Source: Clostridia bacterium (lineage in GTDB: Bacteria; Bacillota; Clostridia; UMGS1883). From it: 64,000 nucleotides of DNA. The notes beneath the pieces are model-generated. The model ran no database searches. It was not told the origin of the DNA and worked only from the letters and a program-made list of their open reading frames with translations. The stretch lies in assembly GCA_030527235.1 (NCBI GenBank), contig JAUNBL010000003.1, positions 31,065 to 95,064 on the forward strand. Reading direction: 5' to 3'. Made by a program: the position numbers and the translations under genes. Positions within the stretch are counted from its first letter, which is position 1, and every line of letters starts with the position of its first letter. Positions 1-64,000 of the stretch are shown in pieces.

Positions 1-262
1 TGTAGGCAAGGACAGCTTGGTGGAGGATTCAATAATTTTCCCGGGAGTAAGCATAGGGAAGAACACCAAGATAAAAAAAGCTATAATCGGCACAGACGCG
101 ATTATAGGCGATGGAGTTGTAATAGGCGATAAAAAGGCAGACGTTGAGGAGTATGCGAACAAGTATTGCAGCGATGGGATTTCGCTTATTGCCGGAGGCA
201 TAAAAATCGGCAAAGGAATACGCATTGCGCCAAATTCTATGGTAAGACGGTCTATTAAATAG
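1..262 (+). CDS. glgC: glucose-1-phosphate adenylyltransferase, C-terminal fragment (5' end outside window)
   Basis: Left-handed beta-helix hexapeptide repeats (IIFPGVSIG..AIIGTDAIIGDGVVIGD); frame open to window start; lies directly upstream of glgD-glgA. Confidence 0.7.
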   Translation, partial: VGKDSLVEDSIIFPGVSIGKNTKIKKAIIGTDAIIGDGVVIGDKKADVEEYANKYCSDGISLIAGGIKIGKGIRIAPNSMVRRSIK

Positions 263-277
263 AAAGGGGGATATGAC

Positions 278-1402
278 ATGAAAGATACAATGGGAATTAT
301 TTTGACGAGAAACCAGGAAGTACGCCTGAATGAGCTTACTGAGATAAGAGATGTATCGGCGCTCCCTTTCGGAGGAAGGTACCGGCTTATTGATTTTGTG
401 CTTTCAAATATGGTCAACTCGGGCATTATCAATGTGGGCATAGCTACGCAGTTCAATTATTCTTCGCTTATGGACCATGTAGGAACCGGTAAGCCGTGGG
501 ACCTTAACAGAAAAGCATACGGTTTGTTCTTTCTTCCGCCGCAGGTGAGACTTGATGTGCGCGGCGGTGTGAGCGTATCCGGCGATGTCGATATTCTGCA
601 CGGAGTTTTGACGTATTTGCACCGAAGCCGCCAGAAATATGTTGTTGTAGCCAGCGGCAACGTTGTCTGTTCCATGACATTTGACGCTGCGCTTGAAGCG
701 CACAAGGCGTCCGGTGCGGATATTACGGTCATATACACAAACTTGGCTGAAAATGATGAGCAGCTGAGCCGCAGCACAACGTATTGCATAGATGATTCAG
801 GGAGGGTAAAAAATATATATCATAACCAGCCGAACCCAAAATACACGGCGGCAGGCATGGATATGTATATTATTGAGCGCGCGCTGCTGCAGTCGCTTAT
901 TGAAGAGGCTTACGCCAAAGGCAGCCATGATTTTATAACCGATATATTAGCGGCTAACATGAATTACTATAATATTTATGCATATCGTTACGATGGCTTT
1001 GTAAGTAAGGTTGATTCCATCAGGACATATTATAACACAAGCATGAATATGCTTGATACGCGTATCCGTCACGAGTTATTTGAAGGGTCTACACCGATAT
1101 ATACAAAAGTAAAAGACCAGGTGCCGACAAAATATCTTTCCAATGCAAAAGTAAAAAACTCGTTGATTGCGGATGGGTGCGTAATTGACGGCACGGTGGA
1201 GAACAGTATAATATTCAGAGGCGTTCATATCGGCAAAGACACTGTTGTAAAAAACAGTATCGTCATGCAGACAACTATAATACAAGACAAGTGCGACCTT
1301 GAAAATGTCGTGATAGATAAGGAATGCACATTAAGGAGCGGTAAACGATTAATCGGTCAGCCAAACTTCCCGTTTATTCTTCCTAAGCGAACCCTTATCT
1401 GA
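278..1402 (+). CDS. glgD: glucose-1-phosphate adenylyltransferase subunit GlgD
   Basis: NTP-transferase N-terminal domain (GIILTRN..LPFGGRYRLIDF) plus C-terminal beta-helix; position between glgC and glgA as in Firmicutes. Confidence 0.8.
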   Translation: MKDTMGIILTRNQEVRLNELTEIRDVSALPFGGRYRLIDFVLSNMVNSGIINVGIATQFNYSSLMDHVGTGKPWDLNRKAYGLFFLPPQVRLDVRGGVSVSGDVDILHGVLTYLHRSRQKYVVVASGNVVCSMTFDAALEAHKASGADITVIYTNLAENDEQLSRSTTYCIDDSGRVKNIYHNQPNPKYTAAGMDMYIIERALLQSLIEEAYAKGSHDFITDILAANMNYYNIYAYRYDGFVSKVDSIRTYYNTSMNMLDTRIRHELFEGSTPIYTKVKDQVPTKYLSNAKVKNSLIADGCVIDGTVENSIIFRGVHIGKDTVVKNSIVMQTTIIQDKCDLENVVIDKECTLRSGKRLIGQPNFPFILPKRTLI

Positions 1403-1415
1403 GAAAGGAGAGCAT

Positions 1416-2855
1416 ATGAAAGTTCTGTTTGTAACAAGCGAATGTGTTCCGTTTGTGAAAACGGGCGGACTGGGAGATGTTGCAGGCGCGCTCCCGCGCG
1501 AGCTGAAACGCCAGGGAGTGGATGTGCGCGTTATAATGCCGCGCTACGAAGCGATAGGTGCGCAGTATAAGGAACAGATGCGCTATATTGACCACATTTA
1601 CATTAAAATGGGGTGGCGCAGCCAATACTGCGGCGTGTTTGAACTCGAGCACAACGGTGTGATACATTATTTTGTGGATAACCTGTTCTACTTTGGCGCA
1701 TCGTCAATATATGGGCCGATTGCAGAAGACATTGAGCGATTTGCGTTTTTTGACAAGGCAGTACTCGCACTGCTTCAGGTGGTGGACTTTTTTCCGGACG
1801 TTATCCATGCCAATGATTGGCAGTCGGGTATGGTCAGCGTGCTCTTGCGCGCACATTACGGCGCAGACAGCCGATACGCCCGAATCAAGACGATATTCAC
1901 AATTCACAACCTTAAGTTTCAAGGTGTGTATGATAAAAAAACCATATCGGATGTATGTGAGTTAAATGCAACGTATTTCACACCTGACAAGCTGGAGTTT
2001 TATAAGGACGCAAGCTTCTTGAAGGGAGGCGTAGTCTATTCGGACTATATTACTACCGTAAGTCCGACGTATGCCGGAGAGATTCAAAACCCATTCTTCG
2101 GAGAGAGGCTTGACGGTTTGCTTCGCGCAAGAAACAACTGCCTTCGCGGTATTATTAACGGCGTTGATTATGATGAGTATAATCCGAGGACAGACCCGCT
2201 CATAGTTCAGACATATAACGCACGTGATGTTGTTGCGCAGAAAAAGGTCAACAAAGTGGAGCTTCAGAAAGAGCTTGGACTTGAGGTGGACGAGAATCGT
2301 TTTCTCATTGGTATGGTGACGCGGCTTACTGCGCAAAAAGGAATGGATTTGGTAGACTGTGTAATGGATGATATTTGCTATCACCAAAACATACAAATGG
2401 TTGTTCTCGGCACAGGGGAAAGACAATACGAGGATACGCTGCGCTTCTTTGAATGGAAGTACGGTGGTCGTGTAAGCGCGCAGATAAGGTTTGACAACAC
2501 GGTGGCTCATAAAATTTACGCTGCGTCCGATGCATTTTTGATGCCCTCGCTGTTTGAACCGTGCGGTTTGAGCCAAATGATAGCTATGCGCTACGGAACC
2601 ATTCCCATCGTGAGAGAGACCGGAGGTTTGCGAGATACAGTGGAGCCGTTCAATGAATTCGAGAACACCGGCACCGGATTTTCATTTACCAACTATAACG
2701 CGCATGAGATGCTTGGAATCATAGGCTATGCGCACAATAAGTTTTTCGACAGCAAACGTCAATGGCAGCAGATGATAAAACGGGCAATGGCAAAAGATTT
2801 TTCATGGGCAGCGAGCGCGAAAGAATATATTGACTTATACGCTTCCTTGTTGTAA
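1416..2855 (+). CDS. glgA: glycogen synthase (ADP-glucose type)
   Basis: N-terminal KTGGLGDV motif and GT1 C-terminal domain; 479 aa. Confidence 0.9.
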   Translation: MKVLFVTSECVPFVKTGGLGDVAGALPRELKRQGVDVRVIMPRYEAIGAQYKEQMRYIDHIYIKMGWRSQYCGVFELEHNGVIHYFVDNLFYFGASSIYGPIAEDIERFAFFDKAVLALLQVVDFFPDVIHANDWQSGMVSVLLRAHYGADSRYARIKTIFTIHNLKFQGVYDKKTISDVCELNATYFTPDKLEFYKDASFLKGGVVYSDYITTVSPTYAGEIQNPFFGERLDGLLRARNNCLRGIINGVDYDEYNPRTDPLIVQTYNARDVVAQKKVNKVELQKELGLEVDENRFLIGMVTRLTAQKGMDLVDCVMDDICYHQNIQMVVLGTGERQYEDTLRFFEWKYGGRVSAQIRFDNTVAHKIYAASDAFLMPSLFEPCGLSQMIAMRYGTIPIVRETGGLRDTVEPFNEFENTGTGFSFTNYNAHEMLGIIGYAHNKFFDSKRQWQQMIKRAMAKDFSWAASAKEYIDLYASLL

Positions 2856-2893
2856 AATACTACAGACATTTTTTTGAGAGGATTTGATAGAAC

Positions 2894-5368
2894 GTGATAC
2901 ATCAAGACATTGAGCTTACCGAAGCGCAAAAAATACTCAAAGAGGAGATACTCGGCAAGCTCAGCCGTCATTACGGACGGACACTTGAAGATGCAACGGA
3001 CGCACATATATATAAGGCGGCCGCCCTATGCGTAAGGGACGTAATTATGGAGAGATGGATACAATATCGCCGCCAGCAGCGTAAAACACAAAACAAAGAG
3101 GTCTTCTACCTCTCGTTTGAGTTTTTGATGGGCCGCGCGCTTGGGAACAATCTTCTTAATCTTGAGCTTACAAAGGATTACGACCAGGTATTGAAATCGA
3201 TGGGGCTTTCGCTTTACGAAATCGAGGATAAAGAGGCTGATGCGGGGCTTGGAAACGGTGGATTGGGTCGCCTTGCCGCATGTTTTCTCGATTCCTTGAC
3301 AACACTTGAACTGCCGGCTTTTGGCTGTTCTATCCGCTATGAATACGGATTGTTTAAACAAAGAATAGTTGACGGCGAGCAGGTAGAACTGCCCGACAAC
3401 TGGTTGAATGACGGAAACATGTGGGAAATAGCCGCTCCGGAAGAAAGCATGATTGTCCGCTTTGGCGGCAAGGTGTTTACGGAGAGTACAGATAGCGGCA
3501 TGTCCGTCAGATACGAAGACACCACTAACATTGTAGGAATACCATATGATATGCCTATCTGCGGCTACAAGTCGAATATTGTAAATACTCTGCGCCTTTG
3601 GAGCGCGCGCGCAGAAAAGGACCTGGACATTTCTGCCTTCAGCGAGGGAGAGTTAATGAAGGCGGTTGAGGATAAGGCGATGGCGGAGTCAATCAGCAAA
3701 GTGCTCTATCCCGAGGACTCCAATCCGGAAGGCAAGGCTCTCAGGCTGCGCCAGCAATATTTCTTTGTTTCCTGTACTCTGCAATGGATGATACAGCGCT
3801 TTAAGCGCCATCACAACGGCGATTTGTCGAAACTCTCGGAGCTTGTCGCAGTTCATATAAATGATACGCACCCGGCGATTGCCGTCCCGGAAATGATGCG
3901 TATACTTATGGACGAGGAAGGCATGGGCTGGGATGAGGCGTGGGATATTACCACAAAGATTTTTGCGTATACAAACCACACTATTATGAGCGAGGCTCTT
4001 GAAAAATGGCCTATGGACCTTTTCATGCGCCTACTCCCGAGAATTTGGATGATTACGGTGGAGATAAACCGCCGTTTACAGATTCGGCTTGAAGAAGCTT
4101 ATGGCAACGATATAGGCAAAATTAACTATATGCTCATTATTGCAAACGGGTATGTGAATATGGCAAATCTTTGCCTTGCAAGCTGTCATAAGGTTAACGG
4201 CGTATCCAAGCTGCATACAGATATTTTGCAAAACGATGTATTCCGGGATTACTATAATCTTAATCCCGAAAAATTTGTTGCGATAACAAACGGCATTACC
4301 TACCGAAGATGGGTGCGTCTGGCGAACCCTGAGCTGTCAGATTTGATTACAAAAACGATTGGTAAAGGCTGGGAAACAAACTGTGAAGAATTGAAAGCTT
4401 TAGCGCCTTTTGCCGATGACGCCGCATTTCGCGAGCAGTTTGCCAAGGTGAAGCTGGAAAAGAAAAAGCAGCTTGCGAAATATATACAGGAAAACAATGG
4501 CATTGAAGTTGACCCGAATTCCATCTTCGATGTGCAGGTTAAACGCCTCCATGAGTATAAACGTCAGCTGCTGAATATTCTTCACATAATGTATCTTTAT
4601 GACAGGATAAAACATAATCCCAAAGTGGAGATACATCCGCACACCTTTATTTTCGGAGCGAAAGCTGCCCGTGCTTATACCAGGGCAAAGCTTATTATTA
4701 AGCTGATTAATGACGTTGCGAAAATGGTAAATAACGACCCTGATGTAAACGGAAGAATTAAAGTCGTGTTTATTGAGAATTATGGTGTATCGCTTGCGCA
4801 GATGATTATTCCCGCAGCGGAAATCAGCGAGCAGATATCAACCGCAGGGCTTGAAGCTTCAGGGACGGGGAATATGAAGTTTATGGCGAACGGCGCGCTT
4901 ACTGTAGGGACATTAGATGGCGCAAATGTTGAAATGAGCGAATGTGTGGGGATAGATAACATCTTTATTTTCGGAATGAATACACCCGAGGTGAAAAGCG
5001 CTCTCCAATACGGCAGACCTGCGCCGCAGGATATTTATGCCTCTAATTCCGATATCCGCAGAGTGTTGGAAATGCTTATAGACGGGACTGTGAGCGGAAA
5101 TAAGACGTATTATGATTTGTATCAGAGTCTGCTTTTTGGTGACCGCAGCGGTTGCGCCGACAGATACATGGTCGTCAGGGACTTTGAAAGTTATGTGCAT
5201 ATTCATCAAATTATAGATAAGGCGTATCGTGCGCAGGACGAGTGGCAGAAAAAAGCTGTGCTCAATGTGGCTTACTCGGGATTTTTCTCAAGTGACAGGA
5301 CTATCAGCGAGTATAATGAAAAAGTATGGCGGCTAAACAAGTATAAAAAGCCAAAGAACGGGAAATAA
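2894..5368 (+). CDS. glgP: glycogen/maltodextrin phosphorylase
   Basis: EASGTGNMKFMANGALTVGTLDGANVE pyridoxal-phosphate site motif; 824 aa; GTG start. Confidence 0.9.
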   Translation: MIHQDIELTEAQKILKEEILGKLSRHYGRTLEDATDAHIYKAAALCVRDVIMERWIQYRRQQRKTQNKEVFYLSFEFLMGRALGNNLLNLELTKDYDQVLKSMGLSLYEIEDKEADAGLGNGGLGRLAACFLDSLTTLELPAFGCSIRYEYGLFKQRIVDGEQVELPDNWLNDGNMWEIAAPEESMIVRFGGKVFTESTDSGMSVRYEDTTNIVGIPYDMPICGYKSNIVNTLRLWSARAEKDLDISAFSEGELMKAVEDKAMAESISKVLYPEDSNPEGKALRLRQQYFFVSCTLQWMIQRFKRHHNGDLSKLSELVAVHINDTHPAIAVPEMMRILMDEEGMGWDEAWDITTKIFAYTNHTIMSEALEKWPMDLFMRLLPRIWMITVEINRRLQIRLEEAYGNDIGKINYMLIIANGYVNMANLCLASCHKVNGVSKLHTDILQNDVFRDYYNLNPEKFVAITNGITYRRWVRLANPELSDLITKTIGKGWETNCEELKALAPFADDAAFREQFAKVKLEKKKQLAKYIQENNGIEVDPNSIFDVQVKRLHEYKRQLLNILHIMYLYDRIKHNPKVEIHPHTFIFGAKAARAYTRAKLIIKLINDVAKMVNNDPDVNGRIKVVFIENYGVSLAQMIIPAAEISEQISTAGLEASGTGNMKFMANGALTVGTLDGANVEMSECVGIDNIFIFGMNTPEVKSALQYGRPAPQDIYASNSDIRRVLEMLIDGTVSGNKTYYDLYQSLLFGDRSGCADRYMVVRDFESYVHIHQIIDKAYRAQDEWQKKAVLNVAYSGFFSSDRTISEYNEKVWRLNKYKKPKNGK

Positions 5369-5393
5369 TCAACCACAAAGGGGGTTGATTGCC

Positions 5394-5594
5394 ATGAATA
5401 AGCTGGCATTGGTACTGGTAATTATAGGTGCGCTGAACTGGGGCAGCATCGGAGTTTTCGGTGTTGACCTTGTCGGTGTTCTGTGCGGAGGTCAGGCGTC
5501 AATCATAAGCCGGATTATCTTCACACTGGTCGGACTTGCAGGCTTGTGGGCAATAACAATGTTGTTCTCGCATGAACCAAGAGAAGCGCACTGA
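5394..5594 (+). CDS. DUF378 family small membrane protein
   Basis: LALVLVIIGALNWG..G motif, two TM helices; ATG at 5394 with AAGGGGG RBS (track start 5385 is TTG). Confidence 0.6.
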   Translation: MNKLALVLVIIGALNWGSIGVFGVDLVGVLCGGQASIISRIIFTLVGLAGLWAITMLFSHEPREAH

Positions 5595-5599
5595 AAGAA

Positions 5600-5638
5600 A
5601 ACAGCCTCCTAAAAAATTCGGGAGGCTGTTTTCTTTGA
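5600..5638 (+). terminator. rho-independent terminator
   Basis: aacagcctcc/gggaggctgtt stem followed by T-run. Confidence 0.7.
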
Positions 5639-5690
5639 AGCTTCGTTTGCCGAAAGAGCAGTCGTAGTAAAACTATGACATCTGCCGCTA

Positions 5691-6614
5691 TTAGGTCTGT
5701 TTCATAACAAGGACGCGGCAGCAGCCTGAAATTTCAAAACATGGTGCGGCGGCGGGGATAACAAAGCTGTCGCCCTTCTTGAAATTTTCTGAAATGCCGC
5801 CGCAGGAAACAGAGCCGAAACCTTCGGCGAAAAAGAGGAAGAACATCGCGTGTTTTGTCTCGAAACATCGTGTGGACGAAATAGTTTCCTCATTGAATTC
5901 AAAAAACTCGCAGCTGATATGCGCGCCGCATTTTTCGCGTCCGCGAGAACTCTCGCGAATTGTTACGTCAAGCGCCTGTTCAATGTGTAATTCACGCATG
6001 GTTCCGCTTTTATCGCGGCGGTTGTAATCAAAAACGCGATACGTGGCGTTTGAATTTTGTTGGAGTTCGGCTATAACCATACCTTTCCCTGCTGCGTGCA
6101 GTGTTCCCGCCGGAATAAGGAAAGCATCACCGGCGTGAACGTCTACATAGTTTAGCAAAGTGGTAATAGTGCCGCTGAAAATAGCATTTGCAAGCTCGGC
6201 CCGAGCGACAGGCTCCTTGAAGCCATATACAATTTGCGCGCCTTTGTCAGCATGTAAAATATACCACATTTCGGTTTTCCCCGTTACGCCGCATTGGTAA
6301 AAATCATCGGGATGAACCTGAACGGATAGGTCATTTTGCGCGTCAAGAAGCTTGAACAAAAGCGGGAAGCTTTCGCCGTTTTTGCCGGATGTGTTATAGA
6401 GAGAACCGCGCGTCTGGGCTGACAGTGTGTACAGAGACATGCCTTGATAACAGCCGTTGGCAACAGCGCTGCTTTCGTTTTCGTTGCATGAAATTTCCCA
6501 ACTTTCGGCTGCGCCGCCGACCGGAGTGTTTTTTCCATAAAGGGCATGCAGATTGTCTCCGCCCCAGATGTATTGTTTATATATGGGTATCATTTTGAGT
6601 GGGTAGACCTGCAA
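5691..6614 (-). CDS. manA: mannose-6-phosphate isomerase, class I
   Basis: YIWGG N-terminus, cupin core with QVHPDD metal-binding motif. Confidence 0.8.
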   Translation of the reverse strand: MQVYPLKMIPIYKQYIWGGDNLHALYGKNTPVGGAAESWEISCNENESSAVANGCYQGMSLYTLSAQTRGSLYNTSGKNGESFPLLFKLLDAQNDLSVQVHPDDFYQCGVTGKTEMWYILHADKGAQIVYGFKEPVARAELANAIFSGTITTLLNYVDVHAGDAFLIPAGTLHAAGKGMVIAELQQNSNATYRVFDYNRRDKSGTMRELHIEQALDVTIRESSRGREKCGAHISCEFFEFNEETISSTRCFETKHAMFFLFFAEGFGSVSCGGISENFKKGDSFVIPAAAPCFEISGCCRVLVMKQT

Positions 6615-6831
6615 AATATCAGCCTTCTTTTGTGTGGATTTATAAATTCGATGCCGAGCATGATGAAATTACCAGCTGCTGATACCAATATTACAATAAC
6701 ATTTTGCCGCTGTCAAGCGTTTTATAGCGCGCTCATATCGCGAGAGAAAGAGGAGGCTTTGGTGTAATTTTTGCAGCGAATTTTGTTGACATAAATTTGA
6801 TGTGGTGGTAACATAGCTATGGGTGATGTAG

Positions 6832-7332
6832 ATGGAGAATAAACAGAAAATTTCAGACAAGCGTGCGGTAATTTGCGGCGCGTTGATTTTAGCGGTGTTT
6901 CTGGCTGCTGTTATCTATTATAATTTCAATGACACTAAAGAAGAAGCCGTTATGGTAGGTGTGCATGTAAAAGGCGCTGTAGTCGAGGATGGGTATTACG
7001 AGCTTCCTCTTGGCAGCAGGGTAAAGGACGCTATCGCTGCGGCTGGCGGCGCTTCGGAAAACGCCGACCTTAATAATGTGAACCTGGCGGAGCATCTCAT
7101 GGACGGTGAAGAGCTTGTGATACCATATATTTTCCTCGGTAAGATAAACATTAATAGCGCATCGAAGGATGAGATTGCTCAAATAGAAGGTGTGAGTGAG
7201 GCTTTGGCGGCAAAAATTATACACTACAGACACAACAACGGCGACTTTGCAACGCTTGAAGAATTGTTGCGTGTGGACGGTATGTCGGAGGATTTATTGG
7301 CAGACATCCTGCCGAATCTTACTTTGAATTGA
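6832..7332 (+). CDS. comEA: competence protein ComEA (helix-hairpin-helix DNA-binding)
   Basis: N-terminal TM segment, SLBB-like middle, tandem HhH (INSASKDEIAQIEGVSEALAAKII..). Confidence 0.8.
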   Translation: MENKQKISDKRAVICGALILAVFLAAVIYYNFNDTKEEAVMVGVHVKGAVVEDGYYELPLGSRVKDAIAAAGGASENADLNNVNLAEHLMDGEELVIPYIFLGKININSASKDEIAQIEGVSEALAAKIIHYRHNNGDFATLEELLRVDGMSEDLLADILPNLTLN

Positions 7333-7374
7333 CGCACTGCGTGTTTTGCCGACAAAATTGCCGGCGCGAGGTAT

Positions 7375-8725
7375 TATGATGGACAATAAAACATTCAAAA
7401 ATTTTGTCGCACTTGCCTTGCCGCTTGTTGTGCAGAATGTAATCCTTTCTTCGGTGAATCTGCTGGACAATATTATGGTGGGTCAGCTCGGAGAAACAGC
7501 TCTCGCCGGCGTCAGCATGGCGAACAGGGTCTTTAACCTCTATAATATTATGATGTTTGGTTTATGCAGCGGAGCGATAATATTTTTCTCGCAATACTGG
7601 GGCAAACAAGACTCTGAGGGAATAAAAAATGTAATGTCGCTCACACTAATTGTGGCGCTTGCTACTGCAGCTGTGTTCTTTGCCGCTTCACAACTTTTTA
7701 CCAATGAAATTCTTACTGCGCTGTGTGGCAAAGAGAATGTGCAGATGATTGATTTGGGATGTAAGTATTTGAGAATCATGAGCGTGAGCTATGTGTTTTT
7801 TGCACTGATTTTTGTAATAAGCTCCGCTCTAAAAGCGATAGAAAAACCGCGCTTGGGACTCTACGCGGCAGTTATATCTCTCGGCTTGAACGCGGTTTTG
7901 AACTATTGTTTGATTTTTGGACGCTTCGGAATGCCGCGCTTAGAAGTGCGCGGCGCCGCGCTTGCTACACTTATTGCGCGCGCCGTTGAACTTTGTGCGC
8001 TTTTGGTATTGTCACACCGATACAAGGCTTTCATATATCCTAACCCCAAAAGGCTGTTTCGTTTACCGGCAGGCTTTGTGGCAAAGTGCATCTCTACAAG
8101 CATCATGGTGTTTTTTAACGAAACGTTTTGGGCTCTGGGAATAACCGTATATGGCGCTGTTTTTGCGCGCATGGGTGAAAATGTTGCCGCCGCACACGGA
8201 ATTGTGGGTACCGCAGAGAATTTTTTGTCTTCTTTGATTTTTGGAACGAGTGCAGCCGCTACCGTTATGATAGGAAAGGAAATCGGCTCGAAGAATATCG
8301 ACGGAGTGAAGCAGACAGTCGGTTTTTTTATAAGGACGAGTTTTATCTTGGGCGCTGTGACAGGAGTAATAGGGTTCTCTATTGCGCCGTTTATTGTGTC
8401 AATGTTTAATTTTACGCAGAGCTCCCGGGAGATTTCTGTGGCGATGCTCAGAGTATTGGCAATTTACATGCCGATACGTTCTTTTGTTATGACAGGGCTT
8501 GTCGGAATAATCCGCGCCGGAGGTGATACGCGATTTTGCATGACGGTGGACGTAGGCGGTTTGTGGTGTATTGGTGTGCCGTTAGCGTTTATATGCGCGT
8601 TTGTTTTGAAGCTTGATGCTCCCGTTGTATATGCCGCCGTACTGCTGGAGGAGCCTATTAAGTCGGTCTTTGCGATGCTGCGAATTAAAAGCGGGAAATG
8701 GATAAACGACCTGGTGAATGAATGA
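7375..8725 (+). CDS. MATE family efflux transporter
   Basis: 12-TM profile and MATE N-terminal signature (LALPLVVQNVI..NIMVGQLGETALAG). Confidence 0.8.
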
Positions 8726-8741
8726 CGCGAAAGGGGCAAAA

Positions 8742-10898
8742 ATGAAACAGACATTTACAGTTACAAAAATGACGTGCGCTTCATGCAGCGCACGAGTAGA
8801 AAAAATATGCTCGCACATTGACGGCGTGCGTGAGGTGCAGGTTAACCTCCTATCCGGGAGCATGGTCGTGGACTATGATGAAAACCTGACAGACAGCAGG
8901 GCGATTATAACGGCTGTAGAAGGTATCGGGTACGGGGCATATCTTGGAAAAAAGAGAGAGGAAGAACGCGACACGCTCAAGATGCGGCTGGTTGTTTCCG
9001 TATGTGCGCTTGTTCCGCTTATGTATCTTTCCATGGGACATATGTTGCATCTTCCGCTGCCGCACGGCATATTAAACATATCTCTCCAGTGCATACTGAC
9101 GCTTATAATTGCGGCTGTGAATTACAGCTATTACGTATCTGGAGCAAAAGCGTTAATGCATTTTTCGCCCAACATGGATACGTTGGTTTCCATCGGCACG
9201 CTTGCGGCGTTTGTGTCTTCGTTTTTGGCGCATTCAGAAGCTTATTTTGAGTCCGCCGGAACTATACTTACACTTATTACCGTTGGAAAATATTTGGAGG
9301 GCAGGGCAAAGCGCTCTACAAGAGCGGCAATTGCTTCGCTGATAAACCTGGCGCCCAAAAGTACGATTGTTATCCGCGGTGGAGTTGAGCGAGAAGTCCC
9401 TTTTGAAGATATACAAAGTGGGGATATTTGCGTTGTACGTGCCGGCGGTACAATTGCTGTAGACGGCGTAGTCACAAGCGGCAGCGGATTTGTGAACGAA
9501 GCGGCCGTGACAGGGGAGAGCGCACCTGTAAAAAAGGGGATGGGCGAGAGCGTGATAAGCGCGACGCTGCTCGACAGCGGCTATCTGACATACCGCGCCA
9601 CAAGGGTCGGTGAGGATACAACACTTTCTCAGATTGTACGTCTTGTAGAAGAGGCGGCAAATTCCAAGGCACCGATTTCACGGTTAGCTGATAAGATAAG
9701 CGCCGTTTTCGTACCGGTAGTTATGGCGATTGCTGTAATAACGTTTGTTGTCTGGTACGCCATGGGCGCAGGTGCTTCTTTTGCGCTCTCTATGGCAGTT
9801 TCGGTACTTGTAGTTTCCTGCCCATGCGCACTCGGGCTTGCAACGCCGGTTGCGATAATGGTTGGCACCGGACGCGGTGCACAGATGGGAATTCTGATAA
9901 AGAGTGCAGAGAGCCTTGAGGTCGCGCATCGTGTGGATACAATTGCAATGGACAAGACCGGAACCTTGACCATGGGTACCCCCGAAGTAGTATATTTTTC
10001 TGAAGACGCAAGGCTGCCGCAGGTGGCGGCGGCGCTTGAGGCGTACTCTGACCACCCGCTTGCAAAAGGAATTTGCCGACGTTTTGAAAGTGAAAAGAGT
10101 GTGGAAGGCTTTGAAAGCATAACAGGGAAAGGCGTGCGTGGGATAATAGACAAAAAAGCGGCGCTCGGCGGGAGCAAGGCTTTTTTGGAAGAGAATAACA
10201 TTGATGTTTCTTCCGCCGAGACAAAAGCGAAAGAAATAGGCTCAGAGGGAAGCAGCGTTGTCTATTTTTCGCTCGGCGGTGAGTTTTTGGGAATAATTGC
10301 GCTAGGTGATGCTCTGCGTGAAAACTCAGCTGAAGCTGTGCAAAAATTTTTCAAAATGGGACTTGACGTTTTGCTTCTTACGGGTGATAATATAGATGTT
10401 GCGCAAAGTGTAGCAAAAAAGTGCGGCATCAAAAATGTTTACGCATCTCTTTTGCCGTGGCAAAAAGATGAGATAATAGACTCGCTTAAAACTGAAGGCA
10501 GGTGCGTTGCCTTCGTGGGAGACGGGATTAACGATGCGCCGTCGCTTATGCGCTCAGACGTGGGAATTGCCGTAGGAGCAGGTACGGATATTGCGATGGA
10601 GGCAGCAGACATTGTGCTTATAAAAAACGATATCCGTTCAGCGGCAGTGGCTATAGGTCTGAGCCGCGCCTGTATGCGTACGATAAAGATGAATTTGTTT
10701 TGGGCATTTTTCTATAACGTACTCGGCATACCCATTGCGGCGGGGCTGCTCTATCTTCCGCTGCAGCTTACCTTAAATCCTATGCTGGCGGCGGCGGCCA
10801 TGAGTTTCAGTTCTATATGCGTTGTTTTGAACGCATTATCTTTGAGGAGGTACAGAGGTCATGAAAACAATAGTGAAAATACAAGGGATGACATGTGA
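8742..10898 (+). CDS. copA: copper-translocating P1B-type ATPase
   Basis: N-terminal HMA domain MTCASC, CPC transduction motif, DKTGTLT phosphorylation site, GDGINDAP. Confidence 0.9.
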   Translation: MKQTFTVTKMTCASCSARVEKICSHIDGVREVQVNLLSGSMVVDYDENLTDSRAIITAVEGIGYGAYLGKKREEERDTLKMRLVVSVCALVPLMYLSMGHMLHLPLPHGILNISLQCILTLIIAAVNYSYYVSGAKALMHFSPNMDTLVSIGTLAAFVSSFLAHSEAYFESAGTILTLITVGKYLEGRAKRSTRAAIASLINLAPKSTIVIRGGVEREVPFEDIQSGDICVVRAGGTIAVDGVVTSGSGFVNEAAVTGESAPVKKGMGESVISATLLDSGYLTYRATRVGEDTTLSQIVRLVEEAANSKAPISRLADKISAVFVPVVMAIAVITFVVWYAMGAGASFALSMAVSVLVVSCPCALGLATPVAIMVGTGRGAQMGILIKSAESLEVAHRVDTIAMDKTGTLTMGTPEVVYFSEDARLPQVAAALEAYSDHPLAKGICRRFESEKSVEGFESITGKGVRGIIDKKAALGGSKAFLEENNIDVSSAETKAKEIGSEGSSVVYFSLGGEFLGIIALGDALRENSAEAVQKFFKMGLDVLLLTGDNIDVAQSVAKKCGIKNVYASLLPWQKDEIIDSLKTEGRCVAFVGDGINDAPSLMRSDVGIAVGAGTDIAMEAADIVLIKNDIRSAAVAIGLSRACMRTIKMNLFWAFFYNVLGIPIAAGLLYLPLQLTLNPMLAAAAMSFSSICVVLNALSLRRYRGHENNSENTRDDM

Positions 10899-11088
10899 AC
10901 ACTGCGCAAAAGCAGTACAAGCCGAGCTGGAAAATGTCGCAGGAGTAATGAGCGTTAAAGTAGACCTGAAAAAAGGTACGGCAACTGTGAAAACAGAGGG
11001 TGCGTTTATCGACAAAGCGTTCAGTAACGCCGTTGAGCGTGCAGGCTTTACTTTTGTGAGCGCTCAGACAAAACGAGGAATATTTTAG
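10861..11088 (+). CDS. copZ: copper chaperone CopZ (HMA domain)
   Basis: GMTCEHC metal-binding motif; 75 aa; overlaps copA 3' end. Confidence 0.85.
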   Translation: MKTIVKIQGMTCEHCAKAVQAELENVAGVMSVKVDLKKGTATVKTEGAFIDKAFSNAVERAGFTFVSAQTKRGIF

Positions 11089-11127
11089 TGTTGCAATTTT
11101 ATAAGAAGTAGGTTATAATGAATATGT

Positions 11128-11216
11128 ACTGACCGCGAGGGTGCGTCCCGAACGAGAAGGCGAAATTTTTAGTGCTGTGCAAAATTGCGCCTTCTTAAGG
11201 CGCAATTTTTGTTGTT
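11128..11216 (+). promoter_or_regulatory. transcribed leader with mutually exclusive antiterminator/terminator hairpins upstream of the hyd maturation operon
   Basis: TTGCAA-17-TATAAT promoter at about 11092-11119. Terminator aaaattgcgcc/ggcgcaatttt + T-run (11181-11216). Segment 11156-11169 (gaaggcgaaatttt) can pair with 11181-11194 as the alternative structure. Confidence 0.45.
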
Positions 11217-11239
11217 ATACGAAAGAGAGGAATAATGTT

Positions 11240-11485
11240 ATGGAAAACAGAGTGGCAATTATCGGAATTATTGTTGAGGAGTATAATGCGGCCATGGAAG
11301 TGAACACACTTTTGCATGAGTTCGGAGAATACGTTATAGGACGAATGGGAATTCCATATCGCGAACGCAAAATCAGCATGATTTGCGTTATGCTGGATGC
11401 CCCGAACGATATTATCAGCGCTCTGAGCGGTAAACTCGGAATGATACGGGGAGTGAGCAGCAAGACGCTTTATTCAAAGACATGA
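11240..11485 (+). CDS. TM1266-like putative iron-only hydrogenase system regulator
   Basis: About 80 aa protein, MENRVAIIGIIVEE..; conserved position immediately upstream of hydE-hydG-hydF. Confidence 0.65.
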   Translation: MENRVAIIGIIVEEYNAAMEVNTLLHEFGEYVIGRMGIPYRERKISMICVMLDAPNDIISALSGKLGMIRGVSSKTLYSKT

Positions 11486-12510
11486 AAGAGCTTACCGATA
11501 AACTCTTTTATGAACGGAAGCTAACAAAGGATGAGTGGGTAAAGCTTTTGAAAAACCCATCTCCCGAGTATGCAGCAAAACATGCCGGCAAGCTTTGTAT
11601 GCGCGCTTATGGGAATAAAGTTTTTGTCCGCGCGCTAATTGAACTTACAAGCTTTTGCAAAAATGACTGCTTCTACTGCGGAATTCGCCGTTCTAACAGA
11701 TGTGCGCAAAGGTATCGCCTCGATGATAAAACTGTACTCTTGTGCTGCGAGAGTGCGTATAGCTGCGGTATGCGGACTTTCGTACTCCAGGGCGGGGAGG
11801 ATGAATACTTTAGCCAAAGTCATGTTTGTGCGCTGATAGCAGAGATTAAAACACGTTTCCCCGATTGTGCTGTAACGCTTTCCCTTGGTGAAAAAAGCAA
11901 AGAGGAGTACGCGGCCTACAGACGAAGCGGCGCCGACAGATACCTTCTTCGCCACGAAAGCGCGAACGAGGCGCATTACAAGCAGCTGCATCCATCGGAG
12001 ATGCGGCTTGAAAGACGAAAACAGTGCCTGTTTGAGTTAAAAGAGCTTGGATATGCAGTCGGAAGCGGATTTATGGTCGGAGTCCCGTTTCAAACCTGTG
12101 AGACGCTTGCGGAGGATATGCTGTTCTTAGAAAAGCTTTCTCCGGATATGATTGGCATAGGTCCGTTCATTCCGGCAGGAAATACTCCGTTTGAAACCTT
12201 CAAAAGCGGAAGCGGCGCTTTTACAATGTATTTGATTTCGCTTTTGCGGATAGCGTTTCCTTTGGCGCTGATTCCATCTACAACGGCGCTGGGTGTGATG
12301 GGCGGGCGAATCGGCGGAATACGGGCAGGCGCAAACGTAATCATGCCTAACTTCACCCCCGTAGAATATCGGGAAAAATATTCAATTTATGAAAACAAAG
12401 CCCGTTCGGGAGAAAACGCGGAAGATGCGATAGGACGCTTGCGCGAAGAGATGCGCGCGATTAGCCGCGAAGTCGTTATAGACCGCGGAGATAAGCGGAG
12501 GTGTATATGA
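11482..12510 (+). CDS. hydE: [FeFe]-hydrogenase maturase HydE (radical SAM)
   Basis: CxxxCxxC radical SAM motif (CKNDCFYCGIR), biotin-synthase-like length, operon context. Confidence 0.85.
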   Translation: MKELTDKLFYERKLTKDEWVKLLKNPSPEYAAKHAGKLCMRAYGNKVFVRALIELTSFCKNDCFYCGIRRSNRCAQRYRLDDKTVLLCCESAYSCGMRTFVLQGGEDEYFSQSHVCALIAEIKTRFPDCAVTLSLGEKSKEEYAAYRRSGADRYLLRHESANEAHYKQLHPSEMRLERRKQCLFELKELGYAVGSGFMVGVPFQTCETLAEDMLFLEKLSPDMIGIGPFIPAGNTPFETFKSGSGAFTMYLISLLRIAFPLALIPSTTALGVMGGRIGGIRAGANVIMPNFTPVEYREKYSIYENKARSGENAEDAIGRLREEMRAISREVVIDRGDKRRCI

Positions 12511-13925
12511 TGTATAACGCGAAATCCATGAAGGCTGAAGAATTTATCAGTCACGAAGAGGTAGAAGAGACTCTAAAGTATGCAGACAAAAATGCAGAAA
12601 ACGAAGCATTGATATCGGAAATTCTTGAGAAGGCACGCCTTGGCCGCGGGCTAAATCACACAGAGGCTTCGGTTCTTTTGGCGTGTGAAATTCCGGAAGT
12701 TACAAAACAAATATTTGACTTGGCGGAGCAGATAAAAAAGGATTATTACGGTAACCGAATAGTGATTTTTGCGCCGCTCTATCTTTCAAACTATTGTGTA
12801 AACGGGTGCGTATATTGTCCGTACCATGTAAAAAATAAACATATAGCGCGAAAAAAGCTTACACAGGAGGAAGTGGCGCGCGAGGTGATTGCATTGCAGG
12901 ATATGGGACACAAGCGGCTCGCGATAGAAGCAGGCGAGGATGAGGTCAACAACCCGCTTGAATACATACTTGAGTGTATTCATACAATCTATTCAATCAG
13001 GCATAAAAACGGCGCGATTCGACGTGTAAACGTGAATATTGCCGCTACTTCGGTGGAAAATTACCGCCGTCTTAAAGAGGCGGGGATAGGTACATATATT
13101 CTTTTCCAGGAGACTTACCATAAAGAGAGTTATTTGAAGCTCCACCCTACAGGGCCAAAACACGACTATGATTATCATACCGAAGCTATGGACCGCGCAA
13201 TGGCAGGAGGAATCGATGACGTGGGCTTGGGAGTTCTTTATGGATTGGAGCTTTACCGCTACGAGTTTGCGGCGCTTTTAATGCATGCCGAACATCTTGA
13301 AGCGGTTCATGGTGTAGGTCCACACACGATAAGTATGCCGAGAATTAAGCGCGCAGACGATATTGACCCCAGTGCGTTTGATAATTCGATAAGCGATGAG
13401 GTTTTTGCAAAACTGTGCGCGCTCGTCCGTATATCGGTGCCGTATACGGGAATGATTATTTCCACCCGCGAGAACCAGGCTGTAAGAGAACGAGTAATCC
13501 GTTACGGCGTATCGCAGATAAGCGGAGCATCAAGAACGTCCGTAGGAGGTTACGCCGAAGACGAACGTCCGCACGACACTGAGCAATTTGATGTCTCCGA
13601 CCAACGCACTCTGGACGAGGTGGTAAGATGGCTAATGCAAATGGGATATATACCCTCCTTTTGCACTGCATGTTACCGTGCAGGGCGCACAGGGGATAGG
13701 TTCATGGAATTGTGCAAGAGCAAGCAGATGCAAAACTGCTGTCATCCGAACGCGCTTATGACTCTAAAGGAATTTTTGCTGGATTATGCTACAGAGCAAA
13801 CGCGTGCAATCGGTGAAAAGATGATTGAAGCGGAGCTTCGGAACATACCCGGAGAAATGGTGCGTCGGCTTTGTGCCGAACACCTTGAAAAGATAGAGCA
13901 AGGTATTCGTGATTTCAGATTTTGA
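12501..13925 (+). CDS. hydG: [FeFe]-hydrogenase maturase HydG (radical SAM tyrosine lyase)
   Basis: CVNGCVYCPY radical SAM motif, C-terminal Cys-rich extension (CTACYRAGRTGD), 474 aa. Confidence 0.85.
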   Translation: MYMMYNAKSMKAEEFISHEEVEETLKYADKNAENEALISEILEKARLGRGLNHTEASVLLACEIPEVTKQIFDLAEQIKKDYYGNRIVIFAPLYLSNYCVNGCVYCPYHVKNKHIARKKLTQEEVAREVIALQDMGHKRLAIEAGEDEVNNPLEYILECIHTIYSIRHKNGAIRRVNVNIAATSVENYRRLKEAGIGTYILFQETYHKESYLKLHPTGPKHDYDYHTEAMDRAMAGGIDDVGLGVLYGLELYRYEFAALLMHAEHLEAVHGVGPHTISMPRIKRADDIDPSAFDNSISDEVFAKLCALVRISVPYTGMIISTRENQAVRERVIRYGVSQISGASRTSVGGYAEDERPHDTEQFDVSDQRTLDEVVRWLMQMGYIPSFCTACYRAGRTGDRFMELCKSKQMQNCCHPNALMTLKEFLLDYATEQTRAIGEKMIEAELRNIPGEMVRRLCAEHLEKIEQGIRDFRF

Positions 13926-13934
13926 GGTGATAGC

Positions 13935-15083
13935 ATGACTCTTAACGATACGCCGAACGCACAGCGTGTGCACATTGGTATTTTCGGCAGGCGCAACAGT
14001 GGCAAGTCCAGCCTTGTCAACGCTCTTTGCGGACAAAATGTATCAATTGTATCCGATGTACTTGGTACGACAACAGACCCGGTATCGAAAGCGATGGAAC
14101 TTTTGCCGCTCGGGGCAGTGGTGTTTTTCGATACGCCCGGACTTGACGACGAAGGAGAACTCGGAACAGAGCGTATACGCCGTTCACGGGATGTGTTACG
14201 CAAGTGTGACATTGCAATTATCGTGTGCGACGCTTCGGCTGGGATGGGAGAAATCGAGAACGAACTTGAACACGAGTGTAAAAAACGGGGAATTCCTTCT
14301 ATAACAGTGCTGAACAAGTGTGACATTAATAAATCTGACGGTCTGTGCGTGAGCGCCAAGACAGGAGAAGGGATAGAGGCGCTGAAGAAACGTATTGCAG
14401 CGATTCAGATTGGGCAGGCAAGGGCTTTGCTCGATGGTATTATAAAATGCGGTGACAATGTAATACTTGTAACGCCGATTGACTCCTCTGCGCCAAAGGG
14501 TAGGCTCATTTTACCTCAGCAACAGGCAATACGTGAGATTTTGGACTGCGGCGCCACAGCTATAGTCGTGCAGGAAAACGCGCTTCCCGGCGCACTTAAA
14601 ATGTGCACTCCAAGCATTGTCATAACAGACAGCCAAGTGTTTGAAAGTGTGGCAGAAGAAGTACCCGCTAATGTAAAACTGACTTCATTTTCAATTCTGT
14701 TTGCGAGGAAACGGGGAATCCTTGGCGCATCGATGGAAGGTGCAAAGGCGCTGGACAAACTTGCAGATGGTGATATAATTCTTATTAGCGAAGGCTGCAC
14801 ACACCATCGCCAGTGCGAGGACATCGGAACAGTGAAGCTGCCTGCATGGATTCGCAGGCGCTGCGGTAAAAATATATCTTTCGAGTATACAAGCGGCGCG
14901 CAGTTTCCGGAGGCATTGAATAAGTACCGTCTCATTATACATTGCGGAGGCTGTATGCTGAATCTGCGTGAGATGCATTTCAGATTTAGCAGTGCGGCAG
15001 CGCAAAATGTGCCGATTACAAATTATGGCGTTGCAATAGCGCATTTGAAAGGCATAGCGGAAAGGGCGCTGCAAGCTCTATAA
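13935..15083 (+). CDS. hydF: [FeFe]-hydrogenase H-cluster maturation GTPase HydF
   Basis: P-loop GRRNSGKSSLVNAL, DTPG G3 motif, C-terminal CxHx..HC cluster-binding region. Confidence 0.85.
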   Translation: MTLNDTPNAQRVHIGIFGRRNSGKSSLVNALCGQNVSIVSDVLGTTTDPVSKAMELLPLGAVVFFDTPGLDDEGELGTERIRRSRDVLRKCDIAIIVCDASAGMGEIENELEHECKKRGIPSITVLNKCDINKSDGLCVSAKTGEGIEALKKRIAAIQIGQARALLDGIIKCGDNVILVTPIDSSAPKGRLILPQQQAIREILDCGATAIVVQENALPGALKMCTPSIVITDSQVFESVAEEVPANVKLTSFSILFARKRGILGASMEGAKALDKLADGDIILISEGCTHHRQCEDIGTVKLPAWIRRRCGKNISFEYTSGAQFPEALNKYRLIIHCGGCMLNLREMHFRFSSAAAQNVPITNYGVAIAHLKGIAERALQAL

Positions 15084-15192
15084 AGCACAGACACAATCAC
15101 AATTAAACGATTGTGTCTGTTTTGTACACATGATTGCAGAAATAGTGTATTGATTTTAGAACTGCAATACAGTATAATATAAGATATAATGT

Positions 15193-16020
15193 CTATTGCG
15201 AACGCACTGATTTATAAGTATAGCTCTTGGAATTGCGGAATTCCGATGGTGTGCAGCCGACAGCTTGCTTGAAAACTTTCATAAAGTGCCGCTCTTCGTT
15301 GAACCCACACAAAGGAGCAATTTCTTTAATTGAAAGAGTTGTCTCAATGAGCAGTGATTTTGCCTTTTCCGTGCGGCAGTGCGTAATGTACTTTTTCAGC
15401 CCGATACTTTTTTCGCGCTTAATGAGCTTAGATATATATTCCTTGTTATAGTTAAAAATATTGGCGGCTTTTTCCACTGTAATATCAAGGTGGCAGTTAT
15501 TCTTTGCCCAAGCGCAAATCTGTTCTACAATGGCGTTTTCTTCTCCTACGGGGTCGGCGATTGCCGCCAACGCCTCGTGCACAAGTATTGTTGTGGCAAG
15601 AGAGGCGTCGTCCAGCCTGCGCTGAGCGAGGTAGAGCGTTTCCAAAAAAAGATTTGACAGGCGCGACGGGTCCTTTACATGCGCATATGCCGGAAAAGGA
15701 ATTGTTTCTTCATCGGAACAGTTAAAGTGCAGCCAATAAAAACATATCGGCTTTGTGCTTTCGCGGTAGCCCTCGTGCCAAACGTCTTTGTGCAGGAACA
15801 GAATATCGCCCGCTTCGACAACGTACTGATTGTTTTCTTCGGCAATGTACATGGTTCCGCTCTGCATCAGTATGAGTTCATGTGAATCGTTTACTTTGCG
15901 GGATAGGTGCTTCCACGGACGAGTGGTTTTGGTTATGCCGCACACACAATAATCAATCAATTTCACCGCCTCCTTTTGAAGGACTAAACATATTATAATT
16001 TCTGCGTTCAAAACTTGCAA
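15193..16020 (-). CDS. AraC family transcriptional regulator (cupin + HTH)
   Basis: C-terminal tandem AraC HTH; divergent from the secreted protease gene. Confidence 0.75.
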   Translation of the reverse strand: MQVLNAEIIICLVLQKEAVKLIDYCVCGITKTTRPWKHLSRKVNDSHELILMQSGTMYIAEENNQYVVEAGDILFLHKDVWHEGYRESTKPICFYWLHFNCSDEETIPFPAYAHVKDPSRLSNLFLETLYLAQRRLDDASLATTILVHEALAAIADPVGEENAIVEQICAWAKNNCHLDITVEKAANIFNYNKEYISKLIKREKSIGLKKYITHCRTEKAKSLLIETTLSIKEIAPLCGFNEERHFMKVFKQAVGCTPSEFRNSKSYTYKSVRSQ

Positions 16021-16050
16021 TATAAAAATTATAAAAGGGGAGAAAAATCA

Positions 16051-18174
16051 ATGAAAAAAATTATTTGCATCCTTCTGGCATTTGCGATGTTCCTGCCATG
16101 CTCTGTGTTTGCCGAAGACGGCGTGAAGATTTACATTAATTCGGTTATCCTTGATGCCGAGGGTATCATTACGGCTGAAAACCGCACAATAGTGCCGTTG
16201 CGGGCAATCTTTGAATCGCTGAACGCGTCTGTTGACTGGGATGATTCCACGAAAACCGTAACGGCGGTTCGGGGCGATACAACAGTAGCGCTGACCATAG
16301 GAGTTCCGCAAATTATCAAGAACAATTCCGCGACTGAGATAGACGTTGCTCCGGTTATTATAAACTCATCTACCTATGTTCCGGTAAGGGCGGTATCGGA
16401 GGCGTTTGAATGTGTTGTAGAATGGCACGCAGACGAACGGGCTGTGGTTATTTCCACTCCTTTTAACGATGCAGATAACGATGATAGCCTTGACGGAAAA
16501 TATGTTACTCTTGCACTTGCAGACGGGAAAATGATTGGAGTAGAAGGCGCTTCGTCAGATGACAGCGCGGCGCTTAGTGCACAAAATGCAAACGGAGACG
16601 ATTCTCAAACATGGGAAATTCTTTTCCAGAGCGAAGGCTTTTATACACTGGTTAACAAAAAAAGCGGCAAGGCGGTTGATATGCCTGCTTCCGATACTAC
16701 CCCGGGACGTGGCGCGACACAGTATTCAACAAACAACGGGGCAAATCAGCAGTTGTTTTTTGAAGAGAACGATGACGGTACATACAGGCTTAAGTTCAAA
16801 CATTCCGAACTCTATTTAACGAATTCCGACGGGAAGTTTACTCAGGAGGCGAAAGGCGACGCTCTTGCGCAATGCTTTACAATGCAGATTGTCGGCGAGG
16901 GTCCGATGAGCGCGATTAAATCAACTCCGGGATATCTTAACCTTGACGCAGAAACCAGAGAGCGTTTTGATTCTTATGTTTTCAAGACACGTTCTTATAC
17001 AACGAGCATATATAATCAAGCTCGTTCTCTCATAGCGGCGGAGAACTATGTGGAAAAGAGCGCGCAAGAGCAGTCCGCAATACTTGAACAATGCTTGACA
17101 TTTACTGCGTTTAACCTCGTTTATATAGGCGAGATTCCCAAGGAGGGTGAAACGACATATACAATTTCAAACAAGACCTATATAGACTCGTTTGACGTAT
17201 GGCGCGGAACAATGCTTCCTGTATGGAGCTATGATGTTGCAATGTCTGACGGGTATAGTGTGACGATTTACACAACAATAGAAGATTGTTCCGTTGTTGA
17301 AGACGGGGCTGCGGCATTGGCGCGCTTTCCGTTAGCGATAAGAAAGTATCTGCGCCGTCTTATCCACCGCGAAGATACCGCAAACAACTATAACGGTGGC
17401 GGTGACACCATATGGATTCGCCTCAGCTATATTCCAAGCCAGAACGCTATTGCTCAAACACTGGCGCATGAGCTTGGTCATGTGCTGGATACATCGCTGA
17501 CTACCGATGACTCCGTCTGGGAGAATGCGGCATTGAGCGACAGAGTGCCTGTTTCGGGATATGGTAATTCAAACCGAGCAGAGGATTTGGCTGAATTTTC
17601 ACGCCTTTACCATATGGCGAAACGCGACGAGAACATCATGAACGCACTTGAAACAGTTTACCCCAACAGAATAAGTGCGTACAGAGCGCTGCTTTACAGC
17701 GGCGACAAGGAGTATTATGCGCAATATAAATCCGACTACGAAAAATATCTCCCGTTTATTGATGCAGGAGAAGAAGCCGTGTACAATACGATAACGCTTG
17801 AAGGCACAGATTTGGTGCTCGGACTCGCAGACGATGCGACAGCGAGCGGAACCACGGTGGTGCTTGAGCAATACACGGGAAAAGAAACGCAGCAATGGCG
17901 TATCCGTACCACAAAGGACGGCTACAAAGTGATATTTAACAAAGCGGCTGATTGCTGTCTCAATGTGCCGGGGAACAGTACAGATAACGGGAAGAGCCTT
18001 ATTATCTGGAACGGCGGCGGGGGAAATAATGAAAAATGGACAATGAGCGGCGACGATAACGGCGCTGTCTTCTGTGTCAAGCATTCCAACCTTTACCTTT
18101 CGGCAGATACAGCTACTGCGACGGCGACTCAGTCGCAGACACAGAGTAAGTGGATTATAAAGAGCGTGGAATAA
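16051..18174 (+). CDS. secreted M34-family (anthrax lethal factor / Pro-Pro endopeptidase-like) zinc metalloprotease with copper-amine-oxidase N-terminal-like domain and two ricin-type lectin modules
   Basis: Signal peptide MKKIICILLAFAMFLPCSVFA; Cu_amine_oxidN1-like stalk domain; QxW-type beta-trefoil repeats; HELGH zinc motif with downstream EDLAEF third ligand. Confidence 0.6.
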   Translation: MKKIICILLAFAMFLPCSVFAEDGVKIYINSVILDAEGIITAENRTIVPLRAIFESLNASVDWDDSTKTVTAVRGDTTVALTIGVPQIIKNNSATEIDVAPVIINSSTYVPVRAVSEAFECVVEWHADERAVVISTPFNDADNDDSLDGKYVTLALADGKMIGVEGASSDDSAALSAQNANGDDSQTWEILFQSEGFYTLVNKKSGKAVDMPASDTTPGRGATQYSTNNGANQQLFFEENDDGTYRLKFKHSELYLTNSDGKFTQEAKGDALAQCFTMQIVGEGPMSAIKSTPGYLNLDAETRERFDSYVFKTRSYTTSIYNQARSLIAAENYVEKSAQEQSAILEQCLTFTAFNLVYIGEIPKEGETTYTISNKTYIDSFDVWRGTMLPVWSYDVAMSDGYSVTIYTTIEDCSVVEDGAAALARFPLAIRKYLRRLIHREDTANNYNGGGDTIWIRLSYIPSQNAIAQTLAHELGHVLDTSLTTDDSVWENAALSDRVPVSGYGNSNRAEDLAEFSRLYHMAKRDENIMNALETVYPNRISAYRALLYSGDKEYYAQYKSDYEKYLPFIDAGEEAVYNTITLEGTDLVLGLADDATASGTTVVLEQYTGKETQQWRIRTTKDGYKVIFNKAADCCLNVPGNSTDNGKSLIIWNGGGGNNEKWTMSGDDNGAVFCVKHSNLYLSADTATATATQSQTQSKWIIKSVE

Positions 18175-18190
18175 ATAAGGGGGAAGCGCA

Positions 18191-19429
18191 GTGGATACGT
18201 TATTTTACCAAGGAAATAGAGCCGAGCTTTACAAAGCGCTTAAGCCTGGCGATACAGTTATTCTCTTTTCCGGCACAGCTCCGCGGAAAACCGCTGATGA
18301 AAACTATCCTTTTTTTGCATCGCGTAATTTTGTATATCTTACCGGTATTGCTCGCGAAGATTTGATTTTTACTGCACAAATCACGGAAGGCAGCGTGAAA
18401 GAAATCTTGTTCATTCTCCCTCCTGACCTTTTAGCGGAGCGGTGGACCGGAAGCAGAATTAAAGCTGATGAAGCGTCGCAAATCAGCGGAATAAAAGAAT
18501 TCTGCTACACATCGGCATTCGATGAGTTTTTCAAGAATCTTTGCGAAAAAAACGGCGGGACGCTGTATATGGATTTTGACAAGCGTTTTGAAACAGAGCC
18601 GGATAATGAAACGTATATTCTTGCGAAGAAGGTCAGCAAGCTCTATCCGTACATGAAAATGCGAAACATTCACGGATACATTGCTGAAATCCGAACAATA
18701 AAAAAGCCCTGCGAAATTGAAGCCATGCGCAAGGCGGAACTTATCACGCGCGACGGGATTCTTGCCATGATGCGTGCATCCAAGCCGGATATGTATGAAT
18801 ACCAGTATAAAGCGGAGTTTGACTACGCGCTTGCGCAGCATGGGGTTTTAACGCCGATGTTTCCTTCGATAATTAGTGCCGGCAAAAATAATTTCTGTAT
18901 ACACTATTATGATTACCGCGGAATTGCTCGCGATGGAGATATGGTCTTGAACGATGTGGGAGCAGTATGGGACAATGAGGGGACCGATGTTTCGCGAGGC
19001 TGGCCGTGTAACGGAAAGTTCAGCGAAAAACAGCGCCTTCTGTACGAGTGCGCGTACGAAACATCCAACCACATGTTTGAAATATTAAAACCCGGCATAC
19101 CTATGCGAGACGTAGACACTCTTGTCCGTAAGTACAACTACGAGCTGCTGCATGACTTAGGCTTGGTGGACAGCTATGAAAACGCGGGCAAGCTTATTTG
19201 GCATGGCGGTGCACATCATGTAGGGTTTGACACGCACGACGTCGTCAATGTAGAAGGTAAGCTTACGCAGGCGGGTATGGTTTTTTGCGTAGATGTAGGA
19301 ATCTACTGTGAAGAGTGGGGGATTGGCTTCCGGCTGGAAGATAATTGCCTTATCACACAAACTGGCTGCGAAAACCTTTCCGCCATAATACCGAGAAGCA
19401 TTGCGGATATTGAAGCAGTTATGCAATAG
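18191..19429 (+). CDS. M24 family Xaa-Pro aminopeptidase
   Basis: Creatinase N-domain plus pita-bread fold; HGGAHHVGFDTHD motif. Confidence 0.75.
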   Translation: MDTLFYQGNRAELYKALKPGDTVILFSGTAPRKTADENYPFFASRNFVYLTGIAREDLIFTAQITEGSVKEILFILPPDLLAERWTGSRIKADEASQISGIKEFCYTSAFDEFFKNLCEKNGGTLYMDFDKRFETEPDNETYILAKKVSKLYPYMKMRNIHGYIAEIRTIKKPCEIEAMRKAELITRDGILAMMRASKPDMYEYQYKAEFDYALAQHGVLTPMFPSIISAGKNNFCIHYYDYRGIARDGDMVLNDVGAVWDNEGTDVSRGWPCNGKFSEKQRLLYECAYETSNHMFEILKPGIPMRDVDTLVRKYNYELLHDLGLVDSYENAGKLIWHGGAHHVGFDTHDVVNVEGKLTQAGMVFCVDVGIYCEEWGIGFRLEDNCLITQTGCENLSAIIPRSIADIEAVMQ

Positions 19430-19430
19430 C

Positions 19431-19631
19431 TCAATCTTTCCAAAGCTTTGCGGCAAGCTTTTCAATACGGTCTTTTCTGGCGGCGGTGTCATCTTCGTCA
19501 ATTTCGATGGAGATGACATCGCCTTCTTTTGCTTCCTTTGGCACAAGCGTTGCCGGCATGTCCGCCATATTTCCATCTTCCAGTTCCACCACGACAAAAT
19601 CACCTTCAAAACGGTCTATTATAACTTTCAT
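19431..19631 (-). CDS. DUF3006 domain protein
   Basis: 66 aa, MKVIIDRFEGDFVVVELEDG.. typical DUF3006; paired with the MBL-fold gene. Confidence 0.6.
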   Translation of the reverse strand: MKVIIDRFEGDFVVVELEDGNMADMPATLVPKEAKEGDVISIEIDEDDTAARKDRIEKLAAKLWKD

Positions 19632-19664
19632 CTCAAATCCTTTCCCCGAAACTGCGACAACAGT

Positions 19665-20519
19665 TTATTTTTCGGTTTTCACAGTGAAATTATTTCCATC
19701 GCTCGTAAATATGACGGTGCCGTCAATATCTGTTCTATAAATTGTGATATTGTGCGTTTCGAGCACTTCCAGAGCCTCATTTGTAGGATGATTGTACGAT
19801 TTCCCATCACAGGAAATTACAGCATATGTCGGGTTTACCCGCTCTATAAACTCTTTCTTGTTTGCAGATTTAGAACCGTGATGACTTACCTTCAAGACAT
19901 CTGCTGTTACATCAGATGTAATAAGCTCCTGACTCTCTTTTTCCGCATCGCCGGTGAGGAGAACTGAAGTATTCTTATATTCGATTTTGATAACTGCCGA
20001 GTAGTTGTTCAAATCGTCATATTCTTCAAGCGTAGGAGCGAGGCAACTGACGGAAAAATCTTTGTCTTGGCAAATAACCACGCCTTCTTTGGCTGTTTCA
20101 ATTTGGAGTCCTTTTTCATCAATGGCTTTGAGTAAATTTTCAAAAGCCTTGGTATTGTGAGTCACACGGGGCATGAATACGCGCTTAACGCCGAAGCTGT
20201 TTATTGCGTCGTCCAATCCCCCGATGTGGTCTGCGTGCGGATGTGTTGCAATCACATAGTCAAGTGTATCTGTGCCAGCCTCTCTTATAGCGCTTATTAC
20301 GCGGTCGGCAAAATTGACGTCTCCTCCATCAACAAGCATAGTTTCGCCATTTGGAAGGGTGATAAGCGAACAGTCGCCCTGACCAACGTCTATAAACCGC
20401 ACAACCAGATTGCCGTTTTGGCGCACAGTGCCAGAGGAAACGTTTAGCCCCGCTGGTGTACAGCCAAACAATGATAGGGCAACAAAGAGAGATATGAGTT
20501 CTTTCAGCATTTTTAACAC
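19665..20519 (-). CDS. MBL-fold metallo-hydrolase, ComEC C-terminal-domain-like (secreted lipoprotein)
   Basis: Lipobox LFGC, HxHxDH motif (ATHPHADHIGG), VSHHGS motif typical of ComEC-type lactamase domain. Confidence 0.7.
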   Translation of the reverse strand: MLKMLKELISLFVALSLFGCTPAGLNVSSGTVRQNGNLVVRFIDVGQGDCSLITLPNGETMLVDGGDVNFADRVISAIREAGTDTLDYVIATHPHADHIGGLDDAINSFGVKRVFMPRVTHNTKAFENLLKAIDEKGLQIETAKEGVVICQDKDFSVSCLAPTLEEYDDLNNYSAVIKIEYKNTSVLLTGDAEKESQELITSDVTADVLKVSHHGSKSANKKEFIERVNPTYAVISCDGKSYNHPTNEALEVLETHNITIYRTDIDGTVIFTSDGNNFTVKTEK

Positions 20520-20619
20520 CTCGTGATAAGTCTACAACATTATTTTGGAAATGTCAATTGACATCGTAATGTATATATGATATGATAAACACAATTCAAA
20601 TAAGCCGTATGGCTTAATA

Positions 20620-20790
20620 CGTGACATCGGTGCCCGGTAAAACGGGAGAATAGGGAATCAGGTGCAAATCCTGAGCAGTCCTGCTGCCGTGAAAGGCGAG
20701 CTGCTTCACAATATGCCACTGCGGTCTTTGCCGTGGGAAGGCGGGAAGCGGCGGTGAACCTCAGTCGGAAGACCTGCCGATGTTTGGGAA
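20620..20790 (+). promoter_or_regulatory. cobalamin (AdoCbl) riboswitch
   Basis: Conserved core AGGGAA-nnn-GGTGcAAaTCC, and B12 box GCCACTG at 20715-20721. Downstream hairpin gccttgac/gtcaaggc (20836-20855) followed by a U-rich tract as expression platform. Confidence 0.8.
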
Positions 20791-20895
20791 TTAAAGCAAC
20801 TTCACAGGGGCTTGAAGGGTGCGCTTTTTTAGTGCGCCTTGACTTTGGTCAAGGCTGTTGTTTAGTTGCAAAAAAAAATAAACGGAGGTATTTTT

Positions 20896-22062
20896 ATGCG
20901 ACGGACAATTAAAGCGCTATTTCTTACCTTGCTGCTGCTGTTTATTGCAACAACAGCTTTCGGAGCGCAGATTACTCCACAATTTCTCGCAAATGTTGCA
21001 AACGGAGGCTGTGATTGGACAGTGCTAAACATAGCCAGAAGTGAAGCGCGCGACAATTATGACGCATATATAAACGCACAACGCGAAAACGTAAGCGCCC
21101 GATACTCAGCAAACGGTGAATTTTCTTCATCCGTGACAGACACACAGCGTACCGTACTTGCTCTTGGAGCTGCGGGGGCAAATGTACGTGATTTCGGAGA
21201 GTACAACGGAGAAGCTATTGACCTTTTAGCTGATGCAACGTATAATATGAACCGTGATAGCGTTGACTGCCAGGGATTGACGAGCGCAGTTTACGGACTC
21301 TTGGCGTTGGACTGCGTAAGTACATTGGTGCCGTCAGATGCAAAGTTTACAAGGGAAGATTTTATCAACTCCATCATCTCTTACCGCCTTACCGACGGCG
21401 GCTTTACATACTGGGGTGAAAGCTATGACCCTGATATGACAGGCATGGTACTGCAGGCGCTTGCGCCTTATAAGGAGCAAGACAATGTAAAAGAAATAAT
21501 TGACAAGGCTGTGGAATTACTTGCGCAAAACCAGCTCGGAAATGGAGATTGTTCAAGCTGGGGCACGTCGAATCCCGAAAGCACCGCTCAGGTTTTGATT
21601 GCTCTTTGTGCGCTTGGCATCGATTATAGAACGGATGAACGATTTATAAAAAATTCCAATACGCTTTTAGACGGAATCGAAAAATACCGTCTGCCCGATG
21701 GCACATTTTCACATGAAGCAGGTGGTGATTCAAACTCTTTTGCCACGTACCAGGCAAACGCCGGCTTAATTGCAGCGGCGCGATTTGATGCGGGCAAGAC
21801 CTCTTTTTATAACTATGCAGACACAGCGGTTTGGCGTACAACGGCAAGTTTTGAGAATAATGTGGCGACAGTCTACAGCGATACAGCTACCGCTGCATAT
21901 TTCATTTCTGCCGAAATGGAAGATGATATTGTTAAAACGGTAAAGGTACAAAGTGTTGAACTGCAAAACGGAAAGAACGAATTTGCCGCTGAGTGCATAG
22001 GCTATGCTATGCTGCTCGACAAGCAAATGAGGCCACTTGTACGCCGTATAGAGGAAATATGA
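20896..22062 (+). CDS. secreted alpha/alpha-toroid protein with prenyltransferase/squalene-oxidase-type repeats, resembling the transcobalamin alpha-domain; putative cobalamin-binding component
   Basis: Signal peptide MRRTIKALFLTLLLLFIATTAFGA; repeated (T/P)DGGF / DGTF motifs typical of alpha6/alpha6 toroids; riboswitch-controlled; followed by DUF4430 gene. Confidence 0.5.
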   Translation: MRRTIKALFLTLLLLFIATTAFGAQITPQFLANVANGGCDWTVLNIARSEARDNYDAYINAQRENVSARYSANGEFSSSVTDTQRTVLALGAAGANVRDFGEYNGEAIDLLADATYNMNRDSVDCQGLTSAVYGLLALDCVSTLVPSDAKFTREDFINSIISYRLTDGGFTYWGESYDPDMTGMVLQALAPYKEQDNVKEIIDKAVELLAQNQLGNGDCSSWGTSNPESTAQVLIALCALGIDYRTDERFIKNSNTLLDGIEKYRLPDGTFSHEAGGDSNSFATYQANAGLIAAARFDAGKTSFYNYADTAVWRTTASFENNVATVYSDTATAAYFISAEMEDDIVKTVKVQSVELQNGKNEFAAECIGYAMLLDKQMRPLVRRIEEI

Positions 22063-22081
22063 CACGAAAGGAAGGGGTCTC

Positions 22082-22522
22082 ATGCTCAAATGGCTTGCCG
22101 ATACCGCAGTTGCAGGCGCGTTGATTGCAGCGCTGTTTACCCCCGTGGCTGATGTAAGTATTGATGAAATCATATACGAGCAATCGCCGTTTGCCACAGT
22201 AAGTGTTGAAGCATATACAGTAGGTGCAGACTATTTGCTTGAACCCACGGCTTTTGAAATTTTCCCAGGAGAGAATTGCGCCGAGTTTCTTGTTCGTGCA
22301 CTTGACGCTTCGGAAATAGAGTATACATATTCAGGCGCTGTCGATGAAGGATTTTATCTGCAGTCTATAGATGGTTACGGTGAGTTTACACACGGACCGA
22401 GGTCAGGCTGGCTGTATTTTTTGAATGATGAAATGCCATCCTACGGTATGACGGACATATTTCTTGACGAGGGAGATTGGATTCGTCTTGTGTATACTCT
22501 TTCGTGGGGAGATGACATATAG
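22082..22522 (+). CDS. DUF4430 domain protein (transcobalamin beta-domain-like), putative cobalamin-binding
   Basis: N-terminal hydrophobic anchor, GWLYFLNDEMP..DGDWIRLVY C-terminal motif characteristic of DUF4430; B12 riboswitch operon context. Confidence 0.6.
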   Translation: MLKWLADTAVAGALIAALFTPVADVSIDEIIYEQSPFATVSVEAYTVGADYLLEPTAFEIFPGENCAEFLVRALDASEIEYTYSGAVDEGFYLQSIDGYGEFTHGPRSGWLYFLNDEMPSYGMTDIFLDEGDWIRLVYTLSWGDDI

Positions 22523-22581
22523 AGAGACACATTTGACCTACGCGCTGAAGGCGCGCGGTTAACAATGCGGGGAGGAAAAAC

Positions 22582-23361
22582 ATGGGCAGCTCAAAGAAAA
22601 AGAACGTTGTGCTTTATATAATTCTTCGCCTGTTTGTATTGGCGATAATGGTGGTGCAGCTTTTACACGGGAATTATAGTAACGTGTTCTTATGCCTGCT
22701 GACGCTGATTCTGTTTATGATTCCCGTCATAATTGACCGGAAGTTTAACATCGAACTTCCGGGGACGCTTGAAATGATTATTGTCTTGTTCATCTTTTCT
22801 GCAGAGATATTGGGAGAAATACAAAATTTTTATAATATTATTCCGTATTGGGATATGATACTGCACACCATTAACGGGTTTATAATGGCGGCGATTGGGC
22901 TTGCTCTTATAGATATTTTGAACCAAAACCCCAACACGCATATAAATCTTTCTCCCGTATTCATTGTTTTGGTAGGGTTTTGTTTTTCGATGACAATAGG
23001 TGTTCTTTGGGAGTTTTTTGAGTTTGGTATGGACTCGGTTTTTCGCACCGATATGCAAAAGGACACGATTATAACGTCAATATCAAGTGTGGAGATAGAT
23101 GCGGCGCGCGACAATAATGCCGTTAAAATTGACTCAATAAAGAGTACGCGCATCATGTCAGATGGAGGCGCAACGGTCATTGACGGAGGTTATCTTGATA
23201 TTGGGCTTACAGACACTATGCAAGATTTGCTCGTTAACTTTTTAGGGGCTGTTCTCTTTTCATGCCTCGGCCTTTTCTATATTAAAAACCGTGGTAAGGG
23301 CAGTTTCTTAAAACGATTTATCCCGCGTAAGAGAAAGAGTAATGCACGATTAGAAAAATAA
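22582..23361 (+). CDS. multi-pass membrane protein of unknown family, third gene of the B12-riboswitch module
   Basis: At least five predicted TM helices then a polar segment and a final TM; no terminator between it and the DUF4430 gene; GGGGAGG RBS. Confidence 0.5.
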   Translation: MGSSKKKNVVLYIILRLFVLAIMVVQLLHGNYSNVFLCLLTLILFMIPVIIDRKFNIELPGTLEMIIVLFIFSAEILGEIQNFYNIIPYWDMILHTINGFIMAAIGLALIDILNQNPNTHINLSPVFIVLVGFCFSMTIGVLWEFFEFGMDSVFRTDMQKDTIITSISSVEIDAARDNNAVKIDSIKSTRIMSDGGATVIDGGYLDIGLTDTMQDLLVNFLGAVLFSCLGLFYIKNRGKGSFLKRFIPRKRKSNARLEK

Positions 23362-23397
23362 ATGCCGCAAGAAATTCACCTCCTTAAACACCGCCCC

Positions 23398-24150
23398 TTA
23401 TTGCAGCTGTCTTCCGGTGTGGTCAATTTTGTCGCTTGACGGAAAAATAAGATTTCCTACTGTGGAAAAAGTAAATCCCTTTTCTTCCAGATTATTTATG
23501 ATGTTTTCCAGAGCCGCTGCTGCATTTTTTGCACCTGTATGCATTAAAATAATGGAGCCGCTTTTGACACGAGACATTATGCGCTTTGGCATTTGCGCTT
23601 CGGAAAGTCCTTTCCAGTCAAGGCTGTCAACATCCCATTGAATACACTCTCGGCCGCTTTGACGCACGGTATTGACAACGCTGTTGTTGTAGTCGCCGCT
23701 CGGCACGCGGACCAGCTTTAACTCCTTGTCGATAACTTCTTTAATTGCACTGTCGCATTTGTCCATATCTGCAACTATTTCTGCATCTGAAAGCTGTGTA
23801 TACATAGTATGGTTGTAACTGTGGGAAGCTAATTCATGCCCGTCGGCATGAATTTTTTTTACGGCTTCAGGATATTTCTGTGCCCATGTACCGACAAGAA
23901 AAAATGTGCATTTGCAGTTATGATTTTTGAGCGTAGCCAAAATGGAGTCAATGTCGCCATCTTCCCATGCACAGTTAAAGGTCAGCGCAACCTTGTTGTC
24001 GCTGCGTTCAACGGAATAAATCGGAAGAATCTTCGGCGAAGTGGTTGCCTCCAGAACATTTTCTATTGAGAGCGGAAGCGCCACCACTGCCAAAACTGCG
24101 ATAAGTACAAACGTGAATATTGAATATTTGTCCATAACAAAAATTTTCAT
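23398..24150 (-). CDS. polysaccharide deacetylase family protein (PdaA-like, NodB homology domain)
   Basis: NodB motifs TFD-like (FNCAWEDGD), HSYNH, signal anchor; adjacent to cwlD. Confidence 0.7.
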   Translation of the reverse strand: MKIFVMDKYSIFTFVLIAVLAVVALPLSIENVLEATTSPKILPIYSVERSDNKVALTFNCAWEDGDIDSILATLKNHNCKCTFFLVGTWAQKYPEAVKKIHADGHELASHSYNHTMYTQLSDAEIVADMDKCDSAIKEVIDKELKLVRVPSGDYNNSVVNTVRQSGRECIQWDVDSLDWKGLSEAQMPKRIMSRVKSGSIILMHTGAKNAAAALENIINNLEEKGFTFSTVGNLIFPSSDKIDHTGRQLQ

Positions 24151-24860
24151 ATGCTTCCCTCCAAAACGGAATTGTAATATTTTATTATACCTGCGCAAAT
24201 TGCATCTGCAAGACGCACTTGATAAGTTTCGCTTAAAAGCAGCGCCTCCTCTTGCGTATTAGACATAAAACCGCATTCTACAATCACAGCAGGCATTGAA
24301 GCGTTTTTCATCAGGTAAAGCGATGAAGGGGCAGCCTTTGCCTGTCGCGTCTGGTTAGGAGGGTCTATTGCTCTTAGAGACTCCATAATGCTTTCTCCGA
24401 GCAGCGCAGACTGTGCAAATGTCTTTGAATACAGCACCTCTGCCCCGTAGTATGCCGAGGATGTAAAGTGATTCATGTGAATACTGACAAACATGTCGGC
24501 GTCCGTTTCACGCATTATTTTGAGCCGGTTTTGCATGTCGCTCCTTTTTTTGTTCTGCGCGCTTTCTTCATATATTCCGCGTTCGCTCTCACGTGTCATT
24601 GTCACAGAAAACCCCTGACTCACAAGTCGCTCGCGCAACACTGTCGCAACCGCAAGATTCAGCTCGCTCTCGGTTGTGTCCGTGGAACCTACAGCGCCGC
24701 CGTCAGGCGCGCCATGGCCTGCGTCAATAATAATGCGCCGAGTATTCTTGTGTACGAAACACTCAATTGGCATTTCTTTAGGCACACAAATTATGATTAG
24801 ACATAAAAGAGAAACGCATATCAGTAAAATAATTATTGCGCGTTGCAGTGTGATAAACAT
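24147..24860 (-). CDS. cwlD: N-acetylmuramoyl-L-alanine amidase CwlD-like (Amidase_3)
   Basis: IIDAGHG..GAVG motif, N-terminal TM anchor, GGGGTGGGG RBS before the ATG at 24860. Confidence 0.7.
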   Translation of the reverse strand: MFITLQRAIIILLICVSLLCLIIICVPKEMPIECFVHKNTRRIIIDAGHGAPDGGAVGSTDTTESELNLAVATVLRERLVSQGFSVTMTRESERGIYEESAQNKKRSDMQNRLKIMRETDADMFVSIHMNHFTSSAYYGAEVLYSKTFAQSALLGESIMESLRAIDPPNQTRQAKAAPSSLYLMKNASMPAVIVECGFMSNTQEEALLLSETYQVRLADAICAGIIKYYNSVLEGSI

Positions 24861-24927
24861 TAAATTTCCCCACCCCACAAAAAAATCCCCGATAACACAT
24901 TCTATTTGTGTGTTACCGGGGATATGT

Positions 24928-25479
24928 TTATTTCTTTGTCCCATATTTGAAGATTGAGAAAAGTCTTTGCTTAAAGTTTATCTTATGTTTGCCAAGTATA
25001 TAGCCAAATATGCAAAGTAGCATGTCAAAAATGCCAAAAAAAGGAATGAAATAGTCCGATGAAAAAACAGGAGAAAATACAGGAATGTTTATTCCGAAGA
25101 AAAGCTGCGGAACGTTTGCTTGTGCACCAGGTAAAAGAAGCGTGTAGGGCATGCCAAAAAGCCGCAGCAGTGTCAAAGAGTTCAGACGATAAAGAAACAA
25201 TGCAAGCAGCGCATGAAGAAAAGCGACAGCTGCGCCGACGGCTATTCCGTGTGCAACATTTATATCACTTTTGTCATAACTTTTATCATCGCTCGCGGCC
25301 ACGGAATAGCCCTCGCTCAACATGACCGACGCATAGCAAATAACAAGAAAGACGCCGTAGAGAACTTTACCCCAAGCGAACTTTACAAGCCATGCGAACA
25401 AAAACGATAGGGCGACGCAAATGAAGGCGAAAAAAACCTTCACCGCAAAAATTTTGAGCACGTGCTTTGCATAGCGCAT
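24928..25479 (-). CDS. hypothetical integral membrane protein
   Basis: Five or six hydrophobic helices, no recognised motif. Confidence 0.4.
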   Translation of the reverse strand: MRYAKHVLKIFAVKVFFAFICVALSFLFAWLVKFAWGKVLYGVFLVICYASVMLSEGYSVAASDDKSYDKSDINVAHGIAVGAAVAFLHALLALFLYRLNSLTLLRLFGMPYTLLLPGAQANVPQLFFGINIPVFSPVFSSDYFIPFFGIFDMLLCIFGYILGKHKINFKQRLFSIFKYGTKK

Positions 25480-25523
25480 AATTAGACCTCCGAAGTGAAT
25501 ATACTTTCAATAAAAGGAGTTGA

Positions 25524-26132
25524 ATGAGTGTGGAAAATAACGAGATAACATTGTGCGGGACAGTCGAAGAGGAGGCGGTATACAGCCATAACGTCCGCGA
25601 TGAAGCGTTTTATGTTTTCAAACTGCGTGTTCCCAGGCTAAGTGTAACTGACGACGTATTGCCCGTGACGCTCAGCGAGAAGCTGCTTTCGGAAAGCGAC
25701 ATAAAAGTTGGCAAGCGAATATGCGTTCACGGTCAGCTGAGGACATACAATAAACCGTCAGAAACAAGGCCGAAACTGATTCTCACAGTGTTTGCCCGCT
25801 ATATAACCGGGGAACAGGAGACCGAGAATCCAAATGACGTTATTTTGAACGGATATATATGTAAAAACCCTACATACAGAAAGACACCGTTCGGGCGTGA
25901 AATAACGGATTTATGTCTTGCTGTCAACCGTGCGTTCGGACGTTCGGATTACATTCCCGCAATAGCGTGGGGAAAAAATGCGCTCCGCACAAAGGATATG
26001 GAGGTTGGAACAAACATTATTGTGCGCGGAAGGCTGCAATCACGAGAATACAGTAAACGACTGGGCGAAAATGAATTTGAAACGCGGGTTGCGTACGAAG
26101 TATCCATAACGGATGTGGAAAACATTTCTTGA
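25524..26132 (+). CDS. SSB-like protein with tandem OB folds
   Basis: Two OB-fold-like repeats (ITLCGTV.., ILNGYICKNPTYRKTPFGREI..IVRGRLQSREY); no acidic C-terminal tail. Confidence 0.5.
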   Translation: MSVENNEITLCGTVEEEAVYSHNVRDEAFYVFKLRVPRLSVTDDVLPVTLSEKLLSESDIKVGKRICVHGQLRTYNKPSETRPKLILTVFARYITGEQETENPNDVILNGYICKNPTYRKTPFGREITDLCLAVNRAFGRSDYIPAIAWGKNALRTKDMEVGTNIIVRGRLQSREYSKRLGENEFETRVAYEVSITDVENIS

Positions 26133-26200
26133 ATATGATTTCAGTGCGGGGAAAACAATATGGTTGTAACCCGAAATCATATTAAAGGAGTAGTTTACAA

Positions 26201-26386
26201 ATGGCAAAGAATCTTACACCGCAGGCGAAAGCCGCGCTCAACAAGTTTAAGCTTGAAGCCGCGTCCGAAGTCGGAGTAACGCTTAACGAAGGATATAACG
26301 GCGACAAAACGAGCAAGGAAAACGGCAGCGTAGGCGGCCAGATGGTAAAGAAAATGATAATGCAATACGAGCAGAACATGCAGTAA
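26201..26386 (+). CDS. alpha/beta-type small acid-soluble spore protein
   Basis: KLEAASEVGV..GGQMVKKMI signature of alpha/beta small acid-soluble spore proteins; 61 aa. Confidence 0.85.
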   Translation: MAKNLTPQAKAALNKFKLEAASEVGVTLNEGYNGDKTSKENGSVGGQMVKKMIMQYEQNMQ

Positions 26387-26401
26387 AGCATTTCCCGTTA
26401 A

Positions 26402-26436
26402 GGGCCGGCACGCTGATACGTGCCGGTCTTTATTTG
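26402..26436 (+). terminator. rho-independent terminator (bidirectional, between the spore-protein gene and queG)
   Basis: ccggcacg/cgtgccgg stem then tctttatttg. Confidence 0.7.
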
Positions 26437-27230
26437 AAAATGTTAAGGTTGCGTATAAGCACATTCTTGCCGCGCCATGAAAAAGCGCGATTGCCGTAGC
26501 GGTTAAGGAATTCTTTGTTTGAAAGAGGTTCTATTTCAGAAAGGGAAATACTTTCTTTAATGTCAACGCAGAACTCTTTCATCGGAGAAAATGAAACGTT
26601 GTTATGCGGGCATACCTTCTGACAAATATCGCATCCAAACACGTATCCCGAACGGTGTAAAATTTCCGCTTCGTCATCGGTCAGCCGGCCTCGTTTTTGT
26701 GATATATATGAAGCGCAGCGCAGAGCGTCCAAACCGTCGTTGAGAGCTGTGCCGGGGCAGCTCTTGACGCACATCCCACAGTTTGCGCAGCCTCCCTTTA
26801 ACGGGGGGTCTGTCGGCAAATCTAAATCTGTGCGAATATAACCTATAAAAAAGTATGTCCCGTAAAGCGGCGAAATAACAAGCGCATTTTTCCCCTGAAT
26901 ACCAATGCCGGCAGCCACAGCAAGTTTCTTTTCCACGGGTGCGCCCACATCGGTAAAACAAGCCGCCTTTTGCGCGCCTATCTCGTTACGTAAAAAGTGA
27001 GCGGTTTTTTCAAGCTTGTCTTTCACAATAACGTGATAGTCGAGACACTGTGTATAATACGACAGATTGCCGGTGCGATTGAGTGCGGAACAGTAATAGG
27101 GGAAAGCGCACATTATACAGGTATCTGCACCATCAAGAGTAATCCCCACACTTTCAACACCTTCTTCTCGGAGAAAAGCAAGAAGCTTGTTCTTATCTGA
27201 TTGAGGCTGTTGCAATGCTGACACTTTCAC
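26430..27230 (-). CDS. queG: epoxyqueuosine reductase QueG
   Basis: Two 4Fe-4S ferredoxin motifs (CANCGMCVKSCP, CDICQKVCP) in a QueG-length protein. Confidence 0.8.
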   Translation of the reverse strand: MKVSALQQPQSDKNKLLAFLREEGVESVGITLDGADTCIMCAFPYYCSALNRTGNLSYYTQCLDYHVIVKDKLEKTAHFLRNEIGAQKAACFTDVGAPVEKKLAVAAGIGIQGKNALVISPLYGTYFFIGYIRTDLDLPTDPPLKGGCANCGMCVKSCPGTALNDGLDALRCASYISQKRGRLTDDEAEILHRSGYVFGCDICQKVCPHNNVSFSPMKEFCVDIKESISLSEIEPLSNKEFLNRYGNRAFSWRGKNVLIRNLNIFK

Positions 27231-27942
27231 ACCCCATTTTTATCAAAAGTATAGAACACGCTGCACAGGTTGCGCCGGTTGTGTAGATATCGTCAACCAA
27301 AAGTGCGTTCCCGCCGAGCTTCAAGTCCGATATCGGAGCGAAAGAGCGTTTCGCATTTTCATATCTCTGGGCAAGGGAAAGCTCAGACTGGCGCAGCGAA
27401 TCGTCTTTACGGACAAGCGTTGGAATACACTCCTTGCCGAGAAGTTCCGCAAGAATGCGTGCAATAAGCTCAGATTGGTTATATTCGCGTTCACGCATTC
27501 TTGCAGAGGAAATCGGAACGAAAGTGACAAAATCCATTTCAGTGAGCGCGTCTTGCTCAACAATATTGCGGAAGATAAGATAGGCAAAGGCAGTGCAGAG
27601 CGACGGGTCGTTGTTAAATTTCATTTTAATCAGCGCCTCGCGCACATCTCCCTTGTATAACAGAGGAACAAAGTTTTTCTTAAAAACATATTTGCGGCTG
27701 AGACAGGTATGACATATCGGCAGAGAAAACTCACTGCGCAGCTCGCCCGAACAGCGCATACACAGTCTGCCTGAGGGTCGCGGGAGAGAATTTTCGCAGT
27801 CTTCGCATATGCCGTGCTTTTCGTTGGGGTTCATAATTTTGCCGCAAAACGCGCAGCGAGGAGGGAAGAGCAGGCTTGACACAAATTCCCATGCGCGTTT
27901 TGTAAGATACTTAGCCTTGGATTTTTGCTGCGGCATCTTCAA
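27193..27942 (-). CDS. comFC: ComF family protein (ComFC, phosphoribosyltransferase-like)
   Basis: N-terminal Zn-finger CxxC..CxxC, C-terminal PRTase motif LLVDDIYTTGAT. Confidence 0.75.
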   Translation of the reverse strand: MKMPQQKSKAKYLTKRAWEFVSSLLFPPRCAFCGKIMNPNEKHGICEDCENSLPRPSGRLCMRCSGELRSEFSLPICHTCLSRKYVFKKNFVPLLYKGDVREALIKMKFNNDPSLCTAFAYLIFRNIVEQDALTEMDFVTFVPISSARMREREYNQSELIARILAELLGKECIPTLVRKDDSLRQSELSLAQRYENAKRSFAPISDLKLGGNALLVDDIYTTGATCAACSILLIKMGCESVSIATASIR

Positions 27943-30196
27943 ATCTCCTTTTCAGCATACTGTATCTATCCGTAATACGGTTGTTGTCAACCATGCGGCG
28001 AATTGTATCCTCACTGCCGACAAGCACCACCATTTCACGCGCACGCGTAATGGCTGTGTAAAGCAGATTGCGAACCATAAGCATTGGTGCAGTAGGAGAT
28101 ACCGGAATTATTACTGCACGAAACTCACAGCCTTGGCTTTTGTGTACAGTGAGAGCGTACGCCAATTCAAGATTGTCTGTTTCTGCGAAGTCGTATTCGA
28201 CAATTCTTTCATCTTCAAATTCTACACGCATTAAATGGTCGCGGTTTGATATTGCCGCGATGACACCTATATCGCCGTTATATATTCCGTGCCCTTCGTC
28301 CGAACCATCTTTTTTTGTCCAAAGTATGTCGTAGTTGTTCTTAATCTGTATGACTTTATCTCCCTCGCGAAAACGCGAAAGCTCTCCGCCCTTTTCCTCC
28401 TTATCCTCCGCAGGGGGATTCAGCACCTCCTGTAGCCGCGCGTTTAACGACTCAACACCGTACGCGCCTTTGCGAGAAGGACATAGCACTTGTAAATCCC
28501 AGAGCGTACTGTAGTCATAGGTGCGCGGAAGGCGGACGCTCGCAAGTTCCGTTACGGTGGCGGCTGTGTCGGCGGCGCAGCGTGAAAGAAAGAAAAAATC
28601 TTTTGCTCGTTCGCTCAGTATTGGCATTTCGCCGTTGTTAATGCGGTGCGCATTGGTAACTATAAGACTTTCGCGCGCTTGGCGAAAAACTTCGCACAGG
28701 CGAACGATGGGGAAAACCTCGGAGCCAATTATATCTCGGAGCACATTTCCCGCTCCGACAGACGGCAGCTGGTCAACGTCTCCCACCATTATCAGACGCG
28801 AACCGCTGCGCATAGCACGAAGGAGTGAAGCCAGTATCGTTATATCCACCATACTCATCTCGTCCACAATTACAGCGTCGGCATCAAGCGGATTCTCTTC
28901 GTTGCGTGCGAAAACAGTTCCTGTACCGTCGTTCATATCAACCTCAAGCAGTCTATGAAGCGTTTTGGCCTCACAGCCGCACGTTTCACTCATCCGTTTT
29001 GCCGCCTTACCGGTAGGTGCGGCAAGACTGACATGAAGAGAGGCGTTTGTCATAATTTTGAGCAAAACGTTAATTATTGTGGTTTTACCGGTTCCGGGGC
29101 CGCCGGTGATAACAAGGACACCGTTTTCAATACCTGCTCTGACCGCGCGTTCCTGCTCAGACGAAAGCTCAACGCTGCAGTCACGGCAAGTGCATTTAAT
29201 CAAAGCGTCCGCATTGGGAATTTCAATCGGATGCGACATGGCGAGCCTGACTAAGCGTTCCGCTGCGGCAATTTCCATATTGTAAAAAAGAGGAAGATAG
29301 CACATGTCTTCGCTTACAATTAAATGCCCTTCAAGCAGCATTTGGGTGATGGCGTTCTCTATATCGAACAGTTCACAGCCTAAAAGCGACGCGCAATAAG
29401 GGATAAGCGGCTCACGTGGATAGCAAGTATGTCCGTTTTGTACTGCTGACGAAAGCGCGTATTTAATTCCTCCGCAGATACGTGCGGGATGAGTGGGACT
29501 GATTCCCATTGAAACGGCGATTTTGTCTGCGGTCTTGAATCCGATGCCTTCAATGTCATCGCAAAGAATAAACGGATTTTCGCGGACAATGTCAATGGCA
29601 AGCTGTCCGTATCTATTATGTATTTTTAGCGACAAGGTTGGGGAAATCCCAAACTGCTGAAAGAACATTACTGTCTGTGATGCTTCCTGACGCAGTAAAA
29701 ATGATTCTGAAATTTTTTGTGCCCGCTTGGGAGATATTCCCTTGACCTTCGTAAGCGCAAGCGGGTTAGTCCTTATAATGTCAAATGTTTCATCACCGAA
29801 AGTATCCACAATCTTGCGGGCGGTAGCAGAGCGAATTCCGCTTATGATTCCTGAAGCAAGATATGTGTATATAGCTTCGCTTGTCTCGGGCAGCGTATGC
29901 TGAACGCTCACAACGGAAAACTGCTCGCCGTAGTCCGGGTGTGTGGTCCAGCTTCCGGTGAGGCGTACGGTTTCACCCGCGCAGACAAACGGCATTTTCC
30001 CCACGGCGGTTATAAGAGTTCCCTCAAATACAACCTCACATACCGTGAACAATGTGTCGCTGCTCTGATAACGTATCTCGTGTATTTCACCATCAATAGT
30101 TATATGTGACATTTCACAACTCCGTTTATGCAATAATCTTATTTTCCAAAGAATGTATAATACTGCTGCCGAAAGAAAAAAGCTCAGAAAATACAT
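27911..30196 (-). CDS. recD2: RecD2-like SF1B ATP-dependent DNA helicase
   Basis: Walker A ITGGPGTGKTT, HhH N-domain, SH3 and C-terminal helicase motifs; 761 aa. Confidence 0.85.
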   Translation of the reverse strand: MYFLSFFLSAAVLYILWKIRLLHKRSCEMSHITIDGEIHEIRYQSSDTLFTVCEVVFEGTLITAVGKMPFVCAGETVRLTGSWTTHPDYGEQFSVVSVQHTLPETSEAIYTYLASGIISGIRSATARKIVDTFGDETFDIIRTNPLALTKVKGISPKRAQKISESFLLRQEASQTVMFFQQFGISPTLSLKIHNRYGQLAIDIVRENPFILCDDIEGIGFKTADKIAVSMGISPTHPARICGGIKYALSSAVQNGHTCYPREPLIPYCASLLGCELFDIENAITQMLLEGHLIVSEDMCYLPLFYNMEIAAAERLVRLAMSHPIEIPNADALIKCTCRDCSVELSSEQERAVRAGIENGVLVITGGPGTGKTTIINVLLKIMTNASLHVSLAAPTGKAAKRMSETCGCEAKTLHRLLEVDMNDGTGTVFARNEENPLDADAVIVDEMSMVDITILASLLRAMRSGSRLIMVGDVDQLPSVGAGNVLRDIIGSEVFPIVRLCEVFRQARESLIVTNAHRINNGEMPILSERAKDFFFLSRCAADTAATVTELASVRLPRTYDYSTLWDLQVLCPSRKGAYGVESLNARLQEVLNPPAEDKEEKGGELSRFREGDKVIQIKNNYDILWTKKDGSDEGHGIYNGDIGVIAAISNRDHLMRVEFEDERIVEYDFAETDNLELAYALTVHKSQGCEFRAVIIPVSPTAPMLMVRNLLYTAITRAREMVVLVGSEDTIRRMVDNNRITDRYSMLKRRFEDAAAKIQG

Positions 30197-30243
30197 ATAA
30201 AATCACCCCGGTAACACACTATGTCAACGGGGCGAATAATGTA

Positions 30244-31422
30244 CTAAAGCCGTGCCTTTATCGCTTCTGCCGCATCAAGTTTTTCCCACGTAAAATTCAC
30301 GTCTGAGCGTCCGAAATGACCGTAGGCGGCAGTAGATAAATATATCGGGCGGCGCAAATTAAGCCGCTCAATAATGACAGAAGGGCGAAGGTCAAACTCT
30401 TGCATAACTATTTTCTCCAACGCGCGGTCAGAAATAACTCCGGTGCCAAACGTGTTGATGTTGATGGAAACCGGCGCCGCTATGCCTATCGCATACGCAA
30501 ACTGTATTTGACATTTCGCCGCCGCACCGCTCGCCACAATGTTCTTGGCAACATAGCGCGCCATGTAAGAGGCGCTGCGGTCAACCTTGGTAGGGTCCTT
30601 CCCGGAAAAGCTTCCGCCGCCATGCGGCGCGTAGCCGCCGTATGTATCCACAATGATTTTACGCCCGGTAAGACCGCTGTCGCCTTGCGGACCGCCTGTT
30701 ACAAATCTGCCGGTCGGATTAACGATAAAGCGTGTGGCGTCATCAAGTAATTTTGGCGGTACGGCAGGGAAGATAACATGCTTTAACAAATCCTCTTTAA
30801 TTATTTCCTGCGATACGTCGGGTTGATGCTGAGCGGAAATAAGTACCGTATCTACACGAAGCGGCGTATCGTCTTCGTCAAATTCCACGGTGACCTGAGT
30901 TTTTCCATCCGGACGCAGATATGGTAAAATGCCGTCCTTGCGTACCTTTGCCAGGCGCATGGCAAGCGCTTGCGAAAGGTTGGCTGTGATAGGCATAAAA
31001 CTGTCTGTTTCTTTGGTCGCATAGCCGAACATCATACCTTGATCGCCTGCGCCTAAATCAAAACTGCCGGAACCGCGCAGTTCCAGCGCATTGTCCACAC
31101 CCATGGCAATATCCGGCGACTGCTCGTGGAGCGTGTTTAAGACCGCACAGTTTTCATAGTGGAAACCCATCGAGGGGTCGGTATAGCCGATACTTTTAAT
31201 TGTCTTTCTCGCAATAGCTCCAATATCGGAATAATGTGCAGTAGTAATTTCTCCGAATACCATAACAAGCCCTGTTGAAGCGCAAACTTCGCAGGCAACG
31301 CGTGCTGTTGGGTCGTGGGCGAGAATATCATCAAGTATTGCATCCGCAATTTGGTCGCAGACTTTGTCAGGATGTCCTTCTGTAACTGACTCTGATGTAA
31401 AAAGCTTTCTTTTGTTCTGCAT
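30244..31422 (-). CDS. metK: S-adenosylmethionine synthetase
   Basis: [18 protein letters not shown]-terminus, GGGAFSGKD motif. Track ORF extends further 5', but the ATG at 31422 follows a GGAGAGATTG RBS. Confidence 0.9.
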
Positions 31423-31436
31423 AAATACAATCTCTC

Positions 31437-31991
31437 CTAATTTATTATAACGCCGAAAATACCAAACGAAATGAGCGAGACGATTACGCCCGCGATGCAT
31501 ACTCCGCACAGAATAGACAGAAATGCGTCTTTGAATTTGTAATTGAGAAAAGCCGCCGCGAGTGCGCCTGTCCATGCGCCTGTCCCGGGCAGGGGAATGG
31601 CAACAAAGATACACAACCCCCAGAATTTATAACGTTCTATCTTATCGCGATTTTTTTCAACCTTACGCTCCATCCAACGCGGAAACCATGCGAGAATCTT
31701 CGTCTTTTGAAGCGCACGGCAAAGGGGAGTTATAAGGAACAAAATGAACGGCACAGGAAATAGATTTCCAAGCAGCGCCGTAATATAAGAGGCAATCGGA
31801 TGCAAGTCCAAAGCATACGCTACCGGAAGCGCACCGCGCAGCTCAACTACGGGAATCATGGAAATCAAAAACACATATACATAGTTCGCAGCTTCGACGC
31901 CGAATCCGAGAAAGGTTACAATGCTTTCAGCAAAATTGTTCATGAAAAGTTTTATGCTCTCAACCATATACATACGCCTCTCATTGTTCAA
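31437..31991 (-). CDS. small multidrug-export-like (COG2426) membrane protein
   Basis: About 180 aa, 4-5 [10 protein letters not shown] motif typical of this family; immediately upstream of metK on the same strand. Confidence 0.5.
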
Positions 31992-32259
31992 ACTCTATTT
32001 ATTTTATATGCTTTTTTAGGCTTTGTCAAGACAAATAACTTTATATCTCACCCGTTCGATTGCACAGTCGTTAATAATTTATTGTACTGTAAAATTTTGC
32101 GTTTGGGAAAAATTTTTTGCGCAAAAGCTACAGCAACATAATTTTAGCATTTTTCGCTTTCATGAAGCTTGTATGATGTAGCATGGAAGATATGCGAAAA
32201 AGAAAATGAGGACGGTTTTTCCATCCTCATTTTGGAATTATGCGGAAAACATCTGCGCG

Positions 32260-32931
32260 TTATACTTTGCTGAAGCTCGGAGGGCTGGCATTGGTATCTC
32301 CAAAATGGTCGGCAGGAGATGGGCTTGACAAGTCGAAATATATTCGAGAGTCTGAAGTAACTCCGAAATCCTTGTTTGAACCAGTGTCTTGTACTCGGTT
32401 AAATGCTTCACGGAAAAGTGCGTTGTGGGCCTCTTCGCGATTCAACAGGAAGTCAATCGTTTCTTTTACGCGTTTATCGTTAATTTGGCGGTAGAGATAT
32501 TCATAAACTACCTTTGCCCTTTGCTCAGATGCGATATTGGACAGTAAATCCGCACATAAGTCCCCCGTTACCGTAACATAATCCGAAGTCCAAGAGTATC
32601 CCGATGAGTTTATAAGCCCCGGATTCAAACCCAAAATTACATGTGTCTGAATTTCGCCGGAGGATACAGCGCTGTAATCCACATCGTGACCATTCAGTAA
32701 ATTGATGGTTTGCGCAACCATTTCCATATGGCTGAGTTCCTCAGCGGCAATGTCCATAAACAAATCTTTAATTGCCGGGTCTTTGATTCTGAAACTCTGT
32801 GACATATACTGCATCGCTGCTTTCAACTCGCCATTGCCGCCGCCGAGTTGTTCCTGGAGAAGTACAGCATATTGCGGATTTGGCTGCTCTACTCCCACAG
32901 GGTGAAATAACTGCTTTTCATGCTTAAACAT
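32260..32931 (-). CDS. manganese catalase family protein (CotJC-like spore coat protein)
   Basis: Ferritin-like di-metal motifs (ELKAAMQYMSQ, EELSHMEMV). Confidence 0.75.
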   Translation of the reverse strand: MFKHEKQLFHPVGVEQPNPQYAVLLQEQLGGGNGELKAAMQYMSQSFRIKDPAIKDLFMDIAAEELSHMEMVAQTINLLNGHDVDYSAVSSGEIQTHVILGLNPGLINSSGYSWTSDYVTVTGDLCADLLSNIASEQRAKVVYEYLYRQINDKRVKETIDFLLNREEAHNALFREAFNRVQDTGSNKDFGVTSDSRIYFDLSSPSPADHFGDTNASPPSFSKV

Positions 32932-33132
32932 AAATACACTCCTTTCCTGACATTATTATTTGCAATTAATCAAATTCGATTCAATTTGCTTAATTTGCGT
33001 GCTTGCTATATTTTCTTCTTGAAATAGGCGCAAGAATATGTTATACTAAACAAAATATCGTAGCGTGGAATGTAATATTGCTTTTTTCATTACCGCGCGT
33101 GGCAGATACAATAAAATTTGAGGTGTTGTAAA

Positions 33133-33726
33133 ATGAGCGAATTTGAAGACAATAACATTGCCGAAACGGTAAAAACTGAGGTGCAGACGCCTTCACAGCC
33201 GCCGACAGGCAAATTCAAAAAAGAAGCGGCGGAGTGGATACAGGCAATAGTGGTGGCGGTTGTCCTCGCTCTTATAATCCGTACATTTATTTTTACTGTC
33301 GTAAAAGTTGATGGTCCATCAATGGAAGAAACGCTGCACCACGAGGAGAGGCTTATTGTCTGGAGGCTTTTATATCAGCCTACACAGGGAGATATTATAA
33401 TTTTCCACCCTGCCAAAGCGCCTGAGAAATGCTATGTTAAAAGAATAATTGCCACAGAGGGACAAAGTGTTTACGTAGACTATGAAAACAATCAGGTTTT
33501 GGTGGACGGTTACCCTATAGATGAGCCGTACATACCCGAAGCGATGCGCCCGATTTACACTTCCAAAGAGATGATTGTACCGGAAGACAGCGTGTTCGTA
33601 ATGGGTGATAACAGAAACCACAGCAGCGACAGCCGTGATTCAACGGTGGGATTTGTGAAGAAGAGTTCAATATTGGGAAAGGCGGTAATCAGATTCTGGC
33701 CGTTTAATAAGCTTACGGTATTTTAA
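33133..33726 (+). CDS. lepB: signal peptidase I
   Basis: Catalytic GPSMEETL (Ser) and VMGDNRNHSSDSR boxes. Confidence 0.85.
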   Translation: MSEFEDNNIAETVKTEVQTPSQPPTGKFKKEAAEWIQAIVVAVVLALIIRTFIFTVVKVDGPSMEETLHHEERLIVWRLLYQPTQGDIIIFHPAKAPEKCYVKRIIATEGQSVYVDYENNQVLVDGYPIDEPYIPEAMRPIYTSKEMIVPEDSVFVMGDNRNHSSDSRDSTVGFVKKSSILGKAVIRFWPFNKLTVF

Positions 33727-33728
33727 GT

Positions 33729-34568
33729 ATGAATAATATAAATTGGTTCCCTGGGCATATGACAAAAACTGCTCGTATGATAACCGCAGATATAAAAAAT
33801 GTAGACTGCGTAATAGAAATAGTGGACGCGCGTTGCCCGATAAGCAGCAGCAACCCTATGTTGCCCACGCTCACAAAGGGAAAGGCGAGTATCCTTGTCA
33901 TGAATAAATGTGACCTTGCCGATGCAGAGGCGACCAAAAGGCATAAGGCTCGTTATGAACAGGAAGGCAGGCGCGTTATGTGCGTATCGGCAGTGAAAGC
34001 GGTAGATGCTAAAGTCCTTGTCGATACAGTTAGGATAATGCTTGCGAGCAAAATAGAGCGCGACCGCGCCCGCATGATGATAAACCGTCCGCTTCGAGTG
34101 ATGGTGTGTGGTATCCCCAATGTAGGTAAGAGTACGTTCATTAATTCGCTGATTCGCCGTGGCGCCACGCAGACAGCGGATCGTCCCGGCGTTACGAGAG
34201 GAAAGCAATGGATTTCGCTAAAGGGCGGAATTGATGTTTTAGATACGCCCGGTATTCTCTGGCCAAAATTTGAGGACGAAAGGGCGGCGCAGCGTCTTGC
34301 ATTTATCGGCGCCATCAAAGATGATGTGCTTGACATAGAAGAACTCTGTGCGCTGCTTTTGGAGCATCTCGCTCAGAACTACGCAAGAAATCTTGAGGAA
34401 AGGTACAGTATTAAGGTTGCCGAGACTGATGGCGGCAAACTGCTTGAGGCGATTGCCAAACGAAGAGGATTTATTGTGAAAGGCGGCGAGACGGATACGC
34501 AGCGCGCAGCGGCAGTGGTCCTTGACGAGTTTCGTGCGGCAAAGCTGGGCAGGATAACGTTTGAGTAA
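33729..34568 (+). CDS. rbgA: ribosome biogenesis GTPase YlqF/RbgA
   Basis: Circularly permuted GTPase: NKCDL, then GIPNVGKST, DTPG. Confidence 0.85.
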   Translation: MNNINWFPGHMTKTARMITADIKNVDCVIEIVDARCPISSSNPMLPTLTKGKASILVMNKCDLADAEATKRHKARYEQEGRRVMCVSAVKAVDAKVLVDTVRIMLASKIERDRARMMINRPLRVMVCGIPNVGKSTFINSLIRRGATQTADRPGVTRGKQWISLKGGIDVLDTPGILWPKFEDERAAQRLAFIGAIKDDVLDIEELCALLLEHLAQNYARNLEERYSIKVAETDGGKLLEAIAKRRGFIVKGGETDTQRAAAVVLDEFRAAKLGRITFE

Positions 34569-34579
34569 GGGGTGGAGAA

Positions 34580-35215
34580 ATGCCGAGAAAAACAAATGAA
34601 CAGCTCCGCGAAAAGCTTTTCTCCATGCTTGAGCTTGAACGCACGCTAAAACGCAAGGGCTTTTGTGCAGTTGCGGGGGTTGACGAGGCGGGACGCGGTC
34701 CTCTTGCCGGAGAAGTCTATGCCGCTGCCGTAATTCTTGATACAGACAATGAAATATTGGGACTTGATGATTCTAAAAAGCTCTCCCCGAAAAGGCGCGA
34801 AGAGCTTTTTGAAATAATTATAGCACGCTCGGCCGCCTACAGCGTTGCGACGGCGAGCGTGGAGGAAATTGATGCTCTTAACATACGGAATGCTACATAT
34901 TTGGCGATGAACAGAGCCATAGCAAAGCTAAAGTTTGCGGCGGATTATGTGCTTGTGGATGGCGATGCCGTTACCAACTGCCCTGTTGCACATGAGTGCG
35001 TCATAAAAGGGGATTCAAAAAGCGCGTCAATTGCCGCAGCGTCTATCATGGCAAAGGTATCGCGGGATTTAGCTATGCTTGAAGAAGCAAAGAGATATCC
35101 TTGCTACGGGTTTGAAAAGCACAAAGGGTATGGTACAGCGGAGCATATTGCCGCAATACAAAAATATGGTCCGTGTGAAATACATCGGAAATCGTTTATA
35201 AGGAATTTTGTATGA
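34580..35215 (+). CDS. rnhB: ribonuclease HII
   Basis: GVDEAGRGPLAG active-site motif. Confidence 0.9.
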   Translation: MPRKTNEQLREKLFSMLELERTLKRKGFCAVAGVDEAGRGPLAGEVYAAAVILDTDNEILGLDDSKKLSPKRREELFEIIIARSAAYSVATASVEEIDALNIRNATYLAMNRAIAKLKFAADYVLVDGDAVTNCPVAHECVIKGDSKSASIAAASIMAKVSRDLAMLEEAKRYPCYGFEKHKGYGTAEHIAAIQKYGPCEIHRKSFIRNFV

Positions 35216-35595
35216 TGCAAAAAAGAGATATGGGAAATAAAGGCGAGGATGCGGCGGTTCGCTCTTTGAAACGCATGGGCTATAAAATCAAGGAGCGAAA
35301 CTACAGTGTTCCGCTTGGTGAGATTGATATAATTGCCACGGATGGGGAATATACTTGCTTTGTGGAAGTAAAAATGCGTAAAAATACACTCTACGGCGCG
35401 CCCGTGGAGTTTGTAGATAAGAGAAAGCGGCAACGAATCATAAAGGCGGCAATGATATATATGAAAACCCATGGCATTAGTGATATGCCGCTGCGTTTTG
35501 ATGTCGTTTCCATTATAGGAGATGCGGAATACGAAAAACAAAAAAGTTGGGAAATAGAGGTGATAAAAAATGCGTTTAGCGTATCCGATATTTGA
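35212..35595 (+). CDS. YraN family (UPF0102) endonuclease-like protein
   Basis: GE..A..L..GY..L..N..GEIDIIA motif; conserved position after rnhB. Confidence 0.7.
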   Translation: MMQKRDMGNKGEDAAVRSLKRMGYKIKERNYSVPLGEIDIIATDGEYTCFVEVKMRKNTLYGAPVEFVDKRKRQRIIKAAMIYMKTHGISDMPLRFDVVSIIGDAEYEKQKSWEIEVIKNAFSVSDI

Positions 35596-36484
35596 CGCGC
35601 ATTGTGACAGTGCGGTAAAAAGAAGTCTTGATGGAGAAGAGAATCAGTTTCGTTGCTCGGATATGCTGTGCTTTCCGGCATATCTTCAAGTCTTTGCTGT
35701 ATGCGCGGAGGGAAAGGCAAACGCGTTTTCTTTTACCGAGGAGACAATTTTACGCCTGCTTCGTTCTTTGAGAAAAAATGATATTACCGTGGTAAAAGGG
35801 CGCCAGGAAATCTTTGACACGCAACGTGGCGCAATTTTGGCAATTGAGGGGGCGGATGCGCTTCATGGAAGCTTGGCAGCGCTGCGCCACTTCTATCGTC
35901 GAGGAGTGAGAGTGTTGACGCTGACTTGGAATAATGACAACGATGCGGCTTCCTCTGTAACAGCTGTACAGGATAACGGTTTGAAGCCCTTTGGCAGGAG
36001 ACTGATTCGCGAATGTGAAGCGTTGGGAATAACGGTGGATTTATCGCATATATCAGACAAGGCTTTTTTTGAAGCGGCGAATCATTCACGCCGCCGCGTG
36101 ATATGCTCACATTCCAATTCTCGTACTGTATGCCCGGACTTTAAGCGGAACATAACGGACAGCCAGTTCAAAACGCTTATCAAACTCCGCGGTGTGGCGG
36201 GGATTAATCTTTGCGCCGACTTTTGCGGATTGGGAAGAGATATGCGCGCAGTTACAGCGCATATTGAACATTTTTGTGCACTGGGAGGCGAGAAGAATAT
36301 TGGTATAGGAACTGATTTTGACGGCGTTTCTGAGCTTCCGAAAGGCTGTGATGGAGCGCGATGGCTCCATGAGCTTTTTGAAGCACTTTTACGTCTTAAT
36401 TATCCGGAAAAAACAGTACGTGCTATTGCATTCAAAAACTTTTACGAACTTTTTTATGAAAACATGAAAAAAAGTATTGCATAA
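35570..36484 (+). CDS. membrane dipeptidase (peptidase M19 family)
   Basis: FDAHCD N-terminus, DLSHISD, HSNSR motifs. Confidence 0.75.
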   Translation: MRLAYPIFDAHCDSAVKRSLDGEENQFRCSDMLCFPAYLQVFAVCAEGKANAFSFTEETILRLLRSLRKNDITVVKGRQEIFDTQRGAILAIEGADALHGSLAALRHFYRRGVRVLTLTWNNDNDAASSVTAVQDNGLKPFGRRLIRECEALGITVDLSHISDKAFFEAANHSRRRVICSHSNSRTVCPDFKRNITDSQFKTLIKLRGVAGINLCADFCGLGRDMRAVTAHIEHFCALGGEKNIGIGTDFDGVSELPKGCDGARWLHELFEALLRLNYPEKTVRAIAFKNFYELFYENMKKSIA

Positions 36485-36528
36485 ATTTGCATTTTGATTT
36501 ATAATAATGCAAACAGGAGATGATAAGA

Positions 36529-37710
36529 ATGAAAATCGAGGAAATAATCAAGCTTGATAAAGCCAATTATTTGAATACTTTTGGTGACAGGATTCCGGTT
36601 GCGTTTGAACGCGGAGAAGGAGTGTATTTATACACTGAAGAGGGCGAGAGTTATCTTGATTTTTTCGCGGGAATAGCTGTAAATGCGCTTGGACACGCGC
36701 ATAAAAATTTCACAGAAGCTCTGCATGAACAACTTGACAAACTGCTGCATACTTCTTCGATTTACTATGTAAAAAACCAGGCGCTGCTTGCGCAAAGGAT
36801 AACGCAAAATTCATGTGCTGACAAGGTGTATTTTGCTAACAGCGGTGCGGAAGCAAACGAAGCGGCGGTGAAGCTTGCCAAAATTTATTTTTATAAGCAG
36901 GACAAGAATAAGACGGATGTTATTACCCTCAGGTCCTCTTTTCACGGGCGTACAATGGCAATGGTGGCGGCGACCGGGCAGGAGAAATATCAAAAACCCT
37001 ACTATCCGCTTACGCCGGGATTTTCACATGTGCCTATAAACGATATAGCGGCGCTCAAGGCGGCGATAACAGATAAAACATGTGCTATACTAGTAGAACC
37101 GATTCAAGGTGAAAGCGGTGTACATCCGCTTGAGATGTCGTATGCCAAAAAGCTGCGCGAGCTTTGTGACGAAAAAGATATTATTTTGATATTTGACGAG
37201 GTTCAGACAGGGATGGGACGAACGGGGCATCTTTTCGCTTACCAAATGCTCGGCGTCGAACCGGATATATTTACACTTGCCAAAGCGCTTGGGGGAGGAA
37301 TACCAATCGGGGCAGTGTGCGCAAAAGATTTTGTGGCGAAAGGCTTTGAACCCGGAGACCACGGCGGCACCTTCGGCGGGAATCCTTTTGCAACGGCCGC
37401 AGGCCTTGCAGTGTTTGATATAATTGAAAAAGAACATCTTTGCGAAAATGCGGCGATAATGGGAAAGTATCTGGCGGAAAAGGTAAAGGCGCTGTCGCTG
37501 CCACAGATAAAACAAATACGTCAGTTTGGATTAATGATTGGGATTGAAACGGAGGACGGTGCTGCTCAACTGTGGCAAAAAAGTCTTTTTGAGCATAAGG
37601 TGCTTGTGGGCTCTGTGGCAGGGAAGATACTGCGTGTGCTGCCGCCTCTCATAGTTGAGCGCTTGCAAATTGACGAATTTGTCGAAAAGTTGAGTGAGAC
37701 GGCAAAATAG
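36529..37710 (+). CDS. argD: acetylornithine aminotransferase (class III PLP aminotransferase)
   Basis: PLP-lysine region DEVQTGMGRTG..TLAKALGGG; adjacent to argF. Confidence 0.8.
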   Translation: MKIEEIIKLDKANYLNTFGDRIPVAFERGEGVYLYTEEGESYLDFFAGIAVNALGHAHKNFTEALHEQLDKLLHTSSIYYVKNQALLAQRITQNSCADKVYFANSGAEANEAAVKLAKIYFYKQDKNKTDVITLRSSFHGRTMAMVAATGQEKYQKPYYPLTPGFSHVPINDIAALKAAITDKTCAILVEPIQGESGVHPLEMSYAKKLRELCDEKDIILIFDEVQTGMGRTGHLFAYQMLGVEPDIFTLAKALGGGIPIGAVCAKDFVAKGFEPGDHGGTFGGNPFATAAGLAVFDIIEKEHLCENAAIMGKYLAEKVKALSLPQIKQIRQFGLMIGIETEDGAAQLWQKSLFEHKVLVGSVAGKILRVLPPLIVERLQIDEFVEKLSETAK

Positions 37711-37771
37711 CAAAGTAGTAAAGTAGTAAAATAGTAAAATAGAAGATTGACAGACGCCCGCGGAGGTTTTA

Positions 37772-38737
37772 ATGGATAAGCTTCTTTTGAACGCGGAGCA
37801 GATAAACCGACTTAACGAGAAGATAGCCGCTGAAAGTGAAAGCGGCGTAGTTGATTTGACTAAAGCCGAGTGTCCGCGCTATGCGGTAGCGCTGCGGCGT
37901 ACTGCGGTTTATATCGAGCCAAAGGCACGAAGTGGGAGAGAGCTTTTTGATTATAATCGCGAATCAGTGCTTCTGCCCTATGAGCCGATACTTGTTTTGG
38001 ATGACTGCGGCGAGTTTTATCGTGTACGCGCAAGGAACACACAAGGATATGTTTTGCGGGACACAGTCGCTGTTACATATGACAGAGCTTTATGGTTGAA
38101 TTTTGCAAATCCGAGCAAATTCCTCGTGGTAACAGCTGACATGCTGGGCGCTTTGTCAATGGGGACACGTATTCCGTGCGATGAAAATTTTTGCGTGATG
38201 GTGCCGTCAATAAAACGCGGTGAAATGAGTGTTGAAACATATCACATAGACAATATGTACGGACTGAGAGTCGGATACTTACCGCTCACGCAAAAAAATA
38301 TTTTCAAACAGCTTGCCCTTTGCGTGGGTGATGTGTATGGCTGGGGCGGAAGTTTTGATTCGCGCGACTGCTCGGCGCTTATTAGTGAGGTTTACGCGTC
38401 GTTCGGAATATTTTTAGGGCGCAATGCGGCGAATCAAATGTTCTGCGGCACAAGGCACATTGATTTGAGCGGAAGTTCTGCGTGTGACAAAGAAAGACTT
38501 ATTATGTCGTTGCCGGTAGGTTCGCTCGTTTACTTTCCGGGACATGTGATGGCATACATAGGCGCCTTTGCGCAAAAACCTTATATTGTGCACGCAATCT
38601 ACGGCTATGGGCCTCAAAAAGCGCGCATATTACCAAATAGTGTAATAATAACTGATATGGATATTATAAGAACAAAAAACGGAGAGAAGTTTATTGATAA
38701 TATAACAGACGCCGTAATATTTACACAAAAGGAGTAA
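37772..38737 (+). CDS. NlpC/P60 (C40) peptidase with N-terminal SH3b-like domains
   Basis: Catalytic Cys region DCSALISEVYASFGI and C-terminal His. Confidence 0.7.
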   Translation: MDKLLLNAEQINRLNEKIAAESESGVVDLTKAECPRYAVALRRTAVYIEPKARSGRELFDYNRESVLLPYEPILVLDDCGEFYRVRARNTQGYVLRDTVAVTYDRALWLNFANPSKFLVVTADMLGALSMGTRIPCDENFCVMVPSIKRGEMSVETYHIDNMYGLRVGYLPLTQKNIFKQLALCVGDVYGWGGSFDSRDCSALISEVYASFGIFLGRNAANQMFCGTRHIDLSGSSACDKERLIMSLPVGSLVYFPGHVMAYIGAFAQKPYIVHAIYGYGPQKARILPNSVIITDMDIIRTKNGEKFIDNITDAVIFTQKE

Positions 38738-38743
38738 TTTTTA

Positions 38744-39661
38744 ATGAAGCATTTAATTTCCCTTCACGATTTAACACAAGACGAGATTTTAGAAATTTTG
38801 ACTCTTGCGCTTAAACTCAAGAAAGAGCAGAAGGAAGGAGTTTTGCACCCTGTGCTGCGAGGCAAGACTCTCGGCATGATATTTACGAAATCATCTACGC
38901 GTACAAGAGTGTCTTTTGAGGTGGGGATGAGCCAGCTCGGTGGGCAGGCGCTGTTTCTTTCGGCAAACGATATTCAGCTCGGACGCGGGGAGACGATTTA
39001 CGATACTGCGAAGGTGCTTTCACGATACCTTGACGGTATTATGATACGCACATTTGATCACAACGATGTGCTTGACCTTGCCAAATACGGCTCTATTCCA
39101 ATTATAAACGGACTTACGGATTTGCTTCATCCTTGTCAGGTGCTTGCCGATTTACAGACTGTTTGGGAGCATAAGGGCAAGTTACAAGGATTAAAAATGG
39201 CGTTTCTCGGCGATGGAAACAATGTCGCTCATTCGCTGCTGTATGGCTGTGCCAAGGTTGGTATGGACATTACCATTGGCTCACCTAAAGGTTATACGTG
39301 CAACGAAGAGATTGTTGCTGGCGCAAAAGAAGATGCAAAGGAAAGCGGTGCGGTGATAACAATTACAGAAGACCCTGTTGAAGCAATTAAAGATGCCGAT
39401 GTGGTGTATACCGATACATGGTGTTCTATGGGCCAGGAAAAGGAGAAGGCTGAGCGCGTGAAAATCTTTGGCGCTTATCAGGTAAACTCTCGGCTCTTTG
39501 CACACGCCAAGGAAGATGCCATCTTTATGCATTGTCTGCCGGCGTATCGTGGTTTTGAGATGACTGAGGATATAATTGACGGAGCCCACAGCGTGGTGTT
39601 TGATGAAGCGGAGAATCGCCTCCATGCTCAGAAAGCGGTTATGGCGCTCTTAATGAAATAG
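38744..39661 (+). CDS. argF: ornithine carbamoyltransferase
   Basis: STRTRVSFE carbamoyl-phosphate motif, HCLPA motif. Confidence 0.9.
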   Translation: MKHLISLHDLTQDEILEILTLALKLKKEQKEGVLHPVLRGKTLGMIFTKSSTRTRVSFEVGMSQLGGQALFLSANDIQLGRGETIYDTAKVLSRYLDGIMIRTFDHNDVLDLAKYGSIPIINGLTDLLHPCQVLADLQTVWEHKGKLQGLKMAFLGDGNNVAHSLLYGCAKVGMDITIGSPKGYTCNEEIVAGAKEDAKESGAVITITEDPVEAIKDADVVYTDTWCSMGQEKEKAERVKIFGAYQVNSRLFAHAKEDAIFMHCLPAYRGFEMTEDIIDGAHSVVFDEAENRLHAQKAVMALLMK

Positions 39662-39699
39662 CAAACTGCAGCTTTAGCTAACAACAGATGAAATGAGGA

Positions 39700-40188
39700 A
39701 TGATTGGCATGGGCGAGAACAAGTTTTTTGAAGTGCGCCATGCTGTGGAGGCTGATGCCTCGGCGATTGCGCAGATAACTCGCGACGCTTTCGGCAGGTA
39801 TTGCGCCATGGCGGATTTGTCAACGTGTGATGCACTTTGTGAAACGCCGGAGGATATCATACGCGACATTAAAGAGAAAATTGTGTTAGTGGCCTATATA
39901 GATGACGAAGTCGTTGGCAGTGTACGTGTGACGGTGAACGAAGCGGAAAAAACCGCGTATCTTTCACGCTTTGGAGTGAGCATGAAATACCAAAATCTTG
40001 GCATAGGAAAAGCGCTCATAAATATGGTGGATATTACAATGCGTTCGATTGGCGTTCGCGAAATTTCTCTTCATACGGCATCAAAAGCCTCCGGACTGGT
40101 GAGGTTTTATTACGGCAGAGGATATTATATTGATTCTACGGATAAAAGCAGAGGGTATATTCGTGCGCTTTTGGTGAAAAAATATTAA
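39700..40188 (+). CDS. GNAT family N-acetyltransferase
   Basis: Acetyl-CoA motif VSMKYQNLGIGKALI. Confidence 0.7.
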   Translation: MIGMGENKFFEVRHAVEADASAIAQITRDAFGRYCAMADLSTCDALCETPEDIIRDIKEKIVLVAYIDDEVVGSVRVTVNEAEKTAYLSRFGVSMKYQNLGIGKALINMVDITMRSIGVREISLHTASKASGLVRFYYGRGYYIDSTDKSRGYIRALLVKKY

Positions 40189-40205
40189 AGCCCGGATTGA
40201 TGTAA

Positions 40206-40242
40206 AATGTCCCCGGACCATTGGTTCGGGGACATTTTTTAA
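40206..40242. terminator. bidirectional rho-independent terminator
   Basis: atgtccccggacc/ggttcggggacat stem flanked by A-run on one side and T-run on the other. Confidence 0.75.
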
Positions 40243-40418
40243 AACTCTGTTTCAATATCAAACGGCGGCGCAAACTCGTAAAGTTCCCTGTACGCTTCGT
40301 ACTCCGCCTGTGTTTGGGGAGGTATTGGTAAAAATCCAGTACACTCCGTTGTAGAAACAGCGACTCCGAATTCATCGAGAAATTCGTCAGGCAGCGGCCT
40401 GCGCTTTGCTTTTTTCAT
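40239..40418 (-). CDS. small hypothetical protein (59 aa, MKKAKRRPLPDEFLDEFGVAVSTTECTGFLPIPPQTQAEYEAYRELYEFAPPFDIETEF), not in the supplied ORF track
   Basis: Hand-translated minus-strand ORF with GAAGGGGTGAAA RBS 6 nt before ATG; ends at the bidirectional terminator. The track lists a different-frame 79 aa ORF here that lacks an RBS. Confidence 0.35.
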   Translation of the reverse strand: MKKAKRRPLPDEFLDEFGVAVSTTECTGFLPIPPQTQAEYEAYRELYEFAPPFDIETEF

Positions 40419-40481
40419 CGCATTTCACCCCTTCATTGTTAGTATGTCTAACCTTACTTGCGTCCATGCAAGGCAAAAAAA

Positions 40482-40556
40482 GTTTTTCAAAAAAAGTATT
40501 GACAACGTGAATAAACAATGCTATTATAATAACAACAATAGTTACTATTATTAAAA
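40482..40556 (+). promoter_or_regulatory. sigma-A type promoter with A-tract UP element and overlapping PerR/Fur-box-like palindrome
   Basis: TTGACA-17-TATTAT; palindromic TTATAATAAcaacaatagTTACTATTATTAA spanning -10 and +1 region. Confidence 0.45.
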
Positions 40557-40569
40557 CGGTGGTGACAGT

Positions 40570-40929
40570 ATGCATAAGCATAGCCGGCAGCGGGATGCGG
40601 TACTGACTGTTTTACGCAATACGAAAGAGCATCCTACTGCTGAGGTGATATATGAAGAAGTAAAAAAGCAAGTCCCAAATATTTCTCTCGGTACGGTGTA
40701 CCGTAATTTGAGACTGCTTGTGGATATGGGTGAGATTCTGGAATTGATTACACCTTCATGTTCGCGTTTTGACGGCGATATCAGTGAGCACTATCATTTC
40801 ACCTGCCGCTCTTGCGGACGAGTGTATGACCTGCCGTCCGAAGCGGTAACAAAGCCTTCGGCAAAGATGGATGGATTCAGGTTTGAACACTGCCGCATGG
40901 ATTTTAGCGGAATATGCCCTGATTGTTAA
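40570..40929 (+). CDS. perR: Fur family transcriptional regulator, PerR-like
   Basis: Winged-helix N-domain, HxH and CxxC..CxxC metal sites; adjacent rubrerythrin. Confidence 0.8.
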
Positions 40930-40976
40930 GGCGAAAAGCCACTACAATAAAATTATTTGAAAGGACGTTGTTTAGT

Positions 40977-41519
40977 ATGAAAAAATTTGTTTGCACCGTA
41001 TGCGGTTATGTACACGAGGGCGATACTCCTCCCGAAAAATGCCCGCTTTGCGGAGCGCCTGCTTCCAAGTTTGTAGAACAGGCAGCAGAGAGAGTGTGGG
41101 CTGACGAGCATAAAGTAGGAGTTGCAAAGGGCGTTGACGAGCGAGTTGTTGAAGGACTGCGCGCGAATTTCAACGGCGAGTGCAGTGAGGTTGGAATGTA
41201 TTTGGCAATGGCGCGCCAAGCGGTTCGCGATGGATATCCTGAGATAGGTGAGTTTTACAAACTTGCAGCATGGGAAGAAGCGGAGCATGCGGCTAAATTT
41301 GCTGAGCTTCTCGGAGAGGTTGTATACTCGGATACCAAGAAAAATCTTATGGTGCGTGTTGAGGCAGAGAACGGGGCTACAGCCGGTAAATTGGAGCTTG
41401 CAAAGCTCGCGAAGGAGCTTAATTATGATGCGATTCACGATACTGTTCACGAAATGGCTAAAGACGAAGCAAGGCACGGAAAAGGCTTTGAAGGCTTATT
41501 AAAGAGATATTTTGGATAA
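40977..41519 (+). CDS. rbr: reverse rubrerythrin (N-terminal rubredoxin-like CxxC..CxxC plus ferritin-like di-iron domain)
   Basis: CTVCGY..CPLCGA then ExxH di-iron motifs ([18 protein letters not shown]). Confidence 0.85.
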
Positions 41520-41539
41520 TCGCGGATAATCGCAACAAA

Positions 41540-41600
41540 TAGTGGGCTGTGGCATTCCGATTCAATAATCGTTTTGCCACAACCCATTTTGTCTTTTTAA
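41540..41600 (+). terminator. terminator hairpin after rbr
   Basis: gtgggctgtggca/tgccacaacccat stem with large loop then tttgtcttttt. Confidence 0.5.
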
Positions 41601-41768
41601 TTTGCGTTTATTTTCGCTTACCTTTATCGCAACTGCTCAAACTTTTTTTGGGTCACATCATTGACAACCGCAGAAAGGGTTCGACGTTTAATGCGAAAAA
41701 ACACTTGCATATTGGAAGATAAAAGGGTATAATAATATGAAAAGAGTTTAGAGAAAGAAGGGGATAGT

Positions 41769-42326
41769 ATGGTCGACAATTATTTGCAGATAGCTTCTCG
41801 TATTAAAGAGCTTCGTGTGATTTGCGGCTTGTCAGTCGCCGAAATAGCGGAAGGTTTGGGCGTTTCGGAGGATGTATATAATGGATATGAAAACAGCGGG
41901 GAGAATATTCCCATTAGCGCGCTTTATTACCTTGCAAACCGTTTTGGCGTGGACATGACCGACCTGCTTACGGGTAAATCACCGAAGCTTGACACGCTCT
42001 CAATAGTCAAAAAAACAGAGGGGTTGAGCATTGACCGTTACAGCGGGTACATGTTTGAGGAAATTGCGTACAAGTTTAAAAACCGCAAGATGGAGCCGAT
42101 GATAGTTCATGTGGACCCGCTTCCTGAGGGCAATACTACAGAACTTGTTACTCACGGCGGGCAGGAGATGAACTTTGTATTAAAGGGTTCCATCGCTCTT
42201 ATTTATGACGATGCGGAGTATGTTTTGAACAGTGGGGACTGCTCTTATTTTGACCCCACGCATCCTCACGGGCAAAAAGCGCTCGGCGGCAAACAGGCAG
42301 TATTTCTCACCGTAATTTGCGAATAA
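41769..42326 (+). CDS. XRE-family HTH regulator with C-terminal cupin domain
   Basis: HTH_3 N-terminus (IKELRVICGLSVAEIAEGLGVSEDVYNGYE) and cupin His motifs. Confidence 0.7.
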   Translation: MVDNYLQIASRIKELRVICGLSVAEIAEGLGVSEDVYNGYENSGENIPISALYYLANRFGVDMTDLLTGKSPKLDTLSIVKKTEGLSIDRYSGYMFEEIAYKFKNRKMEPMIVHVDPLPEGNTTELVTHGGQEMNFVLKGSIALIYDDAEYVLNSGDCSYFDPTHPHGQKALGGKQAVFLTVICE

Positions 42327-42343
42327 GAAGGGAGAAGGAGAAC

Positions 42344-44011
42344 ATGCTCCTTGACAGATTTTTACCGAGAATAGATTTTGATTCATATGAAGATTTCAAA
42401 AAAAACTACAAGGTAAAAGTACCGGATAACTTTAATTTTGGGTTTGACATTGTAGACGCATGGGCAGAACAGGATGAAAGCAAAAAAGCTCTTTTGTGGA
42501 TTAATGACTTTGGAGAAGAAAGAGTATTTACCTTTGCCGATGTGCGAGATTACTCGAACCGCATCGCTAATTTTTTTGTAAGCCTCGGCATCAAAAAAGG
42601 CGACAAAGTGATGCTGCTTTTGAAACAACGATACCAATACTGGATGTGCGCCGTTGCGATTCATAAAATAGGCGCGGTGCTTATTCCTGCGAGCGTGCAG
42701 CTTACAAAAAAAGATTTAGTTTACAGAATTAACGCGGCAGATGTTAAACTAATAATTTCCACTGATGACCACACACTGGCTCAATGTGTGGAGGACGCCG
42801 AAAAGGAAACAAATTCGTTGACGGCAAAAGTTTTTGTAGGAAGCGAGCGGACGGGCTGGCTTAATCTTGACATTGAGGCGGACAAGTTTCCGCCGGAATT
42901 TGAGCGTCCCGATGGAGAATCGGCGACAATGAAGAACGATTTGTTCTTGATATACTTTACTTCCGGGACAACGGGAATGCCTAAAATGGTTGCGCACGAT
43001 TATTCGTATCCGTTAGGGCATATTACGACCGCGAAGTATTGGCACCACGTAGAGGAGGACGGTCTGCATCTTACTGTGTCGGACTCTGGTTGGGCAAAGT
43101 TCGGCTGGGGGAAAATTTATGGGCAATGGATAGCGGGGGCCACAATTTTTGCTTATGACATGGAAAAATTTGTGCCAGCAAAAATGCTTGAGATAATGCA
43201 AAAGTATCCGATTGTAACCTTTTGCGCTCCTCCTACAATGTACCGATTTTTCATAAAAGAAGATTTGACAAAATATAACCTTTCGTCAATAAAACATGCC
43301 ACAATTGCTGGAGAACCGCTTAACCCTGAGGTTTTTAATCAGTTTTACGATGCGACGGGGCTTAAAGTACACGAGGGATTCGGGCAATCAGAGAGTTCTG
43401 TTATGCTTGCGAACTTTAGGGGCTGGATAGAGCCGAAACCGGGTTCAATGGGCAAACCTTCGCCGCTCTATGACATTGACTTGTTGGACGAAAACGGAAA
43501 CAGCGTTCCGACCGGTGAGGAAGGCGAACTGGTTATTAAAATGAAACACGCAAGACCGTTGGGATTGTTCATAGGCTATTATGAGGGCGGGGAGATTCGC
43601 ACTGACCATATAGAAAATGATGTTTACAATACTCATGATTTGGCGTGGCGCGACAGCGATGGCTATTATTGGTTTGTCGGTAGGAGCGATGATGTTATCA
43701 AGTGTTCCGGATACAGAATCGGACCTTTTGAGGTTGAGAGCGCTCTTTTGACGCATAAAGCGGTCGTTGAGTGTGCGATTACCGCCGCACCTGACCCGAT
43801 TCGAGGTCAAATCGTTAAGGCAACAGTGGTGCTTGCGAAAGGATATGTCCCATCGGAAGAACTGGTGAAGGAACTCCAAAATCACGTTAAGACTACAACG
43901 GCGCCATATAAATATCCGCGAATAGTTGAGTTTGTAGATGAGTTGCCGAAAACGCTGGGTGGAAAGATAAAGAGAGCGCAGCTTCGCCATGAGGCGGAAA
44001 ATAAGAAATGA
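42344..44011 (+). CDS. AMP-forming acyl-CoA synthetase (medium-chain type)
   Basis: AMP-binding motif YFTSGTTGMPK, C-terminal GKIKR lysine. Confidence 0.8.
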   Translation: MLLDRFLPRIDFDSYEDFKKNYKVKVPDNFNFGFDIVDAWAEQDESKKALLWINDFGEERVFTFADVRDYSNRIANFFVSLGIKKGDKVMLLLKQRYQYWMCAVAIHKIGAVLIPASVQLTKKDLVYRINAADVKLIISTDDHTLAQCVEDAEKETNSLTAKVFVGSERTGWLNLDIEADKFPPEFERPDGESATMKNDLFLIYFTSGTTGMPKMVAHDYSYPLGHITTAKYWHHVEEDGLHLTVSDSGWAKFGWGKIYGQWIAGATIFAYDMEKFVPAKMLEIMQKYPIVTFCAPPTMYRFFIKEDLTKYNLSSIKHATIAGEPLNPEVFNQFYDATGLKVHEGFGQSESSVMLANFRGWIEPKPGSMGKPSPLYDIDLLDENGNSVPTGEEGELVIKMKHARPLGLFIGYYEGGEIRTDHIENDVYNTHDLAWRDSDGYYWFVGRSDDVIKCSGYRIGPFEVESALLTHKAVVECAITAAPDPIRGQIVKATVVLAKGYVPSEELVKELQNHVKTTTAPYKYPRIVEFVDELPKTLGGKIKRAQLRHEAENKK

Positions 44012-44020
44012 GGGCTGAAT

Positions 44021-44584
44021 ATGGAAAGATATAATAAATTAAAACAGCTTGTGGTCGAACGCAAAGCTGAGTTTGACAACGTGATGGACTTTTTGGAAAA
44101 TGAGACGGAGTATCTTACAGCGCCCGCATCTACAAGATTCCATCTTTGCCGTGCAGGGGGGCTTTTGGAACACAGTATGAACGTAGCTGAGAATATGCTT
44201 CGTTTGAAAAGCGCGGTTGCTCCGCACATTTCCGATGAGAGCTGTGTTATTGTTGCGCTGCTTCACGACGCCGGCAAAGCAGGTATGCCGGGAGAGCCAC
44301 TCTATATTGCAAACCAGCCCACAGAGCGCCAGAAAATGTATGGATACGGCGCGAGCATACCGTACAGAATTAATGACAAGCTTGATTATATGAGTGTGCC
44401 GCTTCGCAGCCTTTACCATGCATTGCCGCGCATCGAGCTTACCGAAGAGGAAACACAGGCTATCATGTATCACGACGGACAGTACGTAGACGATAACAAA
44501 AGCGTGGCTACGCATGAGGCGCCGCTTACATTGCTGTTGCAGTATGCTGACAGCTGGAGCACGTTTGTAACAGAGAAAAAATAG
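44021..44584 (+). CDS. HD domain phosphohydrolase-like protein
   Basis: H..HD metal motif (LLHDAGKAG) and upstream His (RFHLCRAGGLLEH). Confidence 0.5.
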   Translation: MERYNKLKQLVVERKAEFDNVMDFLENETEYLTAPASTRFHLCRAGGLLEHSMNVAENMLRLKSAVAPHISDESCVIVALLHDAGKAGMPGEPLYIANQPTERQKMYGYGASIPYRINDKLDYMSVPLRSLYHALPRIELTEEETQAIMYHDGQYVDDNKSVATHEAPLTLLLQYADSWSTFVTEKK

Positions 44585-44594
44585 GAGGAAACCA

Positions 44595-45863
44595 ATGAGC
44601 AAAATAGAGACCAAATGTGTACAAGCGGGGTACACTCCCAAAAACGGCGAACCAAGAGTTGTGCCTATTGCTCAGAGCACTACATACAGTTATGATTCCA
44701 CGCAGACTGTGGGAGATCTCTTTGACCTGAAAGCGGACGGTTATTTTTACACACGCCTTGCAAACCCCACTGCCGCTGCGCCAGAGGAAAAGCTCACAGC
44801 GCTTGAAGGCGGAGTTGGTGCGATGATGACAAGCGCCGGTCAGAGCGCGTCGATGATTTCGCTGCTAAATATTTTAGGCGCGGGAGATCATGTGGTTTGT
44901 TCGAGTTCTATTTACGGCGGTACGTTTAATCTGTTTAATGTCACAATGCGTAAGATGGGTGTAGACTTTTCGTTTGTAAGTCCTTACGCCTCGGAAGAAG
45001 AGCTTAATGTGGCAATGCGCGGTAACACGAAGGCAGTATTTGGCGAATCGCTTGCGAACCCTTCTCTTGCCGTGCTTGATATTGAAAAGTTTGCGCGAAT
45101 TGCGCACGCTCACGGCGTTCCACTTATTGTGGACAACACTTTTCCGACGCCGATTAATTGCCGACCCATAGAGCATGGTGCGGATATAGTAGTGCATTCC
45201 ACGTCCAAATACCTGGACGGACATGCGGTAGCTCTCGGCGGTGCGATAGTAGACAGCGGGAGATTTGACTGGTCAAGCGGCAAGTTCCCTGAGTTCACCG
45301 AGCCGGACAAGTCCTATCATGGCACAGTATACACCCGTGATTTTGGCAAAGCAGCGTATATAACCAAGGCGAGAGTACAGATGATGCGCGATATCGGCGC
45401 GGCTCCTGCACCGATGAATGCGTTTTTGTTGAATATGGGTATGGAAACCTTGCATATCCGTATGGAGCGTCATTGCGCTAACGCTTTACGCGTGGCGGAA
45501 TTCTTGTCGGATAGCGACAAGATAGATTGGATAAACTATCCTTCGCATAAGAGCAGCAAAGATTACGAACTGGCAAAAAAATATATGCCTAACGGTAGCT
45601 GCGGCGTAATTTCGTTTGGAGTAAAGGGTGGACGTGAAGCCGCTGTAAGATTTATGGACAGTCTGAAAATGGCTTCGATTGTGGTACATGTGGCGGACCT
45701 TCGTACATGTGTCCTCCATCCGGCTTCGTCAACGCATCGTCAGCTTTCCGATGCCGATTTGCATGCTTGCGGTGTATTTCCTGAGCAGATACGCATGAGC
45801 GTGGGCATTGAAAATGTTGAAGACATCATTGCGGATATTAAACTTGGTCTTAACGCCATTTAA
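44595..45863 (+). CDS. metY: O-acetylhomoserine aminocarboxypropyltransferase / sulfhydrylase (PLP-dependent)
   Basis: PLP-lysine motif [10 protein letters not shown], Cys/Met-metabolism PLP family length. Confidence 0.85.
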
Positions 45864-45881
45864 CAAAGGAAGGATAAGCTG

Positions 45882-47708
45882 ATGGAACCGCAGAATATAC
45901 GAAACATAGCAATAATCGCGCATGTAGACCACGGTAAAACCACACTCGTGGACGCCATGTTAAAGCAGAGCGGCGTTTTTCGTGATAATGAGCAGGTAGA
46001 AGAGCGCGTTATGGATTCAAATGACCTTGAGCGAGAGCGTGGTATTACAATCCTGGCTAAAAATACATCGCTTGTGTATAAAAATGTAAAAATTAATATT
46101 ATCGACACACCCGGACATGCTGATTTCGGCGGCGAGGTCGAGCGCGGGCTGAAAATGGCGGACGGAGTACTGCTTTTGGTGGATGCTTTTGAAGGCTGTA
46201 TGCCGCAAACACGATTTGTGCTAAAAAAAGCTCTTGAACTGAACCTTTCGCCAATCCTTGTTATTAACAAGGTTGACAGACAAAATGCCCGACCTTATGA
46301 CGTGACCGACCAGCTGCTGGAGTTGTTTATAGACCTTGACGCAACAGATGAGCAGCTTGATTCACCTGTGGTTTATGTTTCCGGGCGCGACGGTTGGGCC
46401 AGCCTTTCGCCGGATTCGCCGAAAAAAGACCTTAAAGTTCTTTTTGACCTTATTGTAGACAAAATCCCGTCGCCCGAAGACACGCGCAGCGGGGCGTTTC
46501 AGATGCTTGTTTCCAATATCGATTACGATGAATATACCGGAAGAATTGCAGTTGGTCGAATAGCGCGAGGCAGCGTACAGCTTAATATGCCGATTTCAAT
46601 TTGCAGAGGTTCTGAAAAACATTATCATGCTAAAGTCAGCAGACTCTACAACTATAACGGACTTCACCGTGATGTTATTGAAGAAGCTTCTGCGGGTGAG
46701 ATTGTGGCAATATCCGGTGTGGAAAAAATAAATATAGGTGACACGATTTGTAGCCTCGATACGCCGGAGCCGCTTGAGTTCAAAGCAGTTGATGAGCCGG
46801 TGCTTTCCATGACGTTCAGTGTAAACAACGGCCCGTTTGCGGGCAAGGAAGGCGACTATGTAACATCGCGGCATATCCGAGACCGGCTCCAAAAAGAACT
46901 TGAAAGCAATATAAGCCTCCGCGTGGAAGAAACAGATTCTCCGGATAGTTTTGTAGTTTCAGGGCGCGGTGAACTCCACCTGTCAGTGCTTATTGAAAAC
47001 ATGCGCCGCCAAGGGTACGAATTTATGGTTTCAAAGCCGCAAACCATTAACAAAGTCATAGACGGTGTTCTCTGCGAGCCAGTGGAATACCTTACGGTAG
47101 ATGTACCTGATGAATTTACGGGTACAGTAATGGAGGGCATTGGTACGCGCAGAGGCGTACTTGCGAACATGACGCCGTCCGCACAAGGATACACAAAGAT
47201 GGAGTTCACAATACCGTCAAGGTTTTTGATTGGATACCGAAGCGAGCTATTGACAGCGACAAAGGGCAATGGCGTTATGAGCCATGTGTTTGATTCCTAT
47301 CAGCCATTTTCCGAAGTGGATTTTAATGTGCGTTCCCGCGGAAGCCTTGTTGCATATGAGGAAGGGGAGGCTGTTGCCTACGGTCTTTTTAACGCTCAGG
47401 ACCGCGGAACTTTATTCGTTTCTCCGGGTGAAAGAGTGTACGAAGGAATGGTTGTGGGCGAAAATTCGCGTTTGGAGGATGTTGTTGTAAATGTATGTAA
47501 GCGCAAGGCGGCGACAAACATGCGTGCATCGGGCTCAGATGAGGCATTGCGACTCACTCCTCCGCGTATAATGAGTCTTGAAGAGTGCCTTGAGTTCATT
47601 GCAGAAGACGAGCTTTTGGAGGTAACGCCGGAGCACCTCAGAATAAGAAAAAGGATATTGAGCGCCGACTTGCGCGCAAAGGAAGTTAACCGTTCAAAAA
47701 AGAAGTAA
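45882..47708 (+). CDS. typA: translational GTPase TypA/BipA
   Basis: [30 protein letters not shown]; 608 aa. Confidence 0.9.
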
Positions 47709-47721
47709 GGAGGTTTTTCTC

Positions 47722-48303
47722 ATGGCGAACAACATAATTGCAATTGGCAGACAATACGGAAGCGGCGGGCGCGAGATAGGCGAAGCGCTTGCGAAAAAAC
47801 TTGGCGTAAAATGCTATGACAAAGAGCTTATCACTATCTCTGCCCAGAAGAGCGGAATGTGCAAGGAGCTTTTTGAGGACATGGACGAAAAGCCGATTAA
47901 GGCAATGTATTACATGGAGGTTGCGCCTTTTGCACAGGCGCAGTACCCGATAAACCATCAGCTGTTTTTGGCGCAGATGAATGTCATCCGTGAAATTGCT
48001 CAGCGTGAGAGCTGCGTATTTATAGGGCGTTGTGCGGATTATGTTTTGGCTGAGCACGAGAACTGTCATAGCGTATTTGTGCACGCACCTTTTGCTGACA
48101 GAGTAAAACGTGCAATGGAGCGTACGGGACTTGAGGAGAGAAAGGCGGAGAAACTTGTTCGTAAAATTGACCGCGAACGCGAAGCGTATTACGATTTTTA
48201 CACCTCAAAACTTTGGGGCGCAGCGGATACATATGACCTTTCGCTTAACAGCTCTGCTTTCGGCACACAAAAATGCGTAGATATTATTGCCGGCATTCTT
48301 TGA
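47722..48303 (+). CDS. cytidylate kinase-like family protein
   Basis: P-loop-like IIAIGRQYGSGGREIG N-terminus. Confidence 0.6.
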   Translation: MANNIIAIGRQYGSGGREIGEALAKKLGVKCYDKELITISAQKSGMCKELFEDMDEKPIKAMYYMEVAPFAQAQYPINHQLFLAQMNVIREIAQRESCVFIGRCADYVLAEHENCHSVFVHAPFADRVKRAMERTGLEERKAEKLVRKIDREREAYYDFYTSKLWGAADTYDLSLNSSAFGTQKCVDIIAGIL

Positions 48304-48385
48304 TAAGATGCGGCGAAAAACAGCCTTTTGCCTGCTAACGTACGCTTGAACGGAATTTAGTACACAGAAGAAGGAAAATGAAAAG

Positions 48386-50374
48386 ATGAAAAAGACTATA
48401 TGTTTGATTTGGGTTTTCATAATGCTGTGCGCGCATATTTGCAAAGCGGAAAAGACAGTGCACTATATTGAACTTGATGAAGCGGTTACTTCACAGTTTA
48501 CCGCGTCAATGAGTGTTCTTAACAGAACGGGAGGGAATTACTTTAATTTCTATGTAGGCGACGGGTCGGTAGCGGGTGAGGGAGATAACTATCTGGCGGT
48601 AAAACTCTCGCAGATAGTACTTGTCTCTTCAAAATGCAAAGATGAGATTAAAATGTTCTTCCCCGGAGGCGCCCAGAATATTTGGACTGATTTAGATATT
48701 GTGTTTGACGGCAGCAGCACGAGCGTTTACATAAATGGGGAACATATAGGCACGCTCGAAAACTGTTATTCTATGGAGGAAATTAACGCCTCGGTTTTTA
48801 GATTAGGTTTCTCACCGTGGAGTGCAGACGTGTCCGCAGATGCGGAATACAGAGACATCAAAATATTTGATTACGCAATGAGCGGAGAGGAAATTGCCAA
48901 GCTGCGTGCGGAAGAAACACCGCTTATAGGCGGAGAGGTAATTGCTTTTGAAGGCGAAACTTTCGGTAATCCGCTTGTGAGAGATATCTATACGTGCGAC
49001 CCTGCCGTTTTAGTGGACGGCGACACCGTATACCTTTACGCAGGGCACGATATGTCCGACAGCGGATACTATTATATTCCGGAATGGGTGTGCTATTCGA
49101 GCCGTGATTTGATTAACTGGAAATATGAAGGCGTGCCGCTCACATCGGCCGATTTCAGCTGGGGAAGCAGCACAGAGTCCTGGGCGGCACAGGTGATTAA
49201 GTATAAAGATAAATATTATTACTATATATGTAAAAACGGAAGCGGGATTTCGGTTGCCGTGTCAGACAGTCCGATTGGTCCTTTTAGGGACGCACTTGAC
49301 GGGGAAAGGCTGATTTTGCCATGGTGGACTGATGCCGCGCATTCCTGGGACGATATTGACCCCACTGTCTGGGTTGAAAATGAAGGCGAGGCAGATGAAC
49401 AGCGCTATATTATGTGGGGCAACGGCGTTTGTTATTTAGCTTGTCTTAACCCGGACATGATTTCCATAACTGATATTAACTCGGATGGGGAGATTACAAA
49501 AGGTGAGGATATAGTAACAGTTGAAATCACAGACGTCCCGGAAGGTACGGGCGGATTTACAGAGGCGCCGTGGATATACAAAAGAGCCAAGGACTACTAT
49601 CTTTTCTTTGCAAACGGCTGGTGGGAGTGTTTAAGCTACGCGACGTCGGAGGACATACGCGGTCCCTACTCATACGGAAATATGCTGATGGAATACGGCG
49701 CCACGAGCAACACTAACCACCCCGCAGTTTTTGATTTTAACGGCAAAACGTATATGCTCTACCATACCGGTGCGCTGGCGCGCGGCAGCGGATACAGACG
49801 CAGCGTATGTATTGCGGAACTTATATTTACAGACAGCGGCATAGAATCAGTCCCGGAGAGTTCGAGCGGCATTGCTGCAGCTGCGTCAATGATTAAGAAT
49901 ATCAATCAAAGCGCTTCCGTCCAATATGTGCCGTTTATAAACAATCCGGACGTTAAACCAAAAACCGACATAGTTTCCGGAGAAATATCCTGTGCGCCCG
50001 CAGCGCTTTGGCAGATAACACGCGGCCTGTACGATGGCGGCGACGGCTTTGTTTCCATTCAGGCGGAAGACCGCATGGGATTTTATATTACCGACTCAGA
50101 CGGTGAGATTAAGCTTACACATGATGAGAACGGCATTACCGAAACAAAAAAACAGCGTACGTTCCTTCGCATAAAAGGTCTCTGCGGGCAGGGGGTCTCG
50201 TTTGAGAGCGTATCCTCTCCGGGGATGTATCTGACGCTGACAGACGGAAAACTTACCTTAACTAACGGTGAAGATGCACGCGCCGCCTCCTTTGTCGTGG
50301 ACGATGCTCCGCACTATTCGCTCAGAGGAAAGCTGCAATCAGCGATAGAAAAATTCAAACAGGATACGCAATAG
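48386..50374 (+). CDS. secreted glycoside hydrolase family 43 enzyme with N-terminal lectin-like module and C-terminal AbfB-like carbohydrate-binding domain
   Basis: Signal peptide; GH43 catalytic Asp region CDPAVLVDGDTVYLYAGHD; 662 aa. Confidence 0.7.
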   Translation: MKKTICLIWVFIMLCAHICKAEKTVHYIELDEAVTSQFTASMSVLNRTGGNYFNFYVGDGSVAGEGDNYLAVKLSQIVLVSSKCKDEIKMFFPGGAQNIWTDLDIVFDGSSTSVYINGEHIGTLENCYSMEEINASVFRLGFSPWSADVSADAEYRDIKIFDYAMSGEEIAKLRAEETPLIGGEVIAFEGETFGNPLVRDIYTCDPAVLVDGDTVYLYAGHDMSDSGYYYIPEWVCYSSRDLINWKYEGVPLTSADFSWGSSTESWAAQVIKYKDKYYYYICKNGSGISVAVSDSPIGPFRDALDGERLILPWWTDAAHSWDDIDPTVWVENEGEADEQRYIMWGNGVCYLACLNPDMISITDINSDGEITKGEDIVTVEITDVPEGTGGFTEAPWIYKRAKDYYLFFANGWWECLSYATSEDIRGPYSYGNMLMEYGATSNTNHPAVFDFNGKTYMLYHTGALARGSGYRRSVCIAELIFTDSGIESVPESSSGIAAAASMIKNINQSASVQYVPFINNPDVKPKTDIVSGEISCAPAALWQITRGLYDGGDGFVSIQAEDRMGFYITDSDGEIKLTHDENGITETKKQRTFLRIKGLCGQGVSFESVSSPGMYLTLTDGKLTLTNGEDARAASFVVDDAPHYSLRGKLQSAIEKFKQDTQ

Positions 50375-50389
50375 GCAGCATAGCTGCAT

Positions 50390-50441
50390 CGTAATACGAG
50401 CGCCCGTGCAGATAAATACTACTGCACGGGCGCTCGTATTC
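50390..50441. terminator. 19-bp perfect hairpin between convergent glycoside hydrolase genes
   Basis: aatacgagcgcccgtgcag/ctgcacgggcgctcgtatt; no flanking T-run. Confidence 0.6.
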
Positions 50442-50453
50442 ACGGTAAAATGG

Positions 50454-52379
50454 TCAATAGTTCAGCCAAACTGCCATTTCTTCACTTGGGTTGCGGTTTC
50501 CCCACAGCGCGTACGGCACGGCGCGGATACGTATTGGCTCATATTCATCTTTTGCAGTTTTATAAAGCGTATCCTCGCCGCAATCTCGGCGAATAAGGGC
50601 ATCGCCCTCAATGACATTTACGCCGCAAAGCGTTTCCGGCTCATATATAACCGTGAAATTGCTATCTTCCTTATTTTTCAGGCGTATTGAACAGATAAGC
50701 TCGGTATTGTCAATGGATTCAAGACAGTACACTATAGGTCCGCGAACAATTGCGCCTTTGCCTGCATCTGCACGTACATGTGGATTCGCAACCACAATAT
50801 CCACATCAATATTAAACGCAAGAGATACAGTATCGCCGTCTTTCCAATCACGCGTTATATATGCGTAGCCGCGTTTAACTTCTGCCGGCACAACGCTTCC
50901 GTTTATACTAAGTGTATATCCCTTGGACCAAGACGGAATGCGTACAGCAAAGGTATAACGTCCCTCGGACAACGCGAAAGAGGCGCCATCACCCCATGGC
51001 AGAGAACTTTTTTGCGAAATGGTAACTTTTTGATTACCGATGTTAAGAGCAGCTTCGCTTCCAATAAATAAATGTGCATACACGGTGGATGAATCTGACG
51101 AGTAGATGTACGTGCCAAGGGAAGTAATCATTCTCGCAAGGTTCGGCGGACAGCAGGCGCAGCCAAACCATTTGCGCCGGCGCGATGCTACATGCCCTGT
51201 TACGGCGGCTTTTTGCGTTGCTTCCTGCCACACCTCAAGTGGATTTACGTAGAAAAATTCCGTCCCGTCTATGCTCATACCCGAAATAGAGCCATTGTAT
51301 ATAACTCGCTCTAACACATCGCTGTATTCGGAGTCAACATTCAGCTCCAGCATTTTTTTTGCAAAAAAAGCAAGTGAGATAGCTGCGCACGTCTCATTAT
51401 ATACGGTATCATTTGGCATATGGTAATTGAATGAGAAAGCTTCTCCGTGGCCCTGTGAGCCAATGCCTCCCGTGATGTACATTTGTTTTCTGGTCACATT
51501 GTTCCAAAGCGCCTTGCAAGCTGACACAAGAGACTCATCCTGCGTTTTTGCCGCGAGCCCAGCCATGCCGGTGTAAAGGTAGCCTGCGCGCACCGCGTGA
51601 CCTGTTGCTTCGGCCTGCTTACGCACCGGTTTATGTGCCTGGCAATAGCAAAGGTCCACCTTATCTATCTTTGCGCCCCAACCCGTAATATTGCCGCGTT
51701 TTTCCAATTCTTGCTGGAAGAAATTCGGTTCTTTGCCACGTTCGTTTATCACATATTCACATAAGCGTAAATACCGCTCCTCACCAGTTGCCTCGTAGAG
51801 TTTAATAAGCGCAAGTTCAAATTCCGGATGTCCGGGATATGCATGGAGCTTTCCTTCTTCGGGACCGATTGTTTTGTCGATAAGATCTGTAAAGCGACAC
51901 ACCACATCAAGAAGCTTTGTCTTTCCTGTTGCCTCCGCATAGGCAACTGCGGCTTCTATCATATGTCCTGCACAGTACAGCTCATGCCAGTCGCAAAAAT
52001 TTGTAAATTCTTTGCCCTTTTCTTTTATTAGAAAATAAGTGTCTATATATCCGTCTTCCCGCTGAGCCTTGGCAATGAGGTCAATCGCTTCATCACATCT
52101 TTTTTCAAGCTCCTTGTCCTCGTGCGTGGCAAGTGAATATGAAGCAGCTTCAAGCCATTTTGAGAGGTCGCTGTCCTGAAAAACAAATCCGTGAAACTCT
52201 CCTTCGCATACTTTAGCGGCGATTTTGAAATTTTGTATTGCGCCACTTTTGTCGGCGTCCTCTATTTCATCGTTAAGCGCCTTCCATTGATACGGTATTA
52301 TAGAACCGCGCGCAAGCGCTTCATAACGATTCCAAAAGTCGTCATCAATTTTAACGTTTTTAATTTTTACAAACTCCAT
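50454..52379 (-). CDS. glycoside hydrolase family 127 (beta-L-arabinofuranosidase, DUF1680)
   Basis: GH127 N-terminal signature (YQWKALND..QNFKIAA), about 640 aa, Cys-rich Zn site region (CACCPPN). Confidence 0.8.
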   Translation of the reverse strand: MEFVKIKNVKIDDDFWNRYEALARGSIIPYQWKALNDEIEDADKSGAIQNFKIAAKVCEGEFHGFVFQDSDLSKWLEAASYSLATHEDKELEKRCDEAIDLIAKAQREDGYIDTYFLIKEKGKEFTNFCDWHELYCAGHMIEAAVAYAEATGKTKLLDVVCRFTDLIDKTIGPEEGKLHAYPGHPEFELALIKLYEATGEERYLRLCEYVINERGKEPNFFQQELEKRGNITGWGAKIDKVDLCYCQAHKPVRKQAEATGHAVRAGYLYTGMAGLAAKTQDESLVSACKALWNNVTRKQMYITGGIGSQGHGEAFSFNYHMPNDTVYNETCAAISLAFFAKKMLELNVDSEYSDVLERVIYNGSISGMSIDGTEFFYVNPLEVWQEATQKAAVTGHVASRRRKWFGCACCPPNLARMITSLGTYIYSSDSSTVYAHLFIGSEAALNIGNQKVTISQKSSLPWGDGASFALSEGRYTFAVRIPSWSKGYTLSINGSVVPAEVKRGYAYITRDWKDGDTVSLAFNIDVDIVVANPHVRADAGKGAIVRGPIVYCLESIDNTELICSIRLKNKEDSNFTVIYEPETLCGVNVIEGDALIRRDCGEDTLYKTAKDEYEPIRIRAVPYALWGNRNPSEEMAVWLNY

Positions 52380-52521
52380 ATGAATCAACTCCTTTAGCTA
52401 CATAATACAGAAAAATGTTTCTTATGTAAATATGCTTTTCCGTATTTTAAGTGTATTTTTCGGACATTCTTTATCTATGTCTGCAAACAAAACTTGAACA
52501 TAAAAAATTTTTTGTGTTTTT

Positions 52522-52562
52522 TTCAAAAAAAGTATTGACAACGAATTAAGCTTCGGCTATAA
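52522..52562 (+). promoter_or_regulatory. consensus sigma-A promoter with UP element for tRNA-Asn
   Basis: tttcaaaaaaagtaTTGACAacgaattaagcttcggcTATAAT, 17 nt spacer. Confidence 0.55.
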
Positions 52563-52590
52563 TCTTTCAAGTAAGCTGATTTTGAAATAT

Positions 52591-52666
52591 TCCTCAATAG
52601 CTCAGTCGGTAGAGCATGCGGCTGTTAACCGCAGGGTCGTTGGTTCGAGTCCAACTTGAGGAGCCA
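52591..52666 (+). tRNA. tRNA-Asn (anticodon GTT), CCA encoded
   Basis: Cloverleaf folds by eye: acceptor tcctcaa/ttgagga, D-arm gctcagtcggtagagc, anticodon loop cTGTTAa, T-arm gttggttcgagtccaac. Confidence 0.9.
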
Positions 52667-52670
52667 TATA

Positions 52671-52713
52671 TACTGAACGATTTGGATGCACTCCAAATTG
52701 TTCAGTATTTTTG
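52671..52713 (+). terminator. tRNA terminator hairpin; its 5' arm is copy 1 of a repeated motif
   Basis: tactgaacgatttgg/ccaaattgttcagta 15-bp stem then TTTTTG. Confidence 0.6.
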
Positions 52714-52772
52714 CGCCTTTGCGGGCTTTTTGAAAAATGGGCATTCAATGGTTTTTGGTAGATGCACCCACC

Positions 52773-52819
52773 GATTTGACAGGACTTGAACCGGGGATAC
52801 CCACTAAAAAGCTGAAATA
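52773..52819 (+). repeat. repeat copy A of GATGCAC..CAGGAnTTGAACCGGnGATA motif (diverged)
   Basis: Aligns by eye with copies at 52888 and 53483. Confidence 0.4.
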
Positions 52820-52887
52820 CAGCAAAAAAACATTCAGAAAATCAAATTCAAAATTCAAATTGAAAAACAGTAAAAAGCATATGTGAA

Positions 52888-52945
52888 CAATTTGGATGCA
52901 CAACAACTTTTTCAGGATTTGAACCGGAGATACACAAATTTATAT
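52888..52945 (+). repeat. repeat copy B: tgaacaatttggatgcacaacaactttttcaggatttgaaccggagatacacaaattta, upstream of gene at 53025
   Basis: Near-identical to copy at 53483-53540; contains TTGAAC -35-like hexamer. Confidence 0.55.
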
Positions 52946-52957
52946 AGAATACAAATC

Positions 52958-52996
52958 AGACGATAGTTTCTAATTAGAGATTATCGTCTTTTTTTG
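52958..52996 (+). terminator. hairpin plus T7 tract (member 1 of tatcgtcTTTTTTT terminator family)
   Basis: agacgatagtttctaa/ttagagattatcgtct then ttttttt. Confidence 0.55.
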
Positions 52997-53024
52997 TGCT
53001 CAAAAACGAAAGGACAGGATGAAT

Positions 53025-53402
53025 ATGAATCAGACGGAGTTTGAACATTGGCAAAAAGTTATGGACAGCAGCAAATATAGATGGGTTGAGGATGTCGTTG
53101 CTCGCCATAATGGTCATGGTTCTTTATATTACACCGGCGGTGAAGACGGCATCTATATGCGCATCTCCGCAGAGGGAAAGCTTACGATTGGAGAATATAA
53201 GGACGCATTTCCTCATATTGGAGAAGCAACATTTATTCCAAAAGCAGAGCATCAATACGATAGCTATAGCAAGGCTTTTGAGGCAGCCTGTAAGCTCGGT
53301 GGCGTACAGTTTCTCGCAGATATGTTTTCAAACGTTCAAATACCGCAAGAGCCGATTCCAACCGATGAAAGCGACAGCAATGGTATGAATATGGAAATGT
53401 AG
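53025..53402 (+). CDS. hypothetical protein (126 aa), first gene of element region
   Basis: ORF with AAAGGACAGG RBS; acidic C-terminus; no recognised motif. Confidence 0.4.
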   Translation: MNQTEFEHWQKVMDSSKYRWVEDVVARHNGHGSLYYTGGEDGIYMRISAEGKLTIGEYKDAFPHIGEATFIPKAEHQYDSYSKAFEAACKLGGVQFLADMFSNVQIPQEPIPTDESDSNGMNMEM

Positions 53403-53482
53403 CTTGTAAGAACAAGGTGTTATATATTACTACACTGATATCTTCCGTTTTGAGAACTTGAAACGCTATGACGGCATGTGCT

Positions 53483-53540
53483 GAACAATTTGGATGCACA
53501 ACAACTTTTTTAGGATTTGAACCGGAGATATATAAATTTC
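53483..53540 (+). repeat. repeat copy C: ctgaacaatttggatgcacaacaacttttttaggatttgaaccggagatatataaatttc, upstream of gene at 53571
   Basis: Near-identical to copy B. Confidence 0.55.
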
Positions 53541-53570
53541 TTAAAATACAAAATACAAGGAGAGATGCAC

Positions 53571-54227
53571 ATGAAAAATAACAGACTTTTAGACCAAATG
53601 CTGAAAATGCTTCCAAAGCACGAGCGAGTGAGCTATGAAGCAGCCACAGCGAGAATTGATGTTATCATTGACGGAAGTCCTAAATTCTACATACGGGAAA
53701 GCGGCGGCGTTACCTTTCCTGCAAATATGCTACATGATGATTTGTCCCGCAATTTACACGATGAGATTGTGCTGACAAGAGAGTGCGTGTCGGAATATTT
53801 GTTTGCAATGGACAATGCCTCCGATCTAAAGGCGTATGACTTTAATATGCCATACAAAAAGATTTTGGAATATAACGGTGTAGTGCTTGGCGGATTAGAA
53901 ACCAAAGACGGCGAATACAATTTTACAACCTGGAATTATGTCAAAGGAAGCTTGTACCACGGTCATTATTACGGAAAAGACTATAAAAAGGCAAAGGAGG
54001 ATTTTGTAACACGGTCAGGTCTTGTGAATGAAAACAGATTATTTACAGAAAAAGAAATGACCGCAATTTACAGAAGTGTTTCGGAAACGCTTGAAAGCGG
54101 ATATGAGCTTGACGATGAACAAATCAAGCTGCTAAAAGATATAAGAGATAAAATTGAATATGCTGTCCCAAGCCTTGATGAAACGGTCTGCGAGTCAAAC
54201 AATCAAGAATACGGACAGTCATTATAA
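53571..54227 (+). CDS. hypothetical protein (218 aa)
   Basis: AAGGAGAG RBS before ATG at 53571; no recognised motif. Confidence 0.4.
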   Translation: MKNNRLLDQMLKMLPKHERVSYEAATARIDVIIDGSPKFYIRESGGVTFPANMLHDDLSRNLHDEIVLTRECVSEYLFAMDNASDLKAYDFNMPYKKILEYNGVVLGGLETKDGEYNFTTWNYVKGSLYHGHYYGKDYKKAKEDFVTRSGLVNENRLFTEKEMTAIYRSVSETLESGYELDDEQIKLLKDIRDKIEYAVPSLDETVCESNNQEYGQSL

Positions 54228-54240
54228 CAGGAGGTATAAA

Positions 54241-55398
54241 ATGTTTACGGCAAATATAAGATATAATGATTCAAGTGCAAATATTGAATTTCCCTGCGAT
54301 AATAGCTATTTATATTCCAAGCTTATGGAGATGCGTGTATCAGAGCAAACATATCAAGATCTAAAGCTGTTTGTGAAAAAAATAGACTATGATGCGTTAT
54401 CATGCCTTGAGGACAACTTCGTTGATTTAGGCGAACTGAATTTTTTGGCACAGCGGTTAGACAGTTTTAGTTATCAGGAGGTAGTTAAGTTTAATGCTGT
54501 TGTTAAAGAATTCGGCATTAAGACGATGCCGGAGTTTATCAATCTGACATATAATATGCATTACTATACCCTGCTGCAAGACTTGAGCAGCGCTGAAAAA
54601 ATCGGCAAAACGTATATGCTTACGAGAAATGGCGGAATGTCTGAAAAAGAAATATTGGAAACGGATTTTGAAAAAATCGGGAAACAGCTTATTGAATCGG
54701 GACGAGGCAGACTTACAGAGCATGGTCTGTTATTTGTCAATGATGATTTGCCATATGACCATGAATATAACGGAGTAACACTGCCGTGCTTTTTTTATCG
54801 CGACTGCTTATTTACTGTATCGATGGGATATGACGGTAAAACAAGCTATGTGCATTTGCCCGATGTACCGTATGCAATATCAAATGCAGTTAACAGACTC
54901 GGCGCAGCTTCACCGATGGATTGTAAAGTGGAATTTGAGCAATTTGGTATAGAAAATATTGATTTGCAGGAAAGACTCAAAGCTGTTGTGGTGAACGAAG
55001 GAATATACAAGCTAAATGAAATTGCGGCGGCGATTCATGAAATTTCAGATTACGAGGAACTGCAGAAATTAACAGATATTATTGAATTTTCAGGGCGAGA
55101 GGACGGTGACACAATTATAAGTCTCGCAAAAAATATTGATGAATTCATATTCTACCCTGATGTTGCAGATGCAGATGCGCTTGGCAGAGCAATAATTGAA
55201 GAAAATGAGGAATATCACATTCATCCGGATATTGCGGACTATTTTATGTTTGAGCAGTATGCAGAGGAAATAATGCGGGAATGTGACTGCAAATTCACGG
55301 AAAATGGCGCAGTCTTATTAAAAAGTAAAACGCTTACCGAAATTCTCAGAGAGGAACAAAGCGGTGAATGCATTAACAGAGGTATTGAATCGATGTAG
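54241..55398 (+). CDS. expanded ArdA-like anti-restriction protein (386 aa)
   Basis: By-eye similarity to Tn916 ArdA: GELNFLAQRLDSF vs ArdA IGELNRLWEMVSEL, and acidic C-terminal module FYPDVADADALGRAIIEENEE / IADYFMFEQYAEEI; paralog of 58690..59931. Confidence 0.45.
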   Translation: MFTANIRYNDSSANIEFPCDNSYLYSKLMEMRVSEQTYQDLKLFVKKIDYDALSCLEDNFVDLGELNFLAQRLDSFSYQEVVKFNAVVKEFGIKTMPEFINLTYNMHYYTLLQDLSSAEKIGKTYMLTRNGGMSEKEILETDFEKIGKQLIESGRGRLTEHGLLFVNDDLPYDHEYNGVTLPCFFYRDCLFTVSMGYDGKTSYVHLPDVPYAISNAVNRLGAASPMDCKVEFEQFGIENIDLQERLKAVVVNEGIYKLNEIAAAIHEISDYEELQKLTDIIEFSGREDGDTIISLAKNIDEFIFYPDVADADALGRAIIEENEEYHIHPDIADYFMFEQYAEEIMRECDCKFTENGAVLLKSKTLTEILREEQSGECINRGIESM

Positions 55399-55474
55399 GT
55401 AGTTAAAATACAATTAGCAAATACAAATGGTTGGAACAAACAAAAACATAGGACAATTATACGGGAGGATAAAG

Positions 55475-56659
55475 ATGAACAAGAACAATCTTACAAAACA
55501 AGAACGAATACAAGAACATATCAAAGAATTTTTGAATGACGGAGAAGTTCATGGAATTAGAAAAATATACGATTATGTTGATATGAAGCTTAAAGAGGAT
55601 GGCGAATACATCTTTGAAATCAACACATATGTTAATATAGCAATTAAAAAACTTATTAACGATGGCGAATATGCTCGGGTTGCAAAAGGGTTATACCAAA
55701 AAGGCGGAACACCTTATATAGCACAAAGGAAACCATCAAATTCAAGTAAAGAGCGTAAAAGCAAGATGGCATCAGTTTCTGTGAGTGATTTTGCAAACAA
55801 GGCGCGCGCATTGCTTAAAGGAAGACCATCGGTATCTAACATAACTGACGCTGAAAGTAAAAACTATGAGTCAATCAAAAGCTTTATGGAAACACAGCTT
55901 GATATCATAAAAGAAACGGCAAATAAGCTAAAAAGCATCTCGGCATCAACTGCAGCAAACGAAAAAATATGTGAGTATTTCAAAGAGATACTTGACGACG
56001 GCTATCCGCATAAGATGCAGGAAATTCAAAAGTATATATATGACAAAATGCTTGAGAACAACGAGTGGAATAAGGAAATAATGCCATGCGTATTTTACAA
56101 AACCATAGGCAATTTGGTAAACGATGAGGGTAATCCATATATAAAGGTGAAACACGGTGTATATCAGAAGGAACAAGAAGCGACGCACGATGTTAGGGAG
56201 TTTTCGCTGAATAATCTTGAAGACTTGCTTGATGACGGTTTTATGCTATCGGAAGATGCGATTGACCTGGAATTTCAGAATTATTTGCTTCAGGACGATA
56301 CAAAAGAACCAAAAGAAGAAGTAAAAAATATGATAGACAACATTAAGCAAGCGGTTAGCAAAACCGTTGATGGAGTTTCCTATCTAATGGCGTTTATTGA
56401 AGATTGTCAAAATGACAGAGAAAGCATGAAAAAATATTCCATATTAGAGATGAAATCCGGCAAATATATAGTTTTCCAAGAGCATGAAAAATATAAGCTT
56501 GGGGAAGAAAATGACAGAATAATTTTTAATGACGAGGCCGATGCAAATATGACTCTTGAACTTTTAAATGATGTAAGCGACGGCTGTTTTGTTCTCCTTG
56601 ATGAAGACATTGATGAAAAGCTACAACCGACAGACGAAATGACGATGGACGGCATGTAA
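55475..56659 (+). CDS. acidic protein with two tandem HARE-HTH-like winged-helix modules
   Basis: Internal duplication: IQEHIKEFLNDGEVHGIRKIYDYV..YARVAKGLYQK and ICEYFKEILDDGYPHKMQEIQKYIYDKM..YIKVKHGVYQK, each ending in the RVxxGxY motif characteristic of HARE-HTH. Confidence 0.45.
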   Translation: MNKNNLTKQERIQEHIKEFLNDGEVHGIRKIYDYVDMKLKEDGEYIFEINTYVNIAIKKLINDGEYARVAKGLYQKGGTPYIAQRKPSNSSKERKSKMASVSVSDFANKARALLKGRPSVSNITDAESKNYESIKSFMETQLDIIKETANKLKSISASTAANEKICEYFKEILDDGYPHKMQEIQKYIYDKMLENNEWNKEIMPCVFYKTIGNLVNDEGNPYIKVKHGVYQKEQEATHDVREFSLNNLEDLLDDGFMLSEDAIDLEFQNYLLQDDTKEPKEEVKNMIDNIKQAVSKTVDGVSYLMAFIEDCQNDRESMKKYSILEMKSGKYIVFQEHEKYKLGEENDRIIFNDEADANMTLELLNDVSDGCFVLLDEDIDEKLQPTDEMTMDGM

Positions 56660-56809
56660 TTATGATTGGCCGAAGCATCGGTTTCAAACCAAAAGGATAT
56701 ATTAGGCAATTCCCGAAAGAAGGCGCTTGAAAGCTTGTGCAGTACGCAGATTGATTTTTTTGATTTATATGATAAAATAAATACATATCAAAACAAGGAG
56801 GTGGCTGCT

Positions 56810-57892
56810 GTGATAAAAAACGGAAGCATTATGGCGGGAGACATTGAAACCGCAAGGCTTGCTGATGGCAAAATTATTCCTGTGCTGGGGGAGCTTATGC
56901 CGCTTTATCTGCAAAAGGAAAATGACATAATGGGCTGGCTTTCGGGCAGAGCGATAGACAGCCGCAGAACGAATGCCAGACTGCTGAAAAAAGCAATGCG
57001 GATTACAGCTTTATGCGACGCCGATGTTGTATTAAGAGTTCACGCGGCAACCATCACAGATAAATATTGGTTCAAAGAAGAAGACAGCCGACTTTGCTAT
57101 GACGATGTAAAATTCAAAGAAAATGTTTTTGATAAGCTGGTGCTCTGCGGCGATCCCGACAGCTTTAATAACGAGGGCGATTCAACGCCGGAGCTTACCA
57201 ATACGGGCAGCTTTGAAAAGTGCTGGCGGATAACGGACGGCGTTTGGTGGTTGTATAAGCAGGGAAACGATAACGAAAGATTTTCCGAATTGTTTATATA
57301 TCTTCTCGGCAAGACGCTTGGCTTTAATATGGCTTATTATGAGCTTGAGGACGGATATATCAAAAGCCGTGATTTTACCGCCGGCGCAGAGGTGAACTAC
57401 GAGCCGATGCACAGCCTTGTGGGAGAGGACGAGGACTACCAAAGGAGCTTTGAAATTCTAAACAGTCTATGCCCCGGCGCCGCAAAGGATTTTGTAAAGA
57501 TGATATATCTTGATACAATCTGCTTTAATATGGACAGGCACACGAGGAACTACGGCGTTTTGAGAAATACTGAAACAGGCGAAATAATAGGCTTGGCGCC
57601 CAACTTTGATAATAATATTGCGCTGATAGCCCGGGGATATCCGAAAAACATTGAAAGAACCAATGACAGGCTTATAACGCTTTTCGGACAGTTTATTTCC
57701 GATAATGCTGCGGCAATGGCATATTATGATGAAATAGACAGGAGCATTCTTACAGAGGAGCTGCTGAATCACTTGATTGACCAAACAGGCTTTGAGGTTG
57801 ACAGAGAGCATATAGTAAAATTTATTATGTCGGGTGACGCGGTTGTTTGTGAGATGGCGTCGGGACAGGAACACGGTTTGAAAATGGAATAG
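56810..57892 (+). CDS. HipA-like / CtkA-like serine-threonine kinase domain protein
   Basis: HipA_C-like motifs: GSFEKCW (G.Q.K-like), catalytic NMDRHTRNYGVL (cf. HipA D-x-H-x-K-N), LAPNFDNNIAL (cf. LAPAYD). Start set at GTG after AAGGAGG; the track ORF extends 144 nt further 5'. Confidence 0.55.
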   Translation: MIKNGSIMAGDIETARLADGKIIPVLGELMPLYLQKENDIMGWLSGRAIDSRRTNARLLKKAMRITALCDADVVLRVHAATITDKYWFKEEDSRLCYDDVKFKENVFDKLVLCGDPDSFNNEGDSTPELTNTGSFEKCWRITDGVWWLYKQGNDNERFSELFIYLLGKTLGFNMAYYELEDGYIKSRDFTAGAEVNYEPMHSLVGEDEDYQRSFEILNSLCPGAAKDFVKMIYLDTICFNMDRHTRNYGVLRNTETGEIIGLAPNFDNNIALIARGYPKNIERTNDRLITLFGQFISDNAAAMAYYDEIDRSILTEELLNHLIDQTGFEVDREHIVKFIMSGDAVVCEMASGQEHGLKME

Positions 57893-57914
57893 CTAATAAT
57901 TGAATAATTAAAAT

Positions 57915-57954
57915 CAGACGGTAATTTCTTAATTGAAGTTATCGTCTTTTTTTA
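57915..57954 (+). terminator. hairpin plus T-run (member 2 of terminator family)
   Basis: cagacggtaatttctt aatt gaagttatcgtct ttttttt. Confidence 0.5.
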
Positions 57955-57982
57955 TACAAAAAATGTATAGGAGGAATATGTA

Positions 57983-58354
57983 ATGGCTAAAAGAATTGAA
58001 GCTTGCCGAGAGGAACAAAGCAACGAAATTAAATACGACCTTATTGAGGTAGTAGAACAGAAGGCGCTTTTTACCAATGCACGGCTTACAGATGAAGATG
58101 TTTCTGACGGATTATATTGTTATCATCTGCGCTATTCCGACAGCGAAAACGGCTTTATAAGCATTGAACCGAGGGTTGGTGTAAACCACGGCGGATCGGT
58201 TATAACAAAATTTCCGATTGATTTTGGTGATGACGGATATATCTCGTTTGACGATGATACCTCGCCCAATTTTCTTGGCGAACATATGACAATATGGGAA
58301 TATGTGCAGACTGATTTTGAACAGGAACAAACAGGCGGCATAAATCAATGCTGA
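57983..58354 (+). CDS. hypothetical protein (123 aa)
   Basis: ORF with GGAGGAATATG start context; no recognised motif. Confidence 0.4.
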   Translation: MAKRIEACREEQSNEIKYDLIEVVEQKALFTNARLTDEDVSDGLYCYHLRYSDSENGFISIEPRVGVNHGGSVITKFPIDFGDDGYISFDDDTSPNFLGEHMTIWEYVQTDFEQEQTGGINQC

Positions 58355-58384
58355 CAAGGAACTATGAAAGAAGGGAGAGATAAT

Positions 58385-58678
58385 ATGAACGGATTTCCAA
58401 GCAAAGAAATTGTTGACAGCATAAGGCGGCAATATCCGCCCGGCACACGGATAGAGCTTATATCAATGGACGATCCCTACAGCAAGCTTGAACCCGGCGA
58501 CAGGGCTACCGTTACGGGAGTTGATGACATTGCCACCGTACACTGCAATTGGGACAGCGGAAGCTCTTTGGGACTCGCCTACAGCGAAGACAGATTCAGG
58601 AAGCTTACCGAACAGGAAATTGCCGAGGAACAGAAGCAGTCGGAGCAACCAAATGACGGCATGAATATGAACTTGTAG
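58385..58678 (+). CDS. DUF4314-like small protein
   Basis: G..I.LISMDDPYSKLEPGDRATVTGVDDIATVHCNWDSGSSLGL matches my recollection of the DUF4314 pattern common in Clostridia conjugative elements. Confidence 0.4.
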   Translation: MNGFPSKEIVDSIRRQYPPGTRIELISMDDPYSKLEPGDRATVTGVDDIATVHCNWDSGSSLGLAYSEDRFRKLTEQEIAEEQKQSEQPNDGMNMNL

Positions 58679-58689
58679 GAGGTATAAAA

Positions 58690-59931
58690 ATGTCTTTGAA
58701 AGAAAAATTAGCATTAGAATTAACGACAGTTAATCCTGTCAGCGGTGAATATATTTATACAGATTTGCTTCTTCCTGCATTGCCCTTTGAGATTGAGGAT
58801 GCAATGCAGAGAGCAAGAATCACAAGTAACTATGCCGATATGCTTGATATATCGGTTCTAAACTGCGCATATTTGCCGGAGCTTACCGACACAATGCTGG
58901 ATGGAGCGTCAATCAAGGAGCTGAACCTGTTTGCAAAACGGCTGCAGACACTAAGCGATGACGAGATATACGCACTAAACGGTGTGTTTATGCAGCAAAA
59001 GGAAAACGGGATGTATGAAAACGGCATATCAATGGAGGAATTGATAAACCTTACATACGGTCTTGACGCTGTCCCTATTGTTCACGGAATAGATTCCGAT
59101 GAGAAAATCGGTGAATTTGTGATTGACAACAACCTATGTGAAGAACTTGTCGGAACAACGCCGGATTCAATAAGGTTTTTGGATAAAGCCTTAATCGGAA
59201 AGGCGCACAGAGAATCCGAAAAAGGTCAGTTTGTTGCGGGAAACTATGCGGCAACGGCAATCTATTCATTTCCGCAGGAGTATAAAGGCGTAAGCAGAGA
59301 AAAGTTAAAAATCAATAACGACATTGCGTTTGTATTGGAGGTTGCAGAAGCTCCGGTAAACGACAGCCGGGAAACAGCCGAAACTGCCGAAGCCTTGTAT
59401 CTCCCAATACCCAAGTCGGATGCTGATGAATTGGCGATTGCCCATAATGAAAAATGCATTGAGGATTGCGTATATTATGATTTTAAAAGCGCTATCCCCG
59501 GCATTGACAGCGAGATGTTCACAGATATGCAGGACTTTGACAAGCTCAATGAAATTGCCGACAGGTATATTTCGTTTTCGGTGTCAGACAAAATCAAGCT
59601 TAAAGCGGTTGTCGCAAAGGAATGTCCTAAAGCCTTGGAGGATGTAATTGATATTTGCAATAACTTGCGAAGGTACGAGCTTTCATATTACAGCGATGAT
59701 GCAAATAATTTTGCTAAGGAATATCTTTCACATCATCTGTCATCAGACTTTGACTGCAAGATATTTGACGGTATTTCCCTTGATGCGCTCGGTCAAAACA
59801 TTATCAAGGTGTTGGGTGCGACCGTCACACCTTATGGCATAGTATCGGAAAGGGACGGCAGCCTTTTTGAAATAAAAAACAAGCACGAGGAAGCCTTGGA
59901 TCAAGACTTCGGAGAAATTCAGCAATGCTGA
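58690..59931 (+). CDS. expanded ArdA-like anti-restriction protein (413 aa), paralog of 54241..55398
   Basis: Shares LP(F)..SIKELNLFAKRLQ..INLTY blocks with the 54241 gene and ArdA-like ELN.L motif. Confidence 0.45.
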   Translation: MSLKEKLALELTTVNPVSGEYIYTDLLLPALPFEIEDAMQRARITSNYADMLDISVLNCAYLPELTDTMLDGASIKELNLFAKRLQTLSDDEIYALNGVFMQQKENGMYENGISMEELINLTYGLDAVPIVHGIDSDEKIGEFVIDNNLCEELVGTTPDSIRFLDKALIGKAHRESEKGQFVAGNYAATAIYSFPQEYKGVSREKLKINNDIAFVLEVAEAPVNDSRETAETAEALYLPIPKSDADELAIAHNEKCIEDCVYYDFKSAIPGIDSEMFTDMQDFDKLNEIADRYISFSVSDKIKLKAVVAKECPKALEDVIDICNNLRRYELSYYSDDANNFAKEYLSHHLSSDFDCKIFDGISLDALGQNIIKVLGATVTPYGIVSERDGSLFEIKNKHEEALDQDFGEIQQC

Positions 59932-59944
59932 GAAAGAGAGGATA

Positions 59945-60337
59945 ATGATAAAAATGAGAGTTTTGGCAGTAAAAATGGAAGAAAATTTGTTTGATGAGCT
60001 AAAGGCACATGTTAAAAAGTCAGGGCTGACCATGCAGCAATATGTTAATACAACGCTTGAAAGAGATATTCATTCACAGGCACAGACGCAGACGCAGGAT
60101 AATCAGCCAAAGGTATGGGAAAAGGACGAGGTCGAAAAGGCAATTGACGCATTCATTTCTCAAAACGGCAGAGTTCCTCGTCAGACTGAATTCAAAAACG
60201 AGAACGGTCTGCCGTCATACAAGGCGGCGGCAAGATGCTTGGACAGCTCCCCTGCTCAATATGCGCAAAGGCGCATGGATGAAACGGGAATTGCTGAACA
60301 AGAACAGGAAGCCGAAGATTTTTCAATGAGTATGTGA
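59945..60337 (+). CDS. ribbon-helix-helix (CopG/Arc-like) domain protein
   Basis: N-terminal MRVLAVKMEENLFDELKAHVKKSGLTMQQYVNTTLERDI fits the ribbon-helix-helix beta-alpha-alpha pattern. Confidence 0.5.
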   Translation: MIKMRVLAVKMEENLFDELKAHVKKSGLTMQQYVNTTLERDIHSQAQTQTQDNQPKVWEKDEVEKAIDAFISQNGRVPRQTEFKNENGLPSYKAAARCLDSSPAQYAQRRMDETGIAEQEQEAEDFSMSM

Positions 60338-60339
60338 AC

Positions 60340-60376
60340 AGGCGGTATCTTCAAAAGAGGGTATCGTCTTTTTTGT
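60340..60376 (+). terminator. hairpin plus T-run (member 3 of terminator family)
   Basis: aggcggtatc ttcaaaagag ggtatcgtct tttttt (G-U containing stem). Confidence 0.5.
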
Positions 60377-60713
60377 GTACCATGAAAAAGCAGGAAGGGA
60401 GAATAAAGCGGTGGATGAAAGAAACGAAAAGCTTTGCAGGGAAATCGGTGTGACCGCAGCAGATATCATATGTCTTTGGTGCGCATACGAGGAAACGCCG
60501 GAGGAGTTTTGCACATCCTTGATGTGCTCCGCAAGATATGAGGACAAGGAAAATATTATTGCAGATATGCGTTCGGACGCAGACAGGATATCCGCTGCGG
60601 TATATGAGATGGACATAGACGTATTGGATACACTGTACAGAGATTTTGGGATTTCCCTTACAGAATATTCCGACAGTCTGAACAGATCGCTTACAGGCGA
60701 GACTATAACCTAA
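60375..60713 (+). CDS. hypothetical protein (112 aa)
   Basis: ORF only; Cys-containing, acidic. Confidence 0.35.
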   Translation: MYHEKAGRENKAVDERNEKLCREIGVTAADIICLWCAYEETPEEFCTSLMCSARYEDKENIIADMRSDADRISAAVYEMDIDVLDTLYRDFGISLTEYSDSLNRSLTGETIT

Positions 60714-60734
60714 ACACAGATGTCCCCCGCCTCG

Positions 60735-60875
60735 CAAGAAGGCGAGTTCCATTTCAGAATTTCAGTGGGGGAAATAATCCCCCACTGAAACCCTGAGGAG
60801 CTAACGCTCCCTGTGTAGGTTGCAATCTGTCGCAAGCTCTGCTCCTTGCAAGCAAAGCAGAGCGTTGCTCCGATT
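60735..60875 (+). other. cluster of perfect hairpins in a 300-nt non-coding gap (candidate oriT-like or structured RNA region)
   Basis: tttcagtggggg aaataa tcccccactgaaa (13-bp stem), gcctcgc aagaa ggcgag, gctctgct ccttgcaagcaa agcagagc. Confidence 0.4.
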
Positions 60876-61006
60876 TAAAGCAAGCAGGAGATAAAACAAT
60901 ATGCGGAGCTTTTAATGCGGATTGCGGCGGATATGACGCACGGCGGAGTAAAGTGCATCAGCTTTTACAAGCAGTACATAAAGCAAGAATATGAGGAGGA
61001 GTCAAA

Positions 61007-61492
61007 ATGTTAAAAAATATTGATGTTATAAACAAAATTCATGAGGAATGCAGACAGATTGACGCATTGTCGGCAAGAATTACGGCGATATGCGATATGG
61101 AGGAGCTTGACATTTTCGAGCTTGCAGACAGCAAGGACGGAATATTTACAGACAGCATACAAAGGCACATACTTTCTGTGGCGGCGCTTCTGAGGCTTCT
61201 GACAGAGGACTATAAAGCAACGCTTGTATCAACTGACTTTTTCGCTGACGAATTTTTGGGACATACAAGACGCATAGAAGCCGACAAGGAGGTTTTGTGC
61301 GAGGAATGGGATTCGGTTATGGAGGAAATATGGAGTCTTGAGGCGTTTTGTGAAACGGAGCTGAAAAGCTATCTGCAAATGACGCAGAGCTGCTATCGTC
61401 ATGAATTCGAGCCGATCAAGATTGTGTTCGGGGAGGATAGCATATGTCAAGACGGTTTTTGGGAAATACCAAGCTGTTCCCCTTCGAGGTAA
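61007..61492 (+). CDS. hypothetical protein (161 aa)
   Basis: ORF with GGAGGAG RBS; no recognised motif. Confidence 0.4.
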   Translation: MLKNIDVINKIHEECRQIDALSARITAICDMEELDIFELADSKDGIFTDSIQRHILSVAALLRLLTEDYKATLVSTDFFADEFLGHTRRIEADKEVLCEEWDSVMEEIWSLEAFCETELKSYLQMTQSCYRHEFEPIKIVFGEDSICQDGFWEIPSCSPSR

Positions 61493-62115
61493 TGATGCAG
61501 GAAATCCCTACTGCCGTCCAAATAGCAAGAGAGGACAGAAGGGCGTTCGTCAGATATGTTAATTTATTGAATCGCTTTCTGCGGGAAAAGGATTTGGACA
61601 TAATTATAGAAAGAGTAACAGGCGAGATACATAATATGATGTTCGACGAGTTTCTGTTCAAAAGCGCACGGCATAAATCGGATTTCTATACAGCCTACAA
61701 CCGATATATTACATCGGTCGGAAACGAAAAGGTAAAAAATGAAAGGATAGCCGTGTTATATTTATTGAGCGCCGAGGAAAGACTGAGCAATATGCTTCGG
61801 AACTTCGCTGCAGGCAAGAGCAATTCCCTCGCAGGCGCTGTCGGCGGCATTGGCGAGGCGGGATACAGCCTGTATCATACTGCAAGATATATATTAGGGC
61901 TGCCATCGCAGATATGCGCCGAGGACATAACGGAAGACGGGATTATATCGGACGGCGTCCTGTGCATTTTAATAAACGGATTGCTGCTTGCGGAGTACGG
62001 AAATGCAGCGCTGACGGGAGAATATAAAAAAGCGGCGCAGCATTTAAAAACACCGCACAGAGAAAAAAGCCACAGATACAGCTACAAGGATCAAGCAATA
62101 AGAGTAAAGATGTAA
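61492..62115 (+). CDS. hypothetical protein (207 aa), translationally coupled to the preceding gene (TAATG overlap)
   Basis: ATG overlaps upstream stop; GAGG RBS; the track's longer version 61444.. overlaps the upstream gene by 49 nt. Confidence 0.4.
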   Translation: MMQEIPTAVQIAREDRRAFVRYVNLLNRFLREKDLDIIIERVTGEIHNMMFDEFLFKSARHKSDFYTAYNRYITSVGNEKVKNERIAVLYLLSAEERLSNMLRNFAAGKSNSLAGAVGGIGEAGYSLYHTARYILGLPSQICAEDITEDGIISDGVLCILINGLLLAEYGNAALTGEYKKAAQHLKTPHREKSHRYSYKDQAIRVKM

Positions 62116-62128
62116 AGGAGGTATTGTT

Positions 62129-62242
62129 GTGGGATATGTAATAGTATTCGCTATAGGTGCATTTTTCGGATTCGGAATGATTTGTGCGTTTACAATCAGC
62201 GGACAGGAATCAAGAAAAGAAGAAAATATTGATAACATATGA
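62129..62242 (+). CDS. predicted 37-aa single-TM peptide (VGYVIVFAIGAFFGFGMICAFTISGQESRKEENIDNI), not in the ORF track
   Basis: AAAGGAGG RBS 7 nt upstream of GTG; hydrophobic helix then charged tail; followed by terminator. Confidence 0.3.
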   Translation: MGYVIVFAIGAFFGFGMICAFTISGQESRKEENIDNI

Positions 62243-62265
62243 GCTGAAAATCAATTCATGGAAAA

Positions 62266-62310
62266 GGGCGGTCATTTTACGGAGCAATCCGTGAGATGAC
62301 CGCTTTTTTC
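62266..62310 (+). terminator. rho-independent terminator
   Basis: ggcggtcat..atgaccgc stem with nested acgga/tccgt, then ttttttcg. Confidence 0.55.
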
Positions 62311-62452
62311 GTTTCAGGAAGAAAGTGAGGCGTTTGAGGTGTCAAATCGTATCAGGGACGCACCTTAGATTGGGCAAACACAAATGCGGTCGCTGCTTTC
62401 TGAAACAAAACAGCCGACCGTTTAACGAAAACCCAAACGGAGGTGAGAGAAG

Positions 62453-63466
62453 ATAGGCAGAAATATCAAAAGTCCGTTTGGCTGGGTAGGCGGAAAGGGA
62501 TCATCAAAGCACATAATCCTTCCGAGCTTGCCGCTTGGCTGCGACAGGTTTATAGAGGTGTTCGGCGGAGGCGCAACAATTCTTTTGTCAAAGCTTGCGG
62601 ATAAGTTTGAGGTGTATAACGATTTTAACTCGGATCTGGTAAATATGTTTATGTGTATACGAGATATGCCGTTGTCCTTTGTGAGAGCGGTAGGATGTTT
62701 TCCGCTGGTCAGCAGACAGGAATTTAAGCTGCTGCAGGATTTTCTGCAGCGCAAGCAATTTGATTACAGCCTTATCGAACAAGAAAAGAAAGCTGCAAGA
62801 GAAATCTTTAACGAAGAAGAAGCGAACCGAATTTGCACGATCCTACAGGGACGGACGGAGCTATACAATGTGGACAGAGCAGCGGCGTTTTATAAAGTAA
62901 TACGCCTAAGCTACGGAAGCAGCGGCAAAAGCTTCGGAAGTCAACCGGAGAATTTGGGTAAGACGCTTTTAGACATTTATGCGATATCAGACAGGCTTAA
63001 AAATGTTGTCATTGAAAACAAGGATTTTGAAAGCCTGATTAAGCAATACGACAGAACAAACTCCGCATTTTATTGCGATCCCCCGTACTATCAGTCAGAG
63101 GGCTTTTACGAGGTGGAGTTTGGCACAGAGGACCATCTGAGACTGAGTGAATGTCTGCATAGCATAAAAGGCAAGTTTCTGCTTTCGTACAACGATTGCA
63201 GCTTTATAAAAGACTTGTATAAGGATTGTATGATTTACGAGTTTTCCCGTCCGCATTCACTTGCCCAGCGATACAGAGCAGGGAGCGTGTTTAAAGAACT
63301 GCTTATATCGAATTTTGATATGAATGAACGAAGAAAAAGCGAACCCGTACAATTAAATTTATTTGGAGATGAGATATATGCAAGAGACCTTTTACAAGAC
63401 TATAGGCAGAAAAGGCAGAACAACTATACCGTTATGTATGAGGCTTGTCTTAGGGATAAGAGATAA
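62453..63466 (+). CDS. Dam-like (D12 class) N6-adenine DNA methyltransferase, orphan; apparent non-canonical start
   Basis: Conserved N-terminal KSPFGWVGGK and FGGGA (motif I) and DPPY (motif IV, CDPPYY). These lie upstream of the first canonical start (TTG 62528). In-frame stop at 62444; candidate ATA at 62453, 9 nt after GGAGG. Confidence 0.65.
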   Translation: MGRNIKSPFGWVGGKGSSKHIILPSLPLGCDRFIEVFGGGATILLSKLADKFEVYNDFNSDLVNMFMCIRDMPLSFVRAVGCFPLVSRQEFKLLQDFLQRKQFDYSLIEQEKKAAREIFNEEEANRICTILQGRTELYNVDRAAAFYKVIRLSYGSSGKSFGSQPENLGKTLLDIYAISDRLKNVVIENKDFESLIKQYDRTNSAFYCDPPYYQSEGFYEVEFGTEDHLRLSECLHSIKGKFLLSYNDCSFIKDLYKDCMIYEFSRPHSLAQRYRAGSVFKELLISNFDMNERRKSEPVQLNLFGDEIYARDLLQDYRQKRQNNYTVMYEACLRDKR

Positions 63467-63692
63467 TACATTATTAAGGTTCACGAGAACCGACAAGCAG
63501 GTAATCATCACACCGATGCGGGAATGTGAAAGCGGCATATGTGAAATGCACAGAAAAAGCACGCTTGACGCATCCGAAATCGAAACCTTAATCGGCGAGA
63601 TATCTGATGAAAGTCTGGCGCAGATGATACCTGTCATTGTAAACAAATTAAAGAAAAGCGCCGGAGCAGCTTCCGGCAGCGAGGAAAACTGA
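63378..63692 (+). CDS. AbrB/MazE-type (swapped-hairpin) DNA-binding protein
   Basis: IGRKGRTTIPLCMRLVLGIRDNTLLRF resembles the AbrB/MazE/SpoVT looped-hinge motif. Confidence 0.45.
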   Translation: MQETFYKTIGRKGRTTIPLCMRLVLGIRDNTLLRFTRTDKQVIITPMRECESGICEMHRKSTLDASEIETLIGEISDESLAQMIPVIVNKLKKSAGAASGSEEN

Positions 63693-63755
63693 AATAAAAC
63701 GCATCGTAAAAAACACTCCCCGACGCCATGCCGCTTTGGTGCGGAAAGGAACTAA

Positions 63756-64000
63756 ATGAAATATTTTGATATGTTTTCGGGAATCGGCGGCTTTCGTGCA
63801 GGGCTGTCTCAAATTGACGGAATGCAGTGCATCGGTCATTGCGAGATAGATAAATATGCAGACAAAAGCTACCGAAGCCTGTTTAATACAGAAGGAGAGT
63901 GGTTTTGTAATGATGCAGCAGCAATCAAACCGGAGGAAATGCCGGACTTTAATCTCTTGTGTGCGGGATTTCCCTGTCAGAGCTTTTCAATCGCAGGAAA
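63756..64000 (+). CDS. DNA (cytosine-5)-methyltransferase, N-terminal part (3' end outside window)
   Basis: Motif I FSGIGGF and motif IV GFPCQSFSIAG; ORF open at window end. Confidence 0.8.
   Translation, partial: MKYFDMFSGIGGFRAGLSQIDGMQCIGHCEIDKYADKSYRSLFNTEGEWFCNDAAAIKPEEMPDFNLLCAGFPCQSFSIAG

Follow-up and report, generated by a model that had tools for sequence, protein, structure and literature searches.

In the 64-kb stretch of clostridial DNA analysed here (the window), a cobalamin riboswitch precedes three genes on the same strand (Table 1). An earlier note on this DNA had described these genes as a split, transcobalamin-like B12-scavenging system composed of a secreted toroid protein (gene 1), a membrane-anchored DUF4430 protein (gene 2) and a dedicated membrane partner (gene 3). 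The coordinates it gave for the three genes were all exact. Its observations were confirmed, whereas its interpretation found support in part.

Table 1. Features of the riboswitch-led locus (positions within the window).
Feature	Position	Strand	Remarks
Promoter-like site TTGACA-17-TATGAT with TG extension	20558..20586	+	sigma-70-like; ~25 nt upstream of the riboswitch
Cobalamin riboswitch aptamer (RF00174)	20611..20795	+	full length, including peripheral P6-type extension
Putative expression platform, two adjacent hairpins	20817..20865	+	second hairpin terminator-like
Gene 1, alpha/alpha-toroid protein, 388 aa	20896..22062	+	ATG start, GGAGG 8 nt upstream
Gene 2, DUF4430 protein (transcobalamin-type beta-grasp/SLBB), 146 aa	22082..22522	+	Pfam
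Gene 3, 6-TM membrane protein	22582..23361	+	extracytoplasmic beta 'handle' between TM5 and TM6

The riboswitch was recovered as the earlier note had placed it. Using cmscan against Rfam, RF00174 was matched over model positions 1-189 of 189 with 117.2 bits (gathering score 31.5, E 9.9e-29), and the alignment shows the GGGAA..GGUGCAAAUCC core together with the GCCACUG box. The promoter-like site upstream agrees with the consensus at 11 of 12 positions. It is only its location that points to a promoter role, since the same consensus scan detected 8 promoter-like sites in the region where 6.3 were expected. Between aptamer and gene 1, the leader (20780-20900) has a folding energy of -39.4 kcal/mol (z = -4.3 relative to shuffled sequences), and its second hairpin (20836-20855, 8 bp) is followed by the T-rich tract TGTTGTTTAG. 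We infer an OFF switch with a terminator-like platform. An alignment of four riboswitch leaders taught us nothing about the expression platform.

Gene 1 encodes a Sec-type signal peptide (MRRTIKALFLTLLLLFIATTAFG/AQ), a single toroid spanning approximately residues 30-310 and a low-confidence C-terminal region of 80 aa. The AlphaFold model reached a pLDDT of 86.5 overall and >93 over residues 30-310. Five x[D/N]Gx[F/C] repeats were found, including TDGGF at 166 and PDGTF at 267. Signal peptide, repeats and confident toroid model bear out the earlier description of a signal-peptide-bearing repeat protein. However, the repeats had also been called diagnostic, which is correct for the toroid superfold but not for transcobalamin (TC). 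A Foldseek search with the gene 1 model returned drimenyl-PP synthase, SHC, prenyltransferase beta subunits and transcobalamin (7qbe_C, E 4.4e-4, TM 0.44; also 4zrp_A; TC:CD320 chains), the latter ranking 13th amid cyclases and prenyltransferases of equivalent score. The top sequence and profile matches were class II terpene cyclases (7xr7, 1.7e-13) and SHC, and NCBI names the product 'terpene cyclase/mutase family protein'. Among family models, Pfam Prenyltrans scored slightly below its cut-off (26.0 versus 26.5 bits), SQHop_cyclase_C was weak (21.1 versus 26.1 bits) and TIGR01787 reached 23.7 bits against a cut-off of 322.7. A sequence-level tie to transcobalamin was sought by Pfam, PDB and family-profile searches, and none was found: gene 1 gave no Cobalamin_bind match at E<=0.1, and a profile built from the 54-sequence toroid family matched terpene cyclases in the PDB but no TC, intrinsic factor (IF) or haptocorrin (HC) chain at E<=10. 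At the sequence level, the toroid thus stands closer to the repeats of terpene cyclases than to transcobalamin, and the likeness to the latter lies at the level of fold and architecture.

Gene 2 was described earlier as a membrane-anchored DUF4430 protein, and this description stood. The DUF4430 profile (PF14478) matched with 50.1 bits (cut-off 23.8, E 3.8e-13) over positions 2-71 of 72, and the N-terminus is hydrophobic (TAVAGALIAALFTPVA), representing an anchor or a signal. Gene 2 is 29-30% identical to small anchored DUF4430 proteins encoded between toroid and EcfT at two other loci (L084 and L091), and these homologues have clear N-terminal TM segments. An exhaustive HMMER search collected 3015 representatives, among which repeats of giant surface proteins were nearest, while a word-indexed homologue search returned only the query itself. 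PDB sequence searches with gene 2 and with the DUF4430 alignment A3 gave nothing meaningful. DUF4430 is also carried at the C-terminus of TCN proteins (PMC4350170), and transcobalamin-like SLBB domains are marked by a beta-hairpin insert past the beta-grasp helix, on which sits a hydrophobic residue that stacks on the cobalamin base (PMC1796856). We propose gene 2 as the 'beta' half and gene 1 as the corrin-cupping 'alpha' half of a corrinoid clamp.

We then compared the pair across loci. In all ten other distinct loci that carry it (L081, L084, L086, L089, L091, L093, L094, L095, L097 and L100), the toroid gene adjoins the DUF4430 gene. In addition, one natural fusion (P0222) joins an N-terminal toroid to a C-terminal DUF4430 domain, which is the order found in transcobalamin. 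Cobalamin riboswitches were detected at 6 of the 11 toroid loci (the window, L086, L089, L094, L095 and L100) versus 1 of 27 control loci that contain gene-3 homologues (Fisher p ~0.001); at the remaining five toroid loci, none lay within the fetched stretch. The usual partners of the pair are a dedicated ECF transporter (EcfT-EcfAA'-EcfS) or a MoxR/transglutaminase cluster. Genes for ECF T, AA' and S lie downstream of the pair at L084, L086, L091, L094 and L097, and L091 also adjoins feoAB and an iron-dependent repressor gene. The window and L095 hold 'orphan' pairs with neither partner. Within the 64-kb window we found no ECF T, A or S homologue and no ABC signature motif in any ORF of >=150 aa. 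Toroid and DUF4430 protein form a conserved module that is often linked to a B12 riboswitch.

For gene 3 the same comparison gave the opposite result: of the triad proposed earlier, the gene 1/gene 2 pair is conserved and gene 3 is not. Gene 3 has its own GGGAGG ribosome-binding site and is separated from gene 2 by 60 nt. This gap contains a GC hairpin (22541-22555) without a U-tail and no canonical terminator, so that read-through into gene 3 is possible, and gene 3 is possibly co-transcribed with the pair. But across 80 loci of gene-3 homologues, neither toroid nor DUF4430 genes occurred within 5 kb, and none of the loci matched a regular expression for the riboswitch. In the 27 of these loci that were scanned with Rfam, no riboswitch was placed to control the gene-3 homologue; the single cobalamin riboswitch detected lies on the opposite strand and points away. 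Conversely, the ten other toroid loci contain no gene-3 homologue, and none was found beside a toroid outside the window's own organism. Synteny was not shared either, as the polysaccharide deacetylase, CwlD-like amidase and MBL genes of the window occurred in 0 of the 80 gene-3 loci. Thus, the claim of a dedicated partner did not hold: gene 3 lies outside the conserved module and is most likely a mere neighbour.

What gene 3 encodes was approached by family and fold comparison. Consistent with the earlier statement that it belongs to no recognisable family, Pfam returned no family at threshold for this protein of about six TM helices. In the model, helices span residues 4-29, 32-55, 61-80, 90-114, 125-154 and 209-235, and a beta-sheet occupies 162-206. 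That gene 3 might be a divergent EcfT or S-component was considered and rejected, as family and fold matches were both missing: there was no Pfam ECF_trnsprt or CbiQ match, and no specific fold match to ECF S or T components, to any transporter or to solved PDB structures. The homologues listed share 55-64% identity across Clostridia and Bacilli with invariant acidic, His and Asn residues, a sequence pattern more usual for enzymes than for vitamin S-components; their C-terminal tails are variable. Weak matches to DUF2238 (PF09997) were obtained for gene 3 (12.1 bits versus a gathering score of 26.4) and for all 26 aligned members (best E 1e-3), and hhalign against E. coli YjdF was likewise sub-threshold (E 0.03, probability 1.6%). 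DUF2238/YjdF is the 'Wok' family of the Lipocone superfamily (bioRxiv 10.1101/2025.01.14.632903). The gene 3 model would agree with what has been published on that family, namely a 2-TM N-terminal extension, a 4-helix core, an H3-H4 'handle', a variable cytoplasmic tail and a polar site towards the outer leaflet, and the E..(W/Y)D..H..G and (W/Y)E..E motifs align with those of YjdF. The statistics stay below threshold, and gene 3 is a putative member, probably a distant DUF2238/'Wok'-type membrane enzyme.

Among known systems, the animal proteins transcobalamin, intrinsic factor and haptocorrin combine the same two folds, an alpha6/alpha6 toroid and a DUF4430 beta domain, in the N-to-C order of the fusion P0222. 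They are extracellular, as is the window pair, whose link to B12 is made by the riboswitch. The window differs in encoding two separate polypeptides, of which gene 2 is membrane-anchored. Closer relatives have been described in bacteria. Burroughs, Balaji, Iyer and Aravind predicted in 2007 that bacterial SLBB and alpha/alpha-toroid proteins are B12 scavengers (PMC1796856). The kind found here belongs among the SLBB (DUF4430) proteins that they described from low-GC Gram-positives, which are secreted or located at the surface and are either fused to toroids or associated with them. Their operons carry CbiO-like ATPase and CbiQ-like membrane genes, whereas the window and L095 do not; the window in turn has separate toroid and SLBB genes governed by a cobalamin riboswitch, an expression absent from the text of PMC1796856. 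In Lactobacillus sakei, lsa1836-1840 encode an ECF transporter together with the beta-like Lsa1839 and the alpha-like Lsa1840 (bioRxiv 10.1101/864751). This pair resembles ours in being split, with export signals and neighbouring genes, but it is coupled to ECF S, AA' and T with haem uptake claimed, whereas the window has a cobalamin riboswitch and no ECF module. The Bacteroides surface lipoproteins BtuG, BtuH and BtuJ capture cobamides (reviewed in PMC13616437) and share the role proposed here, that is, high-affinity extracellular capture ahead of a transporter under B12 riboswitch control. However, they use Gram-negative outer-membrane and lipoprotein machinery that is missing from the window's organism, and genes 1-3 gave no match to any of these families.

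Taking these comparisons together, we consider it probable that the functional unit consists of riboswitch, gene 1 and gene 2, forming a B12-repressed extracytoplasmic corrinoid-capture module to which gene 3 is unrelated. At low intracellular cobalamin, the riboswitch would permit expression. Gene 1 would be exported via its Sec signal peptide, and gene 2 would stay at the membrane through the hydrophobic segment at its N-terminus. Because of domain homology, conserved adjacency and the natural fusion, toroid and DUF4430 beta-grasp are expected to sandwich the corrinoid as two chains, like the alpha and beta domains of transcobalamin. The captured corrinoid would then be passed to an importer whose genes lie elsewhere in the genome, most likely one of the ECF-CbrT type, since sister loci encode EcfT-EcfAA'-EcfS immediately downstream of the pair; ECF-CbrT imports vitamin B12 (Santos et al. 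2018, PMC5997447). Gene 3, an unrelated and widely conserved membrane protein that is maybe read through, would act as a probable lipid-head-group enzyme with an outward-facing acidic/His site.

Other readings were weighed against this capture module. The pair might sequester or pirate B12 instead of feeding an importer, with gene 1 released as a soluble binder that withholds or stores cobamides and that either docks to gene 2 or works without any coupled importer. The signal peptide of gene 1 is cleavable, and neither an SLH domain nor an LPXTG motif, lipobox or TM anchor was found in it, although close relatives carry SLH domains; in addition, no transporter adjoins the window pair, and extracellular cobamide relays and reservoirs have been described for Bacteroides (PMC13616437). 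But the five sister loci that couple the pair to an ECF importer, and repression by B12 as such, suit acquisition, and we regard sequestration as unlikely. Haem or another non-corrinoid tetrapyrrole could also be the ligand. The L. sakei operon was reported as an effective haem-uptake actor (bioRxiv 10.1101/864751), and the iron-related genes beside L091 and the five toroid loci without a detected riboswitch fit with it. It also counts against the capture module that in the literature we found no bacterial toroid/DUF4430 pair with demonstrated B12 binding, the only experimental study being the one on L. sakei that argues for haem. Nevertheless, a 117-bit cobalamin riboswitch stands directly before the operon, five other toroid/DUF4430 loci have one as well, and a B12 sensor over a haem scavenger would be unexpected, which makes this ligand very improbable here.

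The earlier note had itself considered a cyclase with intact Asp motifs. As a terpene-cyclase- or prenyltransferase-like enzyme, gene 1 would act on a surface isoprenoid and its B12 regulation would be indirect, in keeping with its best matches and its NCBI name. However, gene 1 lacks D.D[DE] and with it the DxDD catalytic motif, D.DD occurs anywhere in only 1 of the 54 family members, and a single toroid domain of ~300 aa replaces the two-domain (beta-gamma) architecture of the cyclases. A catalytic cyclase was rejected on these grounds. The identity of a prenyltransferase beta subunit is disfavoured because gene 1 is secreted and has no access to cytosolic prenyl diphosphates; the toroid is also invariably paired with DUF4430, and the Prenyltrans score stays under its cut-off. 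We judge an enzymatic role exceedingly improbable. As for gene 3, it could still be a new B12 translocator or receptor to which the gene 1/gene 2 clamp delivers its corrinoid. It lies downstream on the same strand with no canonical terminator between, occupies the position of EcfT in sister loci, has a fold unmatched in the PDB and is accompanied by no other transporter in the window. Against this partnership stand the 80 gene-3 loci without toroid or DUF4430 gene, the 27 Rfam-scanned ones without a controlling riboswitch, the ten toroid loci without gene 3, the enzyme-like conservation and the weak DUF2238 matches in every aligned member, and we consider it highly unlikely. Hardly any credence is given to the variant in which gene 3 replaced the ECF genes in this lineage and became a riboswitch-co-transcribed corrinoid translocator or receptor for the two-chain clamp.

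The earlier claim of an uncharacterised, novel system is too strong: the window pair is of the kind already predicted in 2007 (PMC1796856), and a split pair has been studied in L. sakei for haem. Since the idea is 19 years old, confirmation of B12 capture would be valuable rather than surprising. The pair is of interest for the extracellular capture of cobamides by Gram-positive gut bacteria, a process called entirely uncharacterised for Gram-positive Firmicutes in a 2026 review (PMC13616437). It is widespread in Clostridia and stands repeatedly behind cobalamin riboswitches, and therefore offers a concrete, clonable candidate for this role. Its relevance extends to the proposal that animal transcobalamin is of bacterial origin (PMC1796856). 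The two-gene form of the window and L095 represents the simplest version for expression and testing; at L095, the order riboswitch-toroid-DUF4430 is followed by convergent unrelated genes.

A full-length cobalamin riboswitch aptamer lies ahead of the three genes, as had been proposed in the earlier note, where all three open reading frames were also delimited exactly. Rfam detected no other riboswitch in the 64 kb. The leader at 20780-20900 folds far more strongly than shuffled sequence (z = -4.3). The hairpin in the spacer between gene 2 and gene 3 is no canonical terminator and might serve in transcript processing or stability.

Features of the window and cobalamin riboswitches (Rfam) of loci fetched around homologues of gene 1 or gene 3; positions refer to the sequence named
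Sequence	Feature	Position	Strand	Score	Remarks
Window	Sigma-70-like promoter, TTGACA-17-TATGAT with TG	20558-20586		good consensus match	
Window	Cobalamin riboswitch aptamer RF00174, full length	20611-20795	+	117.2 bits (gathering score 31.5), E 9.9e-29	
Window	Terminator-like hairpin, then TGTTGTTTAG	20836-20855			between aptamer and gene 1
Window	Gene 1 (toroid protein)	20896-22062			start 8 nt after GGAGG; classical Sec signal peptide at N-terminus
Window	Gene 2 (DUF4430 protein)	22082-22522			19 nt after gene 1
Window	5-bp all-GC hairpin CGCGC-TGAAG-GCGCG, without U-tail	22541-22555			gene 2-gene 3 spacer
Window	Gene 3 (6-TM membrane protein)	22582-23361			60 nt after gene 2; own GGGAGG ribosome-binding site
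L086	Cobalamin riboswitch			38.8 bits	operon head
L089	Cobalamin riboswitch			45.9 bits	before neighbouring downstream DUF4430/dockerin gene
L094	Cobalamin riboswitch			45.2 bits	
L095	Cobalamin riboswitch			60.8 bits	
L100	Cobalamin riboswitch	1944-2150		75.6 bits	heads MoxR-type cluster
L059	Cobalamin riboswitch	1079-1259	-	68.1 bits	3.7 kb upstream of gene 3 homologue, opposite strand, pointing away

The repeats of gene 1 had been taken as diagnostic of alpha6/alpha6 toroids, the fold of the transcobalamin alpha-domain. Five x[D/N]Gx[F/C] repeats are present, TDGGF and PDGTF among them. The Pfam Prenyltrans match (26.0 bits) is slightly under the 26.5 cut-off, SQHop_cyclase_C matched weakly, and the sole NCBIfam match, to squalene cyclase, was far sub-threshold. 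An AlphaFold model built with 54 homologues is, as anticipated, an alpha/alpha toroid, with pLDDT >93 over residues 30-310 and poor definition past residue 315. Using Foldseek against the PDB, all kinds of alpha/alpha toroid were retrieved with near-equal scores (E 1e-4 to 1e-3, TM 0.35-0.49), including drimenyl-diphosphate synthase, squalene-hopene cyclase (SHC), prenyltransferase beta subunits and GH105/UGL hydrolases; transcobalamin appeared at ranks 13 (7qbe_C, E 4.4e-4, TM 0.44) and 29 (4zrp_A). The family profile, compared with all PDB sequences, matched class II terpene cyclases, at 1.7e-13, and also SHC; chains of transcobalamin, intrinsic factor and haptocorrin were absent even at E<=10. 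The DxDD motif is absent from the sequence. Gene 1 thus encodes a secreted protein with a single toroid domain and without the class II cyclase DxDD motif, and its repeats mark the superfold rather than transcobalamin specifically.

The assignment of gene 2 to DUF4430 was confirmed by a solid Pfam match (E 3.8e-13). This domain occurs C-terminally in TCN proteins (PMC4350170) and is equivalent to what Burroughs et al. 2007 (PMC1796856) called the 'transcobalamin-like SLBB clade'. Among 3015 representative relatives found by exhaustive HMMER search, the nearest are DUF4430 repeats within giant proteins of 1000-2700 aa. Gene 2 has a hydrophobic N-terminus and shares 29-30% identity with the small DUF4430 proteins of L084 and L091, which bear clear N-terminal TM anchors.

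We then examined the genomic surroundings of eleven homologues of gene 1 by tblastn with genes 1-3. A DUF4430-containing gene adjoins the toroid gene in ten distinct loci (L081, L084, L086, L089, L091, L093, L094, L095, L097, L100), also where the precomputed Pfam annotation was blank; L092 is the only one of the gene 1 homologue loci fetched that lacks such a gene. In L086, a single polypeptide (P0222) carries the toroid N-terminally and DUF4430 C-terminally, which is the transcobalamin order. Because of this adjacency and fusion, the pair is a real unit. A cobalamin riboswitch accompanies it at 6 of 11 distinct loci, the window included, versus 1 of 27 control loci of gene 3 homologues (Fisher's exact p ~0.001).

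Two contexts of the pair recur. In L084, L086, L091, L094 and L097, it is directly followed by EcfT (CbiQ), a duplicated EcfAA' ATPase and an ECF S-component, the arrangement of the 'CbiO/CbiQ operons' of 2007 and of Lactobacillus sakei lsa1836-1840. Giant surface proteins (1400-2030 aa) with toroid, DUF4430, Big_3/cadherin-like and SLH domains are encoded upstream in L084 (1-3714), L091 (1-5374), L094 (2658-7001) and L097 (1786-6870); the DUF4430 repeats closest to gene 2 occur in such giants. No riboswitch was detected at the L091 cluster; immediately after it (12755-15884) come feoA-feoA-feoB and a fragment of an iron-dependent repressor, which may be relevant to a haem or iron reading of some family members. 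In L100 (2326-10571), L089 (6001-13095), L093 (1316-12355) and L081 (4113-11746), the order is a big DUF4430 protein, toroid, MoxR AAA, DUF58-like protein, TgpA-like transglutaminase and a dockerin or cadherin-like giant; these may be B12-regulated MoxR/transglutaminase clusters for surface assembly. A 784-aa DUF4465 (BtuJ-type) protein is encoded close to that of L093. The window has neither context: homologues of ECF T, A or S components are absent from its 64 kb, and an ABC signature motif is missing from all ORFs of >=150 aa. L095 is a second 'orphan' locus, with riboswitch, toroid-SLH and DUF4430 genes, then convergent copper-ATPase genes.

Gene 3 had been put forward as a novel membrane partner of the pair. 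Among 80 species-representative gene 3 loci with 5 kb flanks, none contained a homologue of either gene 1 or gene 2 (tblastn; the same search found both in 10 of 10 pair loci) and none shared the window's other neighbours. A riboswitch regular expression matched in 0 of the 80, yet finds the window's own element. By Rfam, only L059 of the 27 loci scanned had a cobalamin riboswitch, and the gene it controls runs off the locus end. The toroid loci, in turn, lack a gene 3 homologue except for L088, the window's own organism. The proposed novel partner is thus unsupported; we regard gene 3 as a bystander that may be transcribed by read-through but is no conserved operon component.

The gene 3 family itself is very large and highly conserved (at least 8000 matches in a word-indexed search that scored 8000 candidates); the 120 matches listed, from Clostridia and Bacilli, show 55-64% identity. 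E79, D91, H95, N98, E144, E147, D151, D157-D161, D206, D211 and D215 are among the polar residues that are invariant. These acidic, His and Asn residues are grouped where TM3-TM6 are predicted to end at the outer leaflet, suggesting an outward-facing catalytic or metal site. No specific match was found among solved structures, DUF2238 matches were sub-threshold in 26 of 26 aligned members, and profile comparison with E. coli YjdF was non-significant (E 0.03), even though the invariant motifs align. With its 2-TM extension, 4-helix core, H3-H4 handle and variable cytoplasmic tail, gene 3 resembles the 'Wok' family of the Lipocone superfamily, predicted membrane enzymes acting on lipid head groups (bioRxiv 10.1101/2025.01.14.632903). 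SAM riboswitches, unrelated to B12, are a recurrent neighbour of the family, 50-110 nt downstream in L006 (5877-5985) and L040 (5816-5922) and 2.6 kb downstream in L014 (8350-8460).

The riboswitch and its enrichment, the domain identities, the export signals on both proteins and the conserved pairing with its fusion are established. Expression of the pair would be repressed by B12. As two chains, genes 1 and 2 would clamp a corrinoid on the outer face of the membrane and could pass it on to an importer whose genes lie elsewhere; an ECF-CbrT-like one is the most plausible. As gene 1 lacks an anchor while its relatives bear SLH domains, we keep as an alternative that it is a released soluble binder or serves sequestration. 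Haem is likewise kept as a possible ligand: in L. sakei, the pair, split into a beta (Lsa1839) and an alpha (Lsa1840) protein, adjoins an ECF transporter, and the operon was reported to act effectively in haem uptake (bioRxiv 10.1101/864751); the window's pair stands behind a cobalamin riboswitch. Two further alternatives are a catalytic toroid, with the cyclase matches of gene 1 on one side and its missing DxDD motif on the other, and a transporter role for gene 3, to be weighed with its enzyme-like residue cluster and its absence from the other pair loci.

This class was predicted by Burroughs et al. 2007: transcobalamin-like SLBB proteins that low-GC Gram-positives secrete to scavenge B12, and that are either fused to toroids or associated with them. 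The same authors proposed that animal transcobalamin was acquired from such bacteria (PMC1796856). Given that prediction and the split pair of L. sakei, the window's pair is a further case of an already predicted kind, here in a minimal organisation without ECF module. In our literature search, no report of a bacterial toroid/DUF4430 pair that binds B12 was found, and a 2026 review calls the roles of extracellular cobamide capture in Firmicutes uncharacterised (PMC13616437).

The gene at 19665-20519 (-), divergent from the region of the riboswitch promoter, encodes a protein of metallo-beta-lactamase fold whose N-terminus (LFGC) is lipoprotein-like; its precomputed annotation holds a weak Anti-Pycsar Apyc1 match. 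Overlapping polysaccharide deacetylase (PF01522) and Amidase_3 (CwlD-like) genes converge on gene 3 (23398-24944, -), and together with a SASP-like ORF (26201-26386) they suggest a spore-forming Clostridia host.

Follow-up and report, generated by a model that had tools for sequence, protein, structure and literature searches.

A tRNA-Asn-adjacent gene array in a Clostridia bacterium is probably the establishment and anti-restriction module of an integrative conjugative element

Results

A structured leader follows tRNA-Asn

The window analysed, a 64,000-nt stretch of Clostridia bacterium DNA, contains an intact tRNA-Asn (GTT) gene at 52591-52666, identified by ARAGORN and by the Rfam tRNA model (70.7 bits), with a perfect TTGACA-17-TATAAT promoter at 52535-52563. 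The original prediction placed a mobile region directly after a tRNA-Asn gene and described it as A+T-richer, with at least 15 genes on one strand. This description is accurate: G+C is 0.45-0.49 up to 52 kb, drops to 0.36-0.42 between 52 and 57 kb and is 0.42-0.47 beyond, and 16 genes (g01 to g16) and two mini-ORFs are found between 53019 and the window end. All of these, like the tRNA gene and the other features given below, are on the + strand.

The tRNA gene is followed by a non-coding leader (52667-53018), conserved in a six-way alignment of elements located after tRNA-Asn, -Met, -Arg and -Cys. It contains a 17-bp hairpin (52670-52708), two bipartite direct repeats of the form GATGCA-N14/15-GGAYTTGAACC (52761-52792 and 52895-52925) and, after these, a terminator-like hairpin with a T7 run (52958-52996), ~25 nt upstream of the g01 ATG. 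Folding of the leader as single-stranded DNA (ssDNA) gives z-scores of -4.1 and -3.4, with local hairpins only. A second copy of the leader module (53476-53570) precedes g02 and carries a third bipartite repeat (53493-53523; three in the window versus 0 expected), and a 109-nt direct repeat (52884-52992 and 53482-53590) has 75% identity. A G+C-richer structured spacer (60714-61006), which includes a perfect hairpin of 13 bp (60760-60790), folds as ssDNA at -60 kcal/mol (z -6.3). It has no Rfam match and was seen in the window element but in none of the other 100 loci.

Copies related to the 52958 hairpin occur at 57916-57954 and 60340-60375, and compensatory changes are seen in 7 of its 13 pairs across eight copies. 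Only four terminator-like hairpins (52958, 57916, 60340 and 62264) are present on the + strand and promoter-like matches are equally common on the empty strand, which does not support the earlier suggestion of promoter-like and terminator-like punctuation at every gene. The 350-nt leader has no sigma-70-like site scoring at least 9/12, and no Frpo-like ssDNA promoter structure (a long hairpin with -35/-10 boxes) was found. We propose that transcription may proceed in four or five read-through blocks, parted by the conserved terminator-like hairpins, after the conserved structured leader.

Expanded ArdA-like proteins and a HipA/CtkA-like kinase

The genes g03 (54241-55398) and g08 (58690-59931) encode ArdA-like proteins 1 and 2, of 385 and 413 aa, respectively. 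Two expanded ArdA-like anti-restriction genes had been predicted, and the assignment held in both profile and fold tests. g03 matches Pfam ArdA through its C-terminal half only (3.2e-10; 41.3 bits against a curated cut-off of 27), and its family profile matches the ArdA (Orf18) of Tn916, PDB 2W82 (E 3e-4). Compared with that protein (~165 aa), the window proteins are ~2.4 times longer and just ~12% identical in sequence, and many g08 homologues differ further in having an LPD28 domain fused at the C-terminus. The two halves of g03 match each other (E 7e-4). Both proteins are highly acidic, with net charges of -35 (pI 4.5) for g03 and -39 for g08, and the C-terminal tail of g08 is disordered in its structure model. 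These proteins appear to be tandem module duplications and may therefore be single-chain pseudo-dimers. By analogy with their family, they would act as DNA mimics titrating type I restriction enzymes.

g04 (55475-56659) encodes an acidic 394-aa protein ending in ...EMTMDGM. It was predicted to contain two HARE-HTH modules; two internal repeats of ~70 aa are indeed present (39% identical, E 3e-10; winged-helix-like by eye), but no HARE-HTH or other Pfam match was obtained at E<=0.1. A faint AbiEi match (0.0058) was seen, the single-sequence structure model was unusable (pLDDT 36), and one homologue was found, in the related locus L017. The neighbouring g05 (56735-57892) encodes a 385-aa HipA/CtkA-like Ser/Thr kinase, in agreement with the prediction, its HipA_C match (2.5e-7; 31.0 bits) scarcely exceeding the Pfam cut-off of 30.5. 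g05 aligns with CtkA (PDB 3AKJ) across NFDRHNGNWG...APIFD, which we take to be the catalytic loop. The gene for CtkA likewise lies on a Helicobacter pylori island of conjugative type. Unlike HipA, g05 has no HipB-type partner, the gene upstream being that of the repeat protein g04. Based on the family of g05, the two proteins could constitute a toxin-antitoxin or defence-type addiction pair.

Small proteins

g06 (57983-58354), previously regarded as unannotated, encodes a 123-aa solo LPD28 domain protein (Pfam 4.1e-30) ending in ...TGGINQC. g07 (58385-58678; 97 aa, tail ...NDGMNMNL) is the expected DUF4314 protein (1.5e-29) and adjoins ArdA-like genes in 30 loci. g09 (59954-60337) is a small acidic protein of 127 aa with the tail ...DFSMSM, a weakly CopG/RHH-like N-terminus and Pfam matches that are all below cut-off; it is kept in 8 relatives, directly 3' of ArdA1 or g02. 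g10 (60411-60713; 100 aa) is very acidic (pI 4.1) and its relatives are longer, at 144 aa. g11 (61007-61492; 161 aa, acidic) gave no family matches and has homologues of 25-27% identity in L006, L011, L017 and L046.

At the start of the array, g01 (53025-53402; 125-127 aa, acidic, tail ...NGMNMEM) and g02 (53571-54227; 218 aa) gave no match in Pfam, NCBIfam, PHROGs or PADLOC. No g01 homologue was found in the related loci fetched. In close relatives the element opens with g02, homologues of 35-45% identity taking the first position in L006, L008, L009, L011, L015, L017 and L020. g12 (61444-62115), a basic protein (223 aa, pI 9.1) whose gene overlaps g11 by 49 nt, is, among the genes of the module with no assigned function, the most widely conserved: its homologues adjoin ArdA-like genes in 42 loci. 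Among 1.84 billion proteins it has only 40 representatives, and a profile search gave no PDB relative. g13 (62129-62242), a 37-aa hydrophobic mini-protein, is followed by a strong terminator (62264-62313). Family knowledge suggests that LPD28, DUF4314 and several of the small acidic proteins represent, as stand-alone proteins, domains otherwise known from the polyvalent proteins of Firmicutes conjugative elements, and they are presumed to aid early establishment.

Two methyltransferases

Both predicted methyltransferases are present. g14 (62453-63466) encodes a 337-aa Dam-like D12-class N6-adenine DNA methyltransferase (Pfam 1.1e-20) that PADLOC matches to MTase_II and oMTase. Its start is an ATA at 62453, 7 nt past GGAGGTG, and not the first canonical start codon. 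The alignment with relatives begins at residue 1, and eight relatives have ATA, ATT or ATC here. g16 (63756-64000) encodes a C5 cytosine DNA methyltransferase (4.6e-21), of which the window includes the first 81 aa; its full-length relatives (368-408 aa) are followed by SpoVG and DUF3849. Between them, g15 (63378-63692) encodes a small AbrB/MazE-like protein (Pfam MazE_antitoxin 5.8e-4) and overlaps the 3' end of the D12 gene by ~90 nt in another frame, an overlap kept in 19 relatives. Of the AbrB-like and ribbon-helix-helix proteins predicted, g15 and g09 thus retain a weak similarity, both falling below cut-offs. Neither methyltransferase has a recognisable nuclease partner; judging by their families, the two would act against type II systems by methylating the DNA of the element.

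The module is mobile and continues into conjugation genes in relatives

The same module occurs ~300 nt past tRNA-Met (L008), tRNA-Asn (L011, L020), tRNA-Arg (L013) and tRNA-Cys (L015) in other Clostridia and is therefore mobile, as had been proposed. The host flanks are unrelated (pyruvate formate-lyase in L020, for example), and homology among the elements begins directly past the CCA of the tRNA; the predicted left junction, attL, is thus at or just inside the tRNA-Asn 3' end. In 28 further loci the D12 gene has a rumA-type gene ~5.3 kb upstream.

In relatives the co-directional array goes on beyond the module with SpoVG, DUF3849, ParA/ParB, TnpV and a MutS_I + N6_Mtase polyvalent protein. 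Next come an SLH adhesin, DUF4314, ArdA2, ArdA, YodL and a Tad-like locus for a pilus, and after these TrbL/VirB6, an ATPase of VirB4 type and an NlpC/P60 hydrolase. The source metagenome-assembled genome has a TadB homologue on another contig. Since the array in relatives runs into type IV secretion genes, the window block is probably the end of an integrative conjugative element (ICE) nearest the tRNA gene, as the original prediction of a conjugative element implied, with the architecture chained through relatives of only 30-77% protein identity to the window. The window itself contains no conjugation, relaxase or integrase gene, and the ~55 kb chained through relatives likewise yielded no relaxase, coupling protein, oriT, integrase or attR. 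The block also lacks the SSB and PsiB-type genes that plasmid leading regions typically carry. Past the secretion genes of relatives there are further ArdA-like, LPD28 and methyltransferase genes, so that genes of this kind are not restricted to a single end.

A C-terminal tail made of an acidic stretch and then G-M-x-M-x-M, a feature first described here, is shared by at least 11 unrelated protein families of these elements. Even where ArdA2 is fused to LPD28, the tail stays at the very end of the protein; it is missing from methyltransferases, ATPases and membrane components. Four clear-cut tails and about five weaker variants are encoded in the window, and two proteins within the Tad-like locus also bear it. 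This methionine-rich tail may be a translocation signal.

Discussion

ArdA, YodL, LPD28 and MutS-I belong to a conjugative-element toolkit (PMC5512222), and anti-defence islands, with their genes in a single orientation, bring together anti-restriction, methyltransferase and toxin-antitoxin genes (PMC11541004). The array resembles the islands of plasmid leading regions (Samuel et al. 2024, PMC11541004) in its clustered anti-restriction genes, orphan-looking methyltransferases, toxin-like gene, one-strand layout and many uncharacterised small genes. It differs from them in belonging to a chromosomal ICE, in having neither SSB and PsiB genes nor a Frpo-like promoter, and in that similar genes occur elsewhere in the element. 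With the polyvalent proteins of Tn1549-like and other Firmicutes conjugative elements (Iyer et al. 2017, PMC5512222) it shares ArdA, LPD28, YodL, MutS-I and adenine methylase domains, and the closest relative, L003, encodes a MutS_I + N6_Mtase protein of >1,260 aa downstream; in the window, however, the domains are separate genes and not one giant polypeptide, each solo protein having its own C-terminal tail.

Whether the module is a leading region in the strict sense, with oriT and relaxase at the far right end, transfer crossing the attP joint, and the module entering the recipient first for immediate expression, is a serious question to which we lean slightly towards no. Gene content and single orientation fit the plasmid islands (PMC11541004), leader and spacer are strongly structured as ssDNA, and the lack of relaxase or coupling-protein Pfam matches in the ~55 kb that spans the tRNA and the secretion genes of relatives would mean that these genes must lie further right, by the joint in the circular form. 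The same ~55 kb, lacking oriT and relaxase, leaves position and polarity unsupported, however, and similar genes lie past the secretion genes. Moreover, transfer along the direction of transcription would deliver the coding strand, precluding transcription before second-strand synthesis, and no Frpo-like hairpin was seen. Donor-made products might instead be injected with the DNA through the element's secretion system and recognised by the shared tail, so that gene position relative to oriT would matter little. We regard this as rather unlikely: the distribution of the tail across families, its terminal position in fusions and its disorder in the g08 model suggest a signal, but the basis is a sequence pattern, clear-cut in only four window proteins; the Tad-like locus proteins indicate that another machine may be served, and the tail could be a degron. 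We know of no such tail signal in Gram-positive conjugation systems. Polyvalent proteins have been proposed to be injected (PMC5512222), and F-like plasmids, which also encode establishment proteins side by side, translocate many maintenance and leading-region proteins, some by C-terminal signals (PMC8406263, PMC11288057). Those signals are positively charged or hydrophobic, whereas the window tail is acidic with G-M-x-M, and the window system is Gram-positive, with translocation only inferred.

Some of the block may serve defence or addiction as cargo, and not anti-defence, because g05 matches the PADLOC candidate defence family PDC-M03A (9e-12). That the whole block protects the host, the methyltransferases belonging to restriction-modification systems with unrecognised nucleases and the kinase being an abortive-infection toxin, seems improbable. 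The D12 enzyme does match type II methyltransferase models, and g10, g11 and the basic g12 have no assigned function. Against this, PADLOC gave no further match, the LPD28/DUF4314 set and the two proteins with the ArdA fold mark counter-defence or establishment (PMC5512222), D12, AbrB-like and C5 genes are followed in relatives by SpoVG and DUF3849 with no nucleases, and in Lachnospiraceae-type loci the g12-like gene is directly upstream of an ArdA-like gene, away from the methyltransferase. A prophage or phage-derived island is more improbable by far. Phages too insert beside tRNAs and carry methyltransferases and anti-restriction genes, and IMG/VR contigs include a distant relative of ArdA2 and one of VirB4; yet there were 0 matches in 50,697 phage records, PHROGs matched only the kinase (to a family of no assigned function), and no capsid, tail or terminase gene was seen in the relatives, which showed secretion-system and Tad genes instead.

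The absence of an annotated function for 9 of the 16 products counts against our preferred interpretation, which we nevertheless consider likely: the window ends in the attL side of a large ICE, from a family that is widespread among gut Clostridia, and the first ~11 kb of this ICE are an establishment and anti-restriction module, whose activities and expression timing we infer.

A mobile element inserted at tRNA-Asn

The tRNA-Asn(GTT) gene at 52591-52666 on the + strand is the sole tRNA gene of the window (ARAGORN; Rfam 70.7 bits) and lies behind a perfect TTGACA-17-TATAAT promoter (52535-52563), which matches the sigma-70 consensus at 12/12 positions. G+C content is 0.45-0.49 over most of the first 52 kb, falls to 0.36-0.42 at 52-57 kb and is 0.42-0.47 beyond, in agreement with the A+T-richer sequence predicted to begin directly after the tRNA gene.

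Species-representative genomes were scanned with the D12 adenine methyltransferase of the block (g14, the + strand genes of the block being numbered g01 to g16), yielding 80 loci from Clostridia. The module members that recur in these relatives, in variable order, are g02, ArdA1 (g03), an RHH-like gene, g12, D12, the AbrB-like gene (g15), the C5 methyltransferase gene (g16), and the genes for DUF4314, ArdA2 (g08), and LPD28. In the closest relatives the module begins approximately 300 nt past a tRNA gene whose identity varies by genome: tRNA-Met at locus L008, tRNA-Asn at L011 and L020, tRNA-Arg at L013, and tRNA-Cys at L015. The host flanks are unrelated between genomes, with pyruvate formate-lyase encoded beside the module at L020, for example. 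In a six-way alignment, homology between the elements starts directly past the tRNA 3' end and continues through a conserved leader layout of a hairpin, two bipartite repeats, and a terminator-like hairpin. As the same module lies at four different tRNAs, with homology from the tRNA end and unrelated flanks, the block is therefore a mobile-element insertion, as the original prediction held; judged from the alignment, its left edge is 52667. In a further 28, more distant loci the D12 gene is preceded, at approximately 5.3 kb, by a rumA-type methyltransferase gene, a variant carried by strains of Waltera, Roseburia, and Oscillibacter.

The tRNA 3' end is not repeated within the window or along the loci of relatives, which span 13-21 kb, and a search for an empty site using the host genes found the host in one sample only. 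The block had no match in plasmid collections (searched as DNA and by tblastn) or in phage collections. A search of IMG/VR with g08 alone likewise gave no match, and the g08 family alignment gave a single distant one.

Relatives link the block to conjugation genes

No type IV secretion or conjugation genes lie inside the window, and the type of element was followed through relatives at 30-77% identity. There, the genes after the C5 gene encode SpoVG and DUF3849 proteins. In the closest relative, L003 (72-77% identity), these are followed by ParA, ParB, TnpV, and a polyvalent protein that is longer than 1,260 aa and combines MutS_I and N6_Mtase domains; in L020, L008, and L017 they are followed by an SLH/Ig surface protein of 1,800-1,900 aa, then by a Listeria-Bacteroides repeat protein, DUF4314, and ArdA2. 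The same-strand array was extended by looking up homologues of ArdA2, TadB, and DUF8193 and reading precomputed Pfam labels. It runs in the order ArdA, YodL, SpoVG, and DUF6133; a Tad-like locus of prepilin peptidase, RcpC, TadZ-like protein, CpaF, TadB, TadC, and DUF4320; then N6 methylase, DUF6550, DUF8193-8195, DUF3852, and DUF4313; then, on the same strand, TrbL/VirB6, a VirB4-type ATPase, NlpC/P60, and DUF6329; and finally another C5 methylase or an LPD28 protein. Linkage of D12 to Tad genes was seen in additional loci, and the source metagenome-assembled genome, recognised by an NCBI protein of 100% identity (Q4C12_01655), encodes a TadB homologue (Q4C12_07600) on another contig, of 17.5 kb. 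This same-strand chain into secretion genes, together with the lack of a plasmid or phage match, thus identifies the block, by way of its relatives, as the probable tRNA-proximal end of an integrative conjugative element (ICE) from a widespread clostridial family. The earlier assignment to a conjugative element is upheld on the same grounds.

A single TadB variant has entries in 169 blocks of the assembly collection, and almost nothing was found in the literature on the gene families of these elements. The Tad-like (Flp-type) pilus locus is complete in L039, L086, L090, L092, and L095, where it sits between the anti-restriction and the VirB4/VirB6 genes; L006 has a PilB/PilT/PilM/N/O/C-type locus in its place. 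Insertions within the array were also seen. In a related element (L084, 5856-10736), three tandem tyrosine-recombinase genes and an AbiEi-like gene are inserted after DUF6133, an arrangement that looks like a recombinase-in-trio element. Elements of the L020 type carry a group II intron reverse transcriptase/maturase gene after DUF3852 (L090, 20026-20918; L091, 16656-17548), which is a likely cause of contig breaks in these elements.

Two ArdA-like proteins and their neighbours

From 53019 to the window end every credible ORF is on the + strand, comprising 16 genes and two mini-ORFs. The same gene list came from an independent call on an 11.5-kb metagenome contig (Logan) that is identical in sequence and ends approximately 100 nt past the window. 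At least 15 same-strand genes had been expected, and all 16 are indeed co-oriented.

The protein encoded by g03 (54241-55398, +) matches the Pfam ArdA family (PF07275) at 41.3 bits, over the cut-off of 27, in its C-terminal half only, and its family profile matches the ArdA of Tn916 (PDB 2W82; E 3e-4). Its two halves match each other (E 7e-4). For g08 no direct Pfam match was obtained; several of its homologues carry a precomputed Pfam ArdA match. The two proteins align by BLASTP (2e-10), the N-terminal module of g03 aligning with both halves of g08, and profile-profile comparison of their families (hhalign) gave 99.8% probability and E 2e-29 over the whole length, which makes g08 a paralogue of g03. 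An AlphaFold model of g08 built with 35 homologues has a pLDDT of 86.8 and a pTM of 0.82, and the test for an ArdA fold was positive. Both proteins are strongly acidic (net charges of -35 for g03 and -39 for g08; pI 4.4-4.5). Paralogy, the profile match to 2W82, the model, the internal duplication, and the acidity therefore confirm the prediction of two expanded ArdA-like genes. We read both as tandem duplications of the ArdA module and infer that they form single-chain pseudo-dimers. Most ArdA2 homologues at approximately 40% identity (P0045-P0120) carry a C-terminal LPD28 fusion, while in the window LPD28 is a separate protein encoded two genes upstream.

Several of the remaining assignments also hold. 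The HipA-like kinase is g05 (56735-57892, +), which scores 31.0 bits against Pfam HipA_C (cut-off 30.5) and matches the PADLOC candidate family PDC-M03A (9e-12). Its segment NMDRHTRNYG...APNFD aligns with NFDRHNGNWG...APIFD of CtkA (3AKJ), which we take to be the HipA/CtkA catalytic region. No HipB-type HTH antitoxin gene adjoins it, the upstream g04 having no HTH family match in Pfam. Downstream lie g06 (57983-58354, +; LPD28, 4e-30) and g07 (58385-58678, +; DUF4314, 1.5e-29), the latter as predicted. g14 (62453-63466, +) encodes the D12 adenine methyltransferase (74.9 bits) and g16 (63756-64000, +) a C5 cytosine methyltransferase that scores 76 bits on its first 81 residues, the rest lying beyond the window; with the two ArdA-like genes, these bear out the anti-restriction gene set. 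No nuclease match was found by Pfam or PADLOC among the methyltransferase neighbours in the window, nucleases often being unrecognisable by sequence.

Two further assignments fare less well. The product of g04, proposed to contain two HARE-HTH modules, does have two internal repeats of approximately 70 aa (39% identity, E 3e-10); at E<=0.1 it has no Pfam match, to HARE-HTH (PF05066) or to any other family. It has a faint AbiEi match only (0.0058), and a single-sequence structure model was useless (pLDDT 36). The AbrB-like assignment fits g15 (63378-63692, +) in that the protein resembles AbrB/MazE, with a Pfam score under the cut-off. g01, g02, g10, g11, and g12 have no match in Pfam, NCBIfam, or PHROGs, and the first two together with g11 and g12 have none in PADLOC. 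g02 and g12 are conserved across families without known relatives; g12 was considered as a recognisable nuclease and rejected, having no relative in the PDB or among known families.

Leader, terminators, and translation signals

A bipartite direct repeat, GATGCA-N14/15-GGAYTTGAACC, occurs three times in the window (52761-52792, 52895-52925, and 53493-53523) against none expected, the first two copies lying in the conserved non-coding leader (52667-53018). It recurs in the leaders of L008, L011, L013, L015, and L020, its first half varying by element subgroup between AGATGCA and AGATAT. In reverse complement, the second half corresponds to a tRNA T-loop-like sequence; a derivation of the repeats from degenerate inverted tRNA 3' halves was discarded, as the sequence would not fit. 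TTGAAC was likewise rejected as a -35 box, since its distance to any -10-like hexamer differs between elements. The repeat could serve as a recombinase arm site or as an operator.

Only four terminator-like hairpins occur on the + strand, at 52958, 57916, 60340, and 62264, and they split the array, leaving four or five blocks. Three of these hairpins (52958-52996, 57916-57954, and 60340-60375) are related in sequence and have T-runs. When eight copies, drawn from the window and from relatives, are compared, compensatory changes are seen in 7 of 13 stem pairs and the T-run that follows is invariant. These three hairpins end 25-35 nt ahead of the next ATG, so a sigma-70 promoter has no room between them. 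No promoter-like site scoring at least 9/12 (as a -35/-10 pair) is present in the leader, and such sites are equally frequent on the gene-empty strand. With so few hairpins and no leader promoter, the proposal of a separate promoter and terminator for every gene is not upheld. We infer instead that the array is under read-through or antitermination control and is insulated from the strong promoter of the tRNA gene, from which read-through into the element would be strong if the downstream hairpins were missing.

The start of the D12 gene is ATA at 62453, 7 nt after GGAGGTG (window 62438-62455). Because a TGA lies two codons upstream, no canonical start retains the conserved N-terminal SPFGWVGGK motif. 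Eight relatives, including L003, L006, L009, L016, L017, and L020, have ATA, ATT, or ATC at this position, 6-7 nt after GGAGGTG, which suggests that the weak start codon is conserved. The first approximately 90-100 nt of the AbrB/MazE-like ORF lie within the 3' end of the D12 gene, in another frame (63378-63466 in the window), an arrangement shared by 19/19 relatives having the gene. Together, the AUH methyltransferase start and the terminator-punctuated leader suggest tight dosage control.

Between g10 and g11 lies a G+C-richer, structured spacer of 293 nt (60714-61006). Its predicted ssDNA fold has a z-score of -6.3 against shuffled sequences, and it holds a perfect 13-bp hairpin. None of the related loci contains the spacer, and Rfam gave no match for it; an origin as a remnant of a 342-aa gene present in relatives was rejected, no trace being found by tblastn. 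A 32-aa ORF (60915-61013) overlaps the g11 start.

Whether the block is a leading region

The block had been described as a leading region, and its content does match both the anti-defence islands in the leading regions of plasmids (Samuel et al., PMC11541004) and the domain toolkit of conjugative elements (Iyer et al., PMC5512222). Such islands lie among the first tens of ORFs on the leading side of oriT, run on one strand, and are enriched in anti-restriction, methyltransferase, toxin-antitoxin, and SSB genes; the block holds two ArdA-like genes, two methyltransferase genes, and a gene for a HipA-like kinase, with 16/16 genes on one strand. It differs from them in having no SSB gene and no Frpo/ssi-type promoter in the leader. 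Folding the leader as ssDNA on both strands gave two short local hairpins, and no long Frpo-like hairpin with -35/-10 boxes, so this single-strand promoter type of plasmid leading regions was rejected.

Were the block a leading region in the strict sense, the relaxase would lie at the far right and transfer would be co-directional with transcription, so that the module enters first across the attP joint. Some Gram-positive elements are arranged in this way. Co-directional transfer, however, would make the transferred strand the coding strand, so expression would await second-strand synthesis, and the missing Frpo-like structure also counts against it. On balance we hold this reading to be plausible, though somewhat doubtful. 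No relaxase or coupling protein has a precomputed Pfam match in L090, L092, or L095, or elsewhere in the approximately 55 kb of chained relatives that starts at the tRNA and includes the secretion genes; many genes of these three loci have no match of any kind. Scanning metagenomes with a protein encoded beyond the secretion genes returned a single 2-kb contig, and an 89-kb IMG/VR contig starting in VirB4, walked as far as a large surface protein gene, showed no relaxase up to that point. A few kb after an ArdA2-like gene, this contig encodes (L099, 7872-9579) a Sel1-repeat protein with PDB matches, followed by ORFs with Ku- and LigD-like N-termini by eye; an ORF with a response-regulator-like N-terminus, also by eye, precedes the surface protein.

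A C-terminal tail shared by unrelated proteins

Many unrelated proteins of these elements end alike: a stretch that is acidic or rich in Gln runs into a terminal G-(G)-M-x-M/L-x(0-2) motif, a feature absent from the original prediction. Clear examples in the window are g01 (...NGMNMEM, 53382-53402), g04 (...EMTMDGM, 56639-56659), g07 (...NDGMNMNL, 58658-58678), and g09 (...DFSMSM, 60317-60337), with weaker variants in g03 (...RGIESM), g05 (...HGLKME), g06 (...GGINQC), and g08 (...GEIQQC). Loci of relatives with the tail include L011, L008, L017, L020, L090, L092, and L095, where its carriers are ArdA-like, DUF3846, SpoVG, DUF4314, DUF4313, and DUF6329 proteins as well as many unknown proteins. 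In an unbiased count, 156/1,104 + strand ORFs of the loci have at least two Met in their last six residues, against 2/334 controls. The Met share over positions -6 to -1 is 6-14%, compared with 2.9% in general; Gly is most frequent at -6 and -7 and Glu at -10 to -12. All 50 host ORFs checked in the window lack the motif.

When sequences were clustered without their last 25 residues, at least 11 distinct families had the tail in at least 40% of members, among them the unrelated soluble ArdA-like, DUF4314, LPD28, SpoVG, DUF3846, and DUF4313 families. It is absent from the methyltransferases, AbrB-like proteins, g12, the Tad ATPase and membrane proteins, VirB4, VirB6, and NlpC/P60. The g08 model shows it as disordered. 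That the tail is an artefact, arising where a gene overlaps the Shine-Dalgarno and ATG of its successor, was rejected because the stop codons come before the next ribosome-binding site. A role as a linker or protease site within polyvalent proteins was also rejected, since ArdA2-LPD28 fusions carry the tail solely at the very end.

We read the tail as a putative C-terminal recognition signal. F-like plasmids inject many maintenance and leading-region proteins (PMC8406263, PMC11288057) and, by analogy, the most appealing reading is that the tail is a translocation signal that lets a Gram-positive conjugation system or its Tad-like machine export a cohort of establishment and anti-defence proteins into the recipient with the DNA, a function that we consider possible, though less likely than not. 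Alternatively, the tail could be a degron, or a signal for a Tad-like machine.

Implications

The shared tail, together with g02, g12, and the double-length ArdA folds, makes the block moderately interesting. Within a compact module, g02, g12, and the two double-length ArdA folds are testable anti-restriction candidates. If the tail does direct export or recognition, it would alone mark the effector repertoire of the element by sequence, the unknown window genes included; a simple sequence rule would then list the proteins that precede or accompany the DNA of a Gram-positive conjugative element during transfer, and the tail would offer a handle for engineered protein delivery between gut bacteria. 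The elements themselves abound in the Clostridia of human and animal guts, in which they are probable vehicles of gene flow.

Follow-up and report, generated by a model that had tools for sequence, protein, structure and literature searches.

Phage lambda attP has arm-type integrase sites and Xis sites, and Tn916 and CTnDOT have analogous sites at their ends. Sites II and III of the Tn3/gamma-delta res sites also repress tnpA and tnpR, and subterminal repeats accompany the IS607-family serine transposases. Large serine recombinases, to our knowledge, are not known to need accessory sites. Among the non-coding sequences of conjugative DNA, Frpo is a long imperfect hairpin with its -35 and -10 formed in the stem, and single-strand promoters have reportedly been described for plasmid leading regions. 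Conjugation operons of Gram-positive plasmids use antitermination, as in the conAn system of pLS20. EGeRS2 (p576) and EGeRS1 (pLS20) are establishment-gene regulatory sequences of Bacillus conjugative plasmids (PMC8708921). EGeRS2 has a strong constitutive promoter, repeated operator heptamers right upstream of the -35 and a ribbon-helix-helix repressor, while EGeRS1 lacks a constitutive promoter and, in one orientation, stops transcription from reading through (PMC8708921). Clostridial large serine recombinases with DUF4368 use many targets (PMC10083194).

The locus described here is the left end of a conjugative-type element lying behind a tRNA-Asn gene in a 64-kb stretch of a Clostridia contig (the window). 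Its features are listed in Table 1. The same two-box layout was found in more than 20 lineages of related elements, which carry ArdA, LPD28, DUF4314, D12 methylase and Tad-like genes. The related elements were collected using the 218-aa gene as a marker; three of the loci, L129, L131 and L132, come from long contigs (JAQVDV010000001.1, Ga0265294_10000114 and ERZ27277085 k141_85907, respectively). With the 218-aa protein as query, the plasmid collection gave no relatives and the phage collection gave two distant matches on unannotated faecal contigs; one phage-collection contig (L128) has the same gene order and a T2SSE-type ATPase. A Logan contig (L127) spans window positions 52626-64099, ending at the window end. 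No description of this element family was found in the literature, and no integrase of the element lies within the 11 kb of it that the window holds. Our preferred reading, held tentatively and short of even odds, is that proteins of the element, for recombination or regulation, use the repeat copies at this end as accessory or operator sites.

Table 1. Coordinates of features at the left end and in the gene array of the element (window positions)
Feature	Position	Strand	Remarks
tRNA-Asn(GTT) gene	52591..52666	+	encoded CCA; ARAGORN, Rfam; the element's left boundary is at its last base
Hairpin 1 (T1)	52670..52713	+	stem 17 bp, one G.T pair, loop TGCAC, T-run (TATTTTT)
T2	52713..52731	+	small G+C hairpin with T-run (GCGCCTTTGCGGGC TTTTT)
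Copy 1b (diverged)	52757..52799	+	left box GGTAGATGCACCCACC, TAGAT at 52759-52763
Right box of copy 1b	52782-52792	+	GGACTTGAACC, then GGGGATA
Copy 2	52884..52934	+	left box TGAACAATTTGGATGCAC at 52884-52901; spacing 26 nt
Right box of copy 2	52915-52925	+	GGATTTGAACC, then GGAGATACA
Hairpin T3	52958..52996	+	14 bp (52958-52989) and T7; about 30 nt ahead of the ribosome-binding site of the 53025 gene
125-aa gene	53025..53402	+	between T3 and the usual first gene
Copy 3	53482..53532	+	right box 53513-53523; T3 absent after this copy
218-aa gene	53571..54227	+	usual first gene of the family
T3-like hairpin with T-run	57916..57954	+	AGACGGTAATTTCT...GAAGTTATCGTCT TTTTTTT; shortly before the LPD28 gene
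Second, more diverged T3-like hairpin with T-run	60340..60374	+	after the putative ribbon-helix-helix-like gene

A preliminary description of this DNA had reported a motif of about 50 nt in three close copies and one diverged copy. These were recovered: the close copies start at 52674 (left half), 52884 and 53482, and the diverged one lies at about 52757-52799 (GGTAGATGCACCCACC...CAGGACTTGAACCGGGGATA), where the alignment requires a 1-nt indel. The left half TGAACRATTTGGATGCAC is found at 52674, 52884 and 53482, on the plus strand in all three cases; with up to 3 mismatches there were 3 matches against 0.11 expected, and none of 100 shuffles reached 3. The right half CAGGAYTTGAACCGGRGATA is found at 52780, 52913 and 53511 (0.00 expected). 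The copy number is well above chance. Each copy consists of two boxes, a left box TGAACAATTTGGATGCAC and, about 21 nt downstream, a right box GGAYTTGAACC. Between copies 2 and 3 there are 2 mismatches in 51 positions (96% identity), and their similarity runs over about 75-109 nt. Copy 1b gave the best nhmmer match (E = 8e-10), with a TAGAT-to-TTGAAC spacing of 27 nt.

All copies lie within 52674-53532, ahead of the first genes, and the motif was not found elsewhere in the window's 11 kb of the element. Related elements, which the preliminary description had proposed to search, do have further copies. The copies do precede the genes at 53025 and 53571, but the distance of 60-80 nt given for them did not hold: the TTGAAC hexamers at 52919 and 53517 lie 106 and 54 nt before the ATGs, and the motif ends about 90 and about 38 nt ahead of them. 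Origin as an IS remnant had been named as a caveat. The copies are not such a remnant: the repeat ends after about 50-109 nt and is not part of a longer one with transposase remnants or terminal inverted repeats. The left-half 18-mer gave 19 matches in 185,579 species genomes, all by chance and inside unrelated genes. In viral contigs the left half likewise gave chance matches, and the right half matched tRNA-Cys genes and an unrelated gene family. Rfam, also at a permissive threshold, found the tRNA alone and gave the copies no match.

Judged from their junction sequences, the elements use many different tRNA genes and begin precisely behind the CCA. One and the same element (93-100% identity over 300 nt) was found behind different tRNAs, which over their last 19-40 nt share only 55-79% of bases. 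In 14 of 21 distinct junctions the CCA is followed at exactly 18 nt by an RGAT core, among hairpin stems that cannot be aligned; at other tRNAs, RGAT was found in 3 of 26 within a 4-nt window. At the junction studied here the core is GGAT and starts at +18. Seven lineages have a second TAGAT at +94 to +97. Shared ancestry in the absence of indels could account for part of this constancy of position. The left box differs between lineages and always matches the 5′ arm and loop of that lineage's own hairpin 1, as seen in the window, L037, L048 and L035. In the window, copy 1 of the left box (52674-52691) lies inside hairpin 1 and forms its 5′ arm and loop. The preliminary description had placed this copy in the 5′ arm of the hairpin that terminates the tRNA, which is right; the stem is 17 bp rather than 15, and it is element DNA and not host DNA.

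The right box is the reverse complement of the tRNA T-arm. A 10-mer census of the 64 kb found only 4 matches to GGAYTYGAAC; the only one outside the copies is the T-arm of tRNA-Asn, GGTTCGAGTCC, on the opposite strand. The box is nearly universal in the family. GAYTYGAAC was found in about 45 distinct instances from more than 20 lineages; every instance precedes the first genes, and almost all share one orientation, with L132 opposite. It matches real T-arms, namely those of viral tRNA-Cys genes and of tRNAs with minus-strand nhmmer matches. In the window copies the T-stem pairing is broken and only the T-loop side of 11-19 nt is imitated, while the T-stem is intact in some lineages (L129, L109, L125).

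Another explanation is non-functional scars, leftovers of repeated insertion, deletion and duplication at a tRNA hot spot. Such scars would consist of parts of the element end fused to tRNA fragments and would persist solely through recent ancestry. Elements are stacked at tRNA ends in L047 (GGDEF/XRE cargo between two motif units), L050 (with a truncated tRNA-Asn) and L130 (with a mobilisable element inserted). Copies 2 and 3, at 96% identity, flank an inserted gene, and in L132 the T-arm-like boxes are followed by degenerate hairpin-1-like sequence. However, the ordered layout (hairpin 1, T2, copy 1b, copy 2, T3, gene) and both boxes are kept where the marker proteins are only 30-50% identical and the flanks and spacers have diverged; in L037 and L050, both boxes are identical while 6 of 18 spacer bases differ. 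Nowhere can the T-arm-like part be recognised as a piece of a tRNA: neither a cloverleaf nor a T-stem with acceptor and CCA was found, no acceptor or CCA follows the right boxes in the window, and ARAGORN and Rfam found tRNA-Asn alone. It is also inverted relative to the tRNA, as direct-repeat scars would not be. We regard scars as an improbable origin of the boxes, one that would make this an ordinary finding.

Hairpin 1 and T3 are the only inverted repeats at the element end. Both are stable G+C-containing stems directly before a T-run on the transcribed strand, as expected of intrinsic terminators. Hairpin 1 (52670-52708; DNA folding z = -5.75) starts 4 nt past tRNA-Asn; it terminates the tRNA transcript and, by the junction comparisons, is encoded by the element. 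The counterpart of T2 in alignments of related elements is a longer terminator (GGGTTTGCG...CGCAAACCC TTTTT). T3 has a folding z of -4.59; 6 of its 13 pairs show compensatory changes across the family, and its G.U (G.T) pairs are valid on the plus strand only. A covarying terminator of this kind after the last copy belongs to the standard layout of the family. The presence of a T3-like hairpin at 57916..57954 indicates that the hairpin unit, and not the two-box motif, recurs inside the gene array. The preliminary description did not mention T3, which stands between copy 2 and its gene.

Homologues of the 125-aa gene lie deeper inside the gene array in other elements. In the closest relative (L137), T3 immediately precedes the 218-aa gene, which has no copy directly ahead of it. 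Copy 3 is evidently, on this comparison, a recent duplicate made when the 125-aa gene inserted. The location is of the leading-region type, with many anti-restriction genes that share one strand. For the 130-aa product of 59945-60337, Pfam gave only a sub-threshold match (DUF7240); its N-terminal sequence, rather than any family match, makes it a candidate ribbon-helix-helix-like protein. An AbrB/MazE-like protein, the other kind of regulator named in the preliminary description, is encoded at 63516-63692.

The locus is like EGeRS1 and EGeRS2 in that conserved non-coding cassettes are repeated just upstream of anti-restriction or establishment genes in Gram-positive conjugative elements. The preliminary description had read the repeats as promoter-plus-operator cassettes for early genes. 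Stated in full, this explanation takes TTGAAC as the -35 of a sigma-A promoter, and the left box as the operator of an element repressor, for example the ribbon-helix-helix-like product of 59945-60337, with the palindromic hairpin 1 as a strong operator. The copies stand ahead of the first genes, and copy 3 directly before the 218-aa gene; insertion of the 125-aa gene duplicated the motif, giving one per gene. The lineage variation of the left box is what an operator and its repressor would show. The repeated cassettes of p576 have their operators right in front of the -35, where a ribbon-helix-helix repressor binds them (PMC8708921). Among the window copies, only copy 3 has a possible sigma-A -10, with TTGAAC at 53517-53522, a 19-nt spacer, TAAAAT at 53542-53547 and a correctly spaced ribosome-binding site at 53557-53564; in L046, TTGAAC is followed after 17 nt by TAGAAT.

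Across the family the promoter part is not supported. A -10 hexamer at 16-19 nt follows TTGAAC in 4 of 31 last copies against 3.4 in shuffled sequence, and in 2 of 11 upstream copies against 1.4; copies of the 1b type never have one. With no family excess of -10 hexamers, TTGAAC does not serve as a general -35. A sigma-A promoter would have 16-18 nt between its -35-like hexamer and a TAnnnT -10; the window spacers, 20 nt at copy 2 (before TAGAAT) and 19 nt at copy 3, are outside that range. A promoter scan found none at the copies. A terminator begins 9 nt past the box in L041, the box is reversed in L132, and T3 would stop transcripts from copy 2 after about 40 nt. Unlike EGeRS2, the left box is single and lies 21 nt upstream of TTGAAC, with no dual heptamer, and the motif is present only at the element end, being absent before the other transcription units of the array (57983, 60375/61007 and 62585). 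There is also no sequence similarity to EGeRS and no strong sigma-A promoter here, and the unit that recurs in the array is the 14-bp hairpin T3 rather than a structured region of 400-750 bp. The +18 rule at the junction is left unexplained by such cassettes. Searching by eye for sigma-54, ECF, sigma-H, sigma-E/K, Spo0A, CodY and cre boxes, we found none that fits consistently across lineages. The first genes need a promoter of some kind, and no better one was found for them, a point against the preferred reading; no canonical promoter lies past T3. The operator half of the proposal, by comparison, agrees with boxes that are conserved around a free spacer. Taken whole, cassettes of the EGeRS2 kind seem to us a serious though unlikely explanation. 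On the preferred reading too, copy 3 may double as a weak promoter in this one element.

The preliminary description had also raised hairpin-forming single-strand promoters. Like the Frpo/ssi sequences of F-like and IncI plasmids, the copies are non-coding repeats in a leading-type region, upstream of co-directional anti-defence genes. Promoters or priming sites of the Frpo/ssi or sso type on the incoming strand during conjugation would suit this anti-restriction-rich, one-strand location, where such promoters are said to occur in plasmid leading regions, and hairpin 1 and T3 are strong. However, copies 1b, 2 and 3 fold on neither strand (z from +1.39 to -0.61), unlike the long hairpin of Frpo. 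Over the 315-nt region the template strand of these genes, the minus strand, shows no unusual structure (z = -1.28), and G.T pairs weaken hairpin 1 and T3 on it. No promoter-like pair was found on the minus strand inside the element end, and no stem holds a -35/-10 pair. The unfolded copies and the ordinary minus strand make an Frpo-type promoter unlikely; folding largely refutes the single-strand reading, and we give it almost no weight.

A signal in the RNA leader was also considered, for example one for processive antitermination past T3 and the T3-like terminators of the array. Three or four terminator hairpins of one family stand on the plus strand between units of a co-directional array of 11 kb, no canonical promoter lies past T3, and conjugation operons of Gram-positive plasmids give the precedent for antitermination. 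The copies, however, have no predicted RNA structure. The 286-nt leader has z = -2.6, mostly from T3, Rfam gave no match, the spacer is not conserved, and the reversed box of L132 would ruin an RNA signal. A leader signal is therefore very improbable in our estimate.

Starting from the established architecture and its conservation, the positional rule and the absence of hairpin and -10 features from the copies, we infer the binding protein and the effect of binding as follows. On the preferred reading, the copies would be two-box DNA sites for proteins, forming part of a conserved tRNA-proximal left end. The left box repeats the junction-adjacent sequence with its RGAT core at the fixed +18; the protein that contacts it is most probably the element's recombinase or a partner co-evolving with that enzyme. 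The right box presents, inverted, the T-arm consensus, the one feature common to all targets of the element. Its most probable ligand is again this machinery, or else an accessory or directionality factor that is conserved. Within about 250 bp, the junction site and one to three internal modules would then act in the manner of integrase arm sites, of the accessory sites of a resolvase, or of operators. The modules may assemble a recombination complex, couple its occupancy to the expression of the first anti-restriction genes, or both, while the three terminators would shield those genes from the strong tRNA promoter; a block of read-through like that of EGeRS1 would here be the work of T1-T3.

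This end compares well with known recombination sites, having short repeated sites within a few hundred base pairs of the crossover, at conserved positions and lineage-specific. As in lambda, Tn916 and CTnDOT, one side of the crossover has several short direct repeats in a span of about 250 bp, with one repeat near the junction, fixed positions and repeats specific to the lineage. Two kinds of box at fixed spacing resemble an Int arm site beside an Xis site. Unlike those three systems, three terminators are interleaved here and one copy lies 815 bp inside; at that distance from the junction, copy 3 is too far for an arm site. One box imitates the target T-arm, inverted, and lambda has no counterpart of this. 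The accessory sites of serine recombinases (Tn3/gamma-delta, IS607) are similar in being extra sites beside the crossover and possible operators, and RGAT at +18 falls at the contact expected of a large serine recombinase in an attP-type half-site. Unlike serine-recombinase sites, the boxes are tandem and not in inverted pairs, and the nearby serine recombinases belong to other islands or are unassigned. Both boxes in each copy point one way, unlike the head-to-head half-sites of a normal attachment site.

A bolder version goes further. The family would recognise tRNA genes generically through T-arm DNA and insert after the CCA of almost any tRNA, the inverted T-arm decoys and the junction-site copies at the left end serving as secondary docking sites of the recombinase. 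Decoys of this kind could keep the recombinase at the element end, determine directionality, or limit expression of the anti-restriction genes to times when free recombinase is present. We consider it doubtful, and we know of no target-mimic control module described for any integrase.

Should the boxes be recombinase or regulator sites, they would mark out the control region at the left end of conjugative elements that are widespread in gut and anaerobe Clostridia and uncharacterised as a family. The family lands at the 3′ end of nearly any tRNA gene and, if this holds, the CCA, the RGAT at +18 and the inverted T-arm box would give a handle on element boundaries in metagenomes. It would also give insight into how anti-restriction genes are silenced beside a strong tRNA promoter and released after transfer, and a recombinase with a generic, structure-like target would be a possible integration tool.

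Two further candidates were rejected. The large serine recombinase of L130, considered as the element's integrase together with an attR-like end in L134, was dropped because its homologues occur in a small element bearing NikA-like/relaxase genes. Each copy was also considered as a complete or inverted attachment site, and the orientation or distance of the left box relative to the T-arm box is wrong for this. The resemblance of the right box to the T-arm was first revealed by the right-half matches in viral contigs (tRNA-Cys). In L037, a large serine recombinase and Pycsar genes lie beside the left end.

The tRNA-Asn(GTT) gene of this Clostridia MAG lies downstream of ordinary host genes encoding GH127 and GH43 glycoside hydrolases and is followed on its 3' side by a conjugative-type element, which occupies the remaining 11 kb to the window end. 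Its genes form a closely packed array, all on the + strand, including a 125-aa gene, a 218-aa gene and genes for an ArdA-domain protein, a HipA_C-like protein, an LPD28 protein, a DUF4314 protein, a ribbon-helix-helix-like protein, a D12 adenine methylase and an AbrB/MazE-like protein. This array is the anti-restriction, 'leading-type' portion of the element.

As listed in the table, the left end of the element carries repeated copies of a motif, here called copy 1 (left half only), copy 1b (diverged), copy 2 and copy 3. Three matches to the left half were reached in 0 of 100 shuffles and the expected number of right halves was zero, so the copies stand as the preliminary description reported them. 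The right box, GGAYTYGAAC, occurs elsewhere in the 64 kb only in the T-arm of tRNA-Asn, on the opposite strand. Copies 2 and 3 have 2 mismatches in 51 positions and resemble each other over ~75-109 nt. A 17-bp hairpin with a T-run behind it (folding z = -5.75) has copy 1 as its 5' arm and loop, which confirms the proposed place of copy 1 in the hairpin ending the tRNA transcript. Between copies 1b and 2 lies a low-complexity A/T repeat, of which the portion TTCAAATTG complements the left box of copy 2.

Coordinates of features in the window and, where a locus is named, in related loci
Feature	Location	Strand	Remarks
Cobalamin riboswitch aptamer	20611-20795	+	host part; Rfam RF00174, 117 bits
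tRNA-Asn(GTT)	52591-52666		perfect TTGACA-17-TATAAT promoter ahead
Left half, TGAACRATTTGGATGCAC	52674, 52884, 53482		
Right half, CAGGAYTTGAACCGGRGATA	52780, 52913, 53511		
Left boxes, TRGATGCAC	52683, 52759, 52893, 53491		n = 4
Right boxes, GGAYTYGAAC	52782, 52915, 53513		n = 3
A/T repeat	52840-52862	+	aatcaaattcaaaattcaaattg
T3-like hairpin	57916-57954	+	just upstream of LPD28 gene
T3-like hairpin	60340-60374	+	after ribbon-helix-helix-like gene
Largest non-coding gap of element	60337-61007		670 nt
19-nt inverted repeat	60754-60796	+	TCAGAATTTCAGTGGGGGA aataa TCCCCCACTGAAACCCTGA; G5/C5 core
20-bp hairpin with T-run	62264-62307	+	in 470-nt gap
D12 methylase, longest ORF	62528-63466		312 aa
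D12 methylase, called gene	62585-63466		293 aa
Small mobilisable element	L130 364-2110; L134 10001-12400; L138 3692-11290		
Serine recombinase and Pycsar-like genes	L037 94-4524		adjoin left end
XRE-type and GGDEF-like genes	L047 540-1440		after tRNA-Cys
Truncated tRNA-Asn	L050 3540-3602		adjoins element
Last-copy spacer	L037 about 4948-4965; L050 about 3869-3886		18 nt

About 100 related loci were collected as homologues of the 218-aa and 125-aa proteins. Their gene content agrees with that of the window, and further along they encode YodL, SpoVG, DUF6133, SAF/RcpC and a T2SSE-type ATPase, a set which suggests a Tad-like transfer apparatus. In ~35 loci a same-strand tRNA gene (Asn, Arg, Cys, Met, Pro, Ala, Gly, Leu, Glu or Ser) precedes the 218-aa gene by 150-550 nt. 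Near-identical element DNA begins directly 3' of the CCA of differing tRNAs, as in the loci L078 (Gly) and L088 (Arg), L048 (Arg) and L051 (Cys), L041 (Asn) and L042 (another tRNA), and L129, L130 and L131 (three differing tRNA-Ser ends), with 93-100% identity across the 300 nt after CCA against 55-79% before it. The hairpin ending the tRNA therefore belongs to the element, whose boundary is the CCA. Insertion of one family exactly after the CCA of many differing tRNAs appears to be undescribed in the literature searched. In L050 the tRNA-Asn adjoining the element lacks its first ~20 nt, so that ARAGORN makes no call; unrelated sequence replaces the 5' part, which suggests that another insertion or rearrangement took place at the same tRNA.

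A large serine recombinase would suit both a sharp CCA junction that lacks a long repeat and the conserved motif located 17-23 nt away from the crossover. One with a DUF4368 domain directly adjoins the left end in L130, and such recombinases use many targets (PMC10083194). As the element's own enzyme it was rejected: its homologues are part of a small element, where they occupy the right end; this element carries NikA-like and relaxase genes and interrupts tRNA-Ser upstream of the T-arm. The recombinase is therefore that of another island, stacked at the tRNA which the conjugative-type element also uses. This small mobilisable element (DUF6809, DUF6076, AAA_25, NikA-like protein, relaxase and the recombinase) precedes the conjugative-type element in L130; in Ethanoligenens harbinense (L134) it occurs on its own and has RelB/ParE at the end. 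Upstream of the L037 left end there is no tRNA; a different serine recombinase and Pycsar genes (PycTM and two cyclase-domain proteins) are found there. In L047, XRE-type and GGDEF-like genes lie between two motif units. The genes beside these two left ends are defence or signalling cargo.

Ten left ends, drawn from at least six lineages, share one order when aligned: CCA; hairpin 1, whose 5' arm or loop contains AGAT; a second terminator, T2; a two-box copy of the 1b type; a variable stretch; a two-box copy of the 2 type; a semi-conserved A/T-rich stretch; a hairpin, T3, with T7; and, after ~30 nt, a ribosome-binding site and the first gene. In 14 of 21 distinct junctions the start of RGAT falls exactly at +18 from CCA, though the hairpin stems are unrelated in sequence, while other tRNAs of the same loci gave 3 of 26 (4-nt window). 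The window follows this rule (GGAT starts at 52684), and a second TAGAT is found at +94 to +97 in seven lineages. The left box of a later copy repeats the 5' arm and loop of its own lineage's hairpin 1 (window, ACTGAACGATTTGGATGCAC vs TGAACAATTTGGATGCAC; L048, AACCAAAGAGATA in both; L035, GGCTGACCATTTGACCAT vs GGCTGTCAATTTGACCAT). Scars of stacked insertions are an unlikely origin of the copies, as order and boxes are conserved across lineages with 30-50% protein identity. A separate short motif, TCAAAAAGGGCRC, recurs in eight left ends of other lineages (L078, L088, L093, L118, L125, L129, L056 and L060); it is the 3' arm of terminators and reappears right ahead of the first gene's ribosome-binding site, a second example of a terminator arm repeated downstream.

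Each copy consists of two boxes and a free spacer (alignment of ten copies from four elements). From the T of TAGAT/TGGAT to the first T of TTGAAC the distance is 26-27 nt in the window and close relatives and 33-36 nt in distant lineages. L037 and L050 are 96% identical overall; the boxes of their last copies are identical and 6 of 18 spacer bases differ. These 6 are among ~12 differences in total, a clustering that resembles local exchange or a patch under relaxed constraint.

The right box is nearly universal, with ~45 distinct instances, all upstream of first genes and on the gene strand; further copies thus exist in related elements, as had been asked. The exception is the L132/L133 lineage, with three T-arm-like boxes (GGTTCGCATCC) in opposite orientation. 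Scanning viral contigs with GGAYTTGAACCGGRGATA matched tRNA-Cys genes on the opposite strand, and an nhmmer model built from the copies also matched real tRNA T-arms on the minus strand. Judged by its sequence, the right box is an imitation of the tRNA T-arm, limited in the window to the T-loop and the 5' side of the T-stem; there the stem is unpaired, the box is not followed by an acceptor strand or CCA, and nothing is called by ARAGORN. Other lineages have it as a paired T-arm-like hairpin or perfect palindrome (L129, GCGGGATTCGAACTCCCGC; L109, GGGGATTCGAACCCC; L125, GAGGTTCAAACAGGATTTGAACCTC).

Folded as single-stranded DNA, copies 1b, 2 and 3 showed no fold on either strand (z +1.39 to -0.61), and the whole region as minus-strand DNA was not unusually structured (z = -1.28). 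These results contradict the earlier idea of hairpin-forming single-strand promoters, which is very improbable. The Rfam search matched only the tRNA. An RNA leader or antitermination signal, being without structural support, is improbable as well.

TTGAAC in the right box resembles a -35 hexamer. A -10 was scored as TAnnnT with four or more of six positions matching, at a distance of 16-19 nt; across the family one followed 4 of 31 last copies (3.4 in composition-matched shuffles) and 2 of 11 upstream copies (1.4 in shuffles). A convincing sigma-A promoter for the first genes was found in no lineage. In L041, T3 starts 9 nt past the right box. Copy 2 of the window has TAGAAT after 20 nt, and a transcript from it would start at the foot of T3 and reach T7 after ~40 nt. 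For copy 3 the hexamer is TAAAAT at 19 nt, T3 is absent and the distance to the ribosome-binding site is suitable; copy 3 may therefore be a weak promoter, in the window's element only. TTGAAC, which the preliminary description took as -35-like, is not supported as a general -35 of the family. To read the copies as a simple promoter-operator cassette, on the pattern of EGeRS2 of p576 (PMC8708921), is rather doubtful and finds its main support in copy 3.

T3 is a genuine RNA-type hairpin of the + strand; it shows compensatory changes in 6 of 13 pairs, and its G.U pairs would be mismatches on the opposite strand. T3-like hairpins (AGACGRTA.TTTC...TTATCGTCT and a T-run) recur between array units, so that homologous hairpins resembling terminators interrupt the array ~30 nt ahead of ribosome-binding sites. 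The insulation of the family's anti-restriction genes by three terminators appears to be undescribed in the literature searched.

Tentatively, the copies fit best as sites on the DNA for recombination or regulatory proteins, because the motif stands at a fixed distance from the junction and is confined to about the first 250 bp of the element, its boxes are conserved and its spacers free, lineage-specific motif duplication occurs beside a universal T-arm imitation, and there is neither structure nor a -10. As a kind of feature, subterminal sites for recombinases or regulators are already known; the role proposed here is comparable to that of integrase arm sites combined with Xis sites, or of resolvase accessory sites doubling as operators. 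A junction-site copy paired with an inverted tRNA T-arm mimic appears to be undescribed in the literature searched.

In the closest relative, L137 (218-aa protein 79% identical), T3 lies directly ahead of the 218-aa gene, as in the standard plan, and in other elements the 125-aa gene is placed deeper in the array. The window order (copy 2, T3, 125-aa gene, copy 3, 218-aa gene) is therefore derived. It arose by gene insertion and motif duplication, with T3 missing after the second copy, and this accounts for the near-identity of copies 2 and 3.

All genes upstream of the 19-nt inverted repeat, which sits in the element's largest non-coding gap, point toward it, and it might be a transfer origin or other protein site. 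A strong hairpin precedes the D12 methylase gene, whose called form is shorter than the longest ORF, and a cobalamin riboswitch aptamer was found in the host part.
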